Positions 1 through 64,000 of a stretch of 64,000 nt of DNA are shown here, in pieces. The stretch lies in the NCBI GenBank assembly GCA_965238225.1, contig OZ250183.1:1184001-1248000 (forward strand), in the 5' to 3' direction. Position 1 is the stretch's first letter. Each line of letters begins with the position of its first letter. Made by a program: the position numbers and the translations under genes. Under the pieces are notes generated by a model. That model did not search any database, was not told where the DNA came from, and was given only the letters and a program-made list of their open reading frames with translations. This DNA comes from Gammaproteobacteria bacterium (GTDB lineage Bacteria; Pseudomonadota; Gammaproteobacteria; Eutrophobiales; Eutrophobiaceae).

Positions 1-242
1 AGAGATATGGGGATGTAAATTGAAAAAAATAGTTCTTTGTTTAACTGCTTTTATTTCTAGCAGGCGTACGCACAAAAGCGAAATGCCTGCCCCCGTATCT
101 TCCAATCAGCTTTACCTAACTCGTTTAACAGCGAGCAAGCCAAGAAGGAGCTTAGCTATTGCCTGGTATCTCCATCCTCTTTCGGATACTAGGCTTTCTT
201 ATTCCAGAGTGAACTTCTCCTAAAAACTGAAGTTCTTTGTCA

Positions 243-277
243 TACACCAAATCTGTAAAGGTTTGGTGTATTTTTTT
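243..277 (+). terminator. Rho-independent terminator between the short + strand ORF and convergent orf21
   Basis: TACACCAAAT...GTTTGGTGTA stem followed by a T7 run. Confidence 0.6.
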
Positions 278-285
278 GTCACGCT

Positions 286-900
286 TTAATAGGTGATGGC
301 TTTCAAGTATTTTTCTGGCTCATCGTTTGTTTTAAGTACATACTGCAAGGTATCTATATCATTCTTATCAAGCCACCATATTCCCGACTTTGATTTTTTT
401 AAGAATACCGGAAAGTCTTTATCTATCATTTCAGATTCAGACAGCGCTCTTGAATTCAGTTTATTTAAGCTTAAAGACTTAATCAGCAGCACATGTTTAG
501 CATTTAGGCGGCCTGCCAACCAAAGCGCTAAGCTATCTGAAGTTAAATTCCAATTTTCAGATACATCCTCACACGTATTAATCATTTTGAAAGGTAACCA
601 TACAGGCACTTGGTTTAGGCTGATGGCTTTTTTTATTCCTTCAATAGAATCTGCAAGAATAAGGCTCGGCGCGTAAGATTGTAGTAAATGTGCATATTGC
701 TCCATCGCCAACAAAGCCATTTTATGAGCGGTTTTGTGATTAAATTTCCATTCTTGTTGTGCATCACGAATATGGTCTGAAAATATGCCTGCGCCGGAAA
801 CGATAAGCAGTTTGCCTGCGCCAAACTCAGTAATCATTGAAAGCCATTCCTTCAAGCTTCCTGACGATAATAAACTCCCGCCAAGTTTAACTACCCACAT
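286..900 (-). CDS. orf21: Amino-acid-kinase family protein of H4MPT/methylofuran clusters (Orf21, MfnE-like)
   Basis: MWVVKLGGSLL start, AHxMALLAMEQY and TSDSLALWLA motifs; lies downstream of pabB; start trimmed to ATG at 900. Confidence 0.75.
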   Translation of the reverse strand: MWVVKLGGSLLSSGSLKEWLSMITEFGAGKLLIVSGAGIFSDHIRDAQQEWKFNHKTAHKMALLAMEQYAHLLQSYAPSLILADSIEGIKKAISLNQVPVWLPFKMINTCEDVSENWNLTSDSLALWLAGRLNAKHVLLIKSLSLNKLNSRALSESEMIDKDFPVFLKKSKSGIWWLDKNDIDTLQYVLKTNDEPEKYLKAITY

Positions 901-2275
901 GTTTGGATTTTTCAGATTCAAATAACGCAAACAGTGCGGCGGCTTTGTCAAAACATTCCTGATACTCAGCATCCAGCCGTGAATCTATTACAATCCCTCC
1001 GCCTGCCCAACAATACATTTTGTCTTTATGGTGCACCATTGTACGGATAATAATATTGCTATCCATATTGCCATCAAAACCAATATACGCCATTGAACCA
1101 CAGTAGATACTGCGCCTGTGCGGTTCGAGTGTTTCAATAATCTCCATGGCACGTAATTTTGGTGCACCCGTGATAGAGCCTCCGGGAAAACAACCACGCA
1201 ATAAATCCAGAGTATGATATTTATCTGCCAATTGTCCAATCACAGTGCTTACTAAATGATGTACCTTAGCAAAACTCTCTAATGCAAATAATTTGGGCGC
1301 AGAGATACTGCCATAGCGACATGATTTCCCGATATCATTACGCAGAAGATCGACAATCATCAAGTTCTCTGCGCGATCTTTTTCACTCTCAAGTAAATCT
1401 TCGCTCAGCGCTTGATCTTCGTAAATATCTGTTGAGCGTCTTCGCGTGCCTTTTATAGGTTTGCTTTCAACCAAACCATTATCGACTTTCAAAAACCGCT
1501 CTGGTGACGTACTTAATACTGCGCCTTCAGGTATCCTGAAAAACCCACTATAAGGAGCGGGATTTAATGTTCGCAATTTTAAATATGCAGCCCATGGATC
1601 ACCAGAAACATCAATTGAAAAACGCTGTGCCAGATTTACTTGATAGCAATCACCTTCTCTAATGTAATATTTAATTTTATTAAAGGCGCGTGCATAAAAT
1701 GCTTCATCCATATTCGGATGGAGCTCAGAGAGCACTTCAAATTTCTGTTTATTTGACTCTGTTTTTATCTGAAAAAGATTTTGTAGTTCATTCCATTCGT
1801 CAAATGTTTTTTCGTCTTTTCCATAAGCTGTCAACCATGTTCTACGTTGTTGATGATCCGTCACCAAGACCCAGTCGTAAATTCCAATGGCCATATCGGG
1901 CATAGCAATATCATATTCAGAAATATCAGGTATTTTTTCAATTCCGCGCCCAAGGTCATAAGCAAAATAACCCATGGCTCCCCCAGCAAAAGGGACGGTT
2001 GAAAGCCTAGATTCATTTTCTCCAAGAATTGATTTTACGATTGAGAATGGATCTTCATAAGAAGATTCACATTTGCCACTGGCATAAGATATTTCTGTTT
2101 CTCGCGCAAAGGTCTTTAAGGTAATATAAGGGCGTGCAGAGATAATATCATAGCGTCCAAGATCAATGTACGGGTAAGCACTATCTAAAAAAATACTCCA
2201 GGCTTCGCCTGCAATATGGGAAAATATCTCTGCAGAATTACGACAATAAGGCAATTCAGTTAATCTAAATGTCAA
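887..2275 (-). CDS. pabB: Aminodeoxychorismate synthase component I (supplies pABA for methanopterin/folate)
   Basis: GDCYQVNLAQRF, SPERFL, KPIKGT, KDRAENLMIVDLLRND and FPGGSITGAPK motifs; probable TTG start overlapping the orf9 stop. Confidence 0.93.
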   Translation of the reverse strand: MTFRLTELPYCRNSAEIFSHIAGEAWSIFLDSAYPYIDLGRYDIISARPYITLKTFARETEISYASGKCESSYEDPFSIVKSILGENESRLSTVPFAGGAMGYFAYDLGRGIEKIPDISEYDIAMPDMAIGIYDWVLVTDHQQRRTWLTAYGKDEKTFDEWNELQNLFQIKTESNKQKFEVLSELHPNMDEAFYARAFNKIKYYIREGDCYQVNLAQRFSIDVSGDPWAAYLKLRTLNPAPYSGFFRIPEGAVLSTSPERFLKVDNGLVESKPIKGTRRRSTDIYEDQALSEDLLESEKDRAENLMIVDLLRNDIGKSCRYGSISAPKLFALESFAKVHHLVSTVIGQLADKYHTLDLLRGCFPGGSITGAPKLRAMEIIETLEPHRRSIYCGSMAYIGFDGNMDSNIIIRTMVHHKDKMYCWAGGGIVIDSRLDAEYQECFDKAAALFALFESEKSKHVGS

Positions 2276-3309
2276 TGAAGCAATCTCGCTATTTGCGCGA
2301 CAGAAACAGCCGTAGCGCAACTTAGCGCTTTATATTTTTCCTGTTTTGGACAGGTCAATAACTCTGTAAAATCTACATATTCCAAATTATTGATTCGTGC
2401 TAATTTCTTAATCAAAAAAGAACCTGCTCCTGCGCCAACTAAACAATGACTTTTATGGCGTGATAATACCTTCAATAATGATTCGTTAATTATTTCCAGA
2501 TGTGAGGCGGCAATGTGTTTGGATATCTCTACAAAAGAATTAATGTTTTTTTCATCCTGAAGATCAAGACCAACCATTCTTGCCAATCTCCTTGCGCTAT
2601 CGCATGGTGTTTTACCTGCGCCATCCGCAGTCTCTAGTATATCATCTTGCTCATTGAGTTCGCTGCTCAATCGGTAGATATCTGCCATCGTAGAAAAATT
2701 CTCAGCAGCAATGCTTTGCCATTGCCCATCATAAAATATTTTATTAACAACGGCCATTACAGGCGTTCTGATAACACCAGTATAAATAAGTTCGTTATCA
2801 CGTAATCTTTCATGGTCAGTATAAGCGATATTAAACAACTGCTCTGATGCAAAAGGGATAATGTCTGTTGTCGTACTGCCAATATCAATCAATACACCCG
2901 CATCAATATTTTGCGCAACGAAACTGGCTGTTGCATGCCAATTGGCTGATGCAATATCAGTGATATAAGAATTTGCTTTATTAGACTCGATTAATCCACT
3001 ATTGCCTGCGTAAATCTGGAAGTTTTCCTTGTCAAAATAATGCTCAAGAAATCCGGTTAATTCTCTGACACCAGATTTCCTGCTCTTGAAGATATCTGCC
3101 AATTCCGCTGTCATTGTAATTGCGTGCATTAAAGATCCTTCAGTAATCTGATTGCACATTTCTGACATTGCATTTTCTAAATTGCCTAAACCTTTCCATA
3201 TAGGTGTCGCTAATTGCTTAACAAAATTTACAGCGCCAACATGGTCAATCGATGCCATTTTTAAATGTGCACCACCGATATCCCAACCAACATATGTCTT
3301 AGACGACAT
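2272..3309 (-). CDS. orf9: Hydantoinase/oxoprolinase-family H4MPT-linked C1 protein (Orf9, MfnF-like)
   Basis: GWDIGGAHLK, TMTAELADIF, ASANWHATA, LIDIGSTTTDI and YTGVIRTP motifs. Confidence 0.85.
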   Translation of the reverse strand: MSSKTYVGWDIGGAHLKMASIDHVGAVNFVKQLATPIWKGLGNLENAMSEMCNQITEGSLMHAITMTAELADIFKSRKSGVRELTGFLEHYFDKENFQIYAGNSGLIESNKANSYITDIASANWHATASFVAQNIDAGVLIDIGSTTTDIIPFASEQLFNIAYTDHERLRDNELIYTGVIRTPVMAVVNKIFYDGQWQSIAAENFSTMADIYRLSSELNEQDDILETADGAGKTPCDSARRLARMVGLDLQDEKNINSFVEISKHIAASHLEIINESLLKVLSRHKSHCLVGAGAGSFLIKKLARINNLEYVDFTELLTCPKQEKYKALSCATAVSVAQIARLLH

Positions 3310-4309
3310 TTATTTTTTCTAACAGTAAATTTACAGGTAAAAAATCTTTTTTATTAATCTCAGGAACAGCTCCATTTTGCCAGACAGACAAAATTAATTT
3401 TGCAGGATTTAATGCTAAAGATTCTCTTAGCCCAACATAGGAAGTTGTTAATCTAGGATTAATTTCTACGACTATAGATTCAGTCTCAGTGACTATTAAG
3501 TCAACGCCAATATATCCTCGTAGACCTTCATCTGCTTTAGCAATATTCTGTGCGACTGAATTAAACACTGCCCATTGCTCCGGCAATCCATTGACGATAA
3601 TTTCTTTTAATTTTCCTTCTTTAACTTGGTTTTTTGAATTGAAAACAAATATCTGTTTATTACATGCGAGCAATAAAGCGCTTCCATGGTAACAAATCAT
3701 TGAAAGGCTTGCTGAAATACCAGATATATATTCCTGAACTACAAAATTTTCTATATAAATTAAGTCTTTTAATTTATTTATATCCTTTATATCAGTACAA
3801 AAATAACAATCTTCTGCGCCGACTCCATCATCAGGTTTAATCACCCAGCCATTTTGGTTTTCTAAAATAGTTTTGTCTTTTAATAGTGTTGTTTCTATGC
3901 AGGATATTTTGTTTTTAAATAATAGATTTTTTGTTTGTAATTTGCTGCTTGCAGTCTGCACAGATGTTGAAGGACTTCCTAAAATAGTACAGCCCGCCTG
4001 TTCTGCCATTAATGTTAAGTTAAATAAAATATTTTCACTCTCAGGCGCAATGATTAAGACGGTATCTGCAGAAGCCATGCAAGATTTCCAAGTACTGTAG
4101 ATATCTTTTTCTAGAACGATTTGTTTTACAGGGAGTGATAGGAGCCGAAGACGAGCATCGCGTGTCGTAATAATGTCTGTAATGCCCATTTCCAGAAAAT
4201 CTTTTAACACGGCTACAAGCATCATATCGCCTTCTATGGCCAAGCTATCAGGCAATTCTCTGTCTTGCATGCCGCCACCCGTGATAAACTCACAAACAAA
4301 TAAACTCAT
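3299..4309 (-). CDS. ATP-grasp protein, tyramine-glutamate ligase (MfnD)-like (Orf1)
   Basis: VCEFITGGG, EGDMML, IAPE, KPDDGVGA, GVDL and EINPRLTTSYVGL motifs; alternative ATG at 4330. Confidence 0.8.
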   Translation of the reverse strand: MSLFVCEFITGGGMQDRELPDSLAIEGDMMLVAVLKDFLEMGITDIITTRDARLRLLSLPVKQIVLEKDIYSTWKSCMASADTVLIIAPESENILFNLTLMAEQAGCTILGSPSTSVQTASSKLQTKNLLFKNKISCIETTLLKDKTILENQNGWVIKPDDGVGAEDCYFCTDIKDINKLKDLIYIENFVVQEYISGISASLSMICYHGSALLLACNKQIFVFNSKNQVKEGKLKEIIVNGLPEQWAVFNSVAQNIAKADEGLRGYIGVDLIVTETESIVVEINPRLTTSYVGLRESLALNPAKLILSVWQNGAVPEINKKDFLPVNLLLEKINVV

Positions 4310-4322
4310 AAAATATCTTCTT

Positions 4323-5027
4323 ATGGACATTATTCCTGTTATTGATATTTGCCAAAATCAAGCTGTCCATGCTATCAAAGGACAGCGGGGAAATTATCGT
4401 TTACTACAGACACCTTTTTGCAATAGTCATGCTCCTTGTGACATTGTACAAGCCTTCATTGATAAATACCCATTTGAAACAATTTATATTGCTGACCTTG
4501 ATGCTATCCAAGGCATTAAAGATAACGAACAACTAATTGAACAATTACTAGATAAATTTCAGGAAGTATTATTCTGGACTGATCAAGGCATATCTTCAAC
4601 AACCGATCTGAAAATTCAGTCACGTAGGCAACATGTCATCGGTAGCGAAACAAACATATCTCCTGAGATGCTCGGCGAGATGATTACAATAGAACCGGAA
4701 ATCATTCTTTCTTTAGATTTCCAAATAAAAACTTTTCTTGGTCACCATGGTCTATTGCAAAAAATAGATCTGTGGCCGGATAGAATTATCATTATGAGCC
4801 TATCGCAAGTTGGCTCAAATAAAGGACCAGATTATAAATTGATTACCGATATACAAAAAATAGCAGGAAATAGAAAGATATTTGTCGCAGGCGGTGTGCG
4901 AAATGAGGATGATCTATATTCATTAAAAGATATGGGTATTGATGGTGCGCTAATAGCAACTGCATTACACACCCAACAGATAACACCTGACATTCTTAAT
5001 AAAATTTGCAAAAAAAATGCCCCATAA
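4323..5027 (+). CDS. orf17: HisA/HisF-related TIM-barrel protein of H4MPT clusters (Orf17)
   Basis: MDIIPVID..AVHA..G.R..Y, YIADLDAI, VGS..GPD, AGGVR and ATALH motifs. Confidence 0.85.
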   Translation: MDIIPVIDICQNQAVHAIKGQRGNYRLLQTPFCNSHAPCDIVQAFIDKYPFETIYIADLDAIQGIKDNEQLIEQLLDKFQEVLFWTDQGISSTTDLKIQSRRQHVIGSETNISPEMLGEMITIEPEIILSLDFQIKTFLGHHGLLQKIDLWPDRIIIMSLSQVGSNKGPDYKLITDIQKIAGNRKIFVAGGVRNEDDLYSLKDMGIDGALIATALHTQQITPDILNKICKKNAP

Positions 5028-5040
5028 ACGGGGCATAAAT
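5010..5040 (-). terminator. Rho-independent terminator downstream of fae
   Basis: Minus strand reads ATGCCCC-GTTTAT-GGGGCAT followed by a T run; overlaps the orf17 stop. Confidence 0.7.
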
Positions 5041-5099
5041 AATAAAACTATACTGCAAGACAGCTTAAGATTATTTTTATATATATTTAACTACATACT

Positions 5100-5612
5100 T
5101 TAATCATGCGCGGCGAAAGGATGTCCTGCAGAACCGCGTTTACTCAATACTTCAGAAGCTTTTGGTTCGCGAGCCACAGCACGTTTGATTGAAAGCTTGG
5201 TAGCTTCATAGTTATAGTCCTGAATCTTAACATCATCATCAGCTTCCCAGTGAATGAATACACCAACACTAACAAAGATATCATCAGCTTCGTTGGCTGG
5301 AATAGTACCGTCTTCAACACAATCCATAACCGCCATAGCAACAGCACGCTGCGCAGGACCAAACATTTGAACAGCTTGCTTAGCACCTTTGATGGTTACT
5401 TTATTAAAAAGAATTGTATTAGGCTTGCAAACAAGGTTTGGGGCAACAACAGCCAATAGAGTGCTGAAACCATCTTTATTGTTTGTCAGCGCGTTACAAA
5501 AAGAGGTTTCTGCAGCACTTCCGCGAGGACCCATCATCAGATCAATATGGGCAACTTCGTTACCATCGCCAACCAATGCTTCACCAAGTAATACCTTGTC
5601 AATAACCGCCAT
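5100..5612 (-). CDS. fae: Formaldehyde-activating enzyme; a second in-frame start at 5663 would add 17 aa
   Basis: [42 protein letters not shown] and VFIHWEA motifs; GGAGGAGGT Shine-Dalgarno before ATG 5612. Confidence 0.96.
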
Positions 5613-5762
5613 TTTCTTACCTCCTCCAGCTAGAAAGCCAAACAGTTTTCCAAGTATCGACATGTCTGTTTTCCTGATTTTAAGTAGTTTAACAATATTG
5701 AGGATAGCTCCCCATACCCAAATAAACTGACGCACAGGCAAATGCCTGTAACACCAACAATC

Positions 5763-6620
5763 TTATAAATTTGCACTTTTCAAACGGTAAACCAGAAGGC
5801 TTGCAGCAGTTAAGTCTGCGTGGGTTCCTGGATTAATACCTTTTTGTTTTAGTGTCCTGTCAAATTCTACCAATAGCTCAGTCATCTCTTCCGGATGATT
5901 CCTAGTCTGCAATTCCCGAGCAATAGGCACTGCATTTATTCTTGTTTGTTCAGCAACCTCATCGCCATATTTGCGCCTGATATGAGAATCAGGAAACCGA
6001 GCCATAAATTCCATATAGCAGACTGCAGATGCCCATTGTACATTATCCCGCCGCAGTGAAAAGTCCTTTATACACTTAAATCCCGTGGAAAATATATCCG
6101 CGAAGTCTGTAACATACTGTTTTGCAATCAAGTCCCTGTTTTGTGCGGCTGTCATTGCCAATTTCAAGGTAATATTGCCCTTCAATTTTTTATTCACATC
6201 ATATTGCTCACACGCACCCAGCCCCCCAGGATTAGCATGGCTAATGGCTCTGAAGATACAGTCCGTATCCTTTGTGTCCAGTGCCTGCAACACCATTGCC
6301 AGATTCAAATGCAGTGATGAAACCCCAAGCTCTGCAGCTCGAACTAAGGGGGCAAATAATAGCAACATCCCCAGATTGGTATTGCATCCAACCTCGGATA
6401 TCGTCATTTTCACACTTTCTAATATACGCTCTCCCACTGACAATGATGTATTACACAATATTGGGCTGGTTAATTCTGCGCTTTTAAGAAAATCAGTCAC
6501 TGTCATGTCGTGACCTTCGGAATAAAAACTGACGTTCCCGGGTTTCAAAGCATGCACCTCTGAGATGAAACTATTCATCACTACATCCTGAAATCTAGAT
6601 GCTTGGCCAAGACGTGCCAT
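5763..6620 (-). CDS. orf7: CitG-like triphosphoribosyl-dephospho-CoA synthase family protein (Orf7)
   Basis: EVxALKPGNV, NTNLGMLLLFAPL, PDSHI.RKYG and NPGT.ADL motifs. Confidence 0.85.
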   Translation of the reverse strand: MARLGQASRFQDVVMNSFISEVHALKPGNVSFYSEGHDMTVTDFLKSAELTSPILCNTSLSVGERILESVKMTISEVGCNTNLGMLLLFAPLVRAAELGVSSLHLNLAMVLQALDTKDTDCIFRAISHANPGGLGACEQYDVNKKLKGNITLKLAMTAAQNRDLIAKQYVTDFADIFSTGFKCIKDFSLRRDNVQWASAVCYMEFMARFPDSHIRRKYGDEVAEQTRINAVPIARELQTRNHPEEMTELLVEFDRTLKQKGINPGTHADLTAASLLVYRLKSANL

Positions 6621-6625
6621 ACGCT

Positions 6626-7546
6626 TTAGGACAAAACGGTAAGCGAATTAGCACTGCCAAGGCGATTGACCATGGCATTAATTAAGCTTGATGCAATATT
6701 AAATTCCGTATGTTTTTGTAGTCCTTGCCATGCAGGAATACTATTTATTTCAATAACTTGAAGATTACATTTAACGTCAGATATTAAATCAATTCCGGCA
6801 TAATCTACACCAACAGCTGTTGCAGCTGCTTCTGACAGTAAGCGCAGGCTGGGATACAGTGTCAGTGCCTCACATTGTGCGCCTTGTGCACGATTAGTCA
6901 GCCAGTGTGTGTTGCGTCGTAACATTGCAGAAACTGCTTTATTATCAATTACTAACACTCTAATATCAAATGGATTATTATGACCACAATCAACATAAGA
7001 CTGCAAATAATAAACACCTGCAAATGTTTCTTCATGTCTTAGGCTCGTTTTTGAGTCAAGCAGTTGTACGCCAATGCCTTGTGAGCCAAAAAGTGGTTTT
7101 GAAACCAGTTTTCTCTGCTTTTTACATTCTTGCTGATAAATAAATTCAGCTTTTTCTTTTGATTCACATACCCATGTATTTGGTGTAGGAATGTGTGCTT
7201 TTTTAAGCAAAAGACTGGTCATGGCTTTATCGACTGTTCGCTCAATACTGCGCGGGTTGTTGTACACGACAATACCCATTTCAGATAAAGCATGTAAGAT
7301 ATTTAATCGGAATATTACCTGTTCAAGCGTACCGCCCGGTACACCTCTTACAAAGACAGCTAAAGGGTCTTGTTCAAACCCAGGGAGTTTAATTTTAGTG
7401 CCAAATTTACCAATATCTATATGGCAATCTGTAAGCGAAATATACTGACTGGTCAATCCATGCGTAGTCAATGCTTCTTTTAACTGACCTCCGTGCCAAG
7501 CAGGCTCATCTGTAACTATTGCAACTTTTGGTGTTATATCAGCCAC
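6626..7546 (-). CDS. orf5: RimK-family ATP-grasp glutamate ligase (Orf5/MyfA, methylofuran polyglutamate synthesis)
   Basis: GGTLEQVIFRL, IERTVDK, KPLFGSQG, TNRAQGA and EINSIPAW motifs; directly downstream of mch. Confidence 0.88.
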   Translation of the reverse strand: MADITPKVAIVTDEPAWHGGQLKEALTTHGLTSQYISLTDCHIDIGKFGTKIKLPGFEQDPLAVFVRGVPGGTLEQVIFRLNILHALSEMGIVVYNNPRSIERTVDKAMTSLLLKKAHIPTPNTWVCESKEKAEFIYQQECKKQRKLVSKPLFGSQGIGVQLLDSKTSLRHEETFAGVYYLQSYVDCGHNNPFDIRVLVIDNKAVSAMLRRNTHWLTNRAQGAQCEALTLYPSLRLLSEAAATAVGVDYAGIDLISDVKCNLQVIEINSIPAWQGLQKHTEFNIASSLINAMVNRLGSANSLTVLS

Positions 7547-8531
7547 ATTTACTGCTGAATGATTTATCTAATAATGCCAAATCAATTTTTCCAGCATGGA
7601 AAGTATTGCCACTGTCCATTGCAGTCACAGCAACTCTGGCGGGGCCAAACAGCATAGGATCAATCTTATAAAAATCATATGCCATATCCTTAAGCGCCTC
7701 ACCAAAAAGTTTTCCACAATCATTTGATATATTACTTGGTAAATTATTTGCTAATTCTTCGGTCTCTTTATCGTTTGCCTGTACAAATAAATGAACTTGA
7801 CCAGCAAATAAAATGGCATCGTTAGTGCGGCTTATTGCTGTTAGAAAATCTTTCCCCGGCGGGCAAATAGGTGCACTGCCAGCGCCATCAACGACCTTAG
7901 ACAAATTAAAACCCAGCACATAAACTTTATGTAATGCGGTTTCCAGCACCCTAGAGACAATTTGAACACTGCCACACAAGCTTGATGTTGGCGTGATGAT
8001 TAAGGTCAATTTATCTGCAGAGATAGCACACATTTCGGCAATCTTATACGCGATTTCAACAGGGGGGATGCTGTCAGATTCTATGACCAAGCATGTTGAT
8101 TCAGTTTTATCCTTGTAGCCAAGTTCATCAAACAATTTTTCCTTACTCCCCACTGCACGGCCAGGCCCAGACCCCAACACATTATAAACACCCTCACCTT
8201 CGCCATGAGAAAGATTCCAGCCAGCATATTGGCTCGCCAAACATGAAATAACCGGATGCGATGTGTGAACATCTACATGCCAGAACCAATTTTTAAAATC
8301 GGTTGATGCACGAAGTTTGACGCTACCCAAGCCGCCTAAACAGATTTCTGAAATTAAACGTCCCGCCTCGAGCCCGCCTCTGACATTGATTCCGGCATCT
8401 ATAACTGTTGTACCGCTATCTAATTTTGAGATGCCTAAGCGCAGGGCATCGGCATTATCAACTAAAGATTGCACAATAGATGCGCTTAAAGTATTAACGC
8501 TAGGGAAATCGCTATTATTCAGTGTCGACAT
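7539..8531 (-). CDS. mch: Methenyl-H4MPT cyclohydrolase
   Basis: GGLEAGR..EICLGGL, CLASQYAGW, GSGPGRA, RVLETALHK, RTNDAIL and DFYKIDP motifs. Confidence 0.95.
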   Translation of the reverse strand: MSTLNNSDFPSVNTLSASIVQSLVDNADALRLGISKLDSGTTVIDAGINVRGGLEAGRLISEICLGGLGSVKLRASTDFKNWFWHVDVHTSHPVISCLASQYAGWNLSHGEGEGVYNVLGSGPGRAVGSKEKLFDELGYKDKTESTCLVIESDSIPPVEIAYKIAEMCAISADKLTLIITPTSSLCGSVQIVSRVLETALHKVYVLGFNLSKVVDGAGSAPICPPGKDFLTAISRTNDAILFAGQVHLFVQANDKETEELANNLPSNISNDCGKLFGEALKDMAYDFYKIDPMLFGPARVAVTAMDSGNTFHAGKIDLALLDKSFSSKCG

Positions 8532-8764
8532 TAAGGGCTTATCTGCTTATCTTGATTGGGTGGTTTAAATATTTTTTATGATTGATTTATCATTTTAAGA
8601 AATTCTCATTAGAATTCTGATTCTCTAAAGTGTCCTCGTTATAAATAGCTAAATTGCCTAGAATATCTTATCCCTCACTTCCTTATCTTCAAGCCTTAGC
8701 TTTAAAGTCAATGACCACTCATCATCATTTTGACTGTAAATCTTACCAATTATTACGTCAAATA

Positions 8765-9931
8765 CTATACTGCTGTGAATGACAGCCCCAATAACGCGCT
8801 TTGTCTCGCAAATCTCTTCATTAACTGTGCTTTGGCATCCTTTTCATCAATGCCTTCTGCATGTACTGTACAAACAGGCTCGCCTTGTGCGATGCGCGTG
8901 CCTTGCTTTGGTCTATCAGTGACCCACTTAGGCCACGCTAGTTGCGGTATTACAATACTTCTCTTCGCATACAATACCCGAAGCGCACGCGATATATCTT
9001 GATTTAGCACAGGCGCTGTGACCGTTCCACTAAAGGCGGCCAGATGCTCGCTAAATAGGCCGTTTTCGTTTTCATATAGCTCAAACGTTGCCGTAGGGCG
9101 TGGATTTACTTCAAGAATAGAATATTGTCCTGATTTTTCAACAATAAAATCCAGACTGCACAGACCTTTTATTTTAAATAATACAACCAATCGTTGAATG
9201 GCATCAATCACATTTTGACGCAATTTATCCGCCAAGTTTATATTTGAAACCGCACCAGAAAATCTAAAATCACTGCCCTCCTTGCATACCCATGTTTCGT
9301 TAAAGCCGAGCACGCACGATGACATCCCATCGGCAAGAAATGTTACTGAGCAATTCTTTCCTCTTAACCAAGCTTGCAAATAATTGGCGGGTGTTAGTAG
9401 CTTATCATTTTTGTAAGGCTTAATATGACACCCGCCGATCCCACCTACTGCCTTAATTAGAAAGTTATCCTTAGTTGCATGATTCTGAACTACATCATCT
9501 GTACCAGCAAAATATACTGGGTAAGGTAATGCTAATTCTTGCAGTTTTTTGAAAAAAATATTGGGATTTCTTAGCTGCCTGACAACACTAGAATGATTGC
9601 CTATCACTATAAATCTTTGTTCTAATTGCATCAACACATCCGGACATTCCTCAAACCCGCTGCCAATAAACACACTGAGCTTAGGATTATTTTTTGTGTA
9701 TTTATTAACAAGCTTGATTAATGTATCAGAATTATTTCCACCGCTAAATCCAGAGACAGCATTGCTTGAGCATGTATCTTTTACAGTGTCTTCGTCTGCA
9801 AAAAGATCAATGACATGCGTATCAATCCTTGCACGTTTCGCTGATCCGGCTAAGGCGCGACCAGATTGTGAAATGATCAGGTATTGTTTATTTTTCTGTA
9901 TACCCCTGCGCAATCTTGAAGGCCTCTTCAT
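8765..9931 (-). CDS. orfY: ATP-grasp protein OrfY (MyfB-like); true start probably slightly downstream
   Basis: SGRALA.SA, ID.FAD.D, GSGFE, LEVNPRPTAT, W.TDRP and GEPVCTV motifs; lies between mtdB and mch. Confidence 0.85.
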   Translation of the reverse strand: MKRPSRLRRGIQKNKQYLIISQSGRALAGSAKRARIDTHVIDLFADEDTVKDTCSSNAVSGFSGGNNSDTLIKLVNKYTKNNPKLSVFIGSGFEECPDVLMQLEQRFIVIGNHSSVVRQLRNPNIFFKKLQELALPYPVYFAGTDDVVQNHATKDNFLIKAVGGIGGCHIKPYKNDKLLTPANYLQAWLRGKNCSVTFLADGMSSCVLGFNETWVCKEGSDFRFSGAVSNINLADKLRQNVIDAIQRLVVLFKIKGLCSLDFIVEKSGQYSILEVNPRPTATFELYENENGLFSEHLAAFSGTVTAPVLNQDISRALRVLYAKRSIVIPQLAWPKWVTDRPKQGTRIAQGEPVCTVHAEGIDEKDAKAQLMKRFARQSALLGLSFTAV

Positions 9932-10793
9932 AGTCTAGATACAGTGGCTTATCTGTGTTTTTCATTAACTCAAACATACGACAATGTACCTTATACTTTA
10001 CATCACCTATCGCTAATGCACCTATACCTACGGCTTTCTGTGGTGTGAAATCGAGCACTTTACCCATATCATGGGTCTCAACACCTTCTATGCCCAGTGG
10101 AGGAACAGCATTTACATCTGCTGCTGCGAGCAGGCGCTTTGCCTTTAGTAATTGTGCTTTTGATAACACCTGTAAGCCAGCTTTGGCAGAGCCGATAACA
10201 ATATCCGCACTTCGAATAATTTCACTGAGCGCCGCATCACTGCTGCCATCCCCGCCTTTCATTTTTACACCAAATTTTTCATTATTTTTTTCGGCAAAAT
10301 CTTGCGCTACATCAAGCCCTCGACTGCTGAGTAAATGGACATCAACACCACAGTTTGCAGCAATAATGCCAGCACACACGCCGACGGGACCTGTCCCCCC
10401 AATAATGTACATATTCTTACCTTCCAGTGGGTTGCCTGTTTTATTTTTTATGCACTGTTCCACACAAGCTATTATGGCTGCTGCTGTGGTTATTGCGCCA
10501 CTTGGGTCGGCAAATACCGAAATTTCAAAAGGGGGTACCATTGCAGCCTTGGCTCGATGCAACATGTCCATGGCCAAATCAAATGAACGGCCGCCGATAA
10601 AGACACTCGTTCTTTTTAAACCTGCAGAACCTCTAGAGAAAATGGCATCTTGAGTAAGCGTATGAATATCATCCAGTGTCACATTAGTGTAAGGAATGAC
10701 ATCATCATACTCTGCCTCATAAGCCATATTGACATCAAATGGACTGACGTTTTTACTTGGGTTAAACATATGCAGCAAATAGGGACTTTTCAT
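9888..10793 (-). CDS. mtdB: NAD(P)-dependent methylene-H4MPT dehydrogenase
   Basis: SPFDVNMAYEA, QDAIFSR, MVPPFEISVFADPSGA.TTAAA, GGTGPVG and DVNAVPP motifs. Confidence 0.95.
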   Translation of the reverse strand: MKSPYLLHMFNPSKNVSPFDVNMAYEAEYDDVIPYTNVTLDDIHTLTQDAIFSRGSAGLKRTSVFIGGRSFDLAMDMLHRAKAAMVPPFEISVFADPSGAITTAAAIIACVEQCIKNKTGNPLEGKNMYIIGGTGPVGVCAGIIAANCGVDVHLLSSRGLDVAQDFAEKNNEKFGVKMKGGDGSSDAALSEIIRSADIVIGSAKAGLQVLSKAQLLKAKRLLAAADVNAVPPLGIEGVETHDMGKVLDFTPQKAVGIGALAIGDVKYKVHCRMFELMKNTDKPLYLDYEEAFKIAQGYTEK

Positions 10794-10835
10794 TTATTAT
10801 TTACCTTTAAAGTCTCAATTGTTGCGCCTCGTTTA

Positions 10836-11858
10836 TTATGAGTTAGAATTGATACTTAAATGCCCTGAGTCATCTCCAGCGTTAAATATTATATCCGCCT
10901 TCCTGTTACGTGCTCGACATAACATAAAACTGATATCGCCTTCATCTTGCCAAATCTCATGCGCCTCACGCATACGCTGAGATGCCTGAGCTTCATCGGC
11001 AAACAGTGCAAACCCTGTTGGTCCCCATGAACTTTGTCCGCAGCCTGCTGATCCATGCTCGCTAAACCATGGTAATATCTTGCTCACTGTCACGCTACTG
11101 TATCGCCCGCCCTGCACATCTTGAAAATAATCGCCAACCATTTCTTGAATAGTTTGAATTGCAGCTCCAAATTGTTCGCAATCTTCCTCTATTAATGCAG
11201 GCAATGTTTGCATGAGCACAATTCGGCATATTGAAGCGGAAACCTGTTCATTCATTGCGGGCAATTGCGTAAACGCTTTGCGCTCAGCCAAACCATTCAT
11301 ACCTTGAGTGTTTTTATCAAAGATTAAAACAACACGCCATTCTGATGGGAACGGGATATGACTTACAATAGGCGGTATATCAGTATGCTTACCGCGACCA
11401 CCATCAACCAAAAAACCGCCCATAAAAAAGGTTCCGACGCCGATACCTGAACGTGATCCTCTTTCCAACACATTTGCTATTTCTCTTGTAGAGGTTGCAA
11501 TGTCAAATAATTGCGTAATCACTGTTGCCACTGCAAGTGAAAGTTGCGTACCAGAACCCAGACCTGCATGTTCCGGGATGGCTTCATGTATTGTAATGGC
11601 GATGCCGGATTCTATATTAAAGTGTGTGACGATTTTTTTGATATATTTTAGCACTCTTTGACTAGACTGTCCTTCTGCGCGTATTTCTTCTGACCTGCAG
11701 GCTGTTAAATGCGTGCTTATCTCAGCAAGACATAAACCCAAACTGCCAAAATAACGCCCCATACCACCATGCATATCCATAAACCCCAGATGTAGGCGCG
11801 CGGGTGCAATAACGCTGACTGACTCATGAGTATTAGATAAAAATTTTTTATTTTTCAT
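10836..11858 (-). CDS. mptG: beta-Ribofuranosylaminobenzene 5'-phosphate synthase
   Basis: PARLHLGF, H.GLGSGTQ, RSGIG, GGFLVDGG and GQSSWGPT GHMP-family motifs. Confidence 0.93.
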   Translation of the reverse strand: MKNKKFLSNTHESVSVIAPARLHLGFMDMHGGMGRYFGSLGLCLAEISTHLTACRSEEIRAEGQSSQRVLKYIKKIVTHFNIESGIAITIHEAIPEHAGLGSGTQLSLAVATVITQLFDIATSTREIANVLERGSRSGIGVGTFFMGGFLVDGGRGKHTDIPPIVSHIPFPSEWRVVLIFDKNTQGMNGLAERKAFTQLPAMNEQVSASICRIVLMQTLPALIEEDCEQFGAAIQTIQEMVGDYFQDVQGGRYSSVTVSKILPWFSEHGSAGCGQSSWGPTGFALFADEAQASQRMREAHEIWQDEGDISFMLCRARNRKADIIFNAGDDSGHLSINSNS

Positions 11859-11931
11859 TTAGTTAAGGTTTATTTGAAATGTTTTATATTAATTCATGAA
11901 AAGGCTAATTTTGTATCATATGCAAGCAAAG

Positions 11932-11953
11932 ATGCGCTTAGTTTTAAGCGCAT
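11932..11953. promoter_or_regulatory. Perfect palindrome in the mptG/fhcB divergent promoter region; candidate operator
   Basis: ATGCGCTTA-GTTT-TAAGCGCAT. Confidence 0.4.
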
Positions 11954-12295
11954 TGATTCTTAAAAATAGCGACTCTAAAATAGAGTAACAGTACCAAACG
12001 ACCATCCAATTAAGTTTGGCAACCGTTGTACGCGCTTACGGACAACACATATTATATGGATATGATAATTATATGGATATAATAAAAACAAATTGTAGTA
12101 GAAATTCCACAGAAATGATTCCAAGAAGACAATCCCACAATATTAAACCATTATACTATAGCGGTTTGCGTACTATAATGCCTTAATGTTGTCCGAGTAA
12201 TATGTTGTCTAGGCTAAATTAAGGCGGAAGAATAAACCTATAATATTAAGTCTTTTACCTATTTCCTTATATTAAAAAGGAATGATTTTACTGAA

Positions 12296-13573
12296 ATGAG
12301 CATAAAACAATCTCTGGTGACAAAATATAAGGATGTACCCTGTCCGTTTTGCAGCATCCACTGTGATGATTTAATCATTCACAATCAGTCTGGAAAACTC
12401 AAAATTAAAAAAAATGCTTGTCCTATAGCGTTAGATCGTTTCGAGCGTATCTTACCTCAAAGCCATGCAACTGTCTGCAGCAAAATCACAACACTGGATA
12501 AAGCTATTAAACACAGTGTAAAAATCTTAAAAAGATCAAATAGGCCTTTAATTGCAGGCTTAGGCACAGATGTAGGGGGTATGCGTTCTGTGATGGAACT
12601 CGCGGATAAAACGGGTGCTATTATTGACCATATGTTTAACGATGGCTTAACGCGCAATTTTCTTGTGCTGCAAGAATCTGGTTGGGTCATGACAACCATG
12701 GGAGAAATCAAAAATCGCGCTGATCTGATTATTTTTGCTGGTACCGACGCAAGGAATTACCCTAGATTTTATGAGCGTATTGTCTGGAATAAAAAATCTC
12801 TTTTCATATCTCTCAGCAAAAAGCGCAACATTGTGTATCTTGGTGAAAATTTGGATACATCTCAAGGAATCTCCCCTGCAGGCAAGAGACCAACACACCT
12901 TAAATGTCCACAAAATAGTATAGGTGAGCTTGTCGCTGTCTTGCATGCGCTTATTAGAGGAAATAAAATACAACAGAAAAATAAAGTTGTTGGCATCAAA
13001 ATGGAGCGGCTAGAAAAGCTTGCTAAGCAGATGATGAATGCCAGCTATGGTGTCATCGTATGGGCGCCCGGTGAAATGGATTTTCCACATGCTGAATTAA
13101 GCATCCAGAATTTTTGTGAAATAGCCAAGTATTTGAACAGAAAAACACGATTCACAGGATTCTCTCTCGGGGGTAATGATGGCGGCATGAGTGCCAATAG
13201 TGTCAGCGCTTGGCAAAGCGGCTTCCCATTACGTGTTAATTTTAACAAAGGTTATCCAGAACATGATTTGCAAGAATATGCAACGGCAGATGTAATCAAA
13301 AACGAGGAAACAGATGCGCTTGTCTGGATATCAAGCTTTAATCCTAAAATAAAACCTCCACACACAAAAAAACCAACAATTATCCTAGCAACGCCTGATG
13401 CCAAACTTAATTTCAAACCGGAAGTTTTCATTCCAGTAAGTACGCCAGGTGTAGATCACAGCGGGCAAATTGTCCGAACAGACGGTGTTGTTTCGTTACC
13501 GTTAAAACAAATACGCAAGCAAGCGCACCCAAGTGTTAAAGAAGTTGTGCGCCGCATTGCTAAATTAATTTAG
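12296..13573 (+). CDS. fhcB: Formyltransferase/hydrolase complex subunit B
   Basis: CPFC..HCDDL, TT.GEIKNRAD, WQSGFPLR and PGVDH.G...RTDG motifs. Confidence 0.92.
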   Translation: MSIKQSLVTKYKDVPCPFCSIHCDDLIIHNQSGKLKIKKNACPIALDRFERILPQSHATVCSKITTLDKAIKHSVKILKRSNRPLIAGLGTDVGGMRSVMELADKTGAIIDHMFNDGLTRNFLVLQESGWVMTTMGEIKNRADLIIFAGTDARNYPRFYERIVWNKKSLFISLSKKRNIVYLGENLDTSQGISPAGKRPTHLKCPQNSIGELVAVLHALIRGNKIQQKNKVVGIKMERLEKLAKQMMNASYGVIVWAPGEMDFPHAELSIQNFCEIAKYLNRKTRFTGFSLGGNDGGMSANSVSAWQSGFPLRVNFNKGYPEHDLQEYATADVIKNEETDALVWISSFNPKIKPPHTKKPTIILATPDAKLNFKPEVFIPVSTPGVDHSGQIVRTDGVVSLPLKQIRKQAHPSVKEVVRRIAKLI

Positions 13574-13588
13574 GTAGTATAAAGCATT

Positions 13589-15244
13589 GTGTTAATTAAA
13601 TTATCAGGTGGCACAGTTTATGACCCTATGCATGGCATAAAAGGTGAGAAGAAAGATATTTATATCCATGATGGGCGCATCATCAAAAAGCCAGTTGTAG
13701 CTTCCGATATTGATAAAACCTACGATCTTGCTGGTAAGATTATTATGGCTGGCGCTATTGATATACACACTCATATTGGCGGTGGCAAGGTTAATATTGC
13801 GCGCATAATGTTACCGGAAGATCACAGACAGGATATTATCAGCCATACACCACTAACACGTTCAGGATGTGGTTATGCCGTTCCTTCTACTTTGACTACA
13901 GGCTACCGCTATGTAGAAATGGGCTATACCACATGTTTTGAACCTGCGATGCTGCCTACCAATGCACGTCAGACGCATATGGAAATGGCGGACACTCCGA
14001 TTGTCGATAAAGGTGCTTATGCCATGCTTGGCAATGATGATTTTTTCCTGCGAATGCTGGCAACAAAAAAAGATCAAAAAGCCATCACTGATTATGTTGC
14101 CTGGACTATTAATGCCACTCAAGCGCTTGCAATCAAGGTTATTAATCCCGGTGGGATTAGTGCGTTTAAATTCAATCAACGTCAGCTGGATCTAGATGAG
14201 CATAATGAACATTATGGCGTGACGCCCAGAGATGTCATTAAGTCCCTTGCCAAAGCTGTCGGTGAATTAGGCATCCCCCATCCTTTACACGTCCATGGGT
14301 GCAATCTCGGAGTCCCTGGAAATATGCAAACAACATTAGATACAATCCGTAGTGTTGAAGGGATGCCTTTACATCTGACCCATATTCAATTCCACAGTTA
14401 TGGTACCGAGGGAAAACGGCAATTTTCTTCTGCTGCTGCCGAGATTGCAGAAGCAGTTAATTCCAACCCCAATATTTCTATTGATGTAGGTCAGATTTTA
14501 TTTGGACAAACGGTCACTATATCTGGCGATACTATGCATCAATATGCTGGACATCGGCATGCACACCCAAAAAAATGGGTGCTTATGGATATTGAATGTG
14601 ACGGTGGCTGTGGTGTCGTACCCTTTAAGTATAGAGATAAAAATTTTGTCAACGCGCTGCAATGGGCCATTGGCCTTGAACTGTTTTTACTGGTAAACGA
14701 TCCGTGGCGTATATTTCTCACGACAGATCATCCCAATGGCGCACCTTTTACCAGCTACCCACACTTGATTCGCTTATTGATGGATCGCAGTTTTCGAAAC
14801 GACATGTTGGCAACCATTAATAAAGACGCAGTAGCCGCAAGCATACTGGGCAGTATTAATCGGGAGTATTCGCTTTATGACATCGCAATCATGACCAGAG
14901 CAGCACCGGCTAAGAGTCTTGGGCTAAGAAATAAAGGGCATCTAGGTTCTGGAGCGATTGCAGATATCACTGTATATAACGATGTGAAAAACAAAGAAAA
15001 GATGTTTGAAAAACCGCTTTACGTATTCAAAGACGGCGAATTGGTCGCTAAAAATGGAAAGATTGTGAGAATTACTTCTGGCGGCACACATGTTTTACGA
15101 CCAGAATATGACAAAGGTATTGAGCGCTCTTTAAGCCGTTATTTCGATGCATACCAAACAGTTAAACTTGGTAATTTCAAGATTGATAATGATGAAATCA
15201 TCGATGATGGCCGGGGAAGCATTATCGTACAACCATGCGCATAA
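13589..15244 (+). CDS. fhcA: Formyltransferase/hydrolase complex subunit A (amidohydrolase)
   Basis: DIHTHIGGGK, HPLHVHG.NLG, HLTHIQFHSYG and TTDHPNGAPF motifs. Confidence 0.96.
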   Translation: MLIKLSGGTVYDPMHGIKGEKKDIYIHDGRIIKKPVVASDIDKTYDLAGKIIMAGAIDIHTHIGGGKVNIARIMLPEDHRQDIISHTPLTRSGCGYAVPSTLTTGYRYVEMGYTTCFEPAMLPTNARQTHMEMADTPIVDKGAYAMLGNDDFFLRMLATKKDQKAITDYVAWTINATQALAIKVINPGGISAFKFNQRQLDLDEHNEHYGVTPRDVIKSLAKAVGELGIPHPLHVHGCNLGVPGNMQTTLDTIRSVEGMPLHLTHIQFHSYGTEGKRQFSSAAAEIAEAVNSNPNISIDVGQILFGQTVTISGDTMHQYAGHRHAHPKKWVLMDIECDGGCGVVPFKYRDKNFVNALQWAIGLELFLLVNDPWRIFLTTDHPNGAPFTSYPHLIRLLMDRSFRNDMLATINKDAVAASILGSINREYSLYDIAIMTRAAPAKSLGLRNKGHLGSGAIADITVYNDVKNKEKMFEKPLYVFKDGELVAKNGKIVRITSGGTHVLRPEYDKGIERSLSRYFDAYQTVKLGNFKIDNDEIIDDGRGSIIVQPCA

Positions 15245-15253
15245 GAGTAAAAC

Positions 15254-16150
15254 GTGAAAATTAATGGCGTAACAATAGATGATACTTTTGCGGAAGCCTT
15301 TCCTATGAAGGTAGCGCGCATCATCATCACTGCAATGACGTTGAAGTGGGCGCATCATGCTGCAGACTCACTAAGAGGATTTGCCTCTTCTGTAATTGCC
15401 TGTGGCTGTGAAGCAGATATTGAACGTGAACTGAAGCCATCTGAAACACCAGATGGTCGCCCCGGTATCTCCTTGATGATATTCGCCATGTCGATGAAAG
15501 ATTTGGAAAAACAAATACCCATGCGCGTTGGGCAATCCATCATGACAAGCCCAACATCCGCTTGTTATTCTGGTATTGATAGCGGACAACAGGTGTCCAT
15601 GGGCAAGCACCTGCGCTATTTTGGTGATGGTCACCAAATATCAAAAAAGGTAAATGGTCGCCGTTTCTGGCGCATTCCTGTGATGCATGGCGAATTTATA
15701 GTCGAAGACACGGTTGGCACAAGCGAGGCTATAGGCGGTGGGAATTTTCTGGTGCTGGGAAAAACGTCTCGTCATGTCTTGAAGGCCTGTGAACAGGCCA
15801 TAAAGGAGATTAAAAAAATTCCAAATGTAATTACCCCTTTCCCTGGCGGAATCGTTGGATCCGGATCTAAGGTTGGCTCAAAATATGACTTTCTTTCAGC
15901 ATCTACAAACGAAGCTTATTGCCCGACATTAAAAGGTCAAGTTGAATCTTATCTGGAAGATAAAATCGGTTCGGTACTGGAGATTGTTATTAATGGTCTT
16001 GAGAAAGAATCAGTAAGTGAAGCTATGCGAGTTGGCGTGCTTGCTGCTTGCGCGCATGGTTCTAAAAAAGGTATCTATCGCATCAGTGCCGGTAATTATG
16101 GTGGCAATCTAGGGCCTCACCATTTTCATCTAAGAAAAATTCTCAAATGA
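15254..16150 (+). CDS. fhcD: Formylmethanofuran-H4MPT formyltransferase (Fhc subunit D)
   Basis: IDDTFAEAF, TPDGRPG, GGGNF, SGSKVGSKY and SAGNYGG motifs. Confidence 0.96.
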   Translation: MKINGVTIDDTFAEAFPMKVARIIITAMTLKWAHHAADSLRGFASSVIACGCEADIERELKPSETPDGRPGISLMIFAMSMKDLEKQIPMRVGQSIMTSPTSACYSGIDSGQQVSMGKHLRYFGDGHQISKKVNGRRFWRIPVMHGEFIVEDTVGTSEAIGGGNFLVLGKTSRHVLKACEQAIKEIKKIPNVITPFPGGIVGSGSKVGSKYDFLSASTNEAYCPTLKGQVESYLEDKIGSVLEIVINGLEKESVSEAMRVGVLAACAHGSKKGIYRISAGNYGGNLGPHHFHLRKILK

Positions 16151-16980
16151 GTCCATTAATTTTCACATTAAAAACAAGGCTTGGATTTTCTCTGGATATT
16201 TCAGAACTTACGCCAGACAAACTTTCAAAAAAGAACAAATCTCAGATTAAAAATATAAAACTGAGTTATGGTAAAAAGAAAATACCCATAATGGAATTAT
16301 TCACTATCTCAGGAAATGATACTAACAATATTCAGATACATCGTAGTTGTAATAAGCTGATCTGTGTGGGTCACGGCTTAAGCTATGGTTCAATCCATAT
16401 AAAAGGAAATGTTGGTGACTTACTCGGCCAACATATGCGAGGTGGTTACATCAAAATAAATGGCAATGCCGATTCTTGGGTAGGCAATAAAATGGCAGGT
16501 GGGCGCATTGATATTACTGGCAGTGTAGGTCATTATATTGGCGCAGGGAAGCTTGGTGATGCCTTCGGCATGACAGAAGGGCTTATAAATATCAAAGGCT
16601 CTGCTGGTCACCGTGTTGGTGACAGAATGAGGCGTGGGATGATTATAATACATGGCAAAACAGGTGATTTTTGTGGCAGTCGCATGCATGCTGGCACCAT
16701 CTTAGTGCTAGGAAAAGCAGGTACAAATGTTGGTACTGGCATGAGGCGTGGAACGATTATTCTCTCCAAAAAACCCAAACATATCATCGCAACCTTCAAA
16801 AGCAATGGCAATTTAAAGATGCAATTTGTGCGTTTATTATTCACACAACTTATGAAAATGGGAAAGGAATTTCCAAAATTTAGAAAACTTGATCCTGAAG
16901 TACATCGTTTTTCTGGAGATCTTTCTAGAAATGGCAAAGGCGAAATTTTAATTTTACAAGCATTAAATTTAGAAAAATAA
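16147..16980 (+). CDS. fhcC: Formyltransferase/hydrolase complex subunit C
   Basis: Gly-rich beta-helix repeats (G..M.GG.I.I.G), GDRMRRG and a GKGEIL C-terminus. Confidence 0.95.
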   Translation: MSPLIFTLKTRLGFSLDISELTPDKLSKKNKSQIKNIKLSYGKKKIPIMELFTISGNDTNNIQIHRSCNKLICVGHGLSYGSIHIKGNVGDLLGQHMRGGYIKINGNADSWVGNKMAGGRIDITGSVGHYIGAGKLGDAFGMTEGLINIKGSAGHRVGDRMRRGMIIIHGKTGDFCGSRMHAGTILVLGKAGTNVGTGMRRGTIILSKKPKHIIATFKSNGNLKMQFVRLLFTQLMKMGKEFPKFRKLDPEVHRFSGDLSRNGKGEILILQALNLEK

Positions 16981-16984
16981 ATTT

Positions 16985-18430
16985 ATGAAACGAACACGCG
17001 GGCATAAAGGGCGTATCTATAGAGTACCACCCGCATAAGGCTGTTGCTGATATCTAAAAGCTACTTGGGAATGAATCTCGCAATCGAGATATGCTGATTG
17101 ACATCTGCATAAAATTCAAGATCGCTTTGGTCAGATTTCCAGTCGTCATATCTTGGCATTATCGATAGAGATGAGTTTGCCTATGGCTGAGGTCTATGAA
17201 ACAGCAACTTTCTACCATCACTTTGATGTCATGAAACCAAAAGAGGCTGCAATACCTCCTTTAACCATACGTGTTTGCGAATCTTTAAGTTGTGAGATGT
17301 TTGGTGCAAAAGAGCTGTTTGAAGATTATAAAATAAAATATAAGAGTGATATTCGTATTCAAAAAATCCCATGCGTTGGTCGCTGCGATAGAGCCCCTGT
17401 TGCCATTGCTGGTACAAACCCTATCGAATATGCCACTTATGAAAAAATAGAGAATGCAGTAGCCAGAAAAGATTTTGATATCGCTCTACCAGAGTACATT
17501 AATTATATTGCTTATAGAAATTCAGGTGGTTACCAAACACTGATTGATTGTGTTAACAATGACCATAAACGAGAAAAAATTGTCAAAATTATGGAAATTC
17601 AAAACTCCGAGGATTGGGAGGTGCGGGCTTTCCTATAGGACAAAAATAGCGCATTTTAAAGCAACAGACCAAGCCTAGGTTAGTCGACATTAACATTGAC
17701 GAAGGTGAGCCTAGAACATTCAAAGATCGTTATTATTTGGAACGAGATCCGCACAGATTTATTGAAGGAACACTCGATGCCGTAGAACACTAGAAAAAGA
17801 ACTGGACGCATCGAAACAAAACCCGCCTTGCAAGTTACCAAATATTTACCTGAGGCGAGGTGCAGGCGCCTATATTTGCGGCGAGGAATCGGCAATGATT
17901 GAATCTATTTGAAAGGCAAGAAAGGGATATCTCGGCTACGATCTCCCTATATTGCTCAGGTTTGCTTATTTGGAAGACCGACACTGGAGCAAAATATAGA
18001 ATCAATGCATTGGGTCAGAGATATCATTGAAAACGGTGCCAAATGGTTTTCATCTGAAGGTCGTCATGGCCGTACAGGGCTAAGATCATTCTCTATAAGC
18101 GGTCGTGTTAATAAGCCTAGCATGCATCTCGCATCTGCAGTATCACAATGCTCAAACTGATTGATGAATATTGTGGTGGCATGCTTGATGGTCATGAATT
18201 TTATGGCTACTTCCCGGGCGGCGCTTCTGGCGGTATCTTGCCCGCGTCACTGGGCAATGTGCCACTGGATTTTGACACGCTTCAAGAGTACGGTTGTTTC
18301 ATTGGTTCAGCTGCGATTGTCGTGCTGTCAAATAAAGACAGCGCTAAAGATATGGCGCTAAATGCCATGCGTTTTTTTGAAGATGAATCTTGCGAACAAT
18401 GCACGCCATGCCGCGTTGGCACAGCAAAGG
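16985..18430 (+). pseudogene. NAD-linked formate dehydrogenase beta subunit (NuoE/NuoF-like, Fdh1B type), decayed
   Basis: Fragments in several frames: [69 protein letters not shown] and ESCEQCTPCRVGT; multiple stops, frameshifts and deletions. Confidence 0.9.
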
Positions 18431-18871
18431 CTTCCCGTTATAAAAGATAATCATATTCAGTATGTTGATGGTCGTAATGGGCTGGAAAACTTGGGAAGAT
18501 TTATGTGTCAAAGGTCGTTATGGTTTTGACTATGTCCACCATTCAGATCGCTTAACAACTCCGCTTATTCGCAAGGAGGGCATGACAAAATCGACAGCCT
18601 TAATCGATCCTTCTGAAATCATAAATATTTTCGAGCAGCAAGCTGGGAGGAAGCCTATCTATTTCAGAAATTGATTAGAACTGGTTTTAAGACCAACAAT
18701 GTGGATCATTGTACCCGTCTATGCCATGCCTCGTCTGTAGTTGCCCTGCTTGAGACTATTGGTTCAGAAGCCGTCTCAAACCAAGTAGCTGATGGCGCTA
18801 ATGCTGAGGTGATTATTGTTATTGGCTCAAGACCAAGTGATAATCATCCTGTTGCAGCCACATTTCTTTAA
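18431..18871 (+). pseudogene. Formate dehydrogenase alpha (Mo/W-pterin) subunit internal fragment
   Basis: [21 protein letters not shown] and [36 protein letters not shown]; the N-terminal Fe-S region and most of the C-terminal part are missing. Confidence 0.88.
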
Positions 18872-18875
18872 TTAT

Positions 18876-19622
18876 TTAAGAACTGAACTCTACACTTTTT
18901 AAGGTCAGAACTTCCCTTACTAAAGGCACAGACGAACTTCCTAAGTCATTGATTACTGTTCTTATTTGGTACAATTTTCCCGGTATTTTATCCGATATAA
19001 TAAATTCATAACTTTTATCAGAAAATTCTCCCAACCTATCTTTATTTTTTATATTTGCATAAGGATATAAAACAATTTTTTCGCCCTCATACTGTTTTCC
19101 TTCCAGTTCAATAGATACATGCTCACTGGTATCACTGTTTGCTATCGCTAACTTTATTTGTCGATGAAAATATTTCCAATTGCCTCCAGTAAAACGATCC
19201 ATTTCGTAAACGTCGCCCTGTAAATATATGCCTAGCACCGGATTGCCAGTGATATGATTCACATTACTGGGTGAAACTTTTTGTTTTTGATCACCTGAAA
19301 AAAAATCAAGTATAGTATCTCTCGTGCCATCCTCATTTATCTTAACAATATCAAGATAAACATCGTCAATGAATCCATCCTCATATGATCCTGTCTTCTC
19401 AAACTCATAGTGCAATCTTGCTGTTTGCTTAATATTTAATAAATGTTTATCTATCCACAGTTTATTTTCGGCATTTGAAAAATTAAATTCATTAGGATCA
19501 ATCATTCCTGTATCATCTATTGAACCGATTTGCGGCTTTATTTCTTTTTTTGTGGTTTCTTCAGAAAAAACCTGAAATGGGCTTAAAAATATAATTAGCA
19601 GTAATGGTAAGTGTCTGATCAT
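18876..19622 (-). CDS. Exported protein of unknown function, apparently co-transcribed with xoxJ
   Basis: Signal peptide; 248 aa intact ORF; 36 bp downstream of xoxJ; no CxxCH motif. Confidence 0.75.
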   Translation of the reverse strand: MIRHLPLLLIIFLSPFQVFSEETTKKEIKPQIGSIDDTGMIDPNEFNFSNAENKLWIDKHLLNIKQTARLHYEFEKTGSYEDGFIDDVYLDIVKINEDGTRDTILDFFSGDQKQKVSPSNVNHITGNPVLGIYLQGDVYEMDRFTGGNWKYFHRQIKLAIANSDTSEHVSIELEGKQYEGEKIVLYPYANIKNKDRLGEFSDKSYEFIISDKIPGKLYQIRTVINDLGSSSVPLVREVLTLKSVEFSS

Positions 19623-19658
19623 TGCAATTTACACTTAAATTTTAACACTGGATGATGA

Positions 19659-20567
19659 CTAGTCATCATCTGGTTCAGACTTTGGCTTCACAGCTACAAT
19701 AGGGATGCCATAGCTACTAATAATCGCGTTTATATCTTCTTGATATTTATCAATAAGCTCATTTAATTGAGCTTTCCATTCATTATCACCATGTCTGACA
19801 GCCATAGACATATTATAAACAAATTTCATTTCTGGCATTTTTGGGTCGTCACCTAAGGGCAGTATCGCCAACTCACCTCTATCTTTATTTTGCGCAGAAA
19901 AATATGCTGCTGTTGGCCCCCAAACGATAGTCGTATCTATTATTCCGTCATATAGATCGTTCAGAATAATTTCGGTGGGGTTTTTTCTGGAATCACCCAA
20001 CTGAAACTGATATGGAACCATCTCGTCCATCAGCTTATGCATGGAAACCCAAAATTGCGCCGGACCACTATCAAACAGACCAAACTTAAACTTATTGCCT
20101 TTAGCCTTTAGCCTTCCCAGCATCTCCGGTTTTGTGATACTGTCTAGTCCTCTGCCTTTCACATACACCAGAGCATAGGTTGATACGTAATAAGGTTTGG
20201 TTGTTGCTGCCAGTTCAAAATGCTCTGGTACGCTCAAAACTAAATCACATTTAAAAATGCCACGTTCTTCAGAACGAAGTGTATTACGAATGAATCCTAT
20301 GCGCTGTGGAAACCATTGGTATTTAAGTTCGGCTCCGAGAGCTTTGGCAAATAATTCAGCGATCTTGTTTTCCATGCCTTCTTGATTTTTATTGGAAAAT
20401 GGCATCAATTCAGGATCGGCGCATACTTTCAAAACAGGACGATTTTTGTATTTAGATTCTTCAGCAAAAGAAATATTACTGATAAAGCCGAGAATAAAAA
20501 TCAGAATCAGGGTAGAAAATCTTCGCGTTGATTGCTTGATAACTATAAAAAAATTTAACATTTTCAT
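19659..20567 (-). CDS. xoxJ: XoxJ/MxaJ-type periplasmic binding-protein homolog
   Basis: LKVCADP..MPFSN, G.ENKIAE, GFIRNTL, CDLV, T.PYY.STY and VWGP motifs; in the xoxF locus. Confidence 0.88.
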   Translation of the reverse strand: MKMLNFFIVIKQSTRRFSTLILIFILGFISNISFAEESKYKNRPVLKVCADPELMPFSNKNQEGMENKIAELFAKALGAELKYQWFPQRIGFIRNTLRSEERGIFKCDLVLSVPEHFELAATTKPYYVSTYALVYVKGRGLDSITKPEMLGRLKAKGNKFKFGLFDSGPAQFWVSMHKLMDEMVPYQFQLGDSRKNPTEIILNDLYDGIIDTTIVWGPTAAYFSAQNKDRGELAILPLGDDPKMPEMKFVYNMSMAVRHGDNEWKAQLNELIDKYQEDINAIISSYGIPIVAVKPKSEPDDD

Positions 20568-20587
20568 AAATTACATCATCAGGATGC

Positions 20588-21004
20588 TTATTTAGTAGCT
20601 GTCAGTTTCTTTTTCAGTTTAAAGATAACGCCCTTCTCTCTGCCTTTAGCATTAGCCTGAATTTGCTCCATATTATTGGCTTCGCCAACAATGATTGCTC
20701 CGATCATGCCATTAGCATAATGCGGATTACACTTATAGATATAAACACCTTCTGCATCTAATGTAATCGCAAATTCCTGACCAATATTTGACTTCCATGC
20801 TTTTACACCTTCAGGTATCAGGTCGTCCATAGACTGAGTATCATGAACAACCATATTGCTCCACTGAACAGTATCCCCTGGCTTTATAAATACATGTATA
20901 GGATTAAAATTAGTCGCGCCTGCCGCGACTATATGTTCTTCGGCGCCTGCATTAAAGGATACGAACAACACCAGCAAATAAGCTAACCTTGGAAAAGTTT
21001 TCAT
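20588..21004 (-). CDS. Periplasmic type-1 blue copper protein (pseudoazurin-like cupredoxin)
   Basis: Signal peptide ending AGA; F.P....I.PGDTV.W, upstream His (VVHD), Y.YKCNPHYANGM (C-x2-H-x4-M) and a helical C-terminal extension. Confidence 0.9.
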   Translation of the reverse strand: MKTFPRLAYLLVLFVSFNAGAEEHIVAAGATNFNPIHVFIKPGDTVQWSNMVVHDTQSMDDLIPEGVKAWKSNIGQEFAITLDAEGVYIYKCNPHYANGMIGAIIVGEANNMEQIQANAKGREKGVIFKLKKKLTATK

Positions 21005-21131
21005 TATTTTCACCCTCACCCTATTGAGGTTTCGTATTGTTTTAAGACAATTAAATTGATATAGCGTTCAATAATATACCATCGGTGCGCACCTGCTACT
21101 AAAAACTACCTAAAGTGCAGACGCAATTAAC

Positions 21132-21164
21132 AAAAAAGCCCCGACCATAAGGTCAGGGCTTTCC
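21132..21164 (-). terminator. Rho-independent terminator/attenuator after xoxF
   Basis: Minus strand AAAGCCCTGACC-TTAT-GGTCGGGGCTTTTTT. Confidence 0.75.
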
Positions 21165-21218
21165 ATAACTACACACAAACCATAAGTTTAAAAAGTTTCA
21201 AACTTACTTAAGTGCTGT

Positions 21219-23120
21219 TTAAGGTAGTGCGAAAACCATCAAAGTACCGCCAGCACGTGAAGACTTCAACAGACCTCTGTAACCACCAACAGCGCCAAGT
21301 GCTGCTGTGTCAGGAGCTGCGGCTAAACCTGGGATAGCAGCAACTGCGCCAGCCCAACCACCAATACCTGATAAGACACCGACATATTGCTTGCCATTGT
21401 GCGTCCAAGTGTTGAAGTTACCGATAATGCCTGAAGGAGTTTTAAATTTCCAAAGAAGCTTACCACTCTTGGCATGTACAGCTTTAGCCCAACCTTCAAG
21501 ATTGCCGTAGAAAACTACGTTGCCTGCGGTTGCAAGCACGCCTGACCATACTGAATACTGCTCAGGAATAGACCATACGATCTTACCTTTGCTAGCATCC
21601 CATGCAATCATATTGCCCATGTTGTCTTTTGCTGCATTGTTGTTCGGACACTCCGGACATACTGCGCCAGCAGGATACATGGTTAAATTTGCATTCACGA
21701 AAGCCTGACCTGAAACATATTTATTACCGCCAGCAGCATAGCTAACTGGTTCGTAAGTCATACATACGTGGTTGGTAGGAACATAGAAAAGACCTGACTT
21801 TGGCGAATAAGCAGCAGGCTGCTCATCCTTAGTACCTAAAGCTGCAGGACAGATGTCTTTAGAAACAACGTCTTCGCCGTTACCGCCTGTGCTCTTGGAA
21901 GCAACACGTTGTGGCAAACCTGTTTTCAGATCAATACCTGTTGCCCAGTTCACTGATGGATCATATTTTTCAGCAACCAACAAAGCACCCGTTTTACGGT
22001 TCATAGTATAGGCAAAGCCATTACGGTCAAAGTGAACCAGTGCTGGTGTCATCTTGCCTTTAACTCTGAAGTCAACCAGAATCATTTCGTTAACGCCATC
22101 ATAGTCCCACTCATCATGAGGAGTCATCTGATAGACCCAATTTGCAACACCAGTGTCGATATCACGAGCGAAAATAGTCATAGACCATTTATTGTCGCCA
22201 GGACGCACAACCGGGTTCCATGTTCCAGGGTTACCACTGCCGTAATACACGAGGTTCGCGTCAAAATCAGCAGGCCACCAACCCCATGTGGAGCCGCCGC
22301 CTTGTTTCCATTGATCACCTTTCCATGAATTCAAGCTGGAATTTTTACCAACTTTCTTACCCAGTGAAGTCGTGTTTTTATCGAACAACATATCTGAATC
22401 AGGACCCATGCTGAAAGCACGCCATGCCAGACTACCGTCTTTTGCGTTGTACGCAGCTAACCAACAACGAACACCAAACTCAGCACCAGAACAACCAGTA
22501 ATAATTTTATCCTTGATTGGGTGCGGTGCATTGGTATTGGTCATACCTGATGTAGGACCGTAAGGACCACCCAAGCTAGCAGGAATATCCGCACCATTTT
22601 TGACTGACCATACGAGCTTACCTGTTTTGGCATTCAGGGCTACCAAAGTGGAGTCAGCTTGTTGCAGATAAATCTGACCCATTGAATAACCAAGACCACG
22701 GTTAACAGTATCGCAGCACATAACTGGTACAGTTACGTCGAAATCCTGTTGTGGTTCGTAATGCCAAATGATTCCCAGTGTATCCAAGTCGATCGCAAAC
22801 GTATTGTTTGGAAAAGCAGCATGAATATACAGGGTATCACCAGACAGACCAGTTGCAGAACTAGGCAGTACTAAAGGACCGCCTTCGTGACCACGCAGAA
22901 CACCTGTTGAAAATGTCCACGCAGCTGATAATTTACCGACATTCCTACTGTTGATTTGTTTCAACTCAGAATAACGATGATTGTTGTAATTACCGCCTGG
23001 AAATGCCCAATAGTTAGGATTCTGTGTCAGCTTACGAACTTCATCATTCGCAGACGCTGCCACAGGCACCATCAGAGCAATCGCAGCGATTACTAACGAT
23101 TTAAAAAATATTTTACTCAT
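21219..23120 (-). CDS. xoxF: Lanthanide-dependent PQQ methanol dehydrogenase
   Basis: Signal peptide, GHEGGPL, vicinal [23 protein letters not shown], and [10 protein letters not shown] with the extra Asp (22098-22106) diagnostic of Ln-binding enzymes (MxaF has Ala there). Confidence 0.95.
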
Positions 23121-23550
23121 ACCTGCCCACCCCTCTTTGAAATGTTATGCTTAAATTATACGCGATCTCGTATGTACACAGAAAACCCTCCAACGTCCTG
23201 AGATCGGCAGACATCAGGAAGAGTTGTAAAAAATTCTATTTTGCTCAGGAATTAATCGAAGATATCCAAACCACACAGACTCTGCAGACGGTTTAAAAAA
23301 ATGTTGACTGCTATCATATATTTTTATCAGATATCCATTCAATGTTAATTATTTTGATTCGCTTTGAGCATCTACAAAAACTACGATAAAAAATCGCAAT
23401 AAATTCGTTTTTAGCGATCATTGCAATATTTGTATTTATTATTTCCTTAAAATTTGTACTTTATTAGGTATTACTACCAGTCGTACTTCATTCTCAGTGG
23501 ATGAGAGTTGCATTGTAGCAAGTAAATTTTATCCTAACAAACTTTATTAT

Positions 23551-23584
23551 TTAATCCTGAACTTTAATTAATCCTGAACTTTAA
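23551..23584. repeat. Exact 17-bp tandem duplication upstream of xoxF
   Basis: TTAATCCTGAACTTTAA x2. Confidence 0.8.
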
Positions 23585-24085
23585 ATCTTTAAAATTCTAA
23601 AATTTTATCCTTAAAAACATTGAAGAAAATATTACCAGTATCATACGTTACTTACCAAACAATTATCAGCAACAACTTTAAAGTACACATCCAATTAATG
23701 CAGTGCAGCAATTCTAGATGAGTATTTTTAAAGCGTACAAATATATTTCCACACATTTCAGTCCGTTTTATTTTGATGGTTTGCATTAAGAATATGTACG
23801 TGTACGATCGTATATCTTAGTCATCTATTATTTAATTACTTAATTAATAATTACTTAGATAATCTTTTTAAATAATAAGATTAACTCTTGATATGATTAG
23901 TTTGATATTATTTGGAGTTAATCTCATCCGTTCTTTCATGAAAATTTAGTGAAATTTGATGGTATTGAGCCCTCGCCGACAGGTAAACGTCGTGTTGCTA
24001 AAATTATAAAGACTCAAAAAAACATTGTTAAAGATTTACACCTGAAATGAATATTTAGTATTATTATCTGGCGGCATTAAGAAAA

Positions 24086-24951
24086 ATGACATTTGTATTC
24101 AAAACATTAATCCATGCAGCCTCGGCGATGGTCATATTTGCACTGGCCATACCAGTCATGGCCGGTATAGACCTTGATAATCTGAGAAACAGAAACCTAA
24201 ACGACCTGAAAAAGGCATCTGATAAGGTCTAGGGGGAAACCCTGCGCCCTAGGGCATTTCAAAATAGGACAATTAATGAAAAACAAGCCGATGCTGTCAT
24301 TGATGCAAAGGCTCCTTTTAGGTCAGAAGATGCGTCGATAGTACCAGTTTCTATTCACTACAAAGATTCCACAGACGATGGATCGCTACATTAAAAAATT
24401 ACATATCTACCTCGATAAGAATCCATTGCCGCTTGTTGGCATCTTTAAATTTACACCTGAAAGTGGTAAAGCAGATATTGCTATGCGTATCAGAGTTGAC
24501 GACAACACCTGTTTTCGCGTTATCACAGAAATGAATAATGGTGACTTATTGATGAGTAAATCATTTATCCGCTCACTCGGTGGTTGTTCAGAACCTTTGG
24601 GCGCAAGTTGTAGATGAATCACTTAGACGTATGGACAAAATGAAGATGAAGATCGTGGGAGATTTATCCTTTAGGATAAGAGACTATGATGCAACTTAAG
24701 ATAAGCCATCCAAATATCACGGGCTTGGTACCAGCCAAAAAACTGGCATCAAACCACCTCCTCATTTCTTAAAAGAATTTAAAGTAAGCTATGACGGTAA
24801 AACAATCATGAAGGCCAATATAACATTTGCCATCTCCCAAGATCCTATCTTTCGTTTCTTTTTCACGCCAAAAAAGGAAACGGATATAATCGTTCAAGCT
24901 ATCAATACGAAAAATAATGAATTGCAATCAACACATTCAGTGACCTTATAA
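24086..24951 (+). pseudogene. Quinoprotein dehydrogenase-associated SoxYZ-like carrier, inactivated
   Basis: Signal peptide; TAG at 24230 (probably TGG ancestrally); AP.RSEDASIVPV, IYLDKNPLP, RIRVD, GGCS.P, ISHPNITGL and AISQDP.FRF motifs split over at least three frameshifts. Confidence 0.85.
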
Positions 24952-25133
24952 AATAAGTTAATGTACAGAAAACTGGATACATAGACTTCATAGTCACTAA
25001 GCCCTGCAAAGTTAATCGTGGTTAAAAGGAGCTCTTGTTCCTTCCTCTAATTTAATTTACAAAACAGTTTAATAAGTTCGTAAATTTCATTTTGTCTAAA
25101 CTTATCTGAATCCTTTATAATCTTGTTGCACCT

Positions 25134-25544
25134 TCATTTTATCTCTTGTATCTCATCGTATCTTTCGTCTCCCGTCAGATCTGTTGGTGCTACAATTTGC
25201 ACAATCTGTTTACATTGGCTTTTAGCTACCTCTTCAGCCATCGCTAATTTTTTTGAAAAGATTTTGCCAGATTTGTTATCCCTGAAGATTCCACCTTTTT
25301 CACCTGTCATTCCTTGATTTCGATTATAGGTCACTGCATAGCCATATGTTTCAAACAATATTTCTGATGCAACCGAGTCAAGCCGACATGAGCATGTGTG
25401 TAAATCGTCCATAGAATTTCTACCAAGCTCTTGAAGACAATTAAGCACATATTCAACCCTGTCGCGCGTTGGATAGTCATTCGCAATAACGATCGATGGC
25501 GCGCTAAATAACAGCACAATGGAAATAACCTTACTCACTTGCAT
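25134..25544 (-). CDS. Small exported Cys-containing protein of the type found in PQQ-dehydrogenase loci
   Basis: GAGGT Shine-Dalgarno, signal peptide, ANDYPT.DRVEYV..C...CSC..D and GEKGG.FRD pattern; family recognised from memory only. Confidence 0.7.
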   Translation of the reverse strand: MQVSKVISIVLLFSAPSIVIANDYPTRDRVEYVLNCLQELGRNSMDDLHTCSCRLDSVASEILFETYGYAVTYNRNQGMTGEKGGIFRDNKSGKIFSKKLAMAEEVAKSQCKQIVQIVAPTDLTGDERYDEIQEIK

Positions 25545-25659
25545 TCTATGCACCTCAAAATTTAAACTAATAACAATTATAATATCTTGAACAACCAATA
25601 CATTTTTCAATTACATAAGAAAAAATAGCCCGAAGATAATAACTCAGAAAAATATTTTA

Positions 25660-26940
25660 TTAAATCAAACTCATTATTGACTCCATGATTTTTTTAACAT
25701 TGCCCCGATTTCTCAAGACAACATTTCGCCCACGCTCGCCCACGCTCGCCCTTAGGTTCGCGTCACTTAACAGATCGCTCACTATACTGGATAACTCATA
25801 TACATTCGCCACTCTCCATGCTGCACCTTCATCTATTAACAATTGACTAATTGCCTGAAAATTAAATACATGTGGTCCCATGATTACTGGCAATCCCAAG
25901 CAAGCTGGTTCCAGCATATTATGACCGCCTGCTTCGGTCAGGCTACCGCCAACAAATGCGACATCAGCGCTGGCATAATACATTGGCAATTCACCTAGAG
26001 TGTCAAGAATGAAAACCTTAATATTCTCATTAAATTCTTTGTTGTCACTTTTGGACAATACTTCAAGATTTCCTCTGCCGCATAATGCTCTAACGTTTTC
26101 TGAGCGTTCAGGGTGTCTTGGCGCAATAATAAGCAGGCATTTAGGGTGTTTTTCTAGGATTCTTTCAAAAGCATTTAAAATTATTTTTTCTTCACCTTCG
26201 TGCGTACTTGCGGCTATCCATATTGGTCTATTAATATCTGTTCCACTCATAGAAAAATATCTTCGTAAAGATTTTGCCTGTTCGTGGATACTGTGCGGAA
26301 AATGAATATCAAATTTTAAATTTCCGACAATACTGACTTTATCAGCATCAGCCCCGAGCCTTACAAATCGTTTTGCATCTCTTTTTTCCTGAGCCACAAT
26401 CAACGAAATATCCTGAAGTGTTGCCCGCGTTAATGATGGAAAATATCGATAGCCATTGACAGATTTCTCAGACATACGTGCATTGACGATAATTACAGGT
26501 ACATTTTTTTTGCGACAATAATAAAATAAATTTGGCCACAATTCTGTTTCCATAATAATTAATATTAATGGGTCAACATTAGAAATAAAATTCTTTATAG
26601 ATAAAGGTAAATCGTAAGGAAGATACAGATGTTTTACATCATCGCTAAAGTATTTCCTAACACAGTCAGCGCCTGTAGGTGTCATGGTTGTGAGCAATAT
26701 TTTGTAATCCGAGTATTCTGCCTGTAAACTTTCTACCAATGGTCTTGATGCCTGAACTTCTCCAACAGAAACAGCATGCAGCCAGATAATTTTATTATGT
26801 GATGTAATTTTACCCGGAAAACCAAACCGCTCTCTCCAACGAGCTCTGTAAGCTAAATTTCGAAAACCAAGAAAAAATAGCCTTAGTACAGCAAAAGGAA
26901 CAAGTAAATAAAGAATAAAAGAATAGATTATTCTCAACAA
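25660..26940 (-). CDS. waaA: Kdo transferase
   Basis: WLHAVSVGE, ETELWPN, AASTHEGEE, APRHPER and GGHNMLEPA motifs. Confidence 0.96.
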   Translation of the reverse strand: MLRIIYSFILYLLVPFAVLRLFFLGFRNLAYRARWRERFGFPGKITSHNKIIWLHAVSVGEVQASRPLVESLQAEYSDYKILLTTMTPTGADCVRKYFSDDVKHLYLPYDLPLSIKNFISNVDPLILIIMETELWPNLFYYCRKKNVPVIIVNARMSEKSVNGYRYFPSLTRATLQDISLIVAQEKRDAKRFVRLGADADKVSIVGNLKFDIHFPHSIHEQAKSLRRYFSMSGTDINRPIWIAASTHEGEEKIILNAFERILEKHPKCLLIIAPRHPERSENVRALCGRGNLEVLSKSDNKEFNENIKVFILDTLGELPMYYASADVAFVGGSLTEAGGHNMLEPACLGLPVIMGPHVFNFQAISQLLIDEGAAWRVANVYELSSIVSDLLSDANLRASVGERGRNVVLRNRGNVKKIMESIMSLI

Positions 26941-26978
26941 TATAATCTCTCAGTAATTTTATTCTAAACAATATTTTT

Positions 26979-27938
26979 TTATTTATTCAAGGTGTAGAGA
27001 TATTGTTTTATACCGTCTTCAACAGACAGAAAATTATCTTTATAATTCATTTCCCTTAATAAATTTATATCTGCTCTTGTATAACTTTGATAACTACCTC
27101 GAAGATGGTCAGGAAATTTTATGTATTCTATTTCTCCTTTAGCATGCCAGCTAATAATCGCTTTTGCGACATCATTAAATGTTCGACTCGTTCCAGTGCC
27201 AACATTTACTATGCCACAAGGATTATTTTCCAACGCCCAAAGATTCACTTTAACGACATCGTCTATATAAACAAAATCACGACTTTGTTCACCATTTGCA
27301 TAACCTCCACTGCCTTCAAATAATTTGATCTTGCCGTTTGCTTGAATCTGCTGATTTAAATGCCAGAAAACGCTGGCCATCAACCCTTTATGCTGTTCTC
27401 TTGGCCCATACACATTAAAATAACGCAGACCCATTACCTGACTTTCTGGGGTCTGATTTTTGTTATTCAATACTGTTCGCCTGACATATTCATCAAATAA
27501 ATATTTCGAATATCCATAAATATTCACCGGCGTTTCATTTTTTTTTTCTTCCTCGAAATTCTCACTTATACCATAAACTGCAGCGCTTGATGCATAGATG
27601 AGGGGAATTTCAAGCTGCAAACAATAGTGCAATAATGATTTTGAGTAAGCGTAATTATTTTCCATCATATAACGACCATCCCATTCAGTGGTCGAAGAAC
27701 AAGCACCCTGATGAAGAATTGCTTCAATCTTTTCAGTAAAATTCTTCTTCTCGTTGATCATCTGTAGAAAATCATCTTTATCCAGATAATCAAGCACCTG
27801 ACAATCGACAAGGTTTCTAAACTTGATCCCACCTGTCATATCATCAACAACCAATATATCAGCATACCCTTTATCGTTTAAAGCCTTTACTAGATTACTA
27901 CCTATAAATCCTGCGCCGCCGGTTATAATAATCATCAA
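26979..27938 (-). CDS. hldD: ADP-L-glycero-D-manno-heptose 6-epimerase
   Basis: TGGAGFIGSN, HQGACSSTTEWDG, YGYSK, LRYFNVYGPRE.HKG.MASV and YQSYT.AD motifs. Confidence 0.96.
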   Translation of the reverse strand: MMIIITGGAGFIGSNLVKALNDKGYADILVVDDMTGGIKFRNLVDCQVLDYLDKDDFLQMINEKKNFTEKIEAILHQGACSSTTEWDGRYMMENNYAYSKSLLHYCLQLEIPLIYASSAAVYGISENFEEEKKNETPVNIYGYSKYLFDEYVRRTVLNNKNQTPESQVMGLRYFNVYGPREQHKGLMASVFWHLNQQIQANGKIKLFEGSGGYANGEQSRDFVYIDDVVKVNLWALENNPCGIVNVGTGTSRTFNDVAKAIISWHAKGEIEYIKFPDHLRGSYQSYTRADINLLREMNYKDNFLSVEDGIKQYLYTLNK

Positions 27939-29371
27939 TCTTTTTTCTCCATAGTTTTGATAACTTCAATAATACGACTGGTCGAATTTTCTTCAAGCAG
28001 TGGAAAAATCTTTACTTTGCCTTTATTTTTTATGACTGTATCAGCGCCTGCAATTTCATTAATCTTATAATCTCCACCTTTAACCAACACTTGCGGTAAA
28101 ACCTTAGCGATCAGATTTTCTGGCGTATCCTCAGAGAAAGGCACGACCCAATCTACTGCCTCAAGCGCATCTAAAACAGCCATGCGATTTGACAATTGAT
28201 TGACTGGGCGTCCATCCCCCTTCAAGCGAGAAACTGATGCATCATCATTGACGGCAATTAACAGATAGTCCCCTAACTGCCTAGCCTGTTGTAAATATTG
28301 CACATGTCCTGCATGCAATATATCGAAACAACCATTTGTCATCACCAGCGTTTCGCCTTGTTTTTTAATTTCACTAACCACATTCATTAGATGATCATCG
28401 CCCAATATACCTTTGTTTTTGATGTGGTGCTCCATTGCAGCATAATTAAGCTCTGCCACTGTGACATAGGCAGATCCCATCTTGCTAACGACGAGGCCTG
28501 CGGCTTGATTAGCTAAATTCGTTGCGTAAATAATGTCATAACCCGATGCAAGCGCAGCTGCTAATGTAGCAATAACCGTGTCCCCTGCGCCAGTCACATC
28601 AAATACATCCAGTGCCTGCGAAGAAAAATGTACTGCTGATTCGTCTAAACGAACTAGGGTCATCCCATCTTTGCCGCGCGTCACCAAAAGTGCATCCAAA
28701 TTAAGTGTTTGGCATAAAGATTTGCCTTTTGAAACAATTTCAGCAGCGTCACCACATTTGCCAACAACTGCTTCAAATTCTCTAAGATTCGGCGTTAAGA
28801 TGCTGGCACCTTGATATCGTGAAAAATCATTGCCCTTTGGATCAACTAATACAGTACATCCATTGTCCCTTGCTGTTTGAATCAAATTGTTTATGTCTAA
28901 CAAACTCCCTTTCGCATAATCAGACAAAATGATAACTTTTGTTTCTTGTATTTGTTTAATAAATAATTTACGTATTTTTTCTGTATCAACTTCAGTCAAT
29001 CTTGTTTCATAATCCAGTCGAATCAATTGCTGATGTTGGCTCAATACTCTTAATTTTATCACGGTAGGAAGCCCGTCTTGATAAATAAATTGGCATTCAA
29101 TATTTTCCGCAGACAAATACTTTTTAAGGAAAGAAGATGCATCATCGTTTCCGGTAATTCCAATCAAGCAAGACTGCACTCCTAATTTTGAAACATTCAA
29201 CGCAACATTCCCTGATCCGCCTGGTCGCTCTTCAGTTTCTTTTACATGAACCACAGGCACCGGTGCCTCCGGAGATATGCGTGTAGTGTCGCCATGGATA
29301 TATCTATCTAAAATGATATCTCCGACAATCAATATTTTTGCTTTGTTGTCTGGTGTAAAAATTCTCTTCAT
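27935..29371 (-). CDS. hldE: Bifunctional heptose 7-phosphate kinase / heptose 1-phosphate adenylyltransferase
   Basis: RISPEAPVPV, DVTGAGDTV, TNGCFDILHAGH and VKGGDY motifs. Confidence 0.96.
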   Translation of the reverse strand: MKRIFTPDNKAKILIVGDIILDRYIHGDTTRISPEAPVPVVHVKETEERPGGSGNVALNVSKLGVQSCLIGITGNDDASSFLKKYLSAENIECQFIYQDGLPTVIKLRVLSQHQQLIRLDYETRLTEVDTEKIRKLFIKQIQETKVIILSDYAKGSLLDINNLIQTARDNGCTVLVDPKGNDFSRYQGASILTPNLREFEAVVGKCGDAAEIVSKGKSLCQTLNLDALLVTRGKDGMTLVRLDESAVHFSSQALDVFDVTGAGDTVIATLAAALASGYDIIYATNLANQAAGLVVSKMGSAYVTVAELNYAAMEHHIKNKGILGDDHLMNVVSEIKKQGETLVMTNGCFDILHAGHVQYLQQARQLGDYLLIAVNDDASVSRLKGDGRPVNQLSNRMAVLDALEAVDWVVPFSEDTPENLIAKVLPQVLVKGGDYKINEIAGADTVIKNKGKVKIFPLLEENSTSRIIEVIKTMEKKD

Positions 29372-29483
29372 TATGCTATTGACACTCGCCCGTTTGTTAT
29401 TAGAGTTGTAATAAATTGAGTGTAATGTTACCACTGAATACTTGTTTTGGTACTCCAAATACAGATAATTGCCATTAATTGCC

Positions 29484-30201
29484 ATGAAAAAAGAATATCA
29501 AATATTTCTCATTATTTTACTAATTTTTACTTCGCCGTTACGTGCAGAAAAAAACTTACCGCCGCCATTTGAGGCATTATTTAAAGTATTCATAAAAGGC
29601 TTAACGGTAGCTGAAATACGTAATAGTCTAACTCAACTTGATAATGATAATTATGTATGCCACACAGAAATAAATTCAATAGGGCTAGCATCCATTTTTT
29701 ATCAACTACATATTACGGAAGAATCACGTTGGTATCAGAAGGATCAACAATTAAGACCTTTGATTTATAGTTATGACCGTATTAAGAAAAAAAGGCAACT
29801 CATAAAAGAGTCATGTTTGATTGGGAAAATTATCAGATAAATTATATCCACGATGGAAAAAAATTAAGCTTTGAATTACAAACAGGAATGACTGATAAAC
29901 TACTCTGCCAAATAAATCTCATGCGCGATCTAAAAATTGGCCATTACCCAACAAGCTACACTGTTGCAGGCAATGAAAAAATCGAGACCTACATCTTCCA
30001 ATACCTTGGGGAAGAATTAATAAAAACGCCTATTGGTAAATTTAATACTGTGAAATTTTTCTGTCAAAAAGACGGAGAAGAAAGAAGTGCAATCTTTAAT
30101 AGTCTGCTAAAGAACTACATTATCTTCCTGTCAAGGTTAAACTCACCGATGATGGCGTTAAAACAATCATAATTAGCCAGTTAAATGGATTGGATCTATG
30201 A
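29484..30201 (+). pseudogene. DUF3108-like exported protein, frameshifted
   Basis: Signal peptide; frame breaks at the A-rich run near 29785-29793 and near 30095; the C-terminal AKELHYLPVKV motif lies in another frame. Confidence 0.65.
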
Positions 30202-30234
30202 TGGGAAGCCCCAAGTTTGTAGATCGGAATTCAT

Positions 30235-30957
30235 TCACCTCCCAAGGGCGCTTAATAGCTCATCTGGCGTTACATATCCAGCAATCATGTGTCCGCTTTC
30301 AAGGAAAAGCGCTGGTGTCCCTCGTACACCCATCGCTTTACCCAAGGCATGCTGATGAGTGACTGGATTTTTACAATCATTAGCCTTGGCTAACTTGCCA
30401 TTTTTTGCATCAGTTAGTGCCTGGGGACGGTCTTTAGCACACCAAACATTTACCATCTGCTGGTAAACAGGAGAACCCCTGTCACCCCTAGGATACGCTA
30501 AATATTTGACAGTGATATTATGTGCATTTAATTCAAGAACATCCCTGTGAAATTTACGACAATAAAAACAACTAACGTCTGTGAAAACATAAATAGTATC
30601 TTTACTTTTTTCTGGTGCAAACGCTATGTATTCATCTTCGGGAATTTTTTTTAGTGAATCAGATTTTTTTTGTAAACGCACATCTTCACTTAGATTACGC
30701 CTTTCTTGCATATCAATCATATCTCCCTTAAGGATAAATTTGGCATCACTTGTCATGTAAACTACATCGAAATCCATCACCACTTCATAGATATCCTCAA
30801 TTGGTGTTGCATTCACCTGCGAAATATCGACACTTGGAAATAGTCGTTGCAAATTTTGCATCAGGCGTTCTTCCAATTGCTCGTTGGCTTGTGTATTAAA
30901 TACAGATAAAAAAATTATACACAGTAAAATTTTTGCTATTTTTATTTTCATATTCAT
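30235..30957 (-). CDS. dsbC: Thiol:disulfide isomerase
   Basis: VFTD..CFYCRK.H, AYPR, VWCA.D and GVRGTP motifs; near xerD. Confidence 0.92.
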   Translation of the reverse strand: MNMKIKIAKILLCIIFLSVFNTQANEQLEERLMQNLQRLFPSVDISQVNATPIEDIYEVVMDFDVVYMTSDAKFILKGDMIDMQERRNLSEDVRLQKKSDSLKKIPEDEYIAFAPEKSKDTIYVFTDVSCFYCRKFHRDVLELNAHNITVKYLAYPRGDRGSPVYQQMVNVWCAKDRPQALTDAKNGKLAKANDCKNPVTHQHALGKAMGVRGTPALFLESGHMIAGYVTPDELLSALGR

Positions 30958-31330
30958 ACATTAACTTTCATAATTCATACACTACTTTAATGGGTGTTAA
31001 ATTTGACGGATACTTGGTAATGATATTTGGCAATCTTCTAAGGTGCTTCTCCAGAATAATGAAAACTGATATTAAAGTATACTCTAAAGCTGTTACTAGA
31101 TATAGTTTCATCACTCAATAATGGTTTATATTGTTTTTTAAGAAATTATCTATCAAATATAATTACAGCAGGCAGGCCAGCTTACACAGGCTGCCGTGAA
31201 AATTAAATTCTGATAAAAGGCTGCATCGCAGGCTTTACATTTGCACAGAAAACTATGTTAAAGTCACTACCGTACAATTCCAACTTGGAGAATCTACAAT
31301 GAACAAACATACAATAAAAGGAACAGGCTC

Positions 31331-32191
31331 ATGAAAAAGCTCCTCACTCTACTTGCTGTATTCGCCTTAAGCAGTTCTGGCATGGCTCGTGATAATGACA
31401 CTAATAATCAGACAATTTTGCGTGCAGTGCTTGCAGCACAACCCAAAAAAGTACAGGCGCGTTATGTTTACCGTCGCCCGCAACAAACCTTGGAATTTTT
31501 TGGCATCAAACCTAGCATGGTAGTTGGTGAAGCCTTGCCTGGTGGTGGCTGGTACAGCAAGATTTTGCTCGCCTTTCTAGGCGGAGAAGGCAAACTCATC
31601 GGTGCCGATTACGCCATCGATATGTATAAATTGTTTGGCTTTTTTAGCGCAAACCAGATTTCTAAAAAACAGCATTGGGCGCAATCGTGGGCTAAAGAAG
31701 CAATGGCTTGGTACGACGATGATAACGCCAATGTAAGCGCCTTTGTATTTGGCTCACTCCCAGACCAAATGAAAGGTAGCGCCGATGCTTTTTTGTTTAT
31801 TCGCGCTATGCATAACCTCTCGCGCTTTCAATATAAAGACAACTTCCTCGCTACTGCCTTACAAAACGCCTTTGATCTATTAAAGCCTGGCGGCATCGTC
31901 GGCATTGTGCAGCACCAAGCCCGCGAAGACATGCCTAATGATTGGGCCGCAGGACAAAATGGTTATCTTAAAAAATCGTTTGTGATAGCACAGATGGAAG
32001 CGGCTGGATTTGAGTTCATCGCCGCCAGCGATATAAACGAAAACCCTGCCGATAAGCCTACCGCTTACGACTTTGTCTGGCGCCTGCCGCCAAGTTACCG
32101 TACCAGTAGCAAAGACGCAGCACTACGCGCAGTCATGAATGCAATCGGTGAATCTAACCGTATGACGCTCAAATTTCGCAAGCCAGAATAA
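31331..32191 (+). CDS. Predicted class I SAM-dependent methyltransferase with a signal peptide
   Basis: R..YRRP..TL.FFG, E.LPGGGWYS, LKPGG.VG and GES.RMTLKF.KP motifs. Confidence 0.8.
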   Translation: MKKLLTLLAVFALSSSGMARDNDTNNQTILRAVLAAQPKKVQARYVYRRPQQTLEFFGIKPSMVVGEALPGGGWYSKILLAFLGGEGKLIGADYAIDMYKLFGFFSANQISKKQHWAQSWAKEAMAWYDDDNANVSAFVFGSLPDQMKGSADAFLFIRAMHNLSRFQYKDNFLATALQNAFDLLKPGGIVGIVQHQAREDMPNDWAAGQNGYLKKSFVIAQMEAAGFEFIAASDINENPADKPTAYDFVWRLPPSYRTSSKDAALRAVMNAIGESNRMTLKFRKPE

Positions 32192-32227
32192 GCGACCAGT
32201 CATGTAACCATCTTGACCGTAAATATA

Positions 32228-33148
32228 CTAGCCTCTAGGATGATGCGTTGCATGTAGGCTTTTAAGCCGTTCCTTGGCAATATGTGTGTAAATTTGTGTT
32301 GTTGAAATATCGCTATGCCCAAGCAACATCTGCACAACCCTAAGGTCAGCGCCGTGGTTTAATAAGTGTGTCGCAAAGGCATGTCTTAATATATGCGGGG
32401 AAATAGTTTTACTGATACCAGCAACCACAGCATAACGCTTAAACAAATACCAGAAAGCTTGGCGTGACATCGCCTTGCCTCGTTTTGTTAGAAATAACGC
32501 ATCACTAATTTTTGACCCTAATAGCTCGTTCCTCGCGCTATGTTGATAGCGTGCTAACCATTCGCTCGACTCTTCTCCTAGAGGCACAAGCCTTTCTTTA
32601 CTGCCTTTACCCAAAACACGCACAACACCCTGTCGCAGATTAATCTGTCCAGTTTGCAAGTGAATCAATTCAGAAACGCGTAAACCCGAAGCATACAAAA
32701 TTTCCAGCATTGCCTTATCTCTTAGCCCAAGTGCTGTGCCTATATCCGGTGCTTTTAACAAAGTTTCTACTTCAGTTTCTGTTAGTGACTTAGGCAATTG
32801 TCTGCCTATTTTTGGTGCCTCTATCTTGATACTAGGATCATGTTGCATTGCCTTTTCACGCACCAAATAATTATATAGCATTTTAATACTGGAAAGATGT
32901 CGCGCCATAGTTCTTGCTGTTTTTCCCTGCATGCTGGATAAATAAATTCTTAAATCACTTCCCTGTGCTGCTATTATGGCGCAATTATTTTTATCCAACC
33001 AGAGTGCGTATTTTTGTAGATCACTTCTATAGGCTGCCAAAGTATTATTGCTGATGCCCCGCTCCATCCATAACACATCAAGAACACGATCAATCTGATC
33101 CATTGATGTTTTCAGGGATGCGCTTATAAAATTAGAAGATGCCTTCAT
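32228..33148 (-). CDS. xerD: Site-specific tyrosine recombinase XerD (start may be 33103)
   Basis: NTLAAYR.DL, LYASGLRVSEL, GKGSKERLVP, SPH.LRHAFATHLLNHGADLRVVQMLLGH and HHPRG end. Confidence 0.96.
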   Translation of the reverse strand: MKASSNFISASLKTSMDQIDRVLDVLWMERGISNNTLAAYRSDLQKYALWLDKNNCAIIAAQGSDLRIYLSSMQGKTARTMARHLSSIKMLYNYLVREKAMQHDPSIKIEAPKIGRQLPKSLTETEVETLLKAPDIGTALGLRDKAMLEILYASGLRVSELIHLQTGQINLRQGVVRVLGKGSKERLVPLGEESSEWLARYQHSARNELLGSKISDALFLTKRGKAMSRQAFWYLFKRYAVVAGISKTISPHILRHAFATHLLNHGADLRVVQMLLGHSDISTTQIYTHIAKERLKSLHATHHPRG

Positions 33149-33626
33149 GCTGTAGTAACCAACGTTTTCGTTCTACATACCGATAGCCACCCATAAAACC
33201 ACCGATGCCTTTGGCAGCAACAACTCTATGACACGGAATAAAAAGTGGAATATGATTTCTGCGACAAGCTTGACCCACTGCACGACTACTGGTGTGCAAT
33301 TCTCTTGCAACTTCGCCATAGGTTTTGACAGTCCCTGATGGAATTTTTTTTAATGCTTGCGAGACTTTCTTCTGAAAACGTGTCCCCTGTGGACGTAAAG
33401 AAATTTCAGATGTAATCAATCCTGATTCAAAATAATCATCCAACACTAGGCCAATCTTTTTCTTGAAATGATTATTGCTCAGATTTGATGGGGATAACGC
33501 TGTCGTTTCTAGTGCAGGCTCATCTAACCAAATAATTTTAGTAATACTTTCTGCATCAACGCACACACCCAAACAACCTGCGGGGGACTGATATAAAAAA
33601 TCGTATTCTGCTGCGAACTGCTTCAT
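33132..33626 (-). CDS. ogt: Methylated-DNA-protein-cysteine S-methyltransferase
   Basis: GT.FQ, IP.G...TYG, RAVGQAC and IPCHRVV motifs. Confidence 0.92.
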   Translation of the reverse strand: MKQFAAEYDFLYQSPAGCLGVCVDAESITKIIWLDEPALETTALSPSNLSNNHFKKKIGLVLDDYFESGLITSEISLRPQGTRFQKKVSQALKKIPSGTVKTYGEVARELHTSSRAVGQACRRNHIPLFIPCHRVVAAKGIGGFMGGYRYVERKRWLLQHEGIF

Positions 33627-34059
33627 ATTGAACGAATCATAGCTCACTACGCATTTTAATGGGTGAGAATTGCCAATATGTGTCTCTAAATACACATCTG
33701 TAGACGTATTCTCAAGGTTTTGAAGACATATAGCTTATGAGAATATGCCCTTGGGCTTATATTGAAAGAAGCTGCCAAGAAATATAACAACAAAATATAC
33801 AGAAAATATACAACGCTAAATAAAAATGCGTCTTGAGCAAATCAATGACAAAAGCGCAAGTGAGAACCGAGGTATCGGTACTCTTTAGTAGAAATTGGAA
33901 TGTTTTTTCTAAAGTAAGCAACCATCCCTTCGTCTCGAAATTATACCTATGCCAATTGTGCCTGTATTAAGGTGATAGAAAATAGCGAGTGATTCGTAGT
34001 TCAGACAACAATAAAAACCTGCAAGTAAGTCCTTTAAAAAACTAATTTATAGATAAATA

Positions 34060-34413
34060 TTAACTAGATTTAATTTTCTCTTTAATTCTAGCTGCTTTGC
34101 CTGTGAGCGCACGTAAGTAATATAATTTCGCACGCCGTACGGCACCACGACGCTTTACTTCAACGCCTGCAATGGCTTGGCTATGTGTTTGAAAAACACG
34201 CTCTACACCTTCTCCATGAGATATTTTGCGAACGGTAAATGCTGAATTCAAACCGCGATTTTTTTTTGCTATTACAACGCCTTCAAACGACTGTAGGCGC
34301 TCTCTTTCGCCTTCTTTGACCTTTACTTGAACAACTACAGTATCTCCTGGTGCAAAATCTGGCAGTTCCCGTGTCATTTGTTCTGCATCAAGCTCTTCTA
34401 TAATCTTACTCAT
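34060..34413 (-). CDS. rplS: 50S ribosomal protein L19
   Basis: PGDTV.V, FTVRKIS.GEGVER and [10 protein letters not shown] motifs. Confidence 0.98.
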
Positions 34414-34439
34414 CTTATCAACTCTGCTTAAATGATTTT

Positions 34440-35201
34440 TTATTTCAAATATTCTTTCTTGAATAATTCCAACAAAACCTGTTGTTCATCATCCAACTGT
34501 AAACTGTCCAATAGATCTGGCCTTCTTAACCATGTTCGTCCTAAAGCCTGTTGTAGACGCCAACGTCTTATATCTTCATGGTTTCCACCAAGTAACACAT
34601 ATGGCACCTGCTGCCTACTATTTTCTGAACCAATTTTTTCTGGTCTAGTGTAATGGGGATGATCGAGCAAGCCATTAAAAAACGAATCTTCACTTGCTGA
34701 ATCTTCATGACCTAACGCACCCGGCAATGTCCTAGTCAGTGCGTCAATCAATACCATCGCAGGCAATTCCCCGCCACTTAAGACATAATCACCTATAGAC
34801 CATTCTTCATCAACTTCCTTGTCAATAACACGTTCATCTATTCCTTCATAACGCCCAGCGATTAAAATCAGATACTGTCGTTGCGCTAATACCATGACAC
34901 TTTTCTGATCCAGCCTTTTGCCTTGTGGACTCAGATAAATCACATAAGGAGGATTTCTAAAAGAAAATTCACCGCGTGCATCTGCAATCGCTGCGCTTAA
35001 TGGCTCTGCCATCATCACCATGCCCGGACCGCCCCCATAGGATCTATCATCCACCGTCCTGTGCTTATCACTTATGTAATCCCTAGGATTCCACGTGTTG
35101 ACCTTAAGCAGACCGTGTTTGGCTGCACGACTGGTAATTCCATATTCGGTGACAATATTCACCATCTCTGGAAATAAAGTAATGACTTCAATCTGCAACA
35201 T
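34440..35201 (-). CDS. trmD: tRNA (guanine37-N1)-methyltransferase
   Basis: [16 protein letters not shown] and [11 protein letters not shown] motifs. Confidence 0.98.
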
Positions 35202-35224
35202 TCAAGCAAGCCTACATCAAATTG

Positions 35225-35779
35225 CTAGTAATAAGATTGCCAATCAACCTGTATAATGCCTTGTTCGATATCAACATCTTTAATATAGATATCTTGTACG
35301 TAGGGTATCAGACATCGCTCTTTATTAATCCCGACAACCAACACATCATTTGCGCCAGTCTCAAGAATCTCTTTAACTACACCAAGCACTTTACGCTGTT
35401 GATTAATGACCTGCATATCAATCAGATCATGCCAATAAAACTCACCTTCTTTAGGTGTGGGTAACTGACTTTTGTTAATGGCTATCTCTGAATTAACAAA
35501 GCTTGCCGCTCCATCTCTGTCATTAACACCCTTAAGAAAGGCGAATAAACTTTTCCCTTGTCCCTTGCCTTCCAGCAATTGCATCTGCCGCCACTCATTT
35601 TCCATGGGGGCAGAAATATTTTGTTTCGCTAAGCCATGTTTCACTAACCAGGAATTGTATGTAAGTATGTTTTCCTTGGGTCGAGTGAATGATACTATCT
35701 TAAACCAGCCCTTAATACCGTGAATACCAACAATCTTTCCGATAACTATGGGGTCAGTCTCATCCTGCATATTAACCAT
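35225..35779 (-). CDS. rimM: Ribosome maturation factor RimM
   Basis: GIKGW, EFYWHDL and ETGANDVL motifs; rpsP operon order. Confidence 0.96.
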   Translation of the reverse strand: MVNMQDETDPIVIGKIVGIHGIKGWFKIVSFTRPKENILTYNSWLVKHGLAKQNISAPMENEWRQMQLLEGKGQGKSLFAFLKGVNDRDGAASFVNSEIAINKSQLPTPKEGEFYWHDLIDMQVINQQRKVLGVVKEILETGANDVLVVGINKERCLIPYVQDIYIKDVDIEQGIIQVDWQSYY

Positions 35780-35852
35780 CCATGCAGTCTTTCTTAATGA
35801 CCGCGAAACCTAATTATGCGAACTTCATTATAGATATAAAGAGCTTGAAAAT

Positions 35853-36098
35853 TCAGGCATTTGCATTAAGTTTAATAAGTTTGGCAACCCGATCTGAAAT
35901 CTGTGCGCCCTTGCTCCGCCAATGCTCTACGCGGCTACCATCCATCCTCAGCGTCTCTTCATTGCTAAGTGCGCATGGATTATAAAAACCAACGCGTTCA
36001 ATATAACGACCATCGCGTTTCATACGACTATCTGTAACTACAATGCGATAAAAAGGCTTTTTCTTTGCCCCAGTACGCGATAATCTAATGGTTACCAT
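35853..36098 (-). CDS. rpsP: 30S ribosomal protein S16
   Basis: [15 protein letters not shown] and RDGRYIE motifs. Confidence 0.98.
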
Positions 36099-36237
36099 TC
36101 ATGAACCTCTTTTTTTAAATTTGCCTGTTACGAATGCTCGCTTTAAGGAGAATAATCCTGCCTTAAAAAAATGGCGGTATTGTACGACATATTAATGAAA
36201 AATAAAGCATTTCCGCCTATTAGAAGTAAACAATCTC

Positions 36238-36814
36238 ATGCAACAAAATAAGAAAGTTAATGAACAAAAAGCCAAAGCCCAAAAAATACTCAAAACAGTA
36301 CGAGCAAATACATCTGAAACCTCTCGTCTAAACTATAGCAAATCCATTACGGAATGCGTACTTAAACTTGATAAAATCAAAAATGCCAAGAGTATTTTCA
36401 TTTATATTTCCTATGCCACTAAAGTTAACACATATGAACTTATCAAGGTCTTGTTAAATACTGGTAAAACTCTGTCTGTCCCAAAAATTATAAACTCTGA
36501 TTTTACGCAGGCAGAATCCTTTTCAAGCTGGGAAGATTTAACTCCTGAAGCAATGGGAATTCTGATTCCTAAAAACTCAAAAACCTTGCCGTAGACCTTT
36601 CGACATTGCCCTCACACCTAGACTTGGATTCACCTTATCCGGTCATCGCATTGGTTTTAGTCGTGGTTATTACGATAAATGGCTTGCTCAAAACAAAGTG
36701 GGTCAGAAAATTGCGCTTGCCTATGCAGCATAGTTGCTTGACGACATTCCTGTTGAAGACACCGATATCCCCATAGAAAAGATTATTACTAAAAAACGAA
36801 CAATAATTATCTAA
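36238..36814 (+). pseudogene. ygfA: 5-formyltetrahydrofolate cyclo-ligase, inactivated
   Basis: N-terminal half ends at 36594; after a frameshift it reads FDIALTP.LGF...GHRIGFSRGYYDKWL, has an in-frame TAG at 36731, then IPVEDTDIP..KIIT. Confidence 0.85.
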
Positions 36815-36899
36815 GGTATCCTGAAGTCCAGCCCTGAAACTTTACATACAGACAATACCAACTAAAGATATTCTCACTCGAGAACTGCATGATATAAAA

Positions 36900-38999
36900 C
36901 TAGGTTTCCTGAGTTTCTGCTTCGTTAACTGCCTTCATGCTCAGGCGCACTCGACCTTGTCTATCGATTTCAAGTACCTTGACCTTAACAAGATCACCTT
37001 CACTTAATTTATCACTAATATTCTCAACGCGTTCTTCGCATATTTGCGAAATATGCACTAAGCCATCTTTGCCTGGCAAAATATTTACAAAAACACCGAA
37101 ATCCATCAGCTTGGCAACCTTACCTTCATAGATTCTACCGACTTCAATATCTGCAGTGATTTGCTCTATTCTTAGTAATGCAGCCTCGCCAGCAGCCTTA
37201 TCAACAGCAGCAATCTTTACCGTACCATCATCATCGATATTAATCGTCGCACCTGTTTCCTCCGTAATTGCCCGGATTGTTGCGCCACCTTTACCTATTA
37301 CATCACGTATCTTGTCAGGATGAATCCTAATGACCGTAATTCTAGGTGCAAATTCGGACATTTCATCACGAGGACTGGCAATGGTCGCATTCATCTGCTC
37401 AAGAATATGAATACGGCCTTCTTTTGCCTGTGCTAAAGCTGCCTCCATGATTTCTCTTGTTATCCCATCGATCTTGATGTCCATTTGTAAGGCAGTAATG
37501 CCATTATCGGTTCCTGCTACCTTAAAATCCATATCGCCCAGATGATCTTCGTCGCCAAGAATATCCGAAAGCACAACAAATTCTTCACCTTCTTTAATGA
37601 GGCCCATAGCAATACCAGCAACAGGGGCTTCAATCGCAACACCAGCATCCATTAAGGCAAGACTCGTGCCACAAACACTGGCCATGGAGCTGGAACCATT
37701 TGATTCGGTAATTTCTGAAACTACACGAATGGCATAAGGATATTCGGACATATTCGGCATAACACCTAGGATGCCGCGTTTTGCTAAACGACCATGACCA
37801 ATTTCACGACGTTTTGGTGTGCCAACACGCCCGGTTTCCCCGACACAATAGGGAGGAAAATTATAATGCAACATGAATGGCTCTTTATAGAAACCTTCAA
37901 TTGCGTCAATAATTTGTGAGTCTCGCTCTGTACCCAGAGTAGCGACAACAATCGCTTGTGTTTCACCGCGTGTAAATAATGCCGAGCCATGCGCTCTTGG
38001 TAAAATGCCTACTTCAGTAGTAATTTTTCTAATGGTGTTTGTGTCACGACCATCAATACGACTTTCACCTGCTAAAATACTGCTACGAACAATATGACTT
38101 TCTAGGCGATTTATTTCATTATTTATTTCTGATGCCGACCAGATTGAATCTTCTCCTTTGCTCATCGCTTCTACGACTTCATTGTGAATCTCACTAATAC
38201 GATCTTTACGATTAAGTTTATCTGTTATGGCATAGGCCTCACGTAACAGGTCTGTAGAATGACTGGCTACCTCATCAGCCAAGTCTTGATCCTTGGCTTC
38301 AGGTTGCCAATTCCAAGCAGTTACACCAACTTTTTCTGCTAGCGCTTTAATATTATCTATAACGACCTGAAATTGCTGGTGACCAAACATCACTGCACCC
38401 AGCATTACTTCTTCAGACAATTGCCTGGCTTCAGACTCGACCATTAACACTGAGCTACCGGTTCCGGCAACGACTAAATTTAGCGCTGAATCAACCAGAT
38501 TATCCATTGACGGGTTCAGCGTGTAATTACCATCGATATATCCCACTCGTGCAGCACCAACAGGGCCATTAAATGGTGCGCCAGTCAAAGCGACTGCAGC
38601 TGAGGCACCAATTAATGCCGGAATATCAGCATCAATTTGTGGATCTAGCGACATCACTGTGGCTACTATCTGCACTTCATTTCTAAAATTTTTTGGAAAT
38701 AAAGGCCTAAGCGGGCGATCAATCAAGCGGCATGTCAAAATTTCCTTTTCACTTGGACGACCTTCTCTTTTAAAAAAGCCACCTGGTATCTTGCCTGCAG
38801 CATAAGTACGTTCTTGATAATCTACGGTAAGTGGGAAAAAATCATACCTTGGATCAGCTTCTTTCTTGGCGACACAATTCACCATAACAACGGTATCTCT
38901 CATACTGACAATAACTGAATTGGCTTGTCTCGCTATCTTACCTGTTTCCAATACAACTTTTTGCTCACCGAACTGGAATTCTTTTTTAATTGCTTTCAT
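36900..38999 (-). CDS. pnp: Polyribonucleotide nucleotidyltransferase
   Basis: [25 protein letters not shown] and GDMDFKVAG motifs; KH and S1 domains. Confidence 0.98.
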
Positions 39000-39174
39000 G
39001 TTTTTACCTTAAAAAATATTTGATAATTAATTTGCATGGATTGTCTACTGAGACTGATTATAAAAAATTCAGTTTTTTATGAAATGCTGGTATTTCTAGC
39101 TTGTAGATATAGAAATCGTTTAACGTAGACAATGCTTTTTCGTTGTTGTTCACGCAAAAATAAATTATACAATC

Positions 39175-39444
39175 TTACTTACGCAAACCTTGGCTGGCAA
39201 TTAAATCACGATAGCGGCTCACATTTTTACTTTTCAAATAATCTAGAAGCTTGCGGCGTTGATTCACCATTTTTAATAATCCGCGACGCGAATGATGATC
39301 TTTGTTATGTGTCTTGAAATGATGGGACAATTCTGCAATGTTTGCCGTTAATAATGCAACTTGCACCTCTGGCGAACCTGTATCATTGTCTGTACGCTGA
39401 TATTCCTTGACTATGTCAGCTTTATGTTGAGTACTTAATGCCAT
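39175..39444 (-). CDS. rpsO: 30S ribosomal protein S15
   Basis: [13 protein letters not shown] and [10 protein letters not shown] motifs. Confidence 0.98.
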
Positions 39445-39490
39445 GTGCCATTGAGCTCCTGAAGTAATCTCGGTCTAAATTAAGGCGCAT

Positions 39491-39519
39491 ATTGTAACCG
39501 CGTGTTCTTGCATGAACAA
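39491..39519 (-). promoter_or_regulatory. Probable sigma70 promoter of rpsO
   Basis: TTGTTC-17 bp-TACAAT followed by a GC-rich discriminator. Confidence 0.5.
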
Positions 39520-39627
39520 GCGCAAATACGAGATACCGGGATTGTTTTTTTAAGCACAGATCATGAGACGTACCTTTAGCCTATGAAGATTAATATATCT
39601 ATATTAATTAATAAGTTAATTTTACTT

Positions 39628-40563
39628 TTAGCTTTGATTGCTGGTTTTAAATAAACGCTTCGGCGCAACACGTCCGTCATCAAGAATTACACCAGTCCCA
39701 ATAAACGCACGATTGTGGTCATAAATTCTAAGCAAGCCTTCTGCAGGTGCCTCAGGCACCGACACGGCCTGACCTAGACGAAGGCAATATACCGCTTCTT
39801 CTATTAAGTTGAGCTCAGCTAAATGCTCCAAAGCACTATCCGCTGACAGAAGTAGTTTATCCAAAGCTGCATCACCCTTTTCTGACAGGCGCTTGATAGT
39901 TTCCATGCTAACCGTTTGCGTTTCATTGAATGGCCCTATCGATAAGCGTCGAAGTGTATTGACATGAGCGCCACAGCCTAGCAGCTTGCCAATATCTTCA
40001 ATCAGTGTCCGTATATAAGTACCCTTTGAACAACGCACCCGTATCTTGAATGAATCCTCATCGAAATGTAATAAATCAATACAGTGTATTGTTACATGCC
40101 TTTGTTTTCGCTCAACATTTAGTCCTTGATAAGCTAGTTTGTAAAGTCTTTGCCCGTTAATTTTCAACGCGGAATACATTGGCGGAACTTGCTCAATGTC
40201 TCCAATAAACTGCGCTATAACCTTCTCTAATCGCCGTTTGTTGAATTTAGGAATCTGTCTAATTTCTAATATTTTGCCTTCGGAATCTTTGGTATCAGTA
40301 ACGATGCCTAATTTTGCAACTGCAATATAACTTTTATCCGAGTCAAGAAGGTATGGCGAAATCTTTGTAGCCTCACCAAAACACAGGGGTAAAATACCTG
40401 TTGCAGGCCTGTCCAGACTGCCTGTGTGCCCTGCTCTATAAGCTCTATACAGTCGCCTGATGTTTTGCAAGACATTATTCGATGTAATGCCAGCAGGCTT
40501 GTCTAGAAGTAAAATGCCATCTATATCTCGTTCATAAGATTTTCTTTTTCGTCTTCGCCCCAT
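39628..40563 (-). CDS. truB: tRNA pseudouridine(55) synthase
   Basis: GHTGSLD..ATG, Q.PPMYSALK and CSKGTYIRTL motifs. Confidence 0.97.
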   Translation of the reverse strand: MGRRRKRKSYERDIDGILLLDKPAGITSNNVLQNIRRLYRAYRAGHTGSLDRPATGILPLCFGEATKISPYLLDSDKSYIAVAKLGIVTDTKDSEGKILEIRQIPKFNKRRLEKVIAQFIGDIEQVPPMYSALKINGQRLYKLAYQGLNVERKQRHVTIHCIDLLHFDEDSFKIRVRCSKGTYIRTLIEDIGKLLGCGAHVNTLRRLSIGPFNETQTVSMETIKRLSEKGDAALDKLLLSADSALEHLAELNLIEEAVYCLRLGQAVSVPEAPAEGLLRIYDHNRAFIGTGVILDDGRVAPKRLFKTSNQS

Positions 40564-40590
40564 ACGACAATAACACTTGCCTATTATTTT

Positions 40591-41004
40591 TCAGTTTCTT
40601 CTTACGTGCGGAGAATCTAATAGGCTAGTCAACCTATTTGCTTGCTCTAAGCTCTCATCAAACACAAACCGAAGTTTTGGAACAGTGCGTGTGGTAAGTA
40701 TTTTGGATAATTGATGGCGAAATTGGGCGGCGTTATCATTTAGTATAATCAGAACTTTTTCCTTGCTAGGTGTATTATCACCATTGCTCTCTAGACGGTT
40801 ATTTCCTGAACCGTCGTTTTTTATGTGACTCATCTCCAAACGAGTCACAAAAATCTTTGCATAAGCTAAATCTGCACTTAAATCAACAGCCGAGATTGTC
40901 ACCAAACCTAAACCCGCGTCCCTAAGCTGCATTTGAATAATTGTGGCCAATTCCTTTTGAATATGGTCTCCAACTTGCTGGCTACGCCTATACTCTTTGG
41001 CCAT
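40591..41004 (-). CDS. rbfA: Ribosome-binding factor A
   Basis: DL.YAKIFVT and P.LRF..D.S motifs; lies between infB and truB. Confidence 0.93.
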   Translation of the reverse strand: MAKEYRRSQQVGDHIQKELATIIQMQLRDAGLGLVTISAVDLSADLAYAKIFVTRLEMSHIKNDGSGNNRLESNGDNTPSKEKVLIILNDNAAQFRHQLSKILTTRTVPKLRFVFDESLEQANRLTSLLDSPHVRRN

Positions 41005-41033
41005 ATCTACTCAAACCATTTCGCTAATTGATG

Positions 41034-43601
41034 TTAAATTGTGCGTGCGATCTCAACCCGTTCAAATACTTCGATTTGATCTCCAGATTGAATATTGTCG
41101 TAATTTTTCACACCAATACCGCACTCTGTACCTGATTTCACTTCATTAACATCATCTTTAAAACGTCTCAGTGATTCGAGCTCACCCTCGTAAATAACGA
41201 TATTATCGCGCAATATACGAATAGGGCTACTCTTTTTAACAAAGCCTGTAGAAACAATACATCCAGCGATATCGCCAAGTTTTGGTGAGCGGAAAACGTC
41301 TTTTACTTCTGCAACGCCGATAATTTGCTCACGCAATTCAGGCGCGAGCATACCACCCATCACCGCTTTTACATCGTCGATAAAATCATAAATAATGCTG
41401 TAGTAACGAATTTCAATTTCTTCTTCATTAGCAAGCTTGCGTGCAGAGGCATCTGCACGAACATTAAAACCCATAACAATGGCTTGTGATGCATGAGCCA
41501 GATTTATATCAGTTTCTGTAATTCCGCCAACACCATGACTGACGATATCGACTTTGACTTCATCGGTTGATAATCTGACCAACGCCTCAGAGATAGCTTC
41601 TGAAGAACCTTGGGTATCAGCCTTAACTAAAACATTGAGCGTTGCGATACCGCCCTCGTTCATCTGAGTCATAGCATTTTGTAATTTAACTGCATGTTGT
41701 TTTGCTAACTTGGATTCACGATTTTTATTTTGTCTTTGCTCGGCGAGCTCACGCGCTATTTTCTCATCTGGAACAACAATCATTTCATCACCAGCATTAG
41801 GCATACCGGATAAACCTAATACCTCAACAGGGGTTGATGGCTCTACAGATGAAAAAATTTCATTGCCATGACTATCAGCTATGGCGCGCACACGGCCAAA
41901 TTCCCTGCCGCTTAAAATAATATCGCCTTTACTAAGTGCGCCACTTTGCACCAGAATAGTTGCAACAGGGCCGCGTCCTTTATCCAAGCGTGCCTCAATG
42001 ACAGTTCCAGTTGCAGCACCAGTTACAGACGCTTTGAGCTCAAGCAATTCCGCTTGCAGAAAAATACTTTCAAGCAAATTATCAACACCCTCGCCTGTTT
42101 GTGCAGAAACATTAATGAATTGAGTATCACCGCCCCAGTCTTCTGGAATAATTGCAAGTTTAGAAAGTTCCTGTTTTACACGTTCAGTATCTGCTTCTGC
42201 TTTATCTATTTTGTTGATGGCAATAATAATAGGCACATCACCTGCTTTTGCATGTTGTATTGCTTCTTCTGTCTGCGGCATAACACCATCATCAGCAGCA
42301 ACCACGACGACGACAATATCTGTAACGCTAGCGCCGCGAGCACGCATTGCCGTAAACGCAGCATGTCCCGGGGTATCAAGAAATGCAATTTTACCTTTAT
42401 CAATCTCTGCAATGTAGGCACCGATATGTTGCGTAATTCCTCCGACCTCGCCTTCAGTAACTTTTGTTTTACGAATATAATCAAGCAGTGAAGTTTTGCC
42501 GTGATCGACATGACCCATAATTGTCACAATGGGCGCGCGCAAAAGCTGCTCGCCACTTTCTTTTACTGCGAACACAACTTTATCTTCCAGCGCACTCTCG
42601 CTAATAAGCTTAACTTTATGACCCATCTCTTCGACAACAAGTGTCGCTGTATCCTGATCAAGCATTTGATTGATGGTAGCCATACTTCCCAGCCCCATTA
42701 TTAATTTGATGACTTCAGTTGCCTTAACTGACATTCTCTGAGCTAAATCACCCACTGAAATGTTTTCTGGTATTTCTATTTCTTTAACAACTGGTTCTGT
42801 TGGTTTCTCAAATCCATGCTGCGTTTCAACGGTTGGTATGATTTTTTGTCTATGTCTAATTTTCTTCTTGCGACGCCCTGATTTTTCAGAAGCTACATGT
42901 AATTCCTGACGTCCATAACGGGTTGGTTTATCTTCATCATTATCCCTGCTTTTATCTTTATTTTTCTTGCTTGCACGCAATTTATTGCCAGTTTTTTCTT
43001 CTACTGATGCAACTGCAGCAACAGGCTTCTCAACAACTGCTTCCAATGAATTGTTGCGTGCAATATCTGTGTCCGGTTTTCCTGACACTTCTTCAATTTT
43101 AACTTGCTCAGTTTCAGGCGTTGATAATATTTCTCTAGCCTGCTCATTTGCTGTTTCGGTATTAGCAATTTCATTACTACTATCAACCGTAACGGTCTTT
43201 GCATTTTCTGTAGTATCTTCTTTAATTTCCTCGGTTTCAGTGGGTAATTCTTCTACGACCTCCGGCTTTGTTATTGCATTTAGTGTGCTACGTTTAACAT
43301 AGGTGTGTTTCTTTCTAAATTCAACATTCACTGTTTTTGATTGTGCCCTACTTCTTCCTTGGACGCTCAATGGTACTTTGATCTCGCTACTAGTCTTTCT
43401 TTTTAATACAACCTTCTCTGTTTCTGATGAAGCTTTGCCATGTTTACTGCGGAGATATGTAAGCAGATGACTTTTTTCTGCATCCGTAATCATTTCATCG
43501 GATAATTTTTTGGGCAAGCCAGCTTCTACCATCTGTTCTTGCAACCGATCAACAGAAACCCCGACCACGCTTGCAAATTGGTTGATTGTCACTTCAAGCA
43601 T
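41034..43601 (-). CDS. infB: Translation initiation factor IF-2
   Basis: [24 protein letters not shown] and SLRRFKDDV motifs; GGAGG Shine-Dalgarno before ATG 43601. Confidence 0.98.
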
Positions 43602-45114
43602 CTGTCGATCCTCCTTCAACTTGTTCAGCTTCTTTGAACCATGGAATTCTAGCAGTCATAATTAGCTTGCTTGCTTGCTCTGAATCCATTTCTTTAATTT
43701 CCATTAATTCATATACTGAAAGTGCAGCTAAGTCATCCATGGTAATAATACTCTGTGCTGCCAATTCGTAAGCCAATGCATCTTCCATTCCTTCCATTTG
43801 CAACATATCTTCTGCTGGATGCGCATCAATTAATTTTTCTTCGTTAACAATTGCGCGTGTTAACATAACATCGTGTGCGCGACCCCGTAATTCATTAACC
43901 AGTTCACTGTCAAACTCTTCGATATTGAGCATCTCTTCCTCTGGGACATAGGCCACTTCTTCAACACTTGAGAAACCTTCCTGTACCAATATCACAGCCA
44001 TCTCTTCATCTATATCCAATTGCTCCATAAACATTTTTTGCAGTGCCTGAGTTTCTTCTTCATTTTTCTCTTCTGCCTGCTCAACAGACACCACATTAAG
44101 CACCCACTCCGTCAATTCACTGGCGAGACGAATATTTTGCCCGCCACGGCCGATGGCCTGTGAGAGATTATCCTCCTCAACAACAATATCCATACTGCGC
44201 GCATCTTCATCTACCAAAATTGAAGAAACTTCAGCGGGTGCCATAGCATTAATCACAAACTGCGCAGGATTTTCATCCCATAGGATAATATCGACACGTT
44301 CGCCACCAAGCTCGTTAGAAACTGCCTGTACACGCGAACCGCGCATGCCAACACAAGCGCCAATAGGATCTATCCGTGGATCATTTGCCTTGACTGCTAT
44401 CTTCGCTCTTGCACCAGGGTCTCGAGCACTGTTAATGATGTTTATCATACCTTCATTGACTTCAGGAACCTCAAGTTTAAATAATTCGATCAATAATTCA
44501 GGTGTAGTACGGCTCAAAAATAATTGTGGGCCTCGAATTTCTGAACGTACTTCTTGTAAATAGGCGCGAATACGATCGCCAGGTCTTATCGCTTCTCTAG
44601 GTATCAATTCTTGATGCGAAATAAAACCTTCAGCATTATTGCCCAAGTCAAGATAGACATTACCTCTTTCTACTCGCTTCACAACACCGCCTAACATTTC
44701 GCCAACACGATCAGCAAAAGCCTTGACTACCTGAATTTTTTCAGCTTCTCTTACCTTCTGCACAATCACTTGCTTTGCTATCTGTGCTGCAATTCGACCG
44801 AATTCAATCGAATCCATAAATTTTTCAACAAATTGTCCAATTTCGATAGCAGGATTATCTGCCAAGGCATCTTTAAGTTTTATTTGCCTGCTTGGAAATT
44901 CTATTTCTTCATCATCAGCTACCACTTCCCAAAGACGGAATGTTTCATAGCTGCCTGTTTCACGATCAATCACAACGCGTGATTCAATGTCTTCACGATT
45001 ACATTTCTTGGTTGCCATTTCTAATGCTGCTTCGATAGCTTCAAAGATAATATTTTTGCTAACATTTTTCTCGCCGGAAACAACATCAACTACCATTAAA
45101 ATTTCTTTATTCAT
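43594..45114 (-). CDS. nusA: Transcription factor NusA
   Basis: [24 protein letters not shown] and AIGRGGQN motifs. Confidence 0.98.
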
Positions 45115-45171
45115 AACATAAACACTCTTAATAACATCGTTTCAGGATAAAAATTTTAATTAATTTTTTTA

Positions 45172-45627
45172 CTATATTTTTGAAACCAAACGCGCCGAGT
45201 CAATAACATCAGCAGGAATTAAATAATCAATTCCATCTTCATTAACAAGCACTGCTATTTCTTCAACTGTTTTGATTACGCCAGTAATTTTTCTACGCTG
45301 TGCAATTTTTTCACGTAATTTTATCTTTACTTTCTTGCCTAAAAATTTTTGCAGCTGCGCCAAAGTAAATAAGGGTCTATTTATTCCTGGCGATGAAACT
45401 TCAAGAAAATATTTTTCCTTAATAGGGTCCTGTAGATCCAACAATCCAACAAGCTGATGATTGACCCGCGCGCAATCTTCAACAGTGATGCCTGAATCTT
45501 TATCTATGTATACTCTCAGTATTGAGCCACCCTTCTGTCTAAAATACTCAATACCAAGCATTTCATAACCCAGCGCAGTGATCGCAGGTTCTAACAATTT
45601 AGTCAGCTCATTATGTTGTCTGTTCAC
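45172..45627 (-). CDS. rimP: Ribosome maturation factor RimP
   Basis: LRVYID, DC and LEVSSPG..RPL motifs. Confidence 0.97.
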   Translation of the reverse strand: MNRQHNELTKLLEPAITALGYEMLGIEYFRQKGGSILRVYIDKDSGITVEDCARVNHQLVGLLDLQDPIKEKYFLEVSSPGINRPLFTLAQLQKFLGKKVKIKLREKIAQRRKITGVIKTVEEIAVLVNEDGIDYLIPADVIDSARLVSKI

Positions 45628-45804
45628 TTATTCAACCAATACTCAATCAAATTAGCACTACTTAATCATTCATCGCTTTTTTGTATTCTTCAAAATGGCC
45701 GCAAAACACCTGATGGAAATTGCAGCTTGCGAGCTTAAAGAGCCTAGTCTACACCATACATGCCAGCTATAAATCTCCTTAAAAAAATAATTTCCAGCGC
45801 CTGT

Positions 45805-45828
45805 AAAAAAGGCTCCAATGGAGCCTTT
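45805..45828 (-). terminator. Terminator after the initiator tRNA
   Basis: AAAGGCTCC-ATT-GGAGCC-TTTTTT on the minus strand. Confidence 0.75.
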
Positions 45829-45841
45829 ATTAAAAAAACTT

Positions 45842-45918
<77 letters not shown>

Positions 45919-45930
45919 CTAAGGGAGCGC

Positions 45931-45959
45931 ATACTACAACCAGCTTGAAACTTAATCAA
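45931..45959 (-). promoter_or_regulatory. sigma70 promoter of the tRNA-rimP-nusA operon
   Basis: TTGATT-17 bp-TAGTAT followed by a GCGCTCC discriminator. Confidence 0.6.
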
Positions 45960-46057
45960 GGCTGTGCTTGTATCTTTAAATTAACTTCAAAATTGGACAA
46001 GATTTGTCTTATTTTCATATATCACGAGCGAATTTGATTTGTCATAATACACAAGCC

Positions 46058-47149
46058 ATGAACCAGAAGACTCAAATCGGGGGGGGAGATATATCGCCCA
46101 ATAAGGCTGATGAGGCCTATCAAAAGCATATCCTGCAGTATGTCTCCCGTACTTTTGCGCTTACTATCCCACAATTGCCAAAAGCTTTAAGGCGTATCAT
46201 CGGTAATGCCTATTTGCTTTGTCGCATCGCTGATACCATCGAAGATGATGCTAAAATCAATCCTGAACAAACTCGATATCTGACTAGCCTGTTTGTGCAG
46301 GTGGTATCTGGATATGTGCCAGCGAAAGAACTTTCTGATGTGCTATATCCTCTGCTTTCAGAACGCACAAGCAAAGAAGAGCATGATTTAATAAAAAACA
46401 TGGAATCTGTGATTCGAATTACCCACAGTTTTAACGGGAACCAGAGGAATGCGCTTGAACGTTGTGTTCGTATCATGTCTGATGGAATGGCTGATTACCA
46501 GGATATTGAAACACTTGATGGTTTGGAAAATCTGGCGGCAATGGATGAGTATTGCTATTTTGTCGCGGGCGTGGTTGGTGAAATGTTGACGGAATTATTT
46601 TGTGATTACTCGAATGAAATCAACGCCAATAAAGATAAGCTAATGGAGCTCGCTGTCTCATTTGGGCAAGGTTTACAAATGACCAATATTCTTAAGGATA
46701 TATGGGATGATAAGGTGCGAGGTGCCTGTTGGTTGCCAAGAGATATTTTTCAAAAACAAGGATTTAACCTCAGCGAACTAAATGGGTGTAATAAAAATGA
46801 AAATTTTCAACGTGGATTGGGGCAACTCATCGCTATCGCTAGAAATCACCTGCATGATGCACTAATCTATACGCTGATGATTCCTACACATGAACAAGGC
46901 ATTCGTAAATTCTGCCTATGGGCGCTGGGGATGGCTGTCCTGTCGCTGGACAAACTAAATAAACATCGTGATTTCAGTAGTGGGGCTGAAGTAAAGATTA
47001 GTAGAAAGAGTGTCAAGGCCACGGTCGCCTCAACCAGTCTCTTGGTGAGCAATAACTGGGCTCTAAAAAAGCTGTTTCATTACACCAGTCGAAATTTGCC
47101 GACGACAGGCATCCATGAGAGACTTAGCGCTCAAGACAGTGCTGAATAG
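46058..47149 (+). CDS. sqs: Squalene synthase (single-enzyme type, phytoene/squalene synthase family)
   Basis: VSRTFAL.I, YLLCRIADTIEDD, YCYFVAGVVG and GQGLQMTNILKD motifs; directly upstream of shc. Confidence 0.85.
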   Translation: MNQKTQIGGGDISPNKADEAYQKHILQYVSRTFALTIPQLPKALRRIIGNAYLLCRIADTIEDDAKINPEQTRYLTSLFVQVVSGYVPAKELSDVLYPLLSERTSKEEHDLIKNMESVIRITHSFNGNQRNALERCVRIMSDGMADYQDIETLDGLENLAAMDEYCYFVAGVVGEMLTELFCDYSNEINANKDKLMELAVSFGQGLQMTNILKDIWDDKVRGACWLPRDIFQKQGFNLSELNGCNKNENFQRGLGQLIAIARNHLHDALIYTLMIPTHEQGIRKFCLWALGMAVLSLDKLNKHRDFSSGAEVKISRKSVKATVASTSLLVSNNWALKKLFHYTSRNLPTTGIHERLSAQDSAE

Positions 47150-47254
47150 ATTGGTGGGCAGATTTAAGAGATAGACCAAAAATCAGATTAAAAGAGCTCC
47201 AGTTAAAACAAATATTAACTGATACTTAAATATATAGCAGATATTAATTTATTC

Positions 47255-49171
47255 ATGTTAGATAGAACCAGAGAAGAAAAGACGCAGCAGTCATTAAAAC
47301 AAGTCATTCAATCCGCAAAAAGTGCGTTAATTTCACAACAGCATAAAGATGGGCACTGGGTCTACCGATTAGAAGCCGATTGCACCATCCCCGCTGAATA
47401 CATCCTCATGAATCATTTCGCCGGGGAAATAAATGACGAACTGGAAGCAAGAATAGCAGTTTATATTCGTGAACATCAAACAGAAAATGGTGGCTGGTCA
47501 TTATTTTATGGAGGTAACTTTGATCTTAGCTGTTCTGTGAAAAGTTATTACGCTCTAAAAATGGTTGGCGATGATCCCTGTGATGATCATATGGCAAAAG
47601 CCAGAAATATTATTTTGCAACATGGCGGAGCGGCACATGCTAATGTTTTTACTCGCATTCTCATGGCCATGTTTGAACAGGTGCCTTGGCACGCAACCCC
47701 ATTTATTCCAACTGAAATAATCCTTTTGCCTAAATGGTTCCCTTTTCATATAAACAAGGTTTCCTATTGGTCTAGAACTGTCATGGTGCCTTTGTTCGTG
47801 CTTCGTACCTTGAAGGCTAAAGCAAAAAATCCTCGTGCAATAGATATAAGAGAATTATTTGTTGTGCCTCCAGACGAGGAACAACATTATTTTCGAATCA
47901 CTACCCCGCTAACCCGTGTATTTCTAATCCTTGATCATGTTGGCACTCTATTGGAAAAATTTGTACCAAAATTTATTAGAAACATTTCTGTGCGAAAATG
48001 TGAAAAATGGTTTACCGATAGAATGAATGAAGAGCACGGCATCGGTGGTATTTTTCCAGCTATGGTCAATGTTTATGAATCCCTCATTGTGCTAGGTCAT
48101 GATAAAAATAGCGCAATAGTTAAGCAGGCTAGAAAAGCAATAGACAATCTTTTGGTTAATGAAGAAGATAAGAGTTATTGTCAGCCTTCCATCTCTCCAG
48201 TGTGGGATACAGCACTTGTCTGTCATGCTCTGATTGAAACCCAAGAAGATGATGGTCTTGATGAAATAAAAATAAATATCAATAATGGGATACAGTGGTT
48301 AAAAACAAAACAGCTTAATGATGATCCAGGTGACTGGCGCATTTCCCGCCCTAAACTTAAAGGCGGCGGTTGGGCATTTCAATATAGCAATTATTACTAT
48401 CCAGATCTCGATGATACTGCGATGGTTGCCTGGGCAATGCATCGAACCTGCGATAAAACCTATTCAGAAGCTATAGAACAAGCTGCTCAGTGGCTTGATG
48501 GAATGAAATCAAACAACGGTGGATTTGGTTCTTTTGAAGTAAATAACACTCAGTATTACTTAAACTACATCCCATTCTCTGATCATGGTGCTTTGCTTGA
48601 TCCTCCGACGGCAGATGTCACTGGTCGCTGTATAGCCTTGCTGTCTCTTGCTGATAAAGAAAAATATAGACGAACAATTAATAATGCGATTCAATTCATA
48701 AAAAATGAACAGGAAACAGACGGTTCATGGTTTGGTCGTTGGGGAACCAATTATATATATGGAACTTGGTCTGTACTCACAGCGCTAGAAATTGCCAAAG
48801 AAGATATACAACAACCCTATATACGCCGTGCAATTGCATGGCTTAAAGAAATTCAGAACGAAGATGGCGGTTGGGGAGAAACTAACGAAAGCTATTATCC
48901 GCCAAGACATCGACGTCTCTATGCAAGCACATCATTTCAAACAGCATGGGCAATATTATCATTGCTTGCAGTTGGTGAAGCAGAATCTGAAGCAGTAAAG
49001 CTTGGAATTAACCACCTTATTGAAAATCAAAAGATGGATGGATTCTGGCATGATCCAGATTATACTGCTCCGGGCTTTCCTCGCGTTTTTTATCTCAAGT
49101 ATCATGGCTACACTAAATACTTTCCTCTCTGGGCACTTGCCAAATACAACAATCTAATCAAGCAATCTTGA
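47255..49171 (+). CDS. shc: Squalene-hopene cyclase
   Basis: SPVWDT, GGWAFQY.N.YYPDLDDTA (DxDD), QW repeats, GRWG.NY.YGT and GFPRVFYLKYHGY motifs. Confidence 0.97.
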   Translation: MLDRTREEKTQQSLKQVIQSAKSALISQQHKDGHWVYRLEADCTIPAEYILMNHFAGEINDELEARIAVYIREHQTENGGWSLFYGGNFDLSCSVKSYYALKMVGDDPCDDHMAKARNIILQHGGAAHANVFTRILMAMFEQVPWHATPFIPTEIILLPKWFPFHINKVSYWSRTVMVPLFVLRTLKAKAKNPRAIDIRELFVVPPDEEQHYFRITTPLTRVFLILDHVGTLLEKFVPKFIRNISVRKCEKWFTDRMNEEHGIGGIFPAMVNVYESLIVLGHDKNSAIVKQARKAIDNLLVNEEDKSYCQPSISPVWDTALVCHALIETQEDDGLDEIKININNGIQWLKTKQLNDDPGDWRISRPKLKGGGWAFQYSNYYYPDLDDTAMVAWAMHRTCDKTYSEAIEQAAQWLDGMKSNNGGFGSFEVNNTQYYLNYIPFSDHGALLDPPTADVTGRCIALLSLADKEKYRRTINNAIQFIKNEQETDGSWFGRWGTNYIYGTWSVLTALEIAKEDIQQPYIRRAIAWLKEIQNEDGGWGETNESYYPPRHRRLYASTSFQTAWAILSLLAVGEAESEAVKLGINHLIENQKMDGFWHDPDYTAPGFPRVFYLKYHGYTKYFPLWALAKYNNLIKQS

Positions 49172-49896
49172 ACCGTATCGGTATTGTTAGTGCGTTAAGC
49201 TTGGAAAGTCGCTGTTTGACTGGTAATACAATTCCAGTAAATAAACCTGTACAGATCAATGAACATGCAGTCGCTATTGTCTCCGGAATGGGTGAAGATA
49301 ATGCTCGCATCTGTGCCAAGACTTTACTTGAACAAAATATTAGCGCACTCGTTAGTTGGGGAACGGCTGGCGCATTGGCTGGAAATATCCAATCCGGAGA
49401 TTTATTACTGGCCGACAGTGTTATTTCAAGCGATGGAAATCAATATTCATTTGATATTGAGTGGGGAAAACGCATCGCTAATGAACTCTGCAATACTTCA
49501 TTAAAAATACATCATGGCATAATCGCTCATAGCCAACACATACTGGCAATATTTGAAGACAAAAAGAAACTGTATAATAAAACTAATGCCATGGCTTGTG
49601 ATATGGAGTCTTTTGCTATTGCTAAAATTGCAAATGACATGAAACGTCCTTGTATATCAGTGCGCGCCATCGTTGATGAGGCACCACAATGCATTCCTGA
49701 AACAATAATAAAAAATATAGACATTTTTGGGCGCCCGAGTTTGATTCCTATACTTTCCAGCCTAGTTCGAAATCCAGGTCTTGTAACTGAAATAATAAAA
49801 TTAAGCTCCAGCATGAAGGCTGCAACAACAACCTTAAGTATCGTTTCCAAAAAACGGGCTTTATTCTCTGGCGCCATTGATAATAAACGTGCTTAA
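49168..49896 (+). CDS. hpnG: Hopanoid-associated phosphorylase/nucleosidase
   Basis: SGMG, SWG.AGAL, DMES and VRAIVD motifs; overlaps the shc stop. Confidence 0.8.
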   Translation: MNRIGIVSALSLESRCLTGNTIPVNKPVQINEHAVAIVSGMGEDNARICAKTLLEQNISALVSWGTAGALAGNIQSGDLLLADSVISSDGNQYSFDIEWGKRIANELCNTSLKIHHGIIAHSQHILAIFEDKKKLYNKTNAMACDMESFAIAKIANDMKRPCISVRAIVDEAPQCIPETIIKNIDIFGRPSLIPILSSLVRNPGLVTEIIKLSSSMKAATTTLSIVSKKRALFSGAIDNKRA

Positions 49897-50227
49897 ATTA
49901 AATAAAAATCATCCTAAGTCACAATAGATTTTCGTGATGCCAATATGCAAAGACATTGTCATAAGTTATTAGTGAATATGTAGCTTGGCAAGCTGATTAA
50001 TACAAATGCTTTGCAAGAAAATACTCTGCTGGGTTATTAATGAATATGTGCGTGGTCAAACTGTACATTTTCTTCGAAGATTCTAAACACAGACATAGCT
50101 CATGATCGCTTTATCCGCTTGAAAAGCTTGAAAAAATTATATAGAGCTCAGTTAAATAAGTTACTTACTGAATACTGCTGTATAGTCTCCAGTACAACAA
50201 AAAATAAGTTAGCGATATTAATAAATC

Positions 50228-52876
50228 ATGCTTGTATTTCTACGTCAGATATTCAATCGCGCTTTGCTTGGCTGGACTAACATCCTTCAAGGTCACAAAA
50301 TATCTACCATCATACTTTTCTTTTTTATAGTTCTGGTATCGATTCAATATACCAAAAATAACCTTAGAATGAATACGAGCACAGAAGATATGCTGTCTCC
50401 TGACCTTAATTGGCGAAAGCTAGATAAGGAATTATCATTAGAATTTCCACAATCTAATAATAATATTTTGATCGTCATCGAAGCGCCTACGCCTGACGAG
50501 GCAATGGATGCTGCCGACAAACTCTATGAAACTCTAAAACAAGATACAATATTATTTAAATCTATTTTTTCTTTTCGATCTTTGCCATTTTTTAAAAAAT
50601 CTTCTTTACTTTTTCTTGAGGAAAATGAATTGCAGGATCTATCTGATCGTCTCGCAGAGATTCAGCCATTTCTCTCCAAGTTGACTGAAGATCAAAATAT
50701 ACGTGGTTTGTTTGTCATGCTTGAAAAAGCGATCCAAGAAAAATTAGATGGCGAAAAAATTCAAATCTCTCCGCTTATAAAGAAAATTAATATCTCGCTT
50801 GATGCCATTTTGAAAAATCAGCCCCACCAACTGTCATGGCATAGCTTGATGGCAGGCAAAGAACTGGATGAAAATCTTTATCGTGAATTTATTATTCTAC
50901 AGCCTGAATTGAATTATAACAATTTATTTCCGGCAGAAACTGCCATTGAAAAAATTAGAATTATTGCCAATAAACTTAATATTAATGCTGAAAATAATTT
51001 ACGCATGAGGCTAAGCGGTAGTGCTGTACTCTCTCACGAAGAATTAAAAAGCGTCATGTCAGGCACAAAACTTTCTATCATCCTTGCGCTATGTATGATC
51101 ACAGTCATTATGATTGTCGGCATGGGATCATTTTACTTGGTGCTGGCAACAATCATCACCTTAATAAGTGGACTGATAATTACCGCTGCTTGGGCAACGC
51201 TGACTGTAGGTGAGTTGAATCTTATATCAGTTGCATTTGCGGTGCTTTATATCGGTTTGGGAGTTGATTTTGCAATTCATTTTTGTTTGCGTTTTCGTGA
51301 GTATCTTTTGGGTAAAAATGATCGTGCGCTTGCTCTTTATGAAACGTCAAAAAGTTGCGGTGACTCCTTGTTTTTATGTACTATCACTACGGCAATCGGT
51401 TTCTATGCCTTTATACCAACAGATTATGATGGTATCGCAGAGCTGGGATGGATATCAGGAAGCGGCATGTTTATCAGCTTCATTATTACCATGACATTAC
51501 TACCTGCACTGCTTGGCATATTGCCGATTAAGGTGAAGCCCTCCATCTGTAGCAATACCCATTCAATCCTTACTAACCCAATAAAAAACTTGCTCGCTTT
51601 CCCATCGACCTATGCCAAAACAATAAAGTTTATTGCCATTATAATTTTTGGCATGTGTATCTGGACTGTACCAAAAGTCAAATTTGATCACAACACTTTA
51701 AATCTACAAAACCCTGAGAATGAATCTGTAAAAACTTATATGGATCTTCTGGCAGATAACAAATCTTCTCCATGGCAAGCTGAAATTCTTGCAGACAATA
51801 AACAAGAAGCAAAGGTGTTAGAATTAGAATTAGAAAAATTATCTCTAGTAGATAGTGTTACTTGGTTAAATGAATTCATTCCAGAAAATCAAGACAGTAA
51901 ATTATCTATCGTTGATGACATGACTATTATCCTCAGTGGTATAAATTTAGTTTCGTCTTTTCCTGTTCCTGATATGGAAGAGAGAATTACTGCCATTAAT
52001 AATCTTGTATTGTTAATGGACTCAAATCAGGAAAAACTCCATCAAATACCTCTTGCTCAAGATCTATTAAATAAGCTCAACATTTTTATTAAACAGCATT
52101 CACAACTAGATAATCAACATAAAAATACACTATTAATGAATCTTGAGCATAGCCTGCTTAACTCATTACCTGGCCGATTAAATTCTCTGGAAAGCTCTCT
52201 TGCAGCAGAAAAAATTGATGAGACTAATATTCCATCTGAATTAAGTAATCGTTGGATTGGGCAAAACGAAAAATATTTGCTTGAGATATTTCCGGTAGAA
52301 AATCTGCAAGACAACGAAGCATTGGAAAGATTTGTGAAACAACTACAGTCTAATTTTCCACATGTCATTGGTTCGCCTGTTATCAGCGTGGAAGGAGGGA
52401 AAGCCGTCGTATCTGCCTTCAAACAAGCTTTTATTATGGCTCTATGCGCGATCTCATTCTTATTATATATTTTGATGGATAAACGTCGGGATATACTATT
52501 AATTACAATCCCGATCTTAATGGCTGCTATATTAACTGCGACAGCCAGTCTAGTCTTTTCCATTCCTTTGAATTTTGCCAACATTATTGCTTTGCCATTG
52601 TTGCTCGGAATTGGTGTTGACAGTGGCATACATATTCTACATCGCTACAGGAATGCACCTCCAGAGGATGGGGTTATTCTTGCAACTAGTTCAGCGCGTG
52701 CTGTATTAGTTAGTTCATTCACTACGATTGTTAGTATTGGTAATCTATCTTTTTCATCACATCTTGGCACAGCCAGTATGGGAAAACTTTTAACCATCGG
52801 TATCATCATGACATTGCTCTGTACATTGATTATTCTGCCGAGTTTACTCGCGACAACAAATAATTTATCTGAGTGA
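50228..52876 (+). CDS. hpnN: Hopanoid RND/MMPL transporter
   Basis: LNLISVAFAVLYIGLGVDFAIH, NFANIIALPLLLGIGVD and SSH.GTASMG.LL motifs. Confidence 0.92.
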   Translation: MLVFLRQIFNRALLGWTNILQGHKISTIILFFFIVLVSIQYTKNNLRMNTSTEDMLSPDLNWRKLDKELSLEFPQSNNNILIVIEAPTPDEAMDAADKLYETLKQDTILFKSIFSFRSLPFFKKSSLLFLEENELQDLSDRLAEIQPFLSKLTEDQNIRGLFVMLEKAIQEKLDGEKIQISPLIKKINISLDAILKNQPHQLSWHSLMAGKELDENLYREFIILQPELNYNNLFPAETAIEKIRIIANKLNINAENNLRMRLSGSAVLSHEELKSVMSGTKLSIILALCMITVIMIVGMGSFYLVLATIITLISGLIITAAWATLTVGELNLISVAFAVLYIGLGVDFAIHFCLRFREYLLGKNDRALALYETSKSCGDSLFLCTITTAIGFYAFIPTDYDGIAELGWISGSGMFISFIITMTLLPALLGILPIKVKPSICSNTHSILTNPIKNLLAFPSTYAKTIKFIAIIIFGMCIWTVPKVKFDHNTLNLQNPENESVKTYMDLLADNKSSPWQAEILADNKQEAKVLELELEKLSLVDSVTWLNEFIPENQDSKLSIVDDMTIILSGINLVSSFPVPDMEERITAINNLVLLMDSNQEKLHQIPLAQDLLNKLNIFIKQHSQLDNQHKNTLLMNLEHSLLNSLPGRLNSLESSLAAEKIDETNIPSELSNRWIGQNEKYLLEIFPVENLQDNEALERFVKQLQSNFPHVIGSPVISVEGGKAVVSAFKQAFIMALCAISFLLYILMDKRRDILLITIPILMAAILTATASLVFSIPLNFANIIALPLLLGIGVDSGIHILHRYRNAPPEDGVILATSSARAVLVSSFTTIVSIGNLSFSSHLGTASMGKLLTIGIIMTLLCTLIILPSLLATTNNLSE

Positions 52877-53883
52877 AAACACTAATTACAGGCGCGAATG
52901 GCTTTATTGGCTCGTCAGTTGTGCGACATTGTCTCAATGCTGGATACGATGTCCGCGTCCTTGTCCGTCTAGGAAGTGACAGGAGAAATCTTGAAGGCTT
53001 AGCTGTGGAAATTATTGAAGGAAACCTACAAGATAAAGCATCTCTCAAGCAAGCAGTCAATGGGTGTAATGCAGTATTTCATGTTGCTGCTGATTACAGA
53101 CTCTGGGTACCTGATCCGGATGATATGTATAAAACTAACGTTACCGGTACGCGAGATTTAATGCTGGCCAGCACTGAAGCTGGTGTCGACAAGATTGTTT
53201 ACACAAGCAGTATCGCTGTACTGGGTTTGAATTCAAACGGCACACCCGCCAATGAAGATACGCCGATAATGCAAGGTGATATAATAGGGCATTATAAGAA
53301 ATCGAAATATCTGGCTGAAGAAGCAGTATCCGAGCTTGTTGATAAAAATAAATTGCCCGCCGTCATCGTCAACCCATCAACACCTGTGGGGCCTAGAGAT
53401 ATCAAGCCCACGCCCACTGGGAATATCATTCTTGAGACTCTAAATAATCGTATGCCAGCCTATGTCGATACTGGTTTGAATATTGCGCATGTTGATGACG
53501 TTGCCAAAGGGCATTTATTAGCCTTCGAAAAAGGCAAGGTAGGTGAACGCTATATTCTTGGTGGTGAGAATCTCAGTCTGCAAAATATCCTAACCATTAT
53601 ATGTGAGCTCATAGGAAAAAAACCACCGTCAATTAAATTACCTCACAATTTAATATTACCTGTCGCTTGGTGCATGGAACGATGGGCAGATCTTAGCAAG
53701 AAGAAACCTTTGGCAACAGTCGATGAAATTCGTATGGCTAAAAAAATTATGTATTTTTCTTCAGATAAAGCAATTAAGGAACTAGGCTATAAAATTACAC
53801 CTGCAAAAGAGGCCATCAAGAATGCCATTGACTGGTTTATAAAGAATGGGTATTGCACGAATAAAATTAATTTACTCAAATAG
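52873..53883 (+). CDS. hpnA: Hopanoid-associated NAD-dependent epimerase/dehydratase
   Basis: TGANGFIG, HVAADYRLWVP, GHYKKSK and NPSTPVGPRDIKPTPTG motifs. Confidence 0.92.
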   Translation: MKTLITGANGFIGSSVVRHCLNAGYDVRVLVRLGSDRRNLEGLAVEIIEGNLQDKASLKQAVNGCNAVFHVAADYRLWVPDPDDMYKTNVTGTRDLMLASTEAGVDKIVYTSSIAVLGLNSNGTPANEDTPIMQGDIIGHYKKSKYLAEEAVSELVDKNKLPAVIVNPSTPVGPRDIKPTPTGNIILETLNNRMPAYVDTGLNIAHVDDVAKGHLLAFEKGKVGERYILGGENLSLQNILTIICELIGKKPPSIKLPHNLILPVAWCMERWADLSKKKPLATVDEIRMAKKIMYFSSDKAIKELGYKITPAKEAIKNAIDWFIKNGYCTNKINLLK

Positions 53884-53949
53884 GCTTAATTCACAACAAG
53901 CTATAATATTATTTCTAATGGTGCAAAAATCATATTAAAGAGATTAACA

Positions 53950-55668
53950 TTAGATTAGATTATATAGATAAAATAACAAAGACCCTAGAAGGAATGCAAT
54001 AACCACAAAAATAGAAGAATTTATCTGTGACGTTTTAGTAATAAACCCTTTAGCACCATAAATACATGCAGTACCTAAACTAATACTGCGCAATATTTTC
54101 TTTGTCTTTTCGCTAACATAAGTAGCAAATGAACAATAAATTATTTTTATAGAATTCCAGCTACACGGCAAGATTTTTCTATAAATCCATTCCACATCGA
54201 TATTAATAGAACGCAATTCTGGTGGATATAAATTTTGTTTCTGCAACCAGACAAAGGCCAACGCCGAGAAGAATAATATTTGTAACTGCGCAAGTACATG
54301 CGTCATATCATACGGGCTATAAACAATAACCTTAGGCAGTAATCCATAGAGTATTTGCGGTTGTATACCGATGAATATACACAGCAACGCTGAAATTGTC
54401 ATCGCAATCAACATGTTATTCGGCGGATCGCTAACACGAATGCCAGAATCATGAGCAAAAAATGCAAAGTAAGGTATCTTAATGCCGGCATGATGAAAAA
54501 CGCCAGCTGAAGCAAATAGTAATGCCAACCAAACACCGTGATAACCTTCCGTAAGCGCGGCACTCATTACCATAGACTTACTGACAAAACCACTAAATAA
54601 AGGAAATGCAGAAATAGAGGCCGCGCCAATAATGCAAAGGACGGTTGTTTTCGGCATCGTTTTATAAAGCCCGCCAAGTTCTGAGCCATTCATACGTCCT
54701 GTCATATGTAATACTGCCCCCATAGACATAAATAACAAGCCTTTAAATATCACATCAGTAAAAGCATGAGCGACGGCTCCATTGATACTTAAGGCGGTAC
54801 CAATGCCAATACCACAAACCATAAATCCTAATTGGTTTATCATGCTGTATCCCAAAACACGTCTAAGATCATTTTCTATCACTGCATAAAAAATTGGAAA
54901 ACAGGTCATGATCATGCCTATATAAACGAGTAGTTCCGTGCCCGGATATGCGCGCGCCATACAGTATATGGCTACTTTAGTCGTGAAAGCGGCAAGAAAA
55001 ACTGCACCTGTTGGTGTTGCCTGAGGATAGGCATCTGTTAACCAATTATGAAAAAACGGAAAAGCACATTTGATTCCAAAGGCAAGAAAAATTAGCCATG
55101 AAGCTAAATCACTAAACCTTGAGTTATCCAACAAACCAATATATTCAAATTGGGCACTACCCGTTTCGTAAATAAGCAAAGCAGCACCAATCAGTAATAA
55201 CATCCCTGAACTCATCTGTATAATGAGGTAACGAAATCCTGAAGCTATTGCCTCATTTGTGCGTCTTGCCCATACCAAAAATACTGATGCAACAGCCATC
55301 AGCTCAAAAAAGATAAATAGTGTAATGAGGTCGCCAGCGAACACTGCCCCTAATGCACTGCCTATATAAAATAAGCCAGAAATTTGTTGCATGGTATCGC
55401 GTACATGCAAGGAATAAATGATGCAAATTAAGGCGGCGATATGAAACAAATAACCGAATAATAAGCTAAGCCTGTCAACTCGATAAAGCTCTAACTCGTA
55501 AGCAAATAAAGAAATTTGCCAAGTGTTCCCTGCGTCTAGGCCAATAAGCCCAAATCCACTTAAAATTGGCACTGCCAATAATAATATATTGCGTACGTAG
55601 CCGTGTAAAAACGGCAACAATAATGCTGCAATAAAAAATAAGATAAACGGGGGAAAGCTACTTGCCAC
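53950..55668 (-). CDS. mrpD: Mrp-type Na+/H+ antiporter subunit D paralog 3
   Basis: Multi-TM protein with H.WL.DAYP, FTTK, LRRVL.YS, FKGLLFM..G and GFVSK motifs. Confidence 0.85.
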   Translation of the reverse strand: MASSFPPFILFFIAALLLPFLHGYVRNILLLAVPILSGFGLIGLDAGNTWQISLFAYELELYRVDRLSLLFGYLFHIAALICIIYSLHVRDTMQQISGLFYIGSALGAVFAGDLITLFIFFELMAVASVFLVWARRTNEAIASGFRYLIIQMSSGMLLLIGAALLIYETGSAQFEYIGLLDNSRFSDLASWLIFLAFGIKCAFPFFHNWLTDAYPQATPTGAVFLAAFTTKVAIYCMARAYPGTELLVYIGMIMTCFPIFYAVIENDLRRVLGYSMINQLGFMVCGIGIGTALSINGAVAHAFTDVIFKGLLFMSMGAVLHMTGRMNGSELGGLYKTMPKTTVLCIIGAASISAFPLFSGFVSKSMVMSAALTEGYHGVWLALLFASAGVFHHAGIKIPYFAFFAHDSGIRVSDPPNNMLIAMTISALLCIFIGIQPQILYGLLPKVIVYSPYDMTHVLAQLQILFFSALAFVWLQKQNLYPPELRSINIDVEWIYRKILPCSWNSIKIIYCSFATYVSEKTKKILRSISLGTACIYGAKGFITKTSQINSSIFVVIAFLLGSLLFYLYNLI

Positions 55669-55915
55669 TATAATAGTCTTCGTCTCGCATAAGCATTTTA
55701 CGTATCTGCGTCGCTATAAGCACTAAAACTACGCAAGCAATAAACCCGAAAATGGCATAAAATCCGAATATATCTTCCCATGAGTGAATTGTATGTCGAT
55801 GAATAAAGATATCGGCCACTACCAAAAAACCGCAGATAGCATAGAAAATTCGCAAGACGAAATTTATATTCTCTGAGTTATCAAAATAATATTCTTTCTT
55901 GTTAGACATAATCAT
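55658..55915 (-). CDS. Small two-TM protein embedded in the mrp cluster
   Basis: GFYA.FGF.ACV.LV and R.EDYY pattern; overlaps the next gene start. Confidence 0.7.
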   Translation of the reverse strand: MIMSNKKEYYFDNSENINFVLRIFYAICGFLVVADIFIHRHTIHSWEDIFGFYAIFGFIACVVLVLIATQIRKMLMRDEDYYSGK

Positions 55916-55988
55916 AATTCTCCTAGATAATTTTCTAGATAATTCACTCTGCTAATTTACTGCAAAACTATTTATTTAGTGTACTAAT

Positions 55989-57431
55989 TTATTTCACAAC
56001 AGACTGCATTAATTCATACACAGATTCTGGATAGAAAAACAGAGCCACGCATCCAAAACTTGTAATTGCCATTGCGATTAAACAAGGCAATGGTGCTTCT
56101 TTGAAGCCTTTTGCCGCGCAATCAGGTTCACTGATAAACCCTTGCACAGGAATACACAAGAGATAAATTACATTTAATAAGGAGCTAACGAGCAACACCA
56201 AAAGTGGAATATAATGCTCCGTTTCTAATGTCCCTAATACTAAAAACCATTTACTCCACATGCCCCCTGTCGGAGGCAATCCAATAATACTCATACTCCC
56301 GATCAAAAAAGCCATCATGGTAAACGGCATGGTTTTTCCCAAACCGCGCATCTCGCTTACCTTGGTCTTATGGCTTGTTATCATGATAGCGCCCGCACAA
56401 AAAAACAAAGTAATTTTCCCGAATGCATGCATAGCAATGTGCATACCACTGCCAATAATACCAGCAGTACTGACTAACATTGTGCCCAATACAATATAGG
56501 CCAATTGACTCACAGTAGAATAGGCTAGCCTTGCTTTCAGATTGTCCTTGCTCATGGCAATGATAGAGGCAATTAAAATTGTCGCCGTCGCTATATATAT
56601 TAACCATTCGCTTGCGCTGGTTTCTACCAAAAAATCAATGCCAAATATATATACAGTAATTTTTAACACAGTAAACACGCCCGCCTTAACTACAGCAACG
56701 GCATGCAACAATGCACTGACAGGTGTTGGGGCAACCATGGCTTTCGGTAACCAATGATGAAAGGGCATCAAAGCTGCTTTACCAATACCAAACACATAAA
56801 GCGCAAAGAGCGTGATGACGACGAATTCTGTTGTTTTGCCTGCGAGAATGCCGCCCGGAGTAAAATCCAGAGTCCCGGCAATAAACCATGTCCAGATGAT
56901 TGCCAACAATTGCAACCCGATAGATGTTCCTAATAATATGCCAAGATAAATACGACCGGAACGCTTTGCGTCCTCAGTACCGCTATGTGTCAGTAATGGG
57001 TAGGTGGTTATTGTTAATAATTCATAAAAAACAAAGAGCGTAAACATATTAGCGCTGAAAGCTAACCCCATAACTGATGATAATGCCAAGGCAAAGAAGA
57101 CATAAAAACGCGTTTGATTCTGCTCATGGTGAGCGCGCATATAACCTATGGAATATATTGATGTGGCGATCCAAAGAAAACTGGAAACCAGAGCAAATAA
57201 TACCCCCAAAGGCTCGACTGCAAAAGCTAGACTAATCCCTGGGATGAACTCCAATAATGTAACTGCAAGTATGTCTCCTGCATTCAAAAACGCATATATC
57301 TGACATACAATTACGAACATGCCAATTGCAGACACCAAAGTGACCGCTTCACGTAAATTTGCATGGCGACCCGTTAAACCAATTAATAAGGCACCAATTG
57401 CAGGAACCAAGATAGCAGCTTCAATCAACAT
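55989..57431 (-). CDS. mrpD: Mrp-type antiporter subunit D paralog 2
   Basis: KAALMPFHHWLP.AMVAPTPVSALLHAVAVVKAG and LKARLAYSTVSQ motifs. Confidence 0.87.
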   Translation of the reverse strand: MLIEAAILVPAIGALLIGLTGRHANLREAVTLVSAIGMFVIVCQIYAFLNAGDILAVTLLEFIPGISLAFAVEPLGVLFALVSSFLWIATSIYSIGYMRAHHEQNQTRFYVFFALALSSVMGLAFSANMFTLFVFYELLTITTYPLLTHSGTEDAKRSGRIYLGILLGTSIGLQLLAIIWTWFIAGTLDFTPGGILAGKTTEFVVITLFALYVFGIGKAALMPFHHWLPKAMVAPTPVSALLHAVAVVKAGVFTVLKITVYIFGIDFLVETSASEWLIYIATATILIASIIAMSKDNLKARLAYSTVSQLAYIVLGTMLVSTAGIIGSGMHIAMHAFGKITLFFCAGAIMITSHKTKVSEMRGLGKTMPFTMMAFLIGSMSIIGLPPTGGMWSKWFLVLGTLETEHYIPLLVLLVSSLLNVIYLLCIPVQGFISEPDCAAKGFKEAPLPCLIAMAITSFGCVALFFYPESVYELMQSVVK

Positions 57432-57435
57432 TAAT

Positions 57436-58974
57436 TTACTGACCTCCTATTAGATAAGTAGCTGCCTGTCTTGAAATATCAGTGACCCAGGATGGGTTGA
57501 CGCCGCAATAAATATTAGCAAAGATAATTATCCACACAGGGAGCAACATAGAAAGCGGCGCTTCTTTGTATTGACTTGCTTTGCTATTTGCCTCGGCATT
57601 TTTTTGCGCGTCAATATTATCATGTATCATTTTCGAAGTATTTTTTCTAGGACACTGAAAATAAAGCACTTCGACGACCTTCCATACATAAATAACAGTC
57701 AGAACTGATCCTAATAAAATTAAGAAAGCCAACCACCACCAATCTTTTTCCAGTGCAGCAACTACCAAATACCACTTACTGATAAAACCTGCCGTCAATG
57801 GCATGCCTATAAGGCTTAGCCCGCCAATAATAAAGGTCATCGTTGTCTGTGGCATTTGTCTGCCGATACCCTTCATATCTTTCAGTGAGACCGAATTAAA
57901 ACGAAAAAAGAAACATCCAACACTCATAAATAAAGTTGTTTTAATTAAGGCATGATTAAATAAATGTAATACCCCTGCCATGAGTCCAGTCACAGAAACC
58001 AAGCTAACACCCAAAACCATATATCCAATCTGGGCAATACTAGAATAGGCCAATATTTTTTTAATATTATCTTGATATATTGCTGCGAGTGAGCCACTAA
58101 AGATAGCCAACAAGGCTGCTACCATCAAAATAATATCTAAATGCATCGTTGCAAAAGCATATTCAGCGCCAAATACTGTAAATATGAATCTAAGCAACAC
58201 ATAAATAAATACCTTACTGGTGGTTCCAGATAAAAATGCGGAAACTACTGAAGGCGCATAGGTATAGGCATTAGGCAACCAATAATGCAAAGGAAATAAA
58301 CCAAATTTAATACAGACACCCACGGTAAAAAATGCAAACGCAACAGCGATGGTTCGTGTGTCCTCTACCTCTTGAATACGGTGACCCATATCAGTGATAT
58401 TCAATGTCCCAGTCATGACATACAAAAAACCAACGCCAATAAGAATGAATGTCGCCCCGACAGTCCCCAGTATTAAATAGCGAAAGGTGGCTAATAATGC
58501 CGGTTTTTCCATAGAGGCACTTATCATTGCGTATGAAGAAAGCGATGCAATCTCAACAAAAACAAAGACATTAAAGGCATCGCCAGTGATAACAACACCG
58601 CATAACCCTGCTAGATGTAGTAGAAAAGCTGTATAAAAAAGGTAAATTCGGTCTCCTGCGATTTCTTTACGCACGCACGCGCGCGCAAATAACATCACAA
58701 TGGATGCAATGCCTGTGACAATTAATAAAACAAAGGCATTCAAAATATCTACACGGTATTCGATCCCCCATGGTGCAGCCCAGCTACCAATGGCATAAAT
58801 AATCTCGCCGGATGCTAGAACTTCTCTAAAAAGAAGCGTAGCAATGATAAGACTGACCCAACATACCAACAAAACAACACCCCAAGCCAAATTATGTCTG
58901 CGTAAAAATAGACATAGCGGTGCAAACAATAAGGGGATAACAACCTGTAAAATGGGTAAATGCTGAGAAATCAC
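57436..58974 (-). CDS. mrpD: Mrp-type antiporter subunit D paralog 1
   Basis: PWGIEYRVD, TGDAFN.FVF.EI, PLH.WLP.AY and LAYSSIAQIGY motifs. Confidence 0.88.
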   Translation of the reverse strand: MISQHLPILQVVIPLLFAPLCLFLRRHNLAWGVVLLVCWVSLIIATLLFREVLASGEIIYAIGSWAAPWGIEYRVDILNAFVLLIVTGIASIVMLFARACVRKEIAGDRIYLFYTAFLLHLAGLCGVVITGDAFNVFVFVEIASLSSYAMISASMEKPALLATFRYLILGTVGATFILIGVGFLYVMTGTLNITDMGHRIQEVEDTRTIAVAFAFFTVGVCIKFGLFPLHYWLPNAYTYAPSVVSAFLSGTTSKVFIYVLLRFIFTVFGAEYAFATMHLDIILMVAALLAIFSGSLAAIYQDNIKKILAYSSIAQIGYMVLGVSLVSVTGLMAGVLHLFNHALIKTTLFMSVGCFFFRFNSVSLKDMKGIGRQMPQTTMTFIIGGLSLIGMPLTAGFISKWYLVVAALEKDWWWLAFLILLGSVLTVIYVWKVVEVLYFQCPRKNTSKMIHDNIDAQKNAEANSKASQYKEAPLSMLLPVWIIIFANIYCGVNPSWVTDISRQAATYLIGGQ

Positions 58975-59009
58975 GAAGGTATATTCATTGGTTTCATTTG
59001 GCTCATCAA

Positions 59010-59366
59010 TTAGTCTTTATCCATTTCGTTAATCTTGCTCTCATGAATACTTTTGTATGCCTCATAAATACGAATTGTCAACGCAAGGCCAAATGCAGTG
59101 GTTGCGATACCTACGACAATGGCTGTTAATATCAGGACATGCGGCAGGGGCGCTGCATATTGGGTGTAATTTTCTGAATAAATAGGAGCCGTACCACCAG
59201 AGAGATAGCCCATTGATATAAAAATAATAAATACAGATACTTGAAAAATATTCAAACCGATAAGCTTTTTAATTAAATTATCATCGGCGATGACGATATA
59301 AAACCCTATCATCATAAGCACGCTGGCTATCCAATAATTATAAAGCCCTAATAAATTTTCCATCAA
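59010..59366 (-). CDS. mrpC: Mrp antiporter subunit C
   Basis: NLIKKLIGL and PLPHVLILTAIVVG motifs. Confidence 0.9.
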   Translation of the reverse strand: MMENLLGLYNYWIASVLMMIGFYIVIADDNLIKKLIGLNIFQVSVFIIFISMGYLSGGTAPIYSENYTQYAAPLPHVLILTAIVVGIATTAFGLALTIRIYEAYKSIHESKINEMDKD

Positions 59367-59809
59367 AAAAACCTAAATATGTATTAACGTTCTATCTATA
59401 CATAAAGCAGTATAATTAAAACATAGCAAAACCCCTTCAAATGGTGAGACATGATGTTAAATAAACTTATATCCTCTCAGCATATATTATATCTACTTTA
59501 CTCACGGAAAGTTAATATATGTTCTAAATTTTTAAAAAGATAAATAAGAATTGTAGCGCACTGGATTATCTCGTACTAAACCGATGACCAGAAAAGGTAT
59601 AGTTAGCTATCTTTCGATTTATCAGCTGGTAGTTCGTATAAGACTTTTTTTGTTAATATCGTCCTGATTACAAGGCAAAAATCATTAAAAATATGACCTT
59701 AAAGCCTGTGCAAGATAATAAAGTATTGGAGTGTTTACTGTGCGGTTTGAATATTATTAATCAACTTAAGAAAGTTTATGAGGAACTTTAGACTAAGGCA
59801 GCCTGAATA

Positions 59810-59839
59810 AATAAAGGGATCTACATAGATCCCTTTATT
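59810..59839. terminator. Perfect 14-bp inverted repeat, probable terminator after the RTX gene
   Basis: AATAAAGGGATCTA-CA-TAGATCCCTTTATT. Confidence 0.75.
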
Positions 59840-59894
59840 GTTATTGTCTTAACTTAAACCTTTTATTTCACTTAAATCTGCTGTGATTAAGCTA

Positions 59895-62721
59895 TTAGGC
59901 AGTTTGCCATGTTTCAGTCAATACTGTTTGCAAGCTATCAGCAACATCTTGTGCTATGACATTACCTGCACCAAGTGGTACATCATAAGCTGCCATGGCA
60001 TTGACTAATTTGTAGACATCATCTTGTAGTAACACTGATGAACCAACTTGGAAACTATCTAGTTTGGCATCATCATCATTTGCGTACCAGCGCCTCACCC
60101 TCACTTGATCATCGGTGCCAACGACAGTAATCAGTAAGTCTGTATCGTCTGCATTACCTGCATAGGATGTTTTACTTCGGCTAAACCACAAGTCTTGTGT
60201 GTCTATAGCCTGAAATAGTAATTTATCTTCATCCGTACCTTCGTCCGCTGAGTCTGTATCATAATTATGAATGGTTAGATTATCGTCACCTCGGGAAAAT
60301 AGATAAGTATCGTTACCGTTACCTCCAACCAAGATGTCAGCGCCGTTTTGTCCATACAGGAAATCGTCACCATCACCTCCATTCAAGTAATCACGACCAG
60401 CACCTCCATACAGGAAATCGTTACCATTATCTCCATACAATGTATCCCCCTCACCGGAACCACCGCTTAGTACATCATCGCCGGCACCTCCAACCAAGGT
60501 ATCGTTACCGTCACCTCCATATAGGAAATCGTTACCAGCACCCCCATGCAAGGTACTCGAACCACCGCCAAGCTCTTCCAGTAGATCATTACCACTGCCA
60601 CCAAGGAAATAGCCACCACCAAAGAAAGAGCCATCGCTCCTCCCATACGAGTTTTCTGGCAATGTCCATACAGTACCGTCAGCAAACTCAACTTGGTCTA
60701 ATAGGTAATCATCACTTAGGAAGTGATCGTAAATCGTTATAGTCTCTGTTGTGTTATTAGGGCTGTTTACTTGTAATAGAAGATTATTATCTGCGCGAGT
60801 TACTCGAACATCTGTAGTAGCAATGCCTGCGTCAAGTTTCAAGGTATCTGTGCTATTGCTTGTATCAAGGTTATGAATGCTTGTATCACCGTCACCTAAA
60901 GAAAACCGATAAATATCGTTACCGTTACCGCCAACTAAGACATCCGTACCAGAGCCACCGCTTAGTACATCATCGCCATTTTGGCCGTACAGGGTATCGT
61001 CACCGTTATCGCCGTTTAAGGTATCATCGCCGTTTTGTCCGTACAGGGTATCGTCACCGTCACCGCCATTTAAGGTATCGTTATCGTTACCGCCGTATAG
61101 TGTATCTGTGCCGTTACCTCCATTCAGGGTATCGTTATCGTTACCTCCGAACAAGATATCCGTACCAGAGCCACCGCTTAGTACATCATCACCGTTTTGT
61201 CCATACAGCTTATCGTCACCGTTACCGCCATTTAAGGTATCGTTATCGTTACCGCCGTATAGTGTATCTGTGCCGTTACCGCCATTTAAGATATCGTTGC
61301 CAGTCCAGCCGCCTAAGATATCGTCGCCGTCATCGCCGTTTAAGGTATCGTTACCAGCACCTCCATTTAAGGTATCGTTATCGTTACCGCCAGACAAGAT
61401 ATCCGCACCAGAACCACCGCTTAGTACATCATCACCGTTTTGTCCATACAGCTTATCGTCACCGTCACCGCCATTTAAGGTATCGTTATCGTTACCGCCG
61501 TATAGTGTATCTGTGCCGTTACCTCCGAACAGGGTATCGTTATCGTTACCGCCAGCCAAGGTATCGCTACCGTCATCCCCATTCAAGTAATCCTCACCGT
61601 TTTGTCCATACAGCTTATCGTCACCGTTACCGCCATTTAAGGTATCGTTATCGTTACCGCCGTATAGTGTATCTGTGCCGTTACCGCCATTTAAGATATC
61701 GTTGCCAGTCCAGCCGCCTAAGATATCGTCGCCGTCATCGCCACTTAAGGTATCGTTACCAGCATTTCCATACAGGGTATCGTTATCGTCATCTCCAAAC
61801 AGGGTATCGTCACCGCTACCGCCAACCAAGGTATCGTCACCGGCATCTCCACTCAAGTAATCCTCACCGTCACCGCCAGACAAGGTATCCGTACCAGAAC
61901 CGCCAACCAAGGTATCGTTGCCGTCATCTCCATACAGCTTATCGTTATCGTTACCTCCGTATAGGGTATCCGTACCAGAACCACCGCTTAGTACATCATC
62001 GCCGTTTTGTCCGTACAGGATATCGACACCGGCATCTCCATACAGGGTATCGTCACACCGCCACCAAGATATCGTCAGACAAGATATCGTCACCGTACCG
62101 CCATTTAAGGTATCCTACCAGAACCGCAAGGTATCGTTACCGTTTTGTCCCAGCTTATCACCGTCATCACCGTAAGGGTATCCGTACCAGAACCACCGAG
62201 CAGTGCATCGTCACCGGCATCTCCATACAGGGTATCGTTATCGTTACCGCCAAACAAGATATCCGCACCAGAACCACCGCTTAGTGCATCATCGCCGTTT
62301 TGTCCGTACAGGGTATCGACACCGGCATCTCCATACAGGGTATCGTCACCGGCATCTCCATACAGGAAATCGTCACCGTCACCGCCATTTAAGGTATCGA
62401 CACCGGCATCTCCATACAGGGTATCGTCACCGTCATCCCCTTTTAAGATATCTACGCGCCTGCGCCGCCGTTTAAGTAATCATCACCGTCACCGCCATTT
62501 AAGGTATCGTCACCGGCATTTCCAAACAGGATATCGTTATCTCCATTCAGGGTATCGTTACCGTCATCTCCAAACAGGGTATCGTTACCGTTACCGCCAT
62601 TTAAGGTATCGTTACCGGCATTTCCATACAGGGTATCGTTACCGGCATTTCCATGCAGGGTATCGTTGTCACCAAGACCTTCTAATCGATCATCACCATC
62701 ACCACCATTAACATTAGCCAT
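59895..62721 (-). pseudogene. Type I-secreted RTX (hemolysin-type Ca-binding repeat) protein; reading frame broken near 62455 and across about 62050-62180 (real lesion or assembly artefact)
   Basis: AGGA Shine-Dalgarno then [11 protein letters not shown]; dozens of GGxGxDxLx nonapeptides; an HCBP-related segment (TI.DHF....DQVEFADGTVW); C-terminal LWFSR...LVNAMAAY secretion-signal-like region; adjacent to hlyD. Confidence 0.8.
60910..62700 (-). repeat. 27-bp RTX nonapeptide tandem array with a 405-bp higher-order duplication
   Basis: The distinctive GGWTGNDILNGG-coding block starts at 61296 and 61701, 405 bp apart (15 x 27). Confidence 0.9.
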
Positions 62722-63241
62722 AATAATATTCCTGTTATTTATACGTTTTATAAAAGGTTGGTTATTTGTAAGTGTAATCTTTTTTAAATCTTCTTAACGT
62801 TACGGTACAACAATAGTGCTATACAGCGTTCAATCATTAGCCGATATCTTGTTTGCATTTTTGTTGTCATTGGTATTTAAAGATAAATCCTGTCAATGTT
62901 TTGCGTATTTATCTGTGTTTAAGGCTATATCCTTTAATGTACAACTTTTGCTATCACTAAATTGTGATACCCAAAGAAGATACCCTAAAAAAACGTTATA
63001 CGAAAGTGGCAAATACATTAAATGTTGATTTAGCTTTAGATACATAACATGCCTTATACAGGCATTACACTCCCTAACATTGGGGGTATGGTCAAAGATT
63101 GGTGAAAAAGTTCCACACCAGTTTGATTTAGATTATGTTAAATCTAATTTATAAGGCGAAAGCTATTATCCACGTTTGGTATGTTATTTTTTTACACTTT
63201 ATCATATGCCATTGGTTTTTATTGTTCTTTTTATCGTCTTT

Positions 63242-64000
63242 TTATCGCTCCCTGAGGCTTTCTTTTCGAGACCGTAATAATGGTGCCAGAAAAAACTCAA
63301 TGATTCTTCTGTATCCTATTTTCATTTCTGCGGTAACTGCCATACCCGGAATTAACTTTACGTCTTTACCTTTCACTCGGATAGTATCCTTTTCCATTAT
63401 AATGCGCATACCGTAAACCAAGCCGAGATTTTCATCAAATGTGGCATCATCAGAGACAGTCGTTACTTCACCATCAATAATACCGTACTTGGTAAACGGG
63501 AAGGTATGGATTTTAATCTCCGCTGTCATACCTTCGTTGACAAAACCAATATCTTTGTTTGCTAAAAAGACTTCGGCTTCTAATTGTTCTTGGTCAGGCA
63601 CGATAAGCATGAGTTGTTGTGCTCCGGTGACAACGCCGCCAATGGTATTGGCCGCAAGTTCTTGCACCCTGCCTGCAACTGGAGCATAGAGAATTTGTTT
63701 GGCATTTATGTCTTTGGCTTTAATCAGCTCTTCGTTCATTGCCGCTAATTGGCGTTGATACTCGGTTATTTTAGAAAGCTGTTCGGCCTGAGTTTGCGCT
63801 GTAAATGTATTCACTTGTTGTTTAATTTCATTCATCACTGCTTGTAATTGTTTTAGCCGTTGTTTTTCTGAGGCGAGGTTTTGTGTGATCTCAATACGCT
63901 CTTGTTCCAGTGTCAAATATTCATCTTCTGAGGAAAATTTTTGCTCGTAGAGCTTTTTGAATTTTGCAGTACGACGACTCACGATCGGTAAGGTTCTCTT
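63242..64000 (-). CDS. hlyD: HlyD-family type I secretion membrane-fusion protein (5' end beyond the window)
   Basis: Coiled coil, APV.G.V, TIGGVV, KDIGFV, FPFTKYG, PGMAVTAE and RRIIEFFL.P...ESLRER motifs. Confidence 0.93.
   Translation of the reverse strand, partial: KRTLPIVSRRTAKFKKLYEQKFSSEDEYLTLEQERIEITQNLASEKQRLKQLQAVMNEIKQQVNTFTAQTQAEQLSKITEYQRQLAAMNEELIKAKDINAKQILYAPVAGRVQELAANTIGGVVTGAQQLMLIVPDQEQLEAEVFLANKDIGFVNEGMTAEIKIHTFPFTKYGIIDGEVTTVSDDATFDENLGLVYGMRIIMEKDTIRVKGKDVKLIPGMAVTAEMKIGYRRIIEFFLAPLLRSRKESLRER

What the first reader, a model, noticed from the sequence alone, without database searches (positions are those of the whole stretch)
18876..23120. XoxF locus with a pseudoazurin-like cupredoxin where cytochrome c XoxG is normally encoded
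Seen: xoxF, a type-1 copper protein (His plus C-x2-H-x4-M, signal peptide), xoxJ and an exported protein are co-oriented; the cupredoxin stop is only 20 bp from the xoxJ ORF; no CxxCH heme protein is visible in the locus. Known: MxaF/XoxF enzymes pass electrons to a dedicated c-type cytochrome (MxaG/XoxG), normally encoded with F and J; cupredoxins are established acceptors for methylamine dehydrogenase and some quinohemoprotein alcohol dehydrogenases, but to my knowledge not for XoxF. Inference: a heme-free lanthanide-PQQ to copper electron-transfer module, possibly iron-sparing.
Basis: partly seen in the sequence, partly recalled or inferred. Interest (0 to 1): 0.85.

Follow-up and report, generated by a model that had tools for sequence, protein, structure and literature searches.

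The report
Copper protein replaces cytochrome beside XoxF
In this bacterium and a whole group of its relatives, the gene beside the rare-earth methanol dehydrogenase that usually encodes its heme electron carrier encodes a small blue-copper protein instead, so methanol-derived electrons may leave by copper rather than heme, though no experiment has tested this.

Summary
On the minus strand lie xoxF (23120..21219), a pseudoazurin-type cupredoxin (21019..20588, probable start 21004), xoxJ (20567..19659) and an exported 248-aa protein (19622..18876). No real ORF in the 64 kb carries CxxCH.

The arrangement is conserved. Of 81 XoxF rows (80 loci plus the window), the window falls in a 20-row clade (support 100/100) marked by an 8-residue insertion.
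- In that clade, 13 rows have a cupredoxin in the F-J slot, 3 have F-J with nothing between, 3 have F alone, 1 is cut off, and 0 have a cytochrome.
- Of the other 61 rows, 55 have a CxxCH XoxG-type cytochrome there. Three Vibrionaceae have a cupredoxin.
- All four type-1 copper ligands are invariant in 26 of 26 cupredoxins.
- The operon is intact although genes on both sides have decayed.

Best reading, confidence about 0.55: the cupredoxin is XoxF's electron acceptor in place of XoxG.

Not shown: electron transfer, absence of xoxG elsewhere in the genome, and iron-sparing. Methylococcus keeps xoxG away from xoxFJ, so absence from the locus proves little.

Eight literature searches of the library found no paper linking XoxF to a cupredoxin. 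I rate it a new variant of a known kind.

The parts
21219..23120 (-). xoxF: lanthanide-type PQQ methanol dehydrogenase, 633 aa, with a signal peptide (by eye). It belongs to a XoxF5-like subclade marked by an 8-residue insertion (LPSSATGL, about residues 85-92).
   Evidence: TIGR03075 653.6 bits against cut-off 480. Best solved relatives are XoxF 6dam (E 6.9e-239) and 6oc5 (E 3.8e-220). The WDYDG motif (D339, D341), C135-C136, E214 and N297 are invariant in 30 of 30 aligned XoxF. The insertion is present in 18 of 18 clade rows and 0 of 12 others.
21133..21164 (-). Terminator-like hairpin followed by a T-run, between xoxF and the cupredoxin gene. It probably attenuates or stabilises the transcript rather than ending the operon.
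   Evidence: 14-bp stem; -21.3 kcal/mol. Similar hairpins follow xoxF in 9 of 15 cupredoxin loci, 25 of 54 cytochrome loci, 6 of 7 F-J loci and 3 of 3 F-alone loci.
20588..21019 (-). Pseudoazurin-type cupredoxin, exported. 143 aa from the GTG at 21019; more likely 138 aa from the ATG at 21004. Proposed electron acceptor of XoxF.
   Evidence: PF00127 E 7.5e-14. TIGR02375 88.4 bits, below cut-off 109.85. Solved pseudoazurins 5x31 and 1paz at about E 4e-19, aligned over residues 32-137. H59, C97, H100 and M105 invariant in 26 of 26. RBS and start.
19659..20567 (-). xoxJ: periplasmic binding-protein-like partner of XoxF. Starts 20 nt after the cupredoxin stop.
   Evidence: TIGR03871 246.2 bits against cut-off 212; PF00497. 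Spacing. In L011, L018 and L023 the cupredoxin and xoxJ ORFs overlap by 1-4 nt.
18876..19622 (-). Exported 248-aa protein of no described family, with a LolA-like half-barrel in the model. It is an accessory gene specific to this XoxF clade; its role is unknown.
   Evidence: No Pfam or NCBIfam match. A homologue (36-50% identity) follows xoxJ in 14 clade loci, including the three F-J loci. AF2 model pLDDT 81.2, pTM 0.76. Best PDB fold matches are LolA, LprG, RseB and MucB, probability up to 1.0 but TM only 0.2-0.4. Atlas neighbours are all unnamed.
24080..24942 (+). Decayed SoxYZ-like carrier gene, divergent from xoxF and broken over three reading frames. It is intact next to xoxF in relatives.
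   Evidence: tblastn with the L018 SoxYZ protein gives pieces at 24080-24379 (frame 3), 24360-24596 (frame 1) and 24610-24942 (frame 2). The 79-aa ORF 24378..24617 matches PF13501 SoxY positions 44-112 only.
25134..25610 (-). Small exported protein (158 aa as listed) conserved upstream of the xox cluster in relatives. Function unknown.
   Evidence: 33-36% identity to the 122-aa and 146-aa ORFs in the same position in L018 and L022. No Pfam match.

Best explanation
The locus encodes a lanthanide/PQQ methanol dehydrogenase (XoxF) whose dedicated periplasmic electron acceptor is a pseudoazurin-type blue-copper protein instead of the c-type cytochrome XoxG.

Proposed path:
1. Methanol is oxidised at Ln-PQQ in XoxF.
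2. PQQH2 is re-oxidised in two one-electron steps by the type-1 copper centre of the cupredoxin.
3. The reduced cupredoxin passes electrons to a terminal oxidase, another carrier, or a copper nitrite reductase encoded elsewhere.
4. XoxJ and the clade-specific 248-aa protein are accessory factors made from the same cupredoxin-xoxJ-P248 unit.

Shown: gene identities, intact copper ligands, export signals (by eye), exact positional replacement of xoxG, conservation across a clade, and retention in a decaying neighbourhood.

Inferred: every electron-transfer step, and the identity of the downstream acceptor.
For: 1. Position. Among 81 XoxF rows, 55 of the 61 outside the window's clade have a CxxCH ORF between xoxF and xoxJ (L049 re-scored). 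Five of five sampled best match the methanol-related cytochrome model TIGR03874. In the window's clade (20 rows, support 100/100) that slot holds a cupredoxin in 13 rows and a cytochrome in 0.

2. Conservation despite divergence. Clade cupredoxins are only 31-42% identical to the window's, yet all four Cu ligands are invariant in 26 of 26.

3. Tight coupling to xoxJ: 20 nt here and 1-4 nt ORF overlaps in L011, L018 and L023.

4. Closer relatives. 12 of the 28 best XoxF hits (81-92% identity) share an exact longest-contig length of 5,850 bp or more with a cupredoxin hit (for example 1,442,423; 2,264,529; 5,850). A 13th matches through a cluster member. This suggests both genes lie on the same contigs.

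5. Selection. The operon is intact while formate dehydrogenase on one side and the SoxYZ-like gene on the other are broken.

6. A second set of loci, three cultured Vibrionaceae, also has xoxF-cupredoxin-...-xoxJ and no cytochrome.

7. Precedent from established knowledge (recalled, not tested here): cupredoxins accept electrons from other periplasmic quinoproteins, such as amicyanin from methylamine dehydrogenase and azurin from a quinohemoprotein alcohol dehydrogenase. Pseudoazurin potentials lie in the same range as cytochrome cL and XoxG.
Against: - There is no biochemical or expression evidence of any kind.
- The rest of the genome could not be searched, so an xoxG elsewhere is not excluded. 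Methylococcus species have xoxFJ with xoxG at a separate site (PMC8527097, passage).
- Six of 20 clade rows have no carrier gene beside xoxF (3 F-J-P248, 3 F alone), so carriers encoded elsewhere must serve at least those XoxFs.
- A strong terminator-like hairpin separates xoxF from the cupredoxin gene. The same feature precedes xoxG in 25 of 54 cytochrome-type loci.
- The Vibrionaceae case is not shown to be independent. An AU test does not reject a tree uniting them with the clade (p 0.539).
- The known partners of pseudoazurins are denitrification enzymes (PMC12848317, graphical-abstract passage).
- Net charge and pI of XoxF and of the carriers show no clear complementary shift.
Confidence: 0.55

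Rival explanations
1. The cupredoxin is a second-tier carrier, analogous to cytochrome cH. A XoxG-type cytochrome encoded elsewhere takes electrons from XoxF, and the cupredoxin relays them to an oxidase or nitrite reductase. It has simply been recruited into the xox operon.
For: xoxG can lie away from xoxFJ (PMC8527097 passage). Six of 20 clade loci have no carrier next to xoxF. Pseudoazurins are known as donors to terminal reductases (PMC12848317 passage).
Against: No cytochrome-family ORF lies within the held flanks of the 19 clade loci. The few CxxCH ORFs there are antisense, a polysaccharide deacetylase, or match no Pfam family. The cupredoxin occupies exactly the xoxG slot and is tightly coupled to xoxJ, as xoxG is.
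Confidence: 0.22
2. The cupredoxin serves a process unrelated to methanol oxidation, for example as a donor to copper nitrite reductase, and its place in the operon has no functional meaning.
For: The best family match is pseudoazurin. A terminator-like hairpin lies between xoxF and the gene.
Against: The position is kept in 13 of 20 clade rows at 31-42% cupredoxin identity, and in three Vibrionaceae. It scores below the pseudoazurin equivalog cut-off in 5 of 5 cases tested. The hairpin is generic to xoxF operons.
Confidence: 0.1
3. The cupredoxin acts with XoxJ and the 248-aa protein in maturation, redox poising or reactivation of XoxF, for example keeping PQQ or the vicinal disulfide in the right state, rather than as the bulk electron outlet.
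For: It is coupled most tightly to xoxJ, not xoxF. F-J-P248 loci exist without it. The role of XoxJ itself is unsettled (recalled).
Against: A full, invariant type-1 site is typical of diffusible electron carriers. No precedent is known to me.
Confidence: 0.08

Closest known systems
Canonical xoxF-xoxG-xoxJ operons (XoxF5 type, e.g. Methylorubrum extorquens XoxF1/XoxG/XoxJ)
   Same: Same enzyme family (6oc5 E 3.8e-220), same xoxJ family, same gene order and same hairpin after xoxF. The carrier gene sits between F and J.
   Different: The carrier is a cupredoxin, not a CxxCH cytochrome. XoxF carries an 8-residue clade-specific insertion. An extra 248-aa gene follows xoxJ.
xoxFJ clusters of Methylococcus and relatives, with xoxG encoded elsewhere
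   Same: No cytochrome gene in the xox locus. The best solved relative of this XoxF is the gammaproteobacterial methanotroph enzyme 6dam.
   Different: Those clusters have nothing between F and J (PMC8527097 passage). Here a cupredoxin fills the slot. 6dam lacks the 8-residue insertion (alignment).
Pseudoazurins of denitrifiers (solved: 1paz/5x31, 1bqk, 1adw, 1pmy)
   Same: Same fold family by sequence, the same four Cu ligands, and a C-terminal extension aligned to residue 137.
   Different: It scores below the NCBIfam pseudoazurin cut-off (88.4 against 109.85). Its genomic partner is a quinoprotein dehydrogenase operon, not nir or nos genes. Some family members are lipoprotein-tethered with long linkers.
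Amicyanin/methylamine dehydrogenase and azurin/quinohemoprotein alcohol dehydrogenase pairs (recalled from the literature, not examined here)
   Same: A periplasmic quinoprotein dehydrogenase paired with a dedicated cupredoxin encoded in or near its operon.
   Different: The cofactor or enzyme family differs (TTQ, or PQQ plus heme). Amicyanin matches only weakly (TIGR02657 E 3.9e-4). No such pair is described for MxaF/XoxF in the searches run.
Cytochrome cGJ (XoxG-XoxJ fusion) of Methylacidiphilum (cited in the reference list of PMC8546591)
   Same: Shows that the carrier and XoxJ are functionally linked. Here the carrier gene is also coupled to xoxJ.
   Different: No cupredoxin-XoxJ fusion was found. 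Only 3 longer forms turned up among 513 candidates, all carrying PF00127 alone (weak evidence).

Membership tests
XoxF (lanthanide-dependent PQQ methanol dehydrogenase) | Matches the methanol/ethanol PQQ dehydrogenase model above its curated cut-off | tested here: met
   TIGR03075 653.6 bits against 480.05
XoxF (lanthanide-dependent PQQ methanol dehydrogenase) | Extra lanthanide-coordinating Asp two residues after the catalytic Asp (D-Y-D), plus the vicinal Cys-Cys | tested here: met
   WDYDG at 338-342; D339, D341, C135 and C136 invariant in 30 of 30 aligned XoxF. The role of these residues is recalled knowledge.
XoxF (lanthanide-dependent PQQ methanol dehydrogenase) | Closest solved structures are XoxF rather than MxaF or ethanol dehydrogenases | tested here: met
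   6dam E 6.9e-239 and 6oc5 E 3.8e-220, against MxaF-type about 1e-156 to 1e-162 and ethanol dehydrogenases 1e-90 or weaker
XoxF (lanthanide-dependent PQQ methanol dehydrogenase) | Lanthanide-dependent methanol oxidation | not testable with these tools
   Needs an enzyme assay
Canonical xoxFGJ system | A c-type cytochrome (CxxCH, XoxG) encoded with xoxF and xoxJ | tested here: not met
   No CxxCH in any real ORF of the 64 kb window. 0 of 20 clade rows have one in the slot, against 55 of 61 other rows.
Pseudoazurin (TIGR02375) | Type-1 copper ligand set His, Cys, His, Met with C-x2-H-x4-M spacing | tested here: met
   H59, C97, H100 and M105 align to the ligand positions of 1paz/5x31 and are invariant in 26 of 26
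Pseudoazurin (TIGR02375) | Score above the curated equivalog cut-off | tested here: not met
   88.4 bits against 109.85. Four relatives score 59.5-84.2. So it is pseudoazurin-like, a separate subfamily.
Pseudoazurin (TIGR02375) | C-terminal helical extension beyond the cupredoxin barrel | tested here: inconclusive
   The sequence aligns with pseudoazurin chains to residue 137, covering their C-terminal segment. No structure of this protein was predicted.
Pseudoazurin (TIGR02375) | Electron donor to nitrite, NO or N2O reductases | not testable with these tools
   No such genes in the window. The rest of the genome was not available.
XoxJ / MoxJ-like binding protein (TIGR03871) | Matches the quinoprotein dehydrogenase-associated SBP model above its cut-off and lies next to the dehydrogenase | tested here: met
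   246.2 bits against 212.15. MoxJ proper scores 93.9 against 258.1, so is not met.
LolA superfamily (for the 248-aa protein) | Open half-barrel with a helical plug, recognisable by fold comparison | tested here: inconclusive
   Foldseek probability up to 1.0 to LolA, LprG, RseB and MucB, but TM 0.2-0.4 and rmsd 8-16 A. No sequence family match.

The most novel reading that the evidence does not exclude
A whole clade of lanthanide methanol dehydrogenases has swapped its heme carrier for a dedicated blue-copper protein. This would be the first MxaF/XoxF-type enzyme to hand electrons to copper.

In its boldest form, the swap makes the periplasmic methanol branch heme-free. It could be an adaptation to iron scarcity, or a direct wire from methanol oxidation to copper enzymes such as nitrite reductase. 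The clade-specific 8-residue insertion in XoxF and the 248-aa LolA-like protein would be parts of the new docking or maturation machinery.
Probability: 0.45. Interest if true: 0.8.

Novelty: new variant of a known kind. Interest (0 to 1): 0.65.

Why it matters
Every characterised methanol dehydrogenase of the MxaF/XoxF type is thought to need a dedicated c-type cytochrome. A clade that uses a cupredoxin would change three things:
- the textbook electron path for methanol oxidation;
- the in vitro assays used for XoxF, giving a natural, spectroscopically convenient acceptor;
- the metal budget (lanthanide, copper, iron) assumed for these methylotrophs.

The idea is directly testable. Both proteins are small or well-behaved families, and three cultured Vibrionaceae carry the same arrangement.

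The cupredoxin subfamily is common in sequence data. 137 of 174 scored candidates passed E <= 1e-5, and the 120 listed are 55-79% identical apart from the window's own copy.

Tried and rejected
- **Complex prediction.** XoxF residues 25-633 with cupredoxin residues 27-143, using alignments A2 and A1: no verdict, score 0.00 in both runs, controls not run. This counts neither for nor against binding.
- **Charge complementarity.** Net charge and pI of XoxF (18 clade rows, 53 cytochrome-type, 3 Vibrionaceae) and of the carriers (17 cupredoxins, 54 cytochromes; mature parts approximated) showed no clear shift.
- **Rosetta-stone fusion.** The longer-protein search found 3 hits among 513 candidates (257-295 aa, PF00127 only). 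There is no cupredoxin-XoxJ fusion, but this search is weak evidence.
- **Independent origin in Vibrionaceae.** The free trees place them outside the 20-row clade. The AU test does not reject uniting them with it (p 0.539; the constrained tree had the higher likelihood). I therefore dropped the 'convergent replacement' argument.
- **Remnants in F-J gaps.** No remnant of a cupredoxin or xoxG in the F-J gaps of L003, L022, L026, L048, L057 or L063: best E 0.025 over many queries, so none is credible.
- **Taxon naming.** Cluster look-up of 10 cupredoxin relatives gave nothing beyond 'Gammaproteobacteria bacterium'. The same was true of the XoxF hits.
- **Representative-library search with the cupredoxin.** 2121 hits at E <= 1e-3, 381 at 1e-10 and 18 at 1e-30, many of them multi-domain repeats. 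With no context, it did not help.
- **Rfam.** Nothing at E <= 0.1 over 17000-26000.
- **The hairpin as evidence against co-expression.** Rejected, because it is equally common before xoxG.
- **Literature.** Eight searches found nothing linking XoxF to a cupredoxin: xoxF+pseudoazurin (3 papers), xoxF+cupredoxin (6), xoxF+azurin (7), xoxG+'blue copper' (0), pseudoazurin+lanthanide (5), 'methanol dehydrogenase'+pseudoazurin (7), xoxJ+plastocyanin (0), and xoxG+'electron acceptor'+'gene cluster'+absent (11). I read only listings plus passages of PMC6697039, PMC12848317, PMC12423496, PMC8527097 and PMC8546591. Subscription-only papers, such as the 2014 review of PQQ methanol dehydrogenases, were not searchable.

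Full report
**What is there.** Four co-oriented minus-strand ORFs occupy 18876-23120.
- The first (23120..21219, 633 aa) is a PQQ dehydrogenase of the methanol/ethanol family: TIGR03075, 653.6 bits against a cut-off of 480. Its closest solved relatives are the lanthanide enzymes XoxF 6dam (E 6.9e-239) and 6oc5 (E 3.8e-220), ahead of calcium MxaF enzymes. It has the WDYDG motif with the extra Asp and the vicinal Cys pair. These residues are invariant in 30 of 30 aligned relatives.
- The second (21019..20588) is a cupredoxin: PF00127, E 7.5e-14. Its best curated model is pseudoazurin, but at 88.4 bits it is below the 109.85 cut-off. It aligns with solved pseudoazurins over residues 32-137 at about E 4e-19, with His, Cys, His and Met in the ligand positions. 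The real start is probably the ATG at 21004 behind a GAGGGTG site, giving the 138 aa of the database copy.
- The third (20567..19659) is XoxJ: TIGR03871, 246.2 bits against a cut-off of 212. It starts 20 nt after the cupredoxin stop.
- The fourth (19622..18876, 248 aa) matches no family.

No real ORF in the whole 64 kb window has CxxCH.

**Surroundings.** The window carries the H4MPT formaldehyde-oxidation genes (fae, mch, fhcBADC), hopanoid genes and LPS core genes. G+C is about 40%. The cupredoxin's own database record sits on a 1,722,049 bp contig.

The neighbourhood is decaying.
- Between the 248-aa gene and fhcC, the NAD-formate dehydrogenase is reduced to frameshifted beta-subunit pieces plus residues 245-420 of a 934-aa alpha subunit.
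- Upstream of xoxF, a SoxYZ-like carrier gene that is intact in relatives is split over three frames.
- A DUF3108 gene at about 29517-30097 is frameshifted.

The xoxF-cupredoxin-xoxJ-P248 unit between these wrecks is intact.

**Comparative evidence.** A scan of one genome per species with XoxF returned the best 80 loci, at 57-77% identity. I scored the gene between xoxF and xoxJ in each and built XoxF trees (quick; careful).

The window falls in a clade of 20 rows (bootstrap/SH-aLRT 100/100):

| Arrangement | Rows (of 20) |
|---|---|
| Cupredoxin in the F-J slot (window plus L001, L002, L004, L009-L014, L016, L018, L023) | 13 |
| xoxF-xoxJ-P248 with a 337-384 bp gap and no gene (L003, L022 Methylohalomonas lacus, L026) | 3 |
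| xoxF alone (L006, L007, L019) | 3 |
| Contig ends (L005) | 1 |
| Cytochrome in the slot | 0 |

Of the other 61 rows:
- 55 have a CxxCH ORF in the slot. L049 was first mis-scored because of an over-extended xoxJ ORF and was corrected.
- 3 have F-J with nothing between (L048, L057, L063).
- 3 have a cupredoxin, all Vibrionaceae (Enterovibrio paralichthyis, Grimontia hollisae, E. baiacu). There it is followed by an unassigned 126-130 aa ORF before xoxJ.

Five of five sampled cytochromes best match TIGR03874, 'c-type cytochrome, methanol metabolism-related'. Four of four further cupredoxins best match pseudoazurin below its cut-off.

The clade is also marked by an 8-residue insertion after HEGGPLV, present in 18 of 18 clade rows aligned and 0 of 12 others. 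A homologue of the 248-aa protein directly follows xoxJ in 14 clade loci.

The four copper ligands are invariant in 26 of 26 cupredoxins, although identity to the window's falls to 29-42% in the loci.

Among nearer relatives, 12 of the 28 best XoxF hits (81-92% identity) have exactly the same longest-contig length (5,850 bp to 2.26 Mb) as a cupredoxin hit. A 13th matches through. I left out two further matches at 2,443 and 2,024 bp, because such contigs could not hold both whole genes. This suggests the pair stays together in the window's closer kin. Gene order there could not be checked because metagenome contigs were closed.

**Points against over-reading.**
- A strong terminator-like hairpin (21164..21133, -21.3 kcal/mol) lies between xoxF and the cupredoxin gene. 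The same kind of hairpin follows xoxF in 25 of 54 cytochrome-type loci and 9 of 15 cupredoxin loci. It looks like a general device for making more XoxF than accessory proteins, not a sign of separate function.
- Absence of xoxG from the locus is not absence from the genome. Methylococcus has xoxFJ with xoxG elsewhere (PMC8527097, passage). Six clade members have no carrier gene in cis.
- The Vibrionaceae loci cannot be counted as an independent replacement. The AU test does not reject a tree uniting them with the clade (p 0.539).
- Charge statistics gave no signal.

**The 248-aa protein.** An AlphaFold2 model from 15 sequences (pLDDT 81.2, pTM 0.76) resembles LolA, LprG, RseB and MucB half-barrels. 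Foldseek probability is high but TM-scores are low, 0.2-0.4. I call it LolA-like only as a lead. Its restriction to this XoxF clade, with or without the cupredoxin, suggests a role tied to the enzyme rather than to the carrier.

**Mechanism.** The best-supported reading is that the cupredoxin has taken over XoxG's job as the one-electron acceptor of PQQH2 in XoxF (confidence 0.55). Established pairs of quinoprotein dehydrogenases with cupredoxins (amicyanin, azurin) make this chemically ordinary; that is recalled knowledge, not tested here.

The rivals are:
- a relay role behind an unlinked XoxG (0.22);
- an unrelated, for example denitrification, role (0.10);
- a maturation or redox-poising role with XoxJ (0.08).

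Iron-sparing and a direct link to copper nitrite reductase are attractive but entirely untested.

**Novelty.** Eight full-text searches found no paper that connects XoxF or methanol dehydrogenase with a cupredoxin acceptor. The passages I read in the overlapping papers are unrelated. Subscription-only literature was not searchable. I rate it a new variant of a known kind: a known enzyme system with a different class of carrier, conserved in a clade and testable in cultured bacteria.

**What stayed unchecked.**
- The rest of the window's genome: xoxG, other cytochromes, oxidases, nir genes.
- Gene order around the 137 metagenomic cupredoxin relatives.
- The position of the XoxF insertion relative to the active-site funnel.
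- All biochemistry.

Noticed in passing
window 16985-18868 (+): NAD-dependent formate dehydrogenase pseudogene. The beta subunit is in several frames with stops, and only residues 245-420 of a 934-aa alpha subunit remain. Relatives (L001, L022) have intact genes in the same place.
   Followed up: partly
window 24080-24942 (+): A SoxYZ-like carrier gene divergent from xoxF is broken over three frames. Intact SoxYZ-like ORFs lie in 36 of 80 XoxF loci, of both cupredoxin and cytochrome types.
   Followed up: partly
window 29517-30097 (+): A DUF3108 gene next to dsbC is split into two frames (ORFs 29469..29840 and 29813..30172). It is intact in L022. This is the third decayed gene within about 13 kb, which suggests a genome undergoing reduction.
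   Followed up: partly
window 23121-24080: About 950 bp upstream of xoxF has no ORF above 49 aa and no Rfam match. It may hold the promoter or regulatory region, or further decayed DNA.
   Followed up: partly
window XoxF residues about 85-92; alignment A2: An 8-residue insertion (LPxSxTGL) after HEGGPLV marks the whole cytochrome-less XoxF clade (18 of 18 against 0 of 12). The window and a few relatives carry further insertions (about residues 177-190, 461-465) and a CPxCP-containing loop (about 488-492). Their position relative to the active site is unknown.
   Followed up: partly
L012 9929-10573 and 10749-11213; L010 3058-3723; P0117: Some loci encode a lipobox-bearing cupredoxin with a long low-complexity linker. 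L012 has both this tethered form and a soluble one in tandem between xoxF and xoxJ.
   Followed up: no
L033 5187-7741 and 10345-12138 (also L024, L047): In Vibrionaceae the xoxF-cupredoxin locus sits with rhodanese, metallo-beta-lactamase, SoxYZ, an unassigned 126-130 aa ORF between the cupredoxin and xoxJ, and a DUF3280 protein. No function has been tested.
   Followed up: partly
window 59895-62093 (-) and 63242-63982 (-): A large RTX-repeat, calcium-binding protein lies next to a HlyD-type type I secretion adaptor. All family matches are below their cut-offs.
   Followed up: no
window 20911-20931: A perfect 8-bp inverted repeat (TAGTCGCG...CGCGACTA) lies inside the cupredoxin coding region, just after the signal-peptide cleavage site. 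The terminator scan flagged it on both strands.
   Followed up: no
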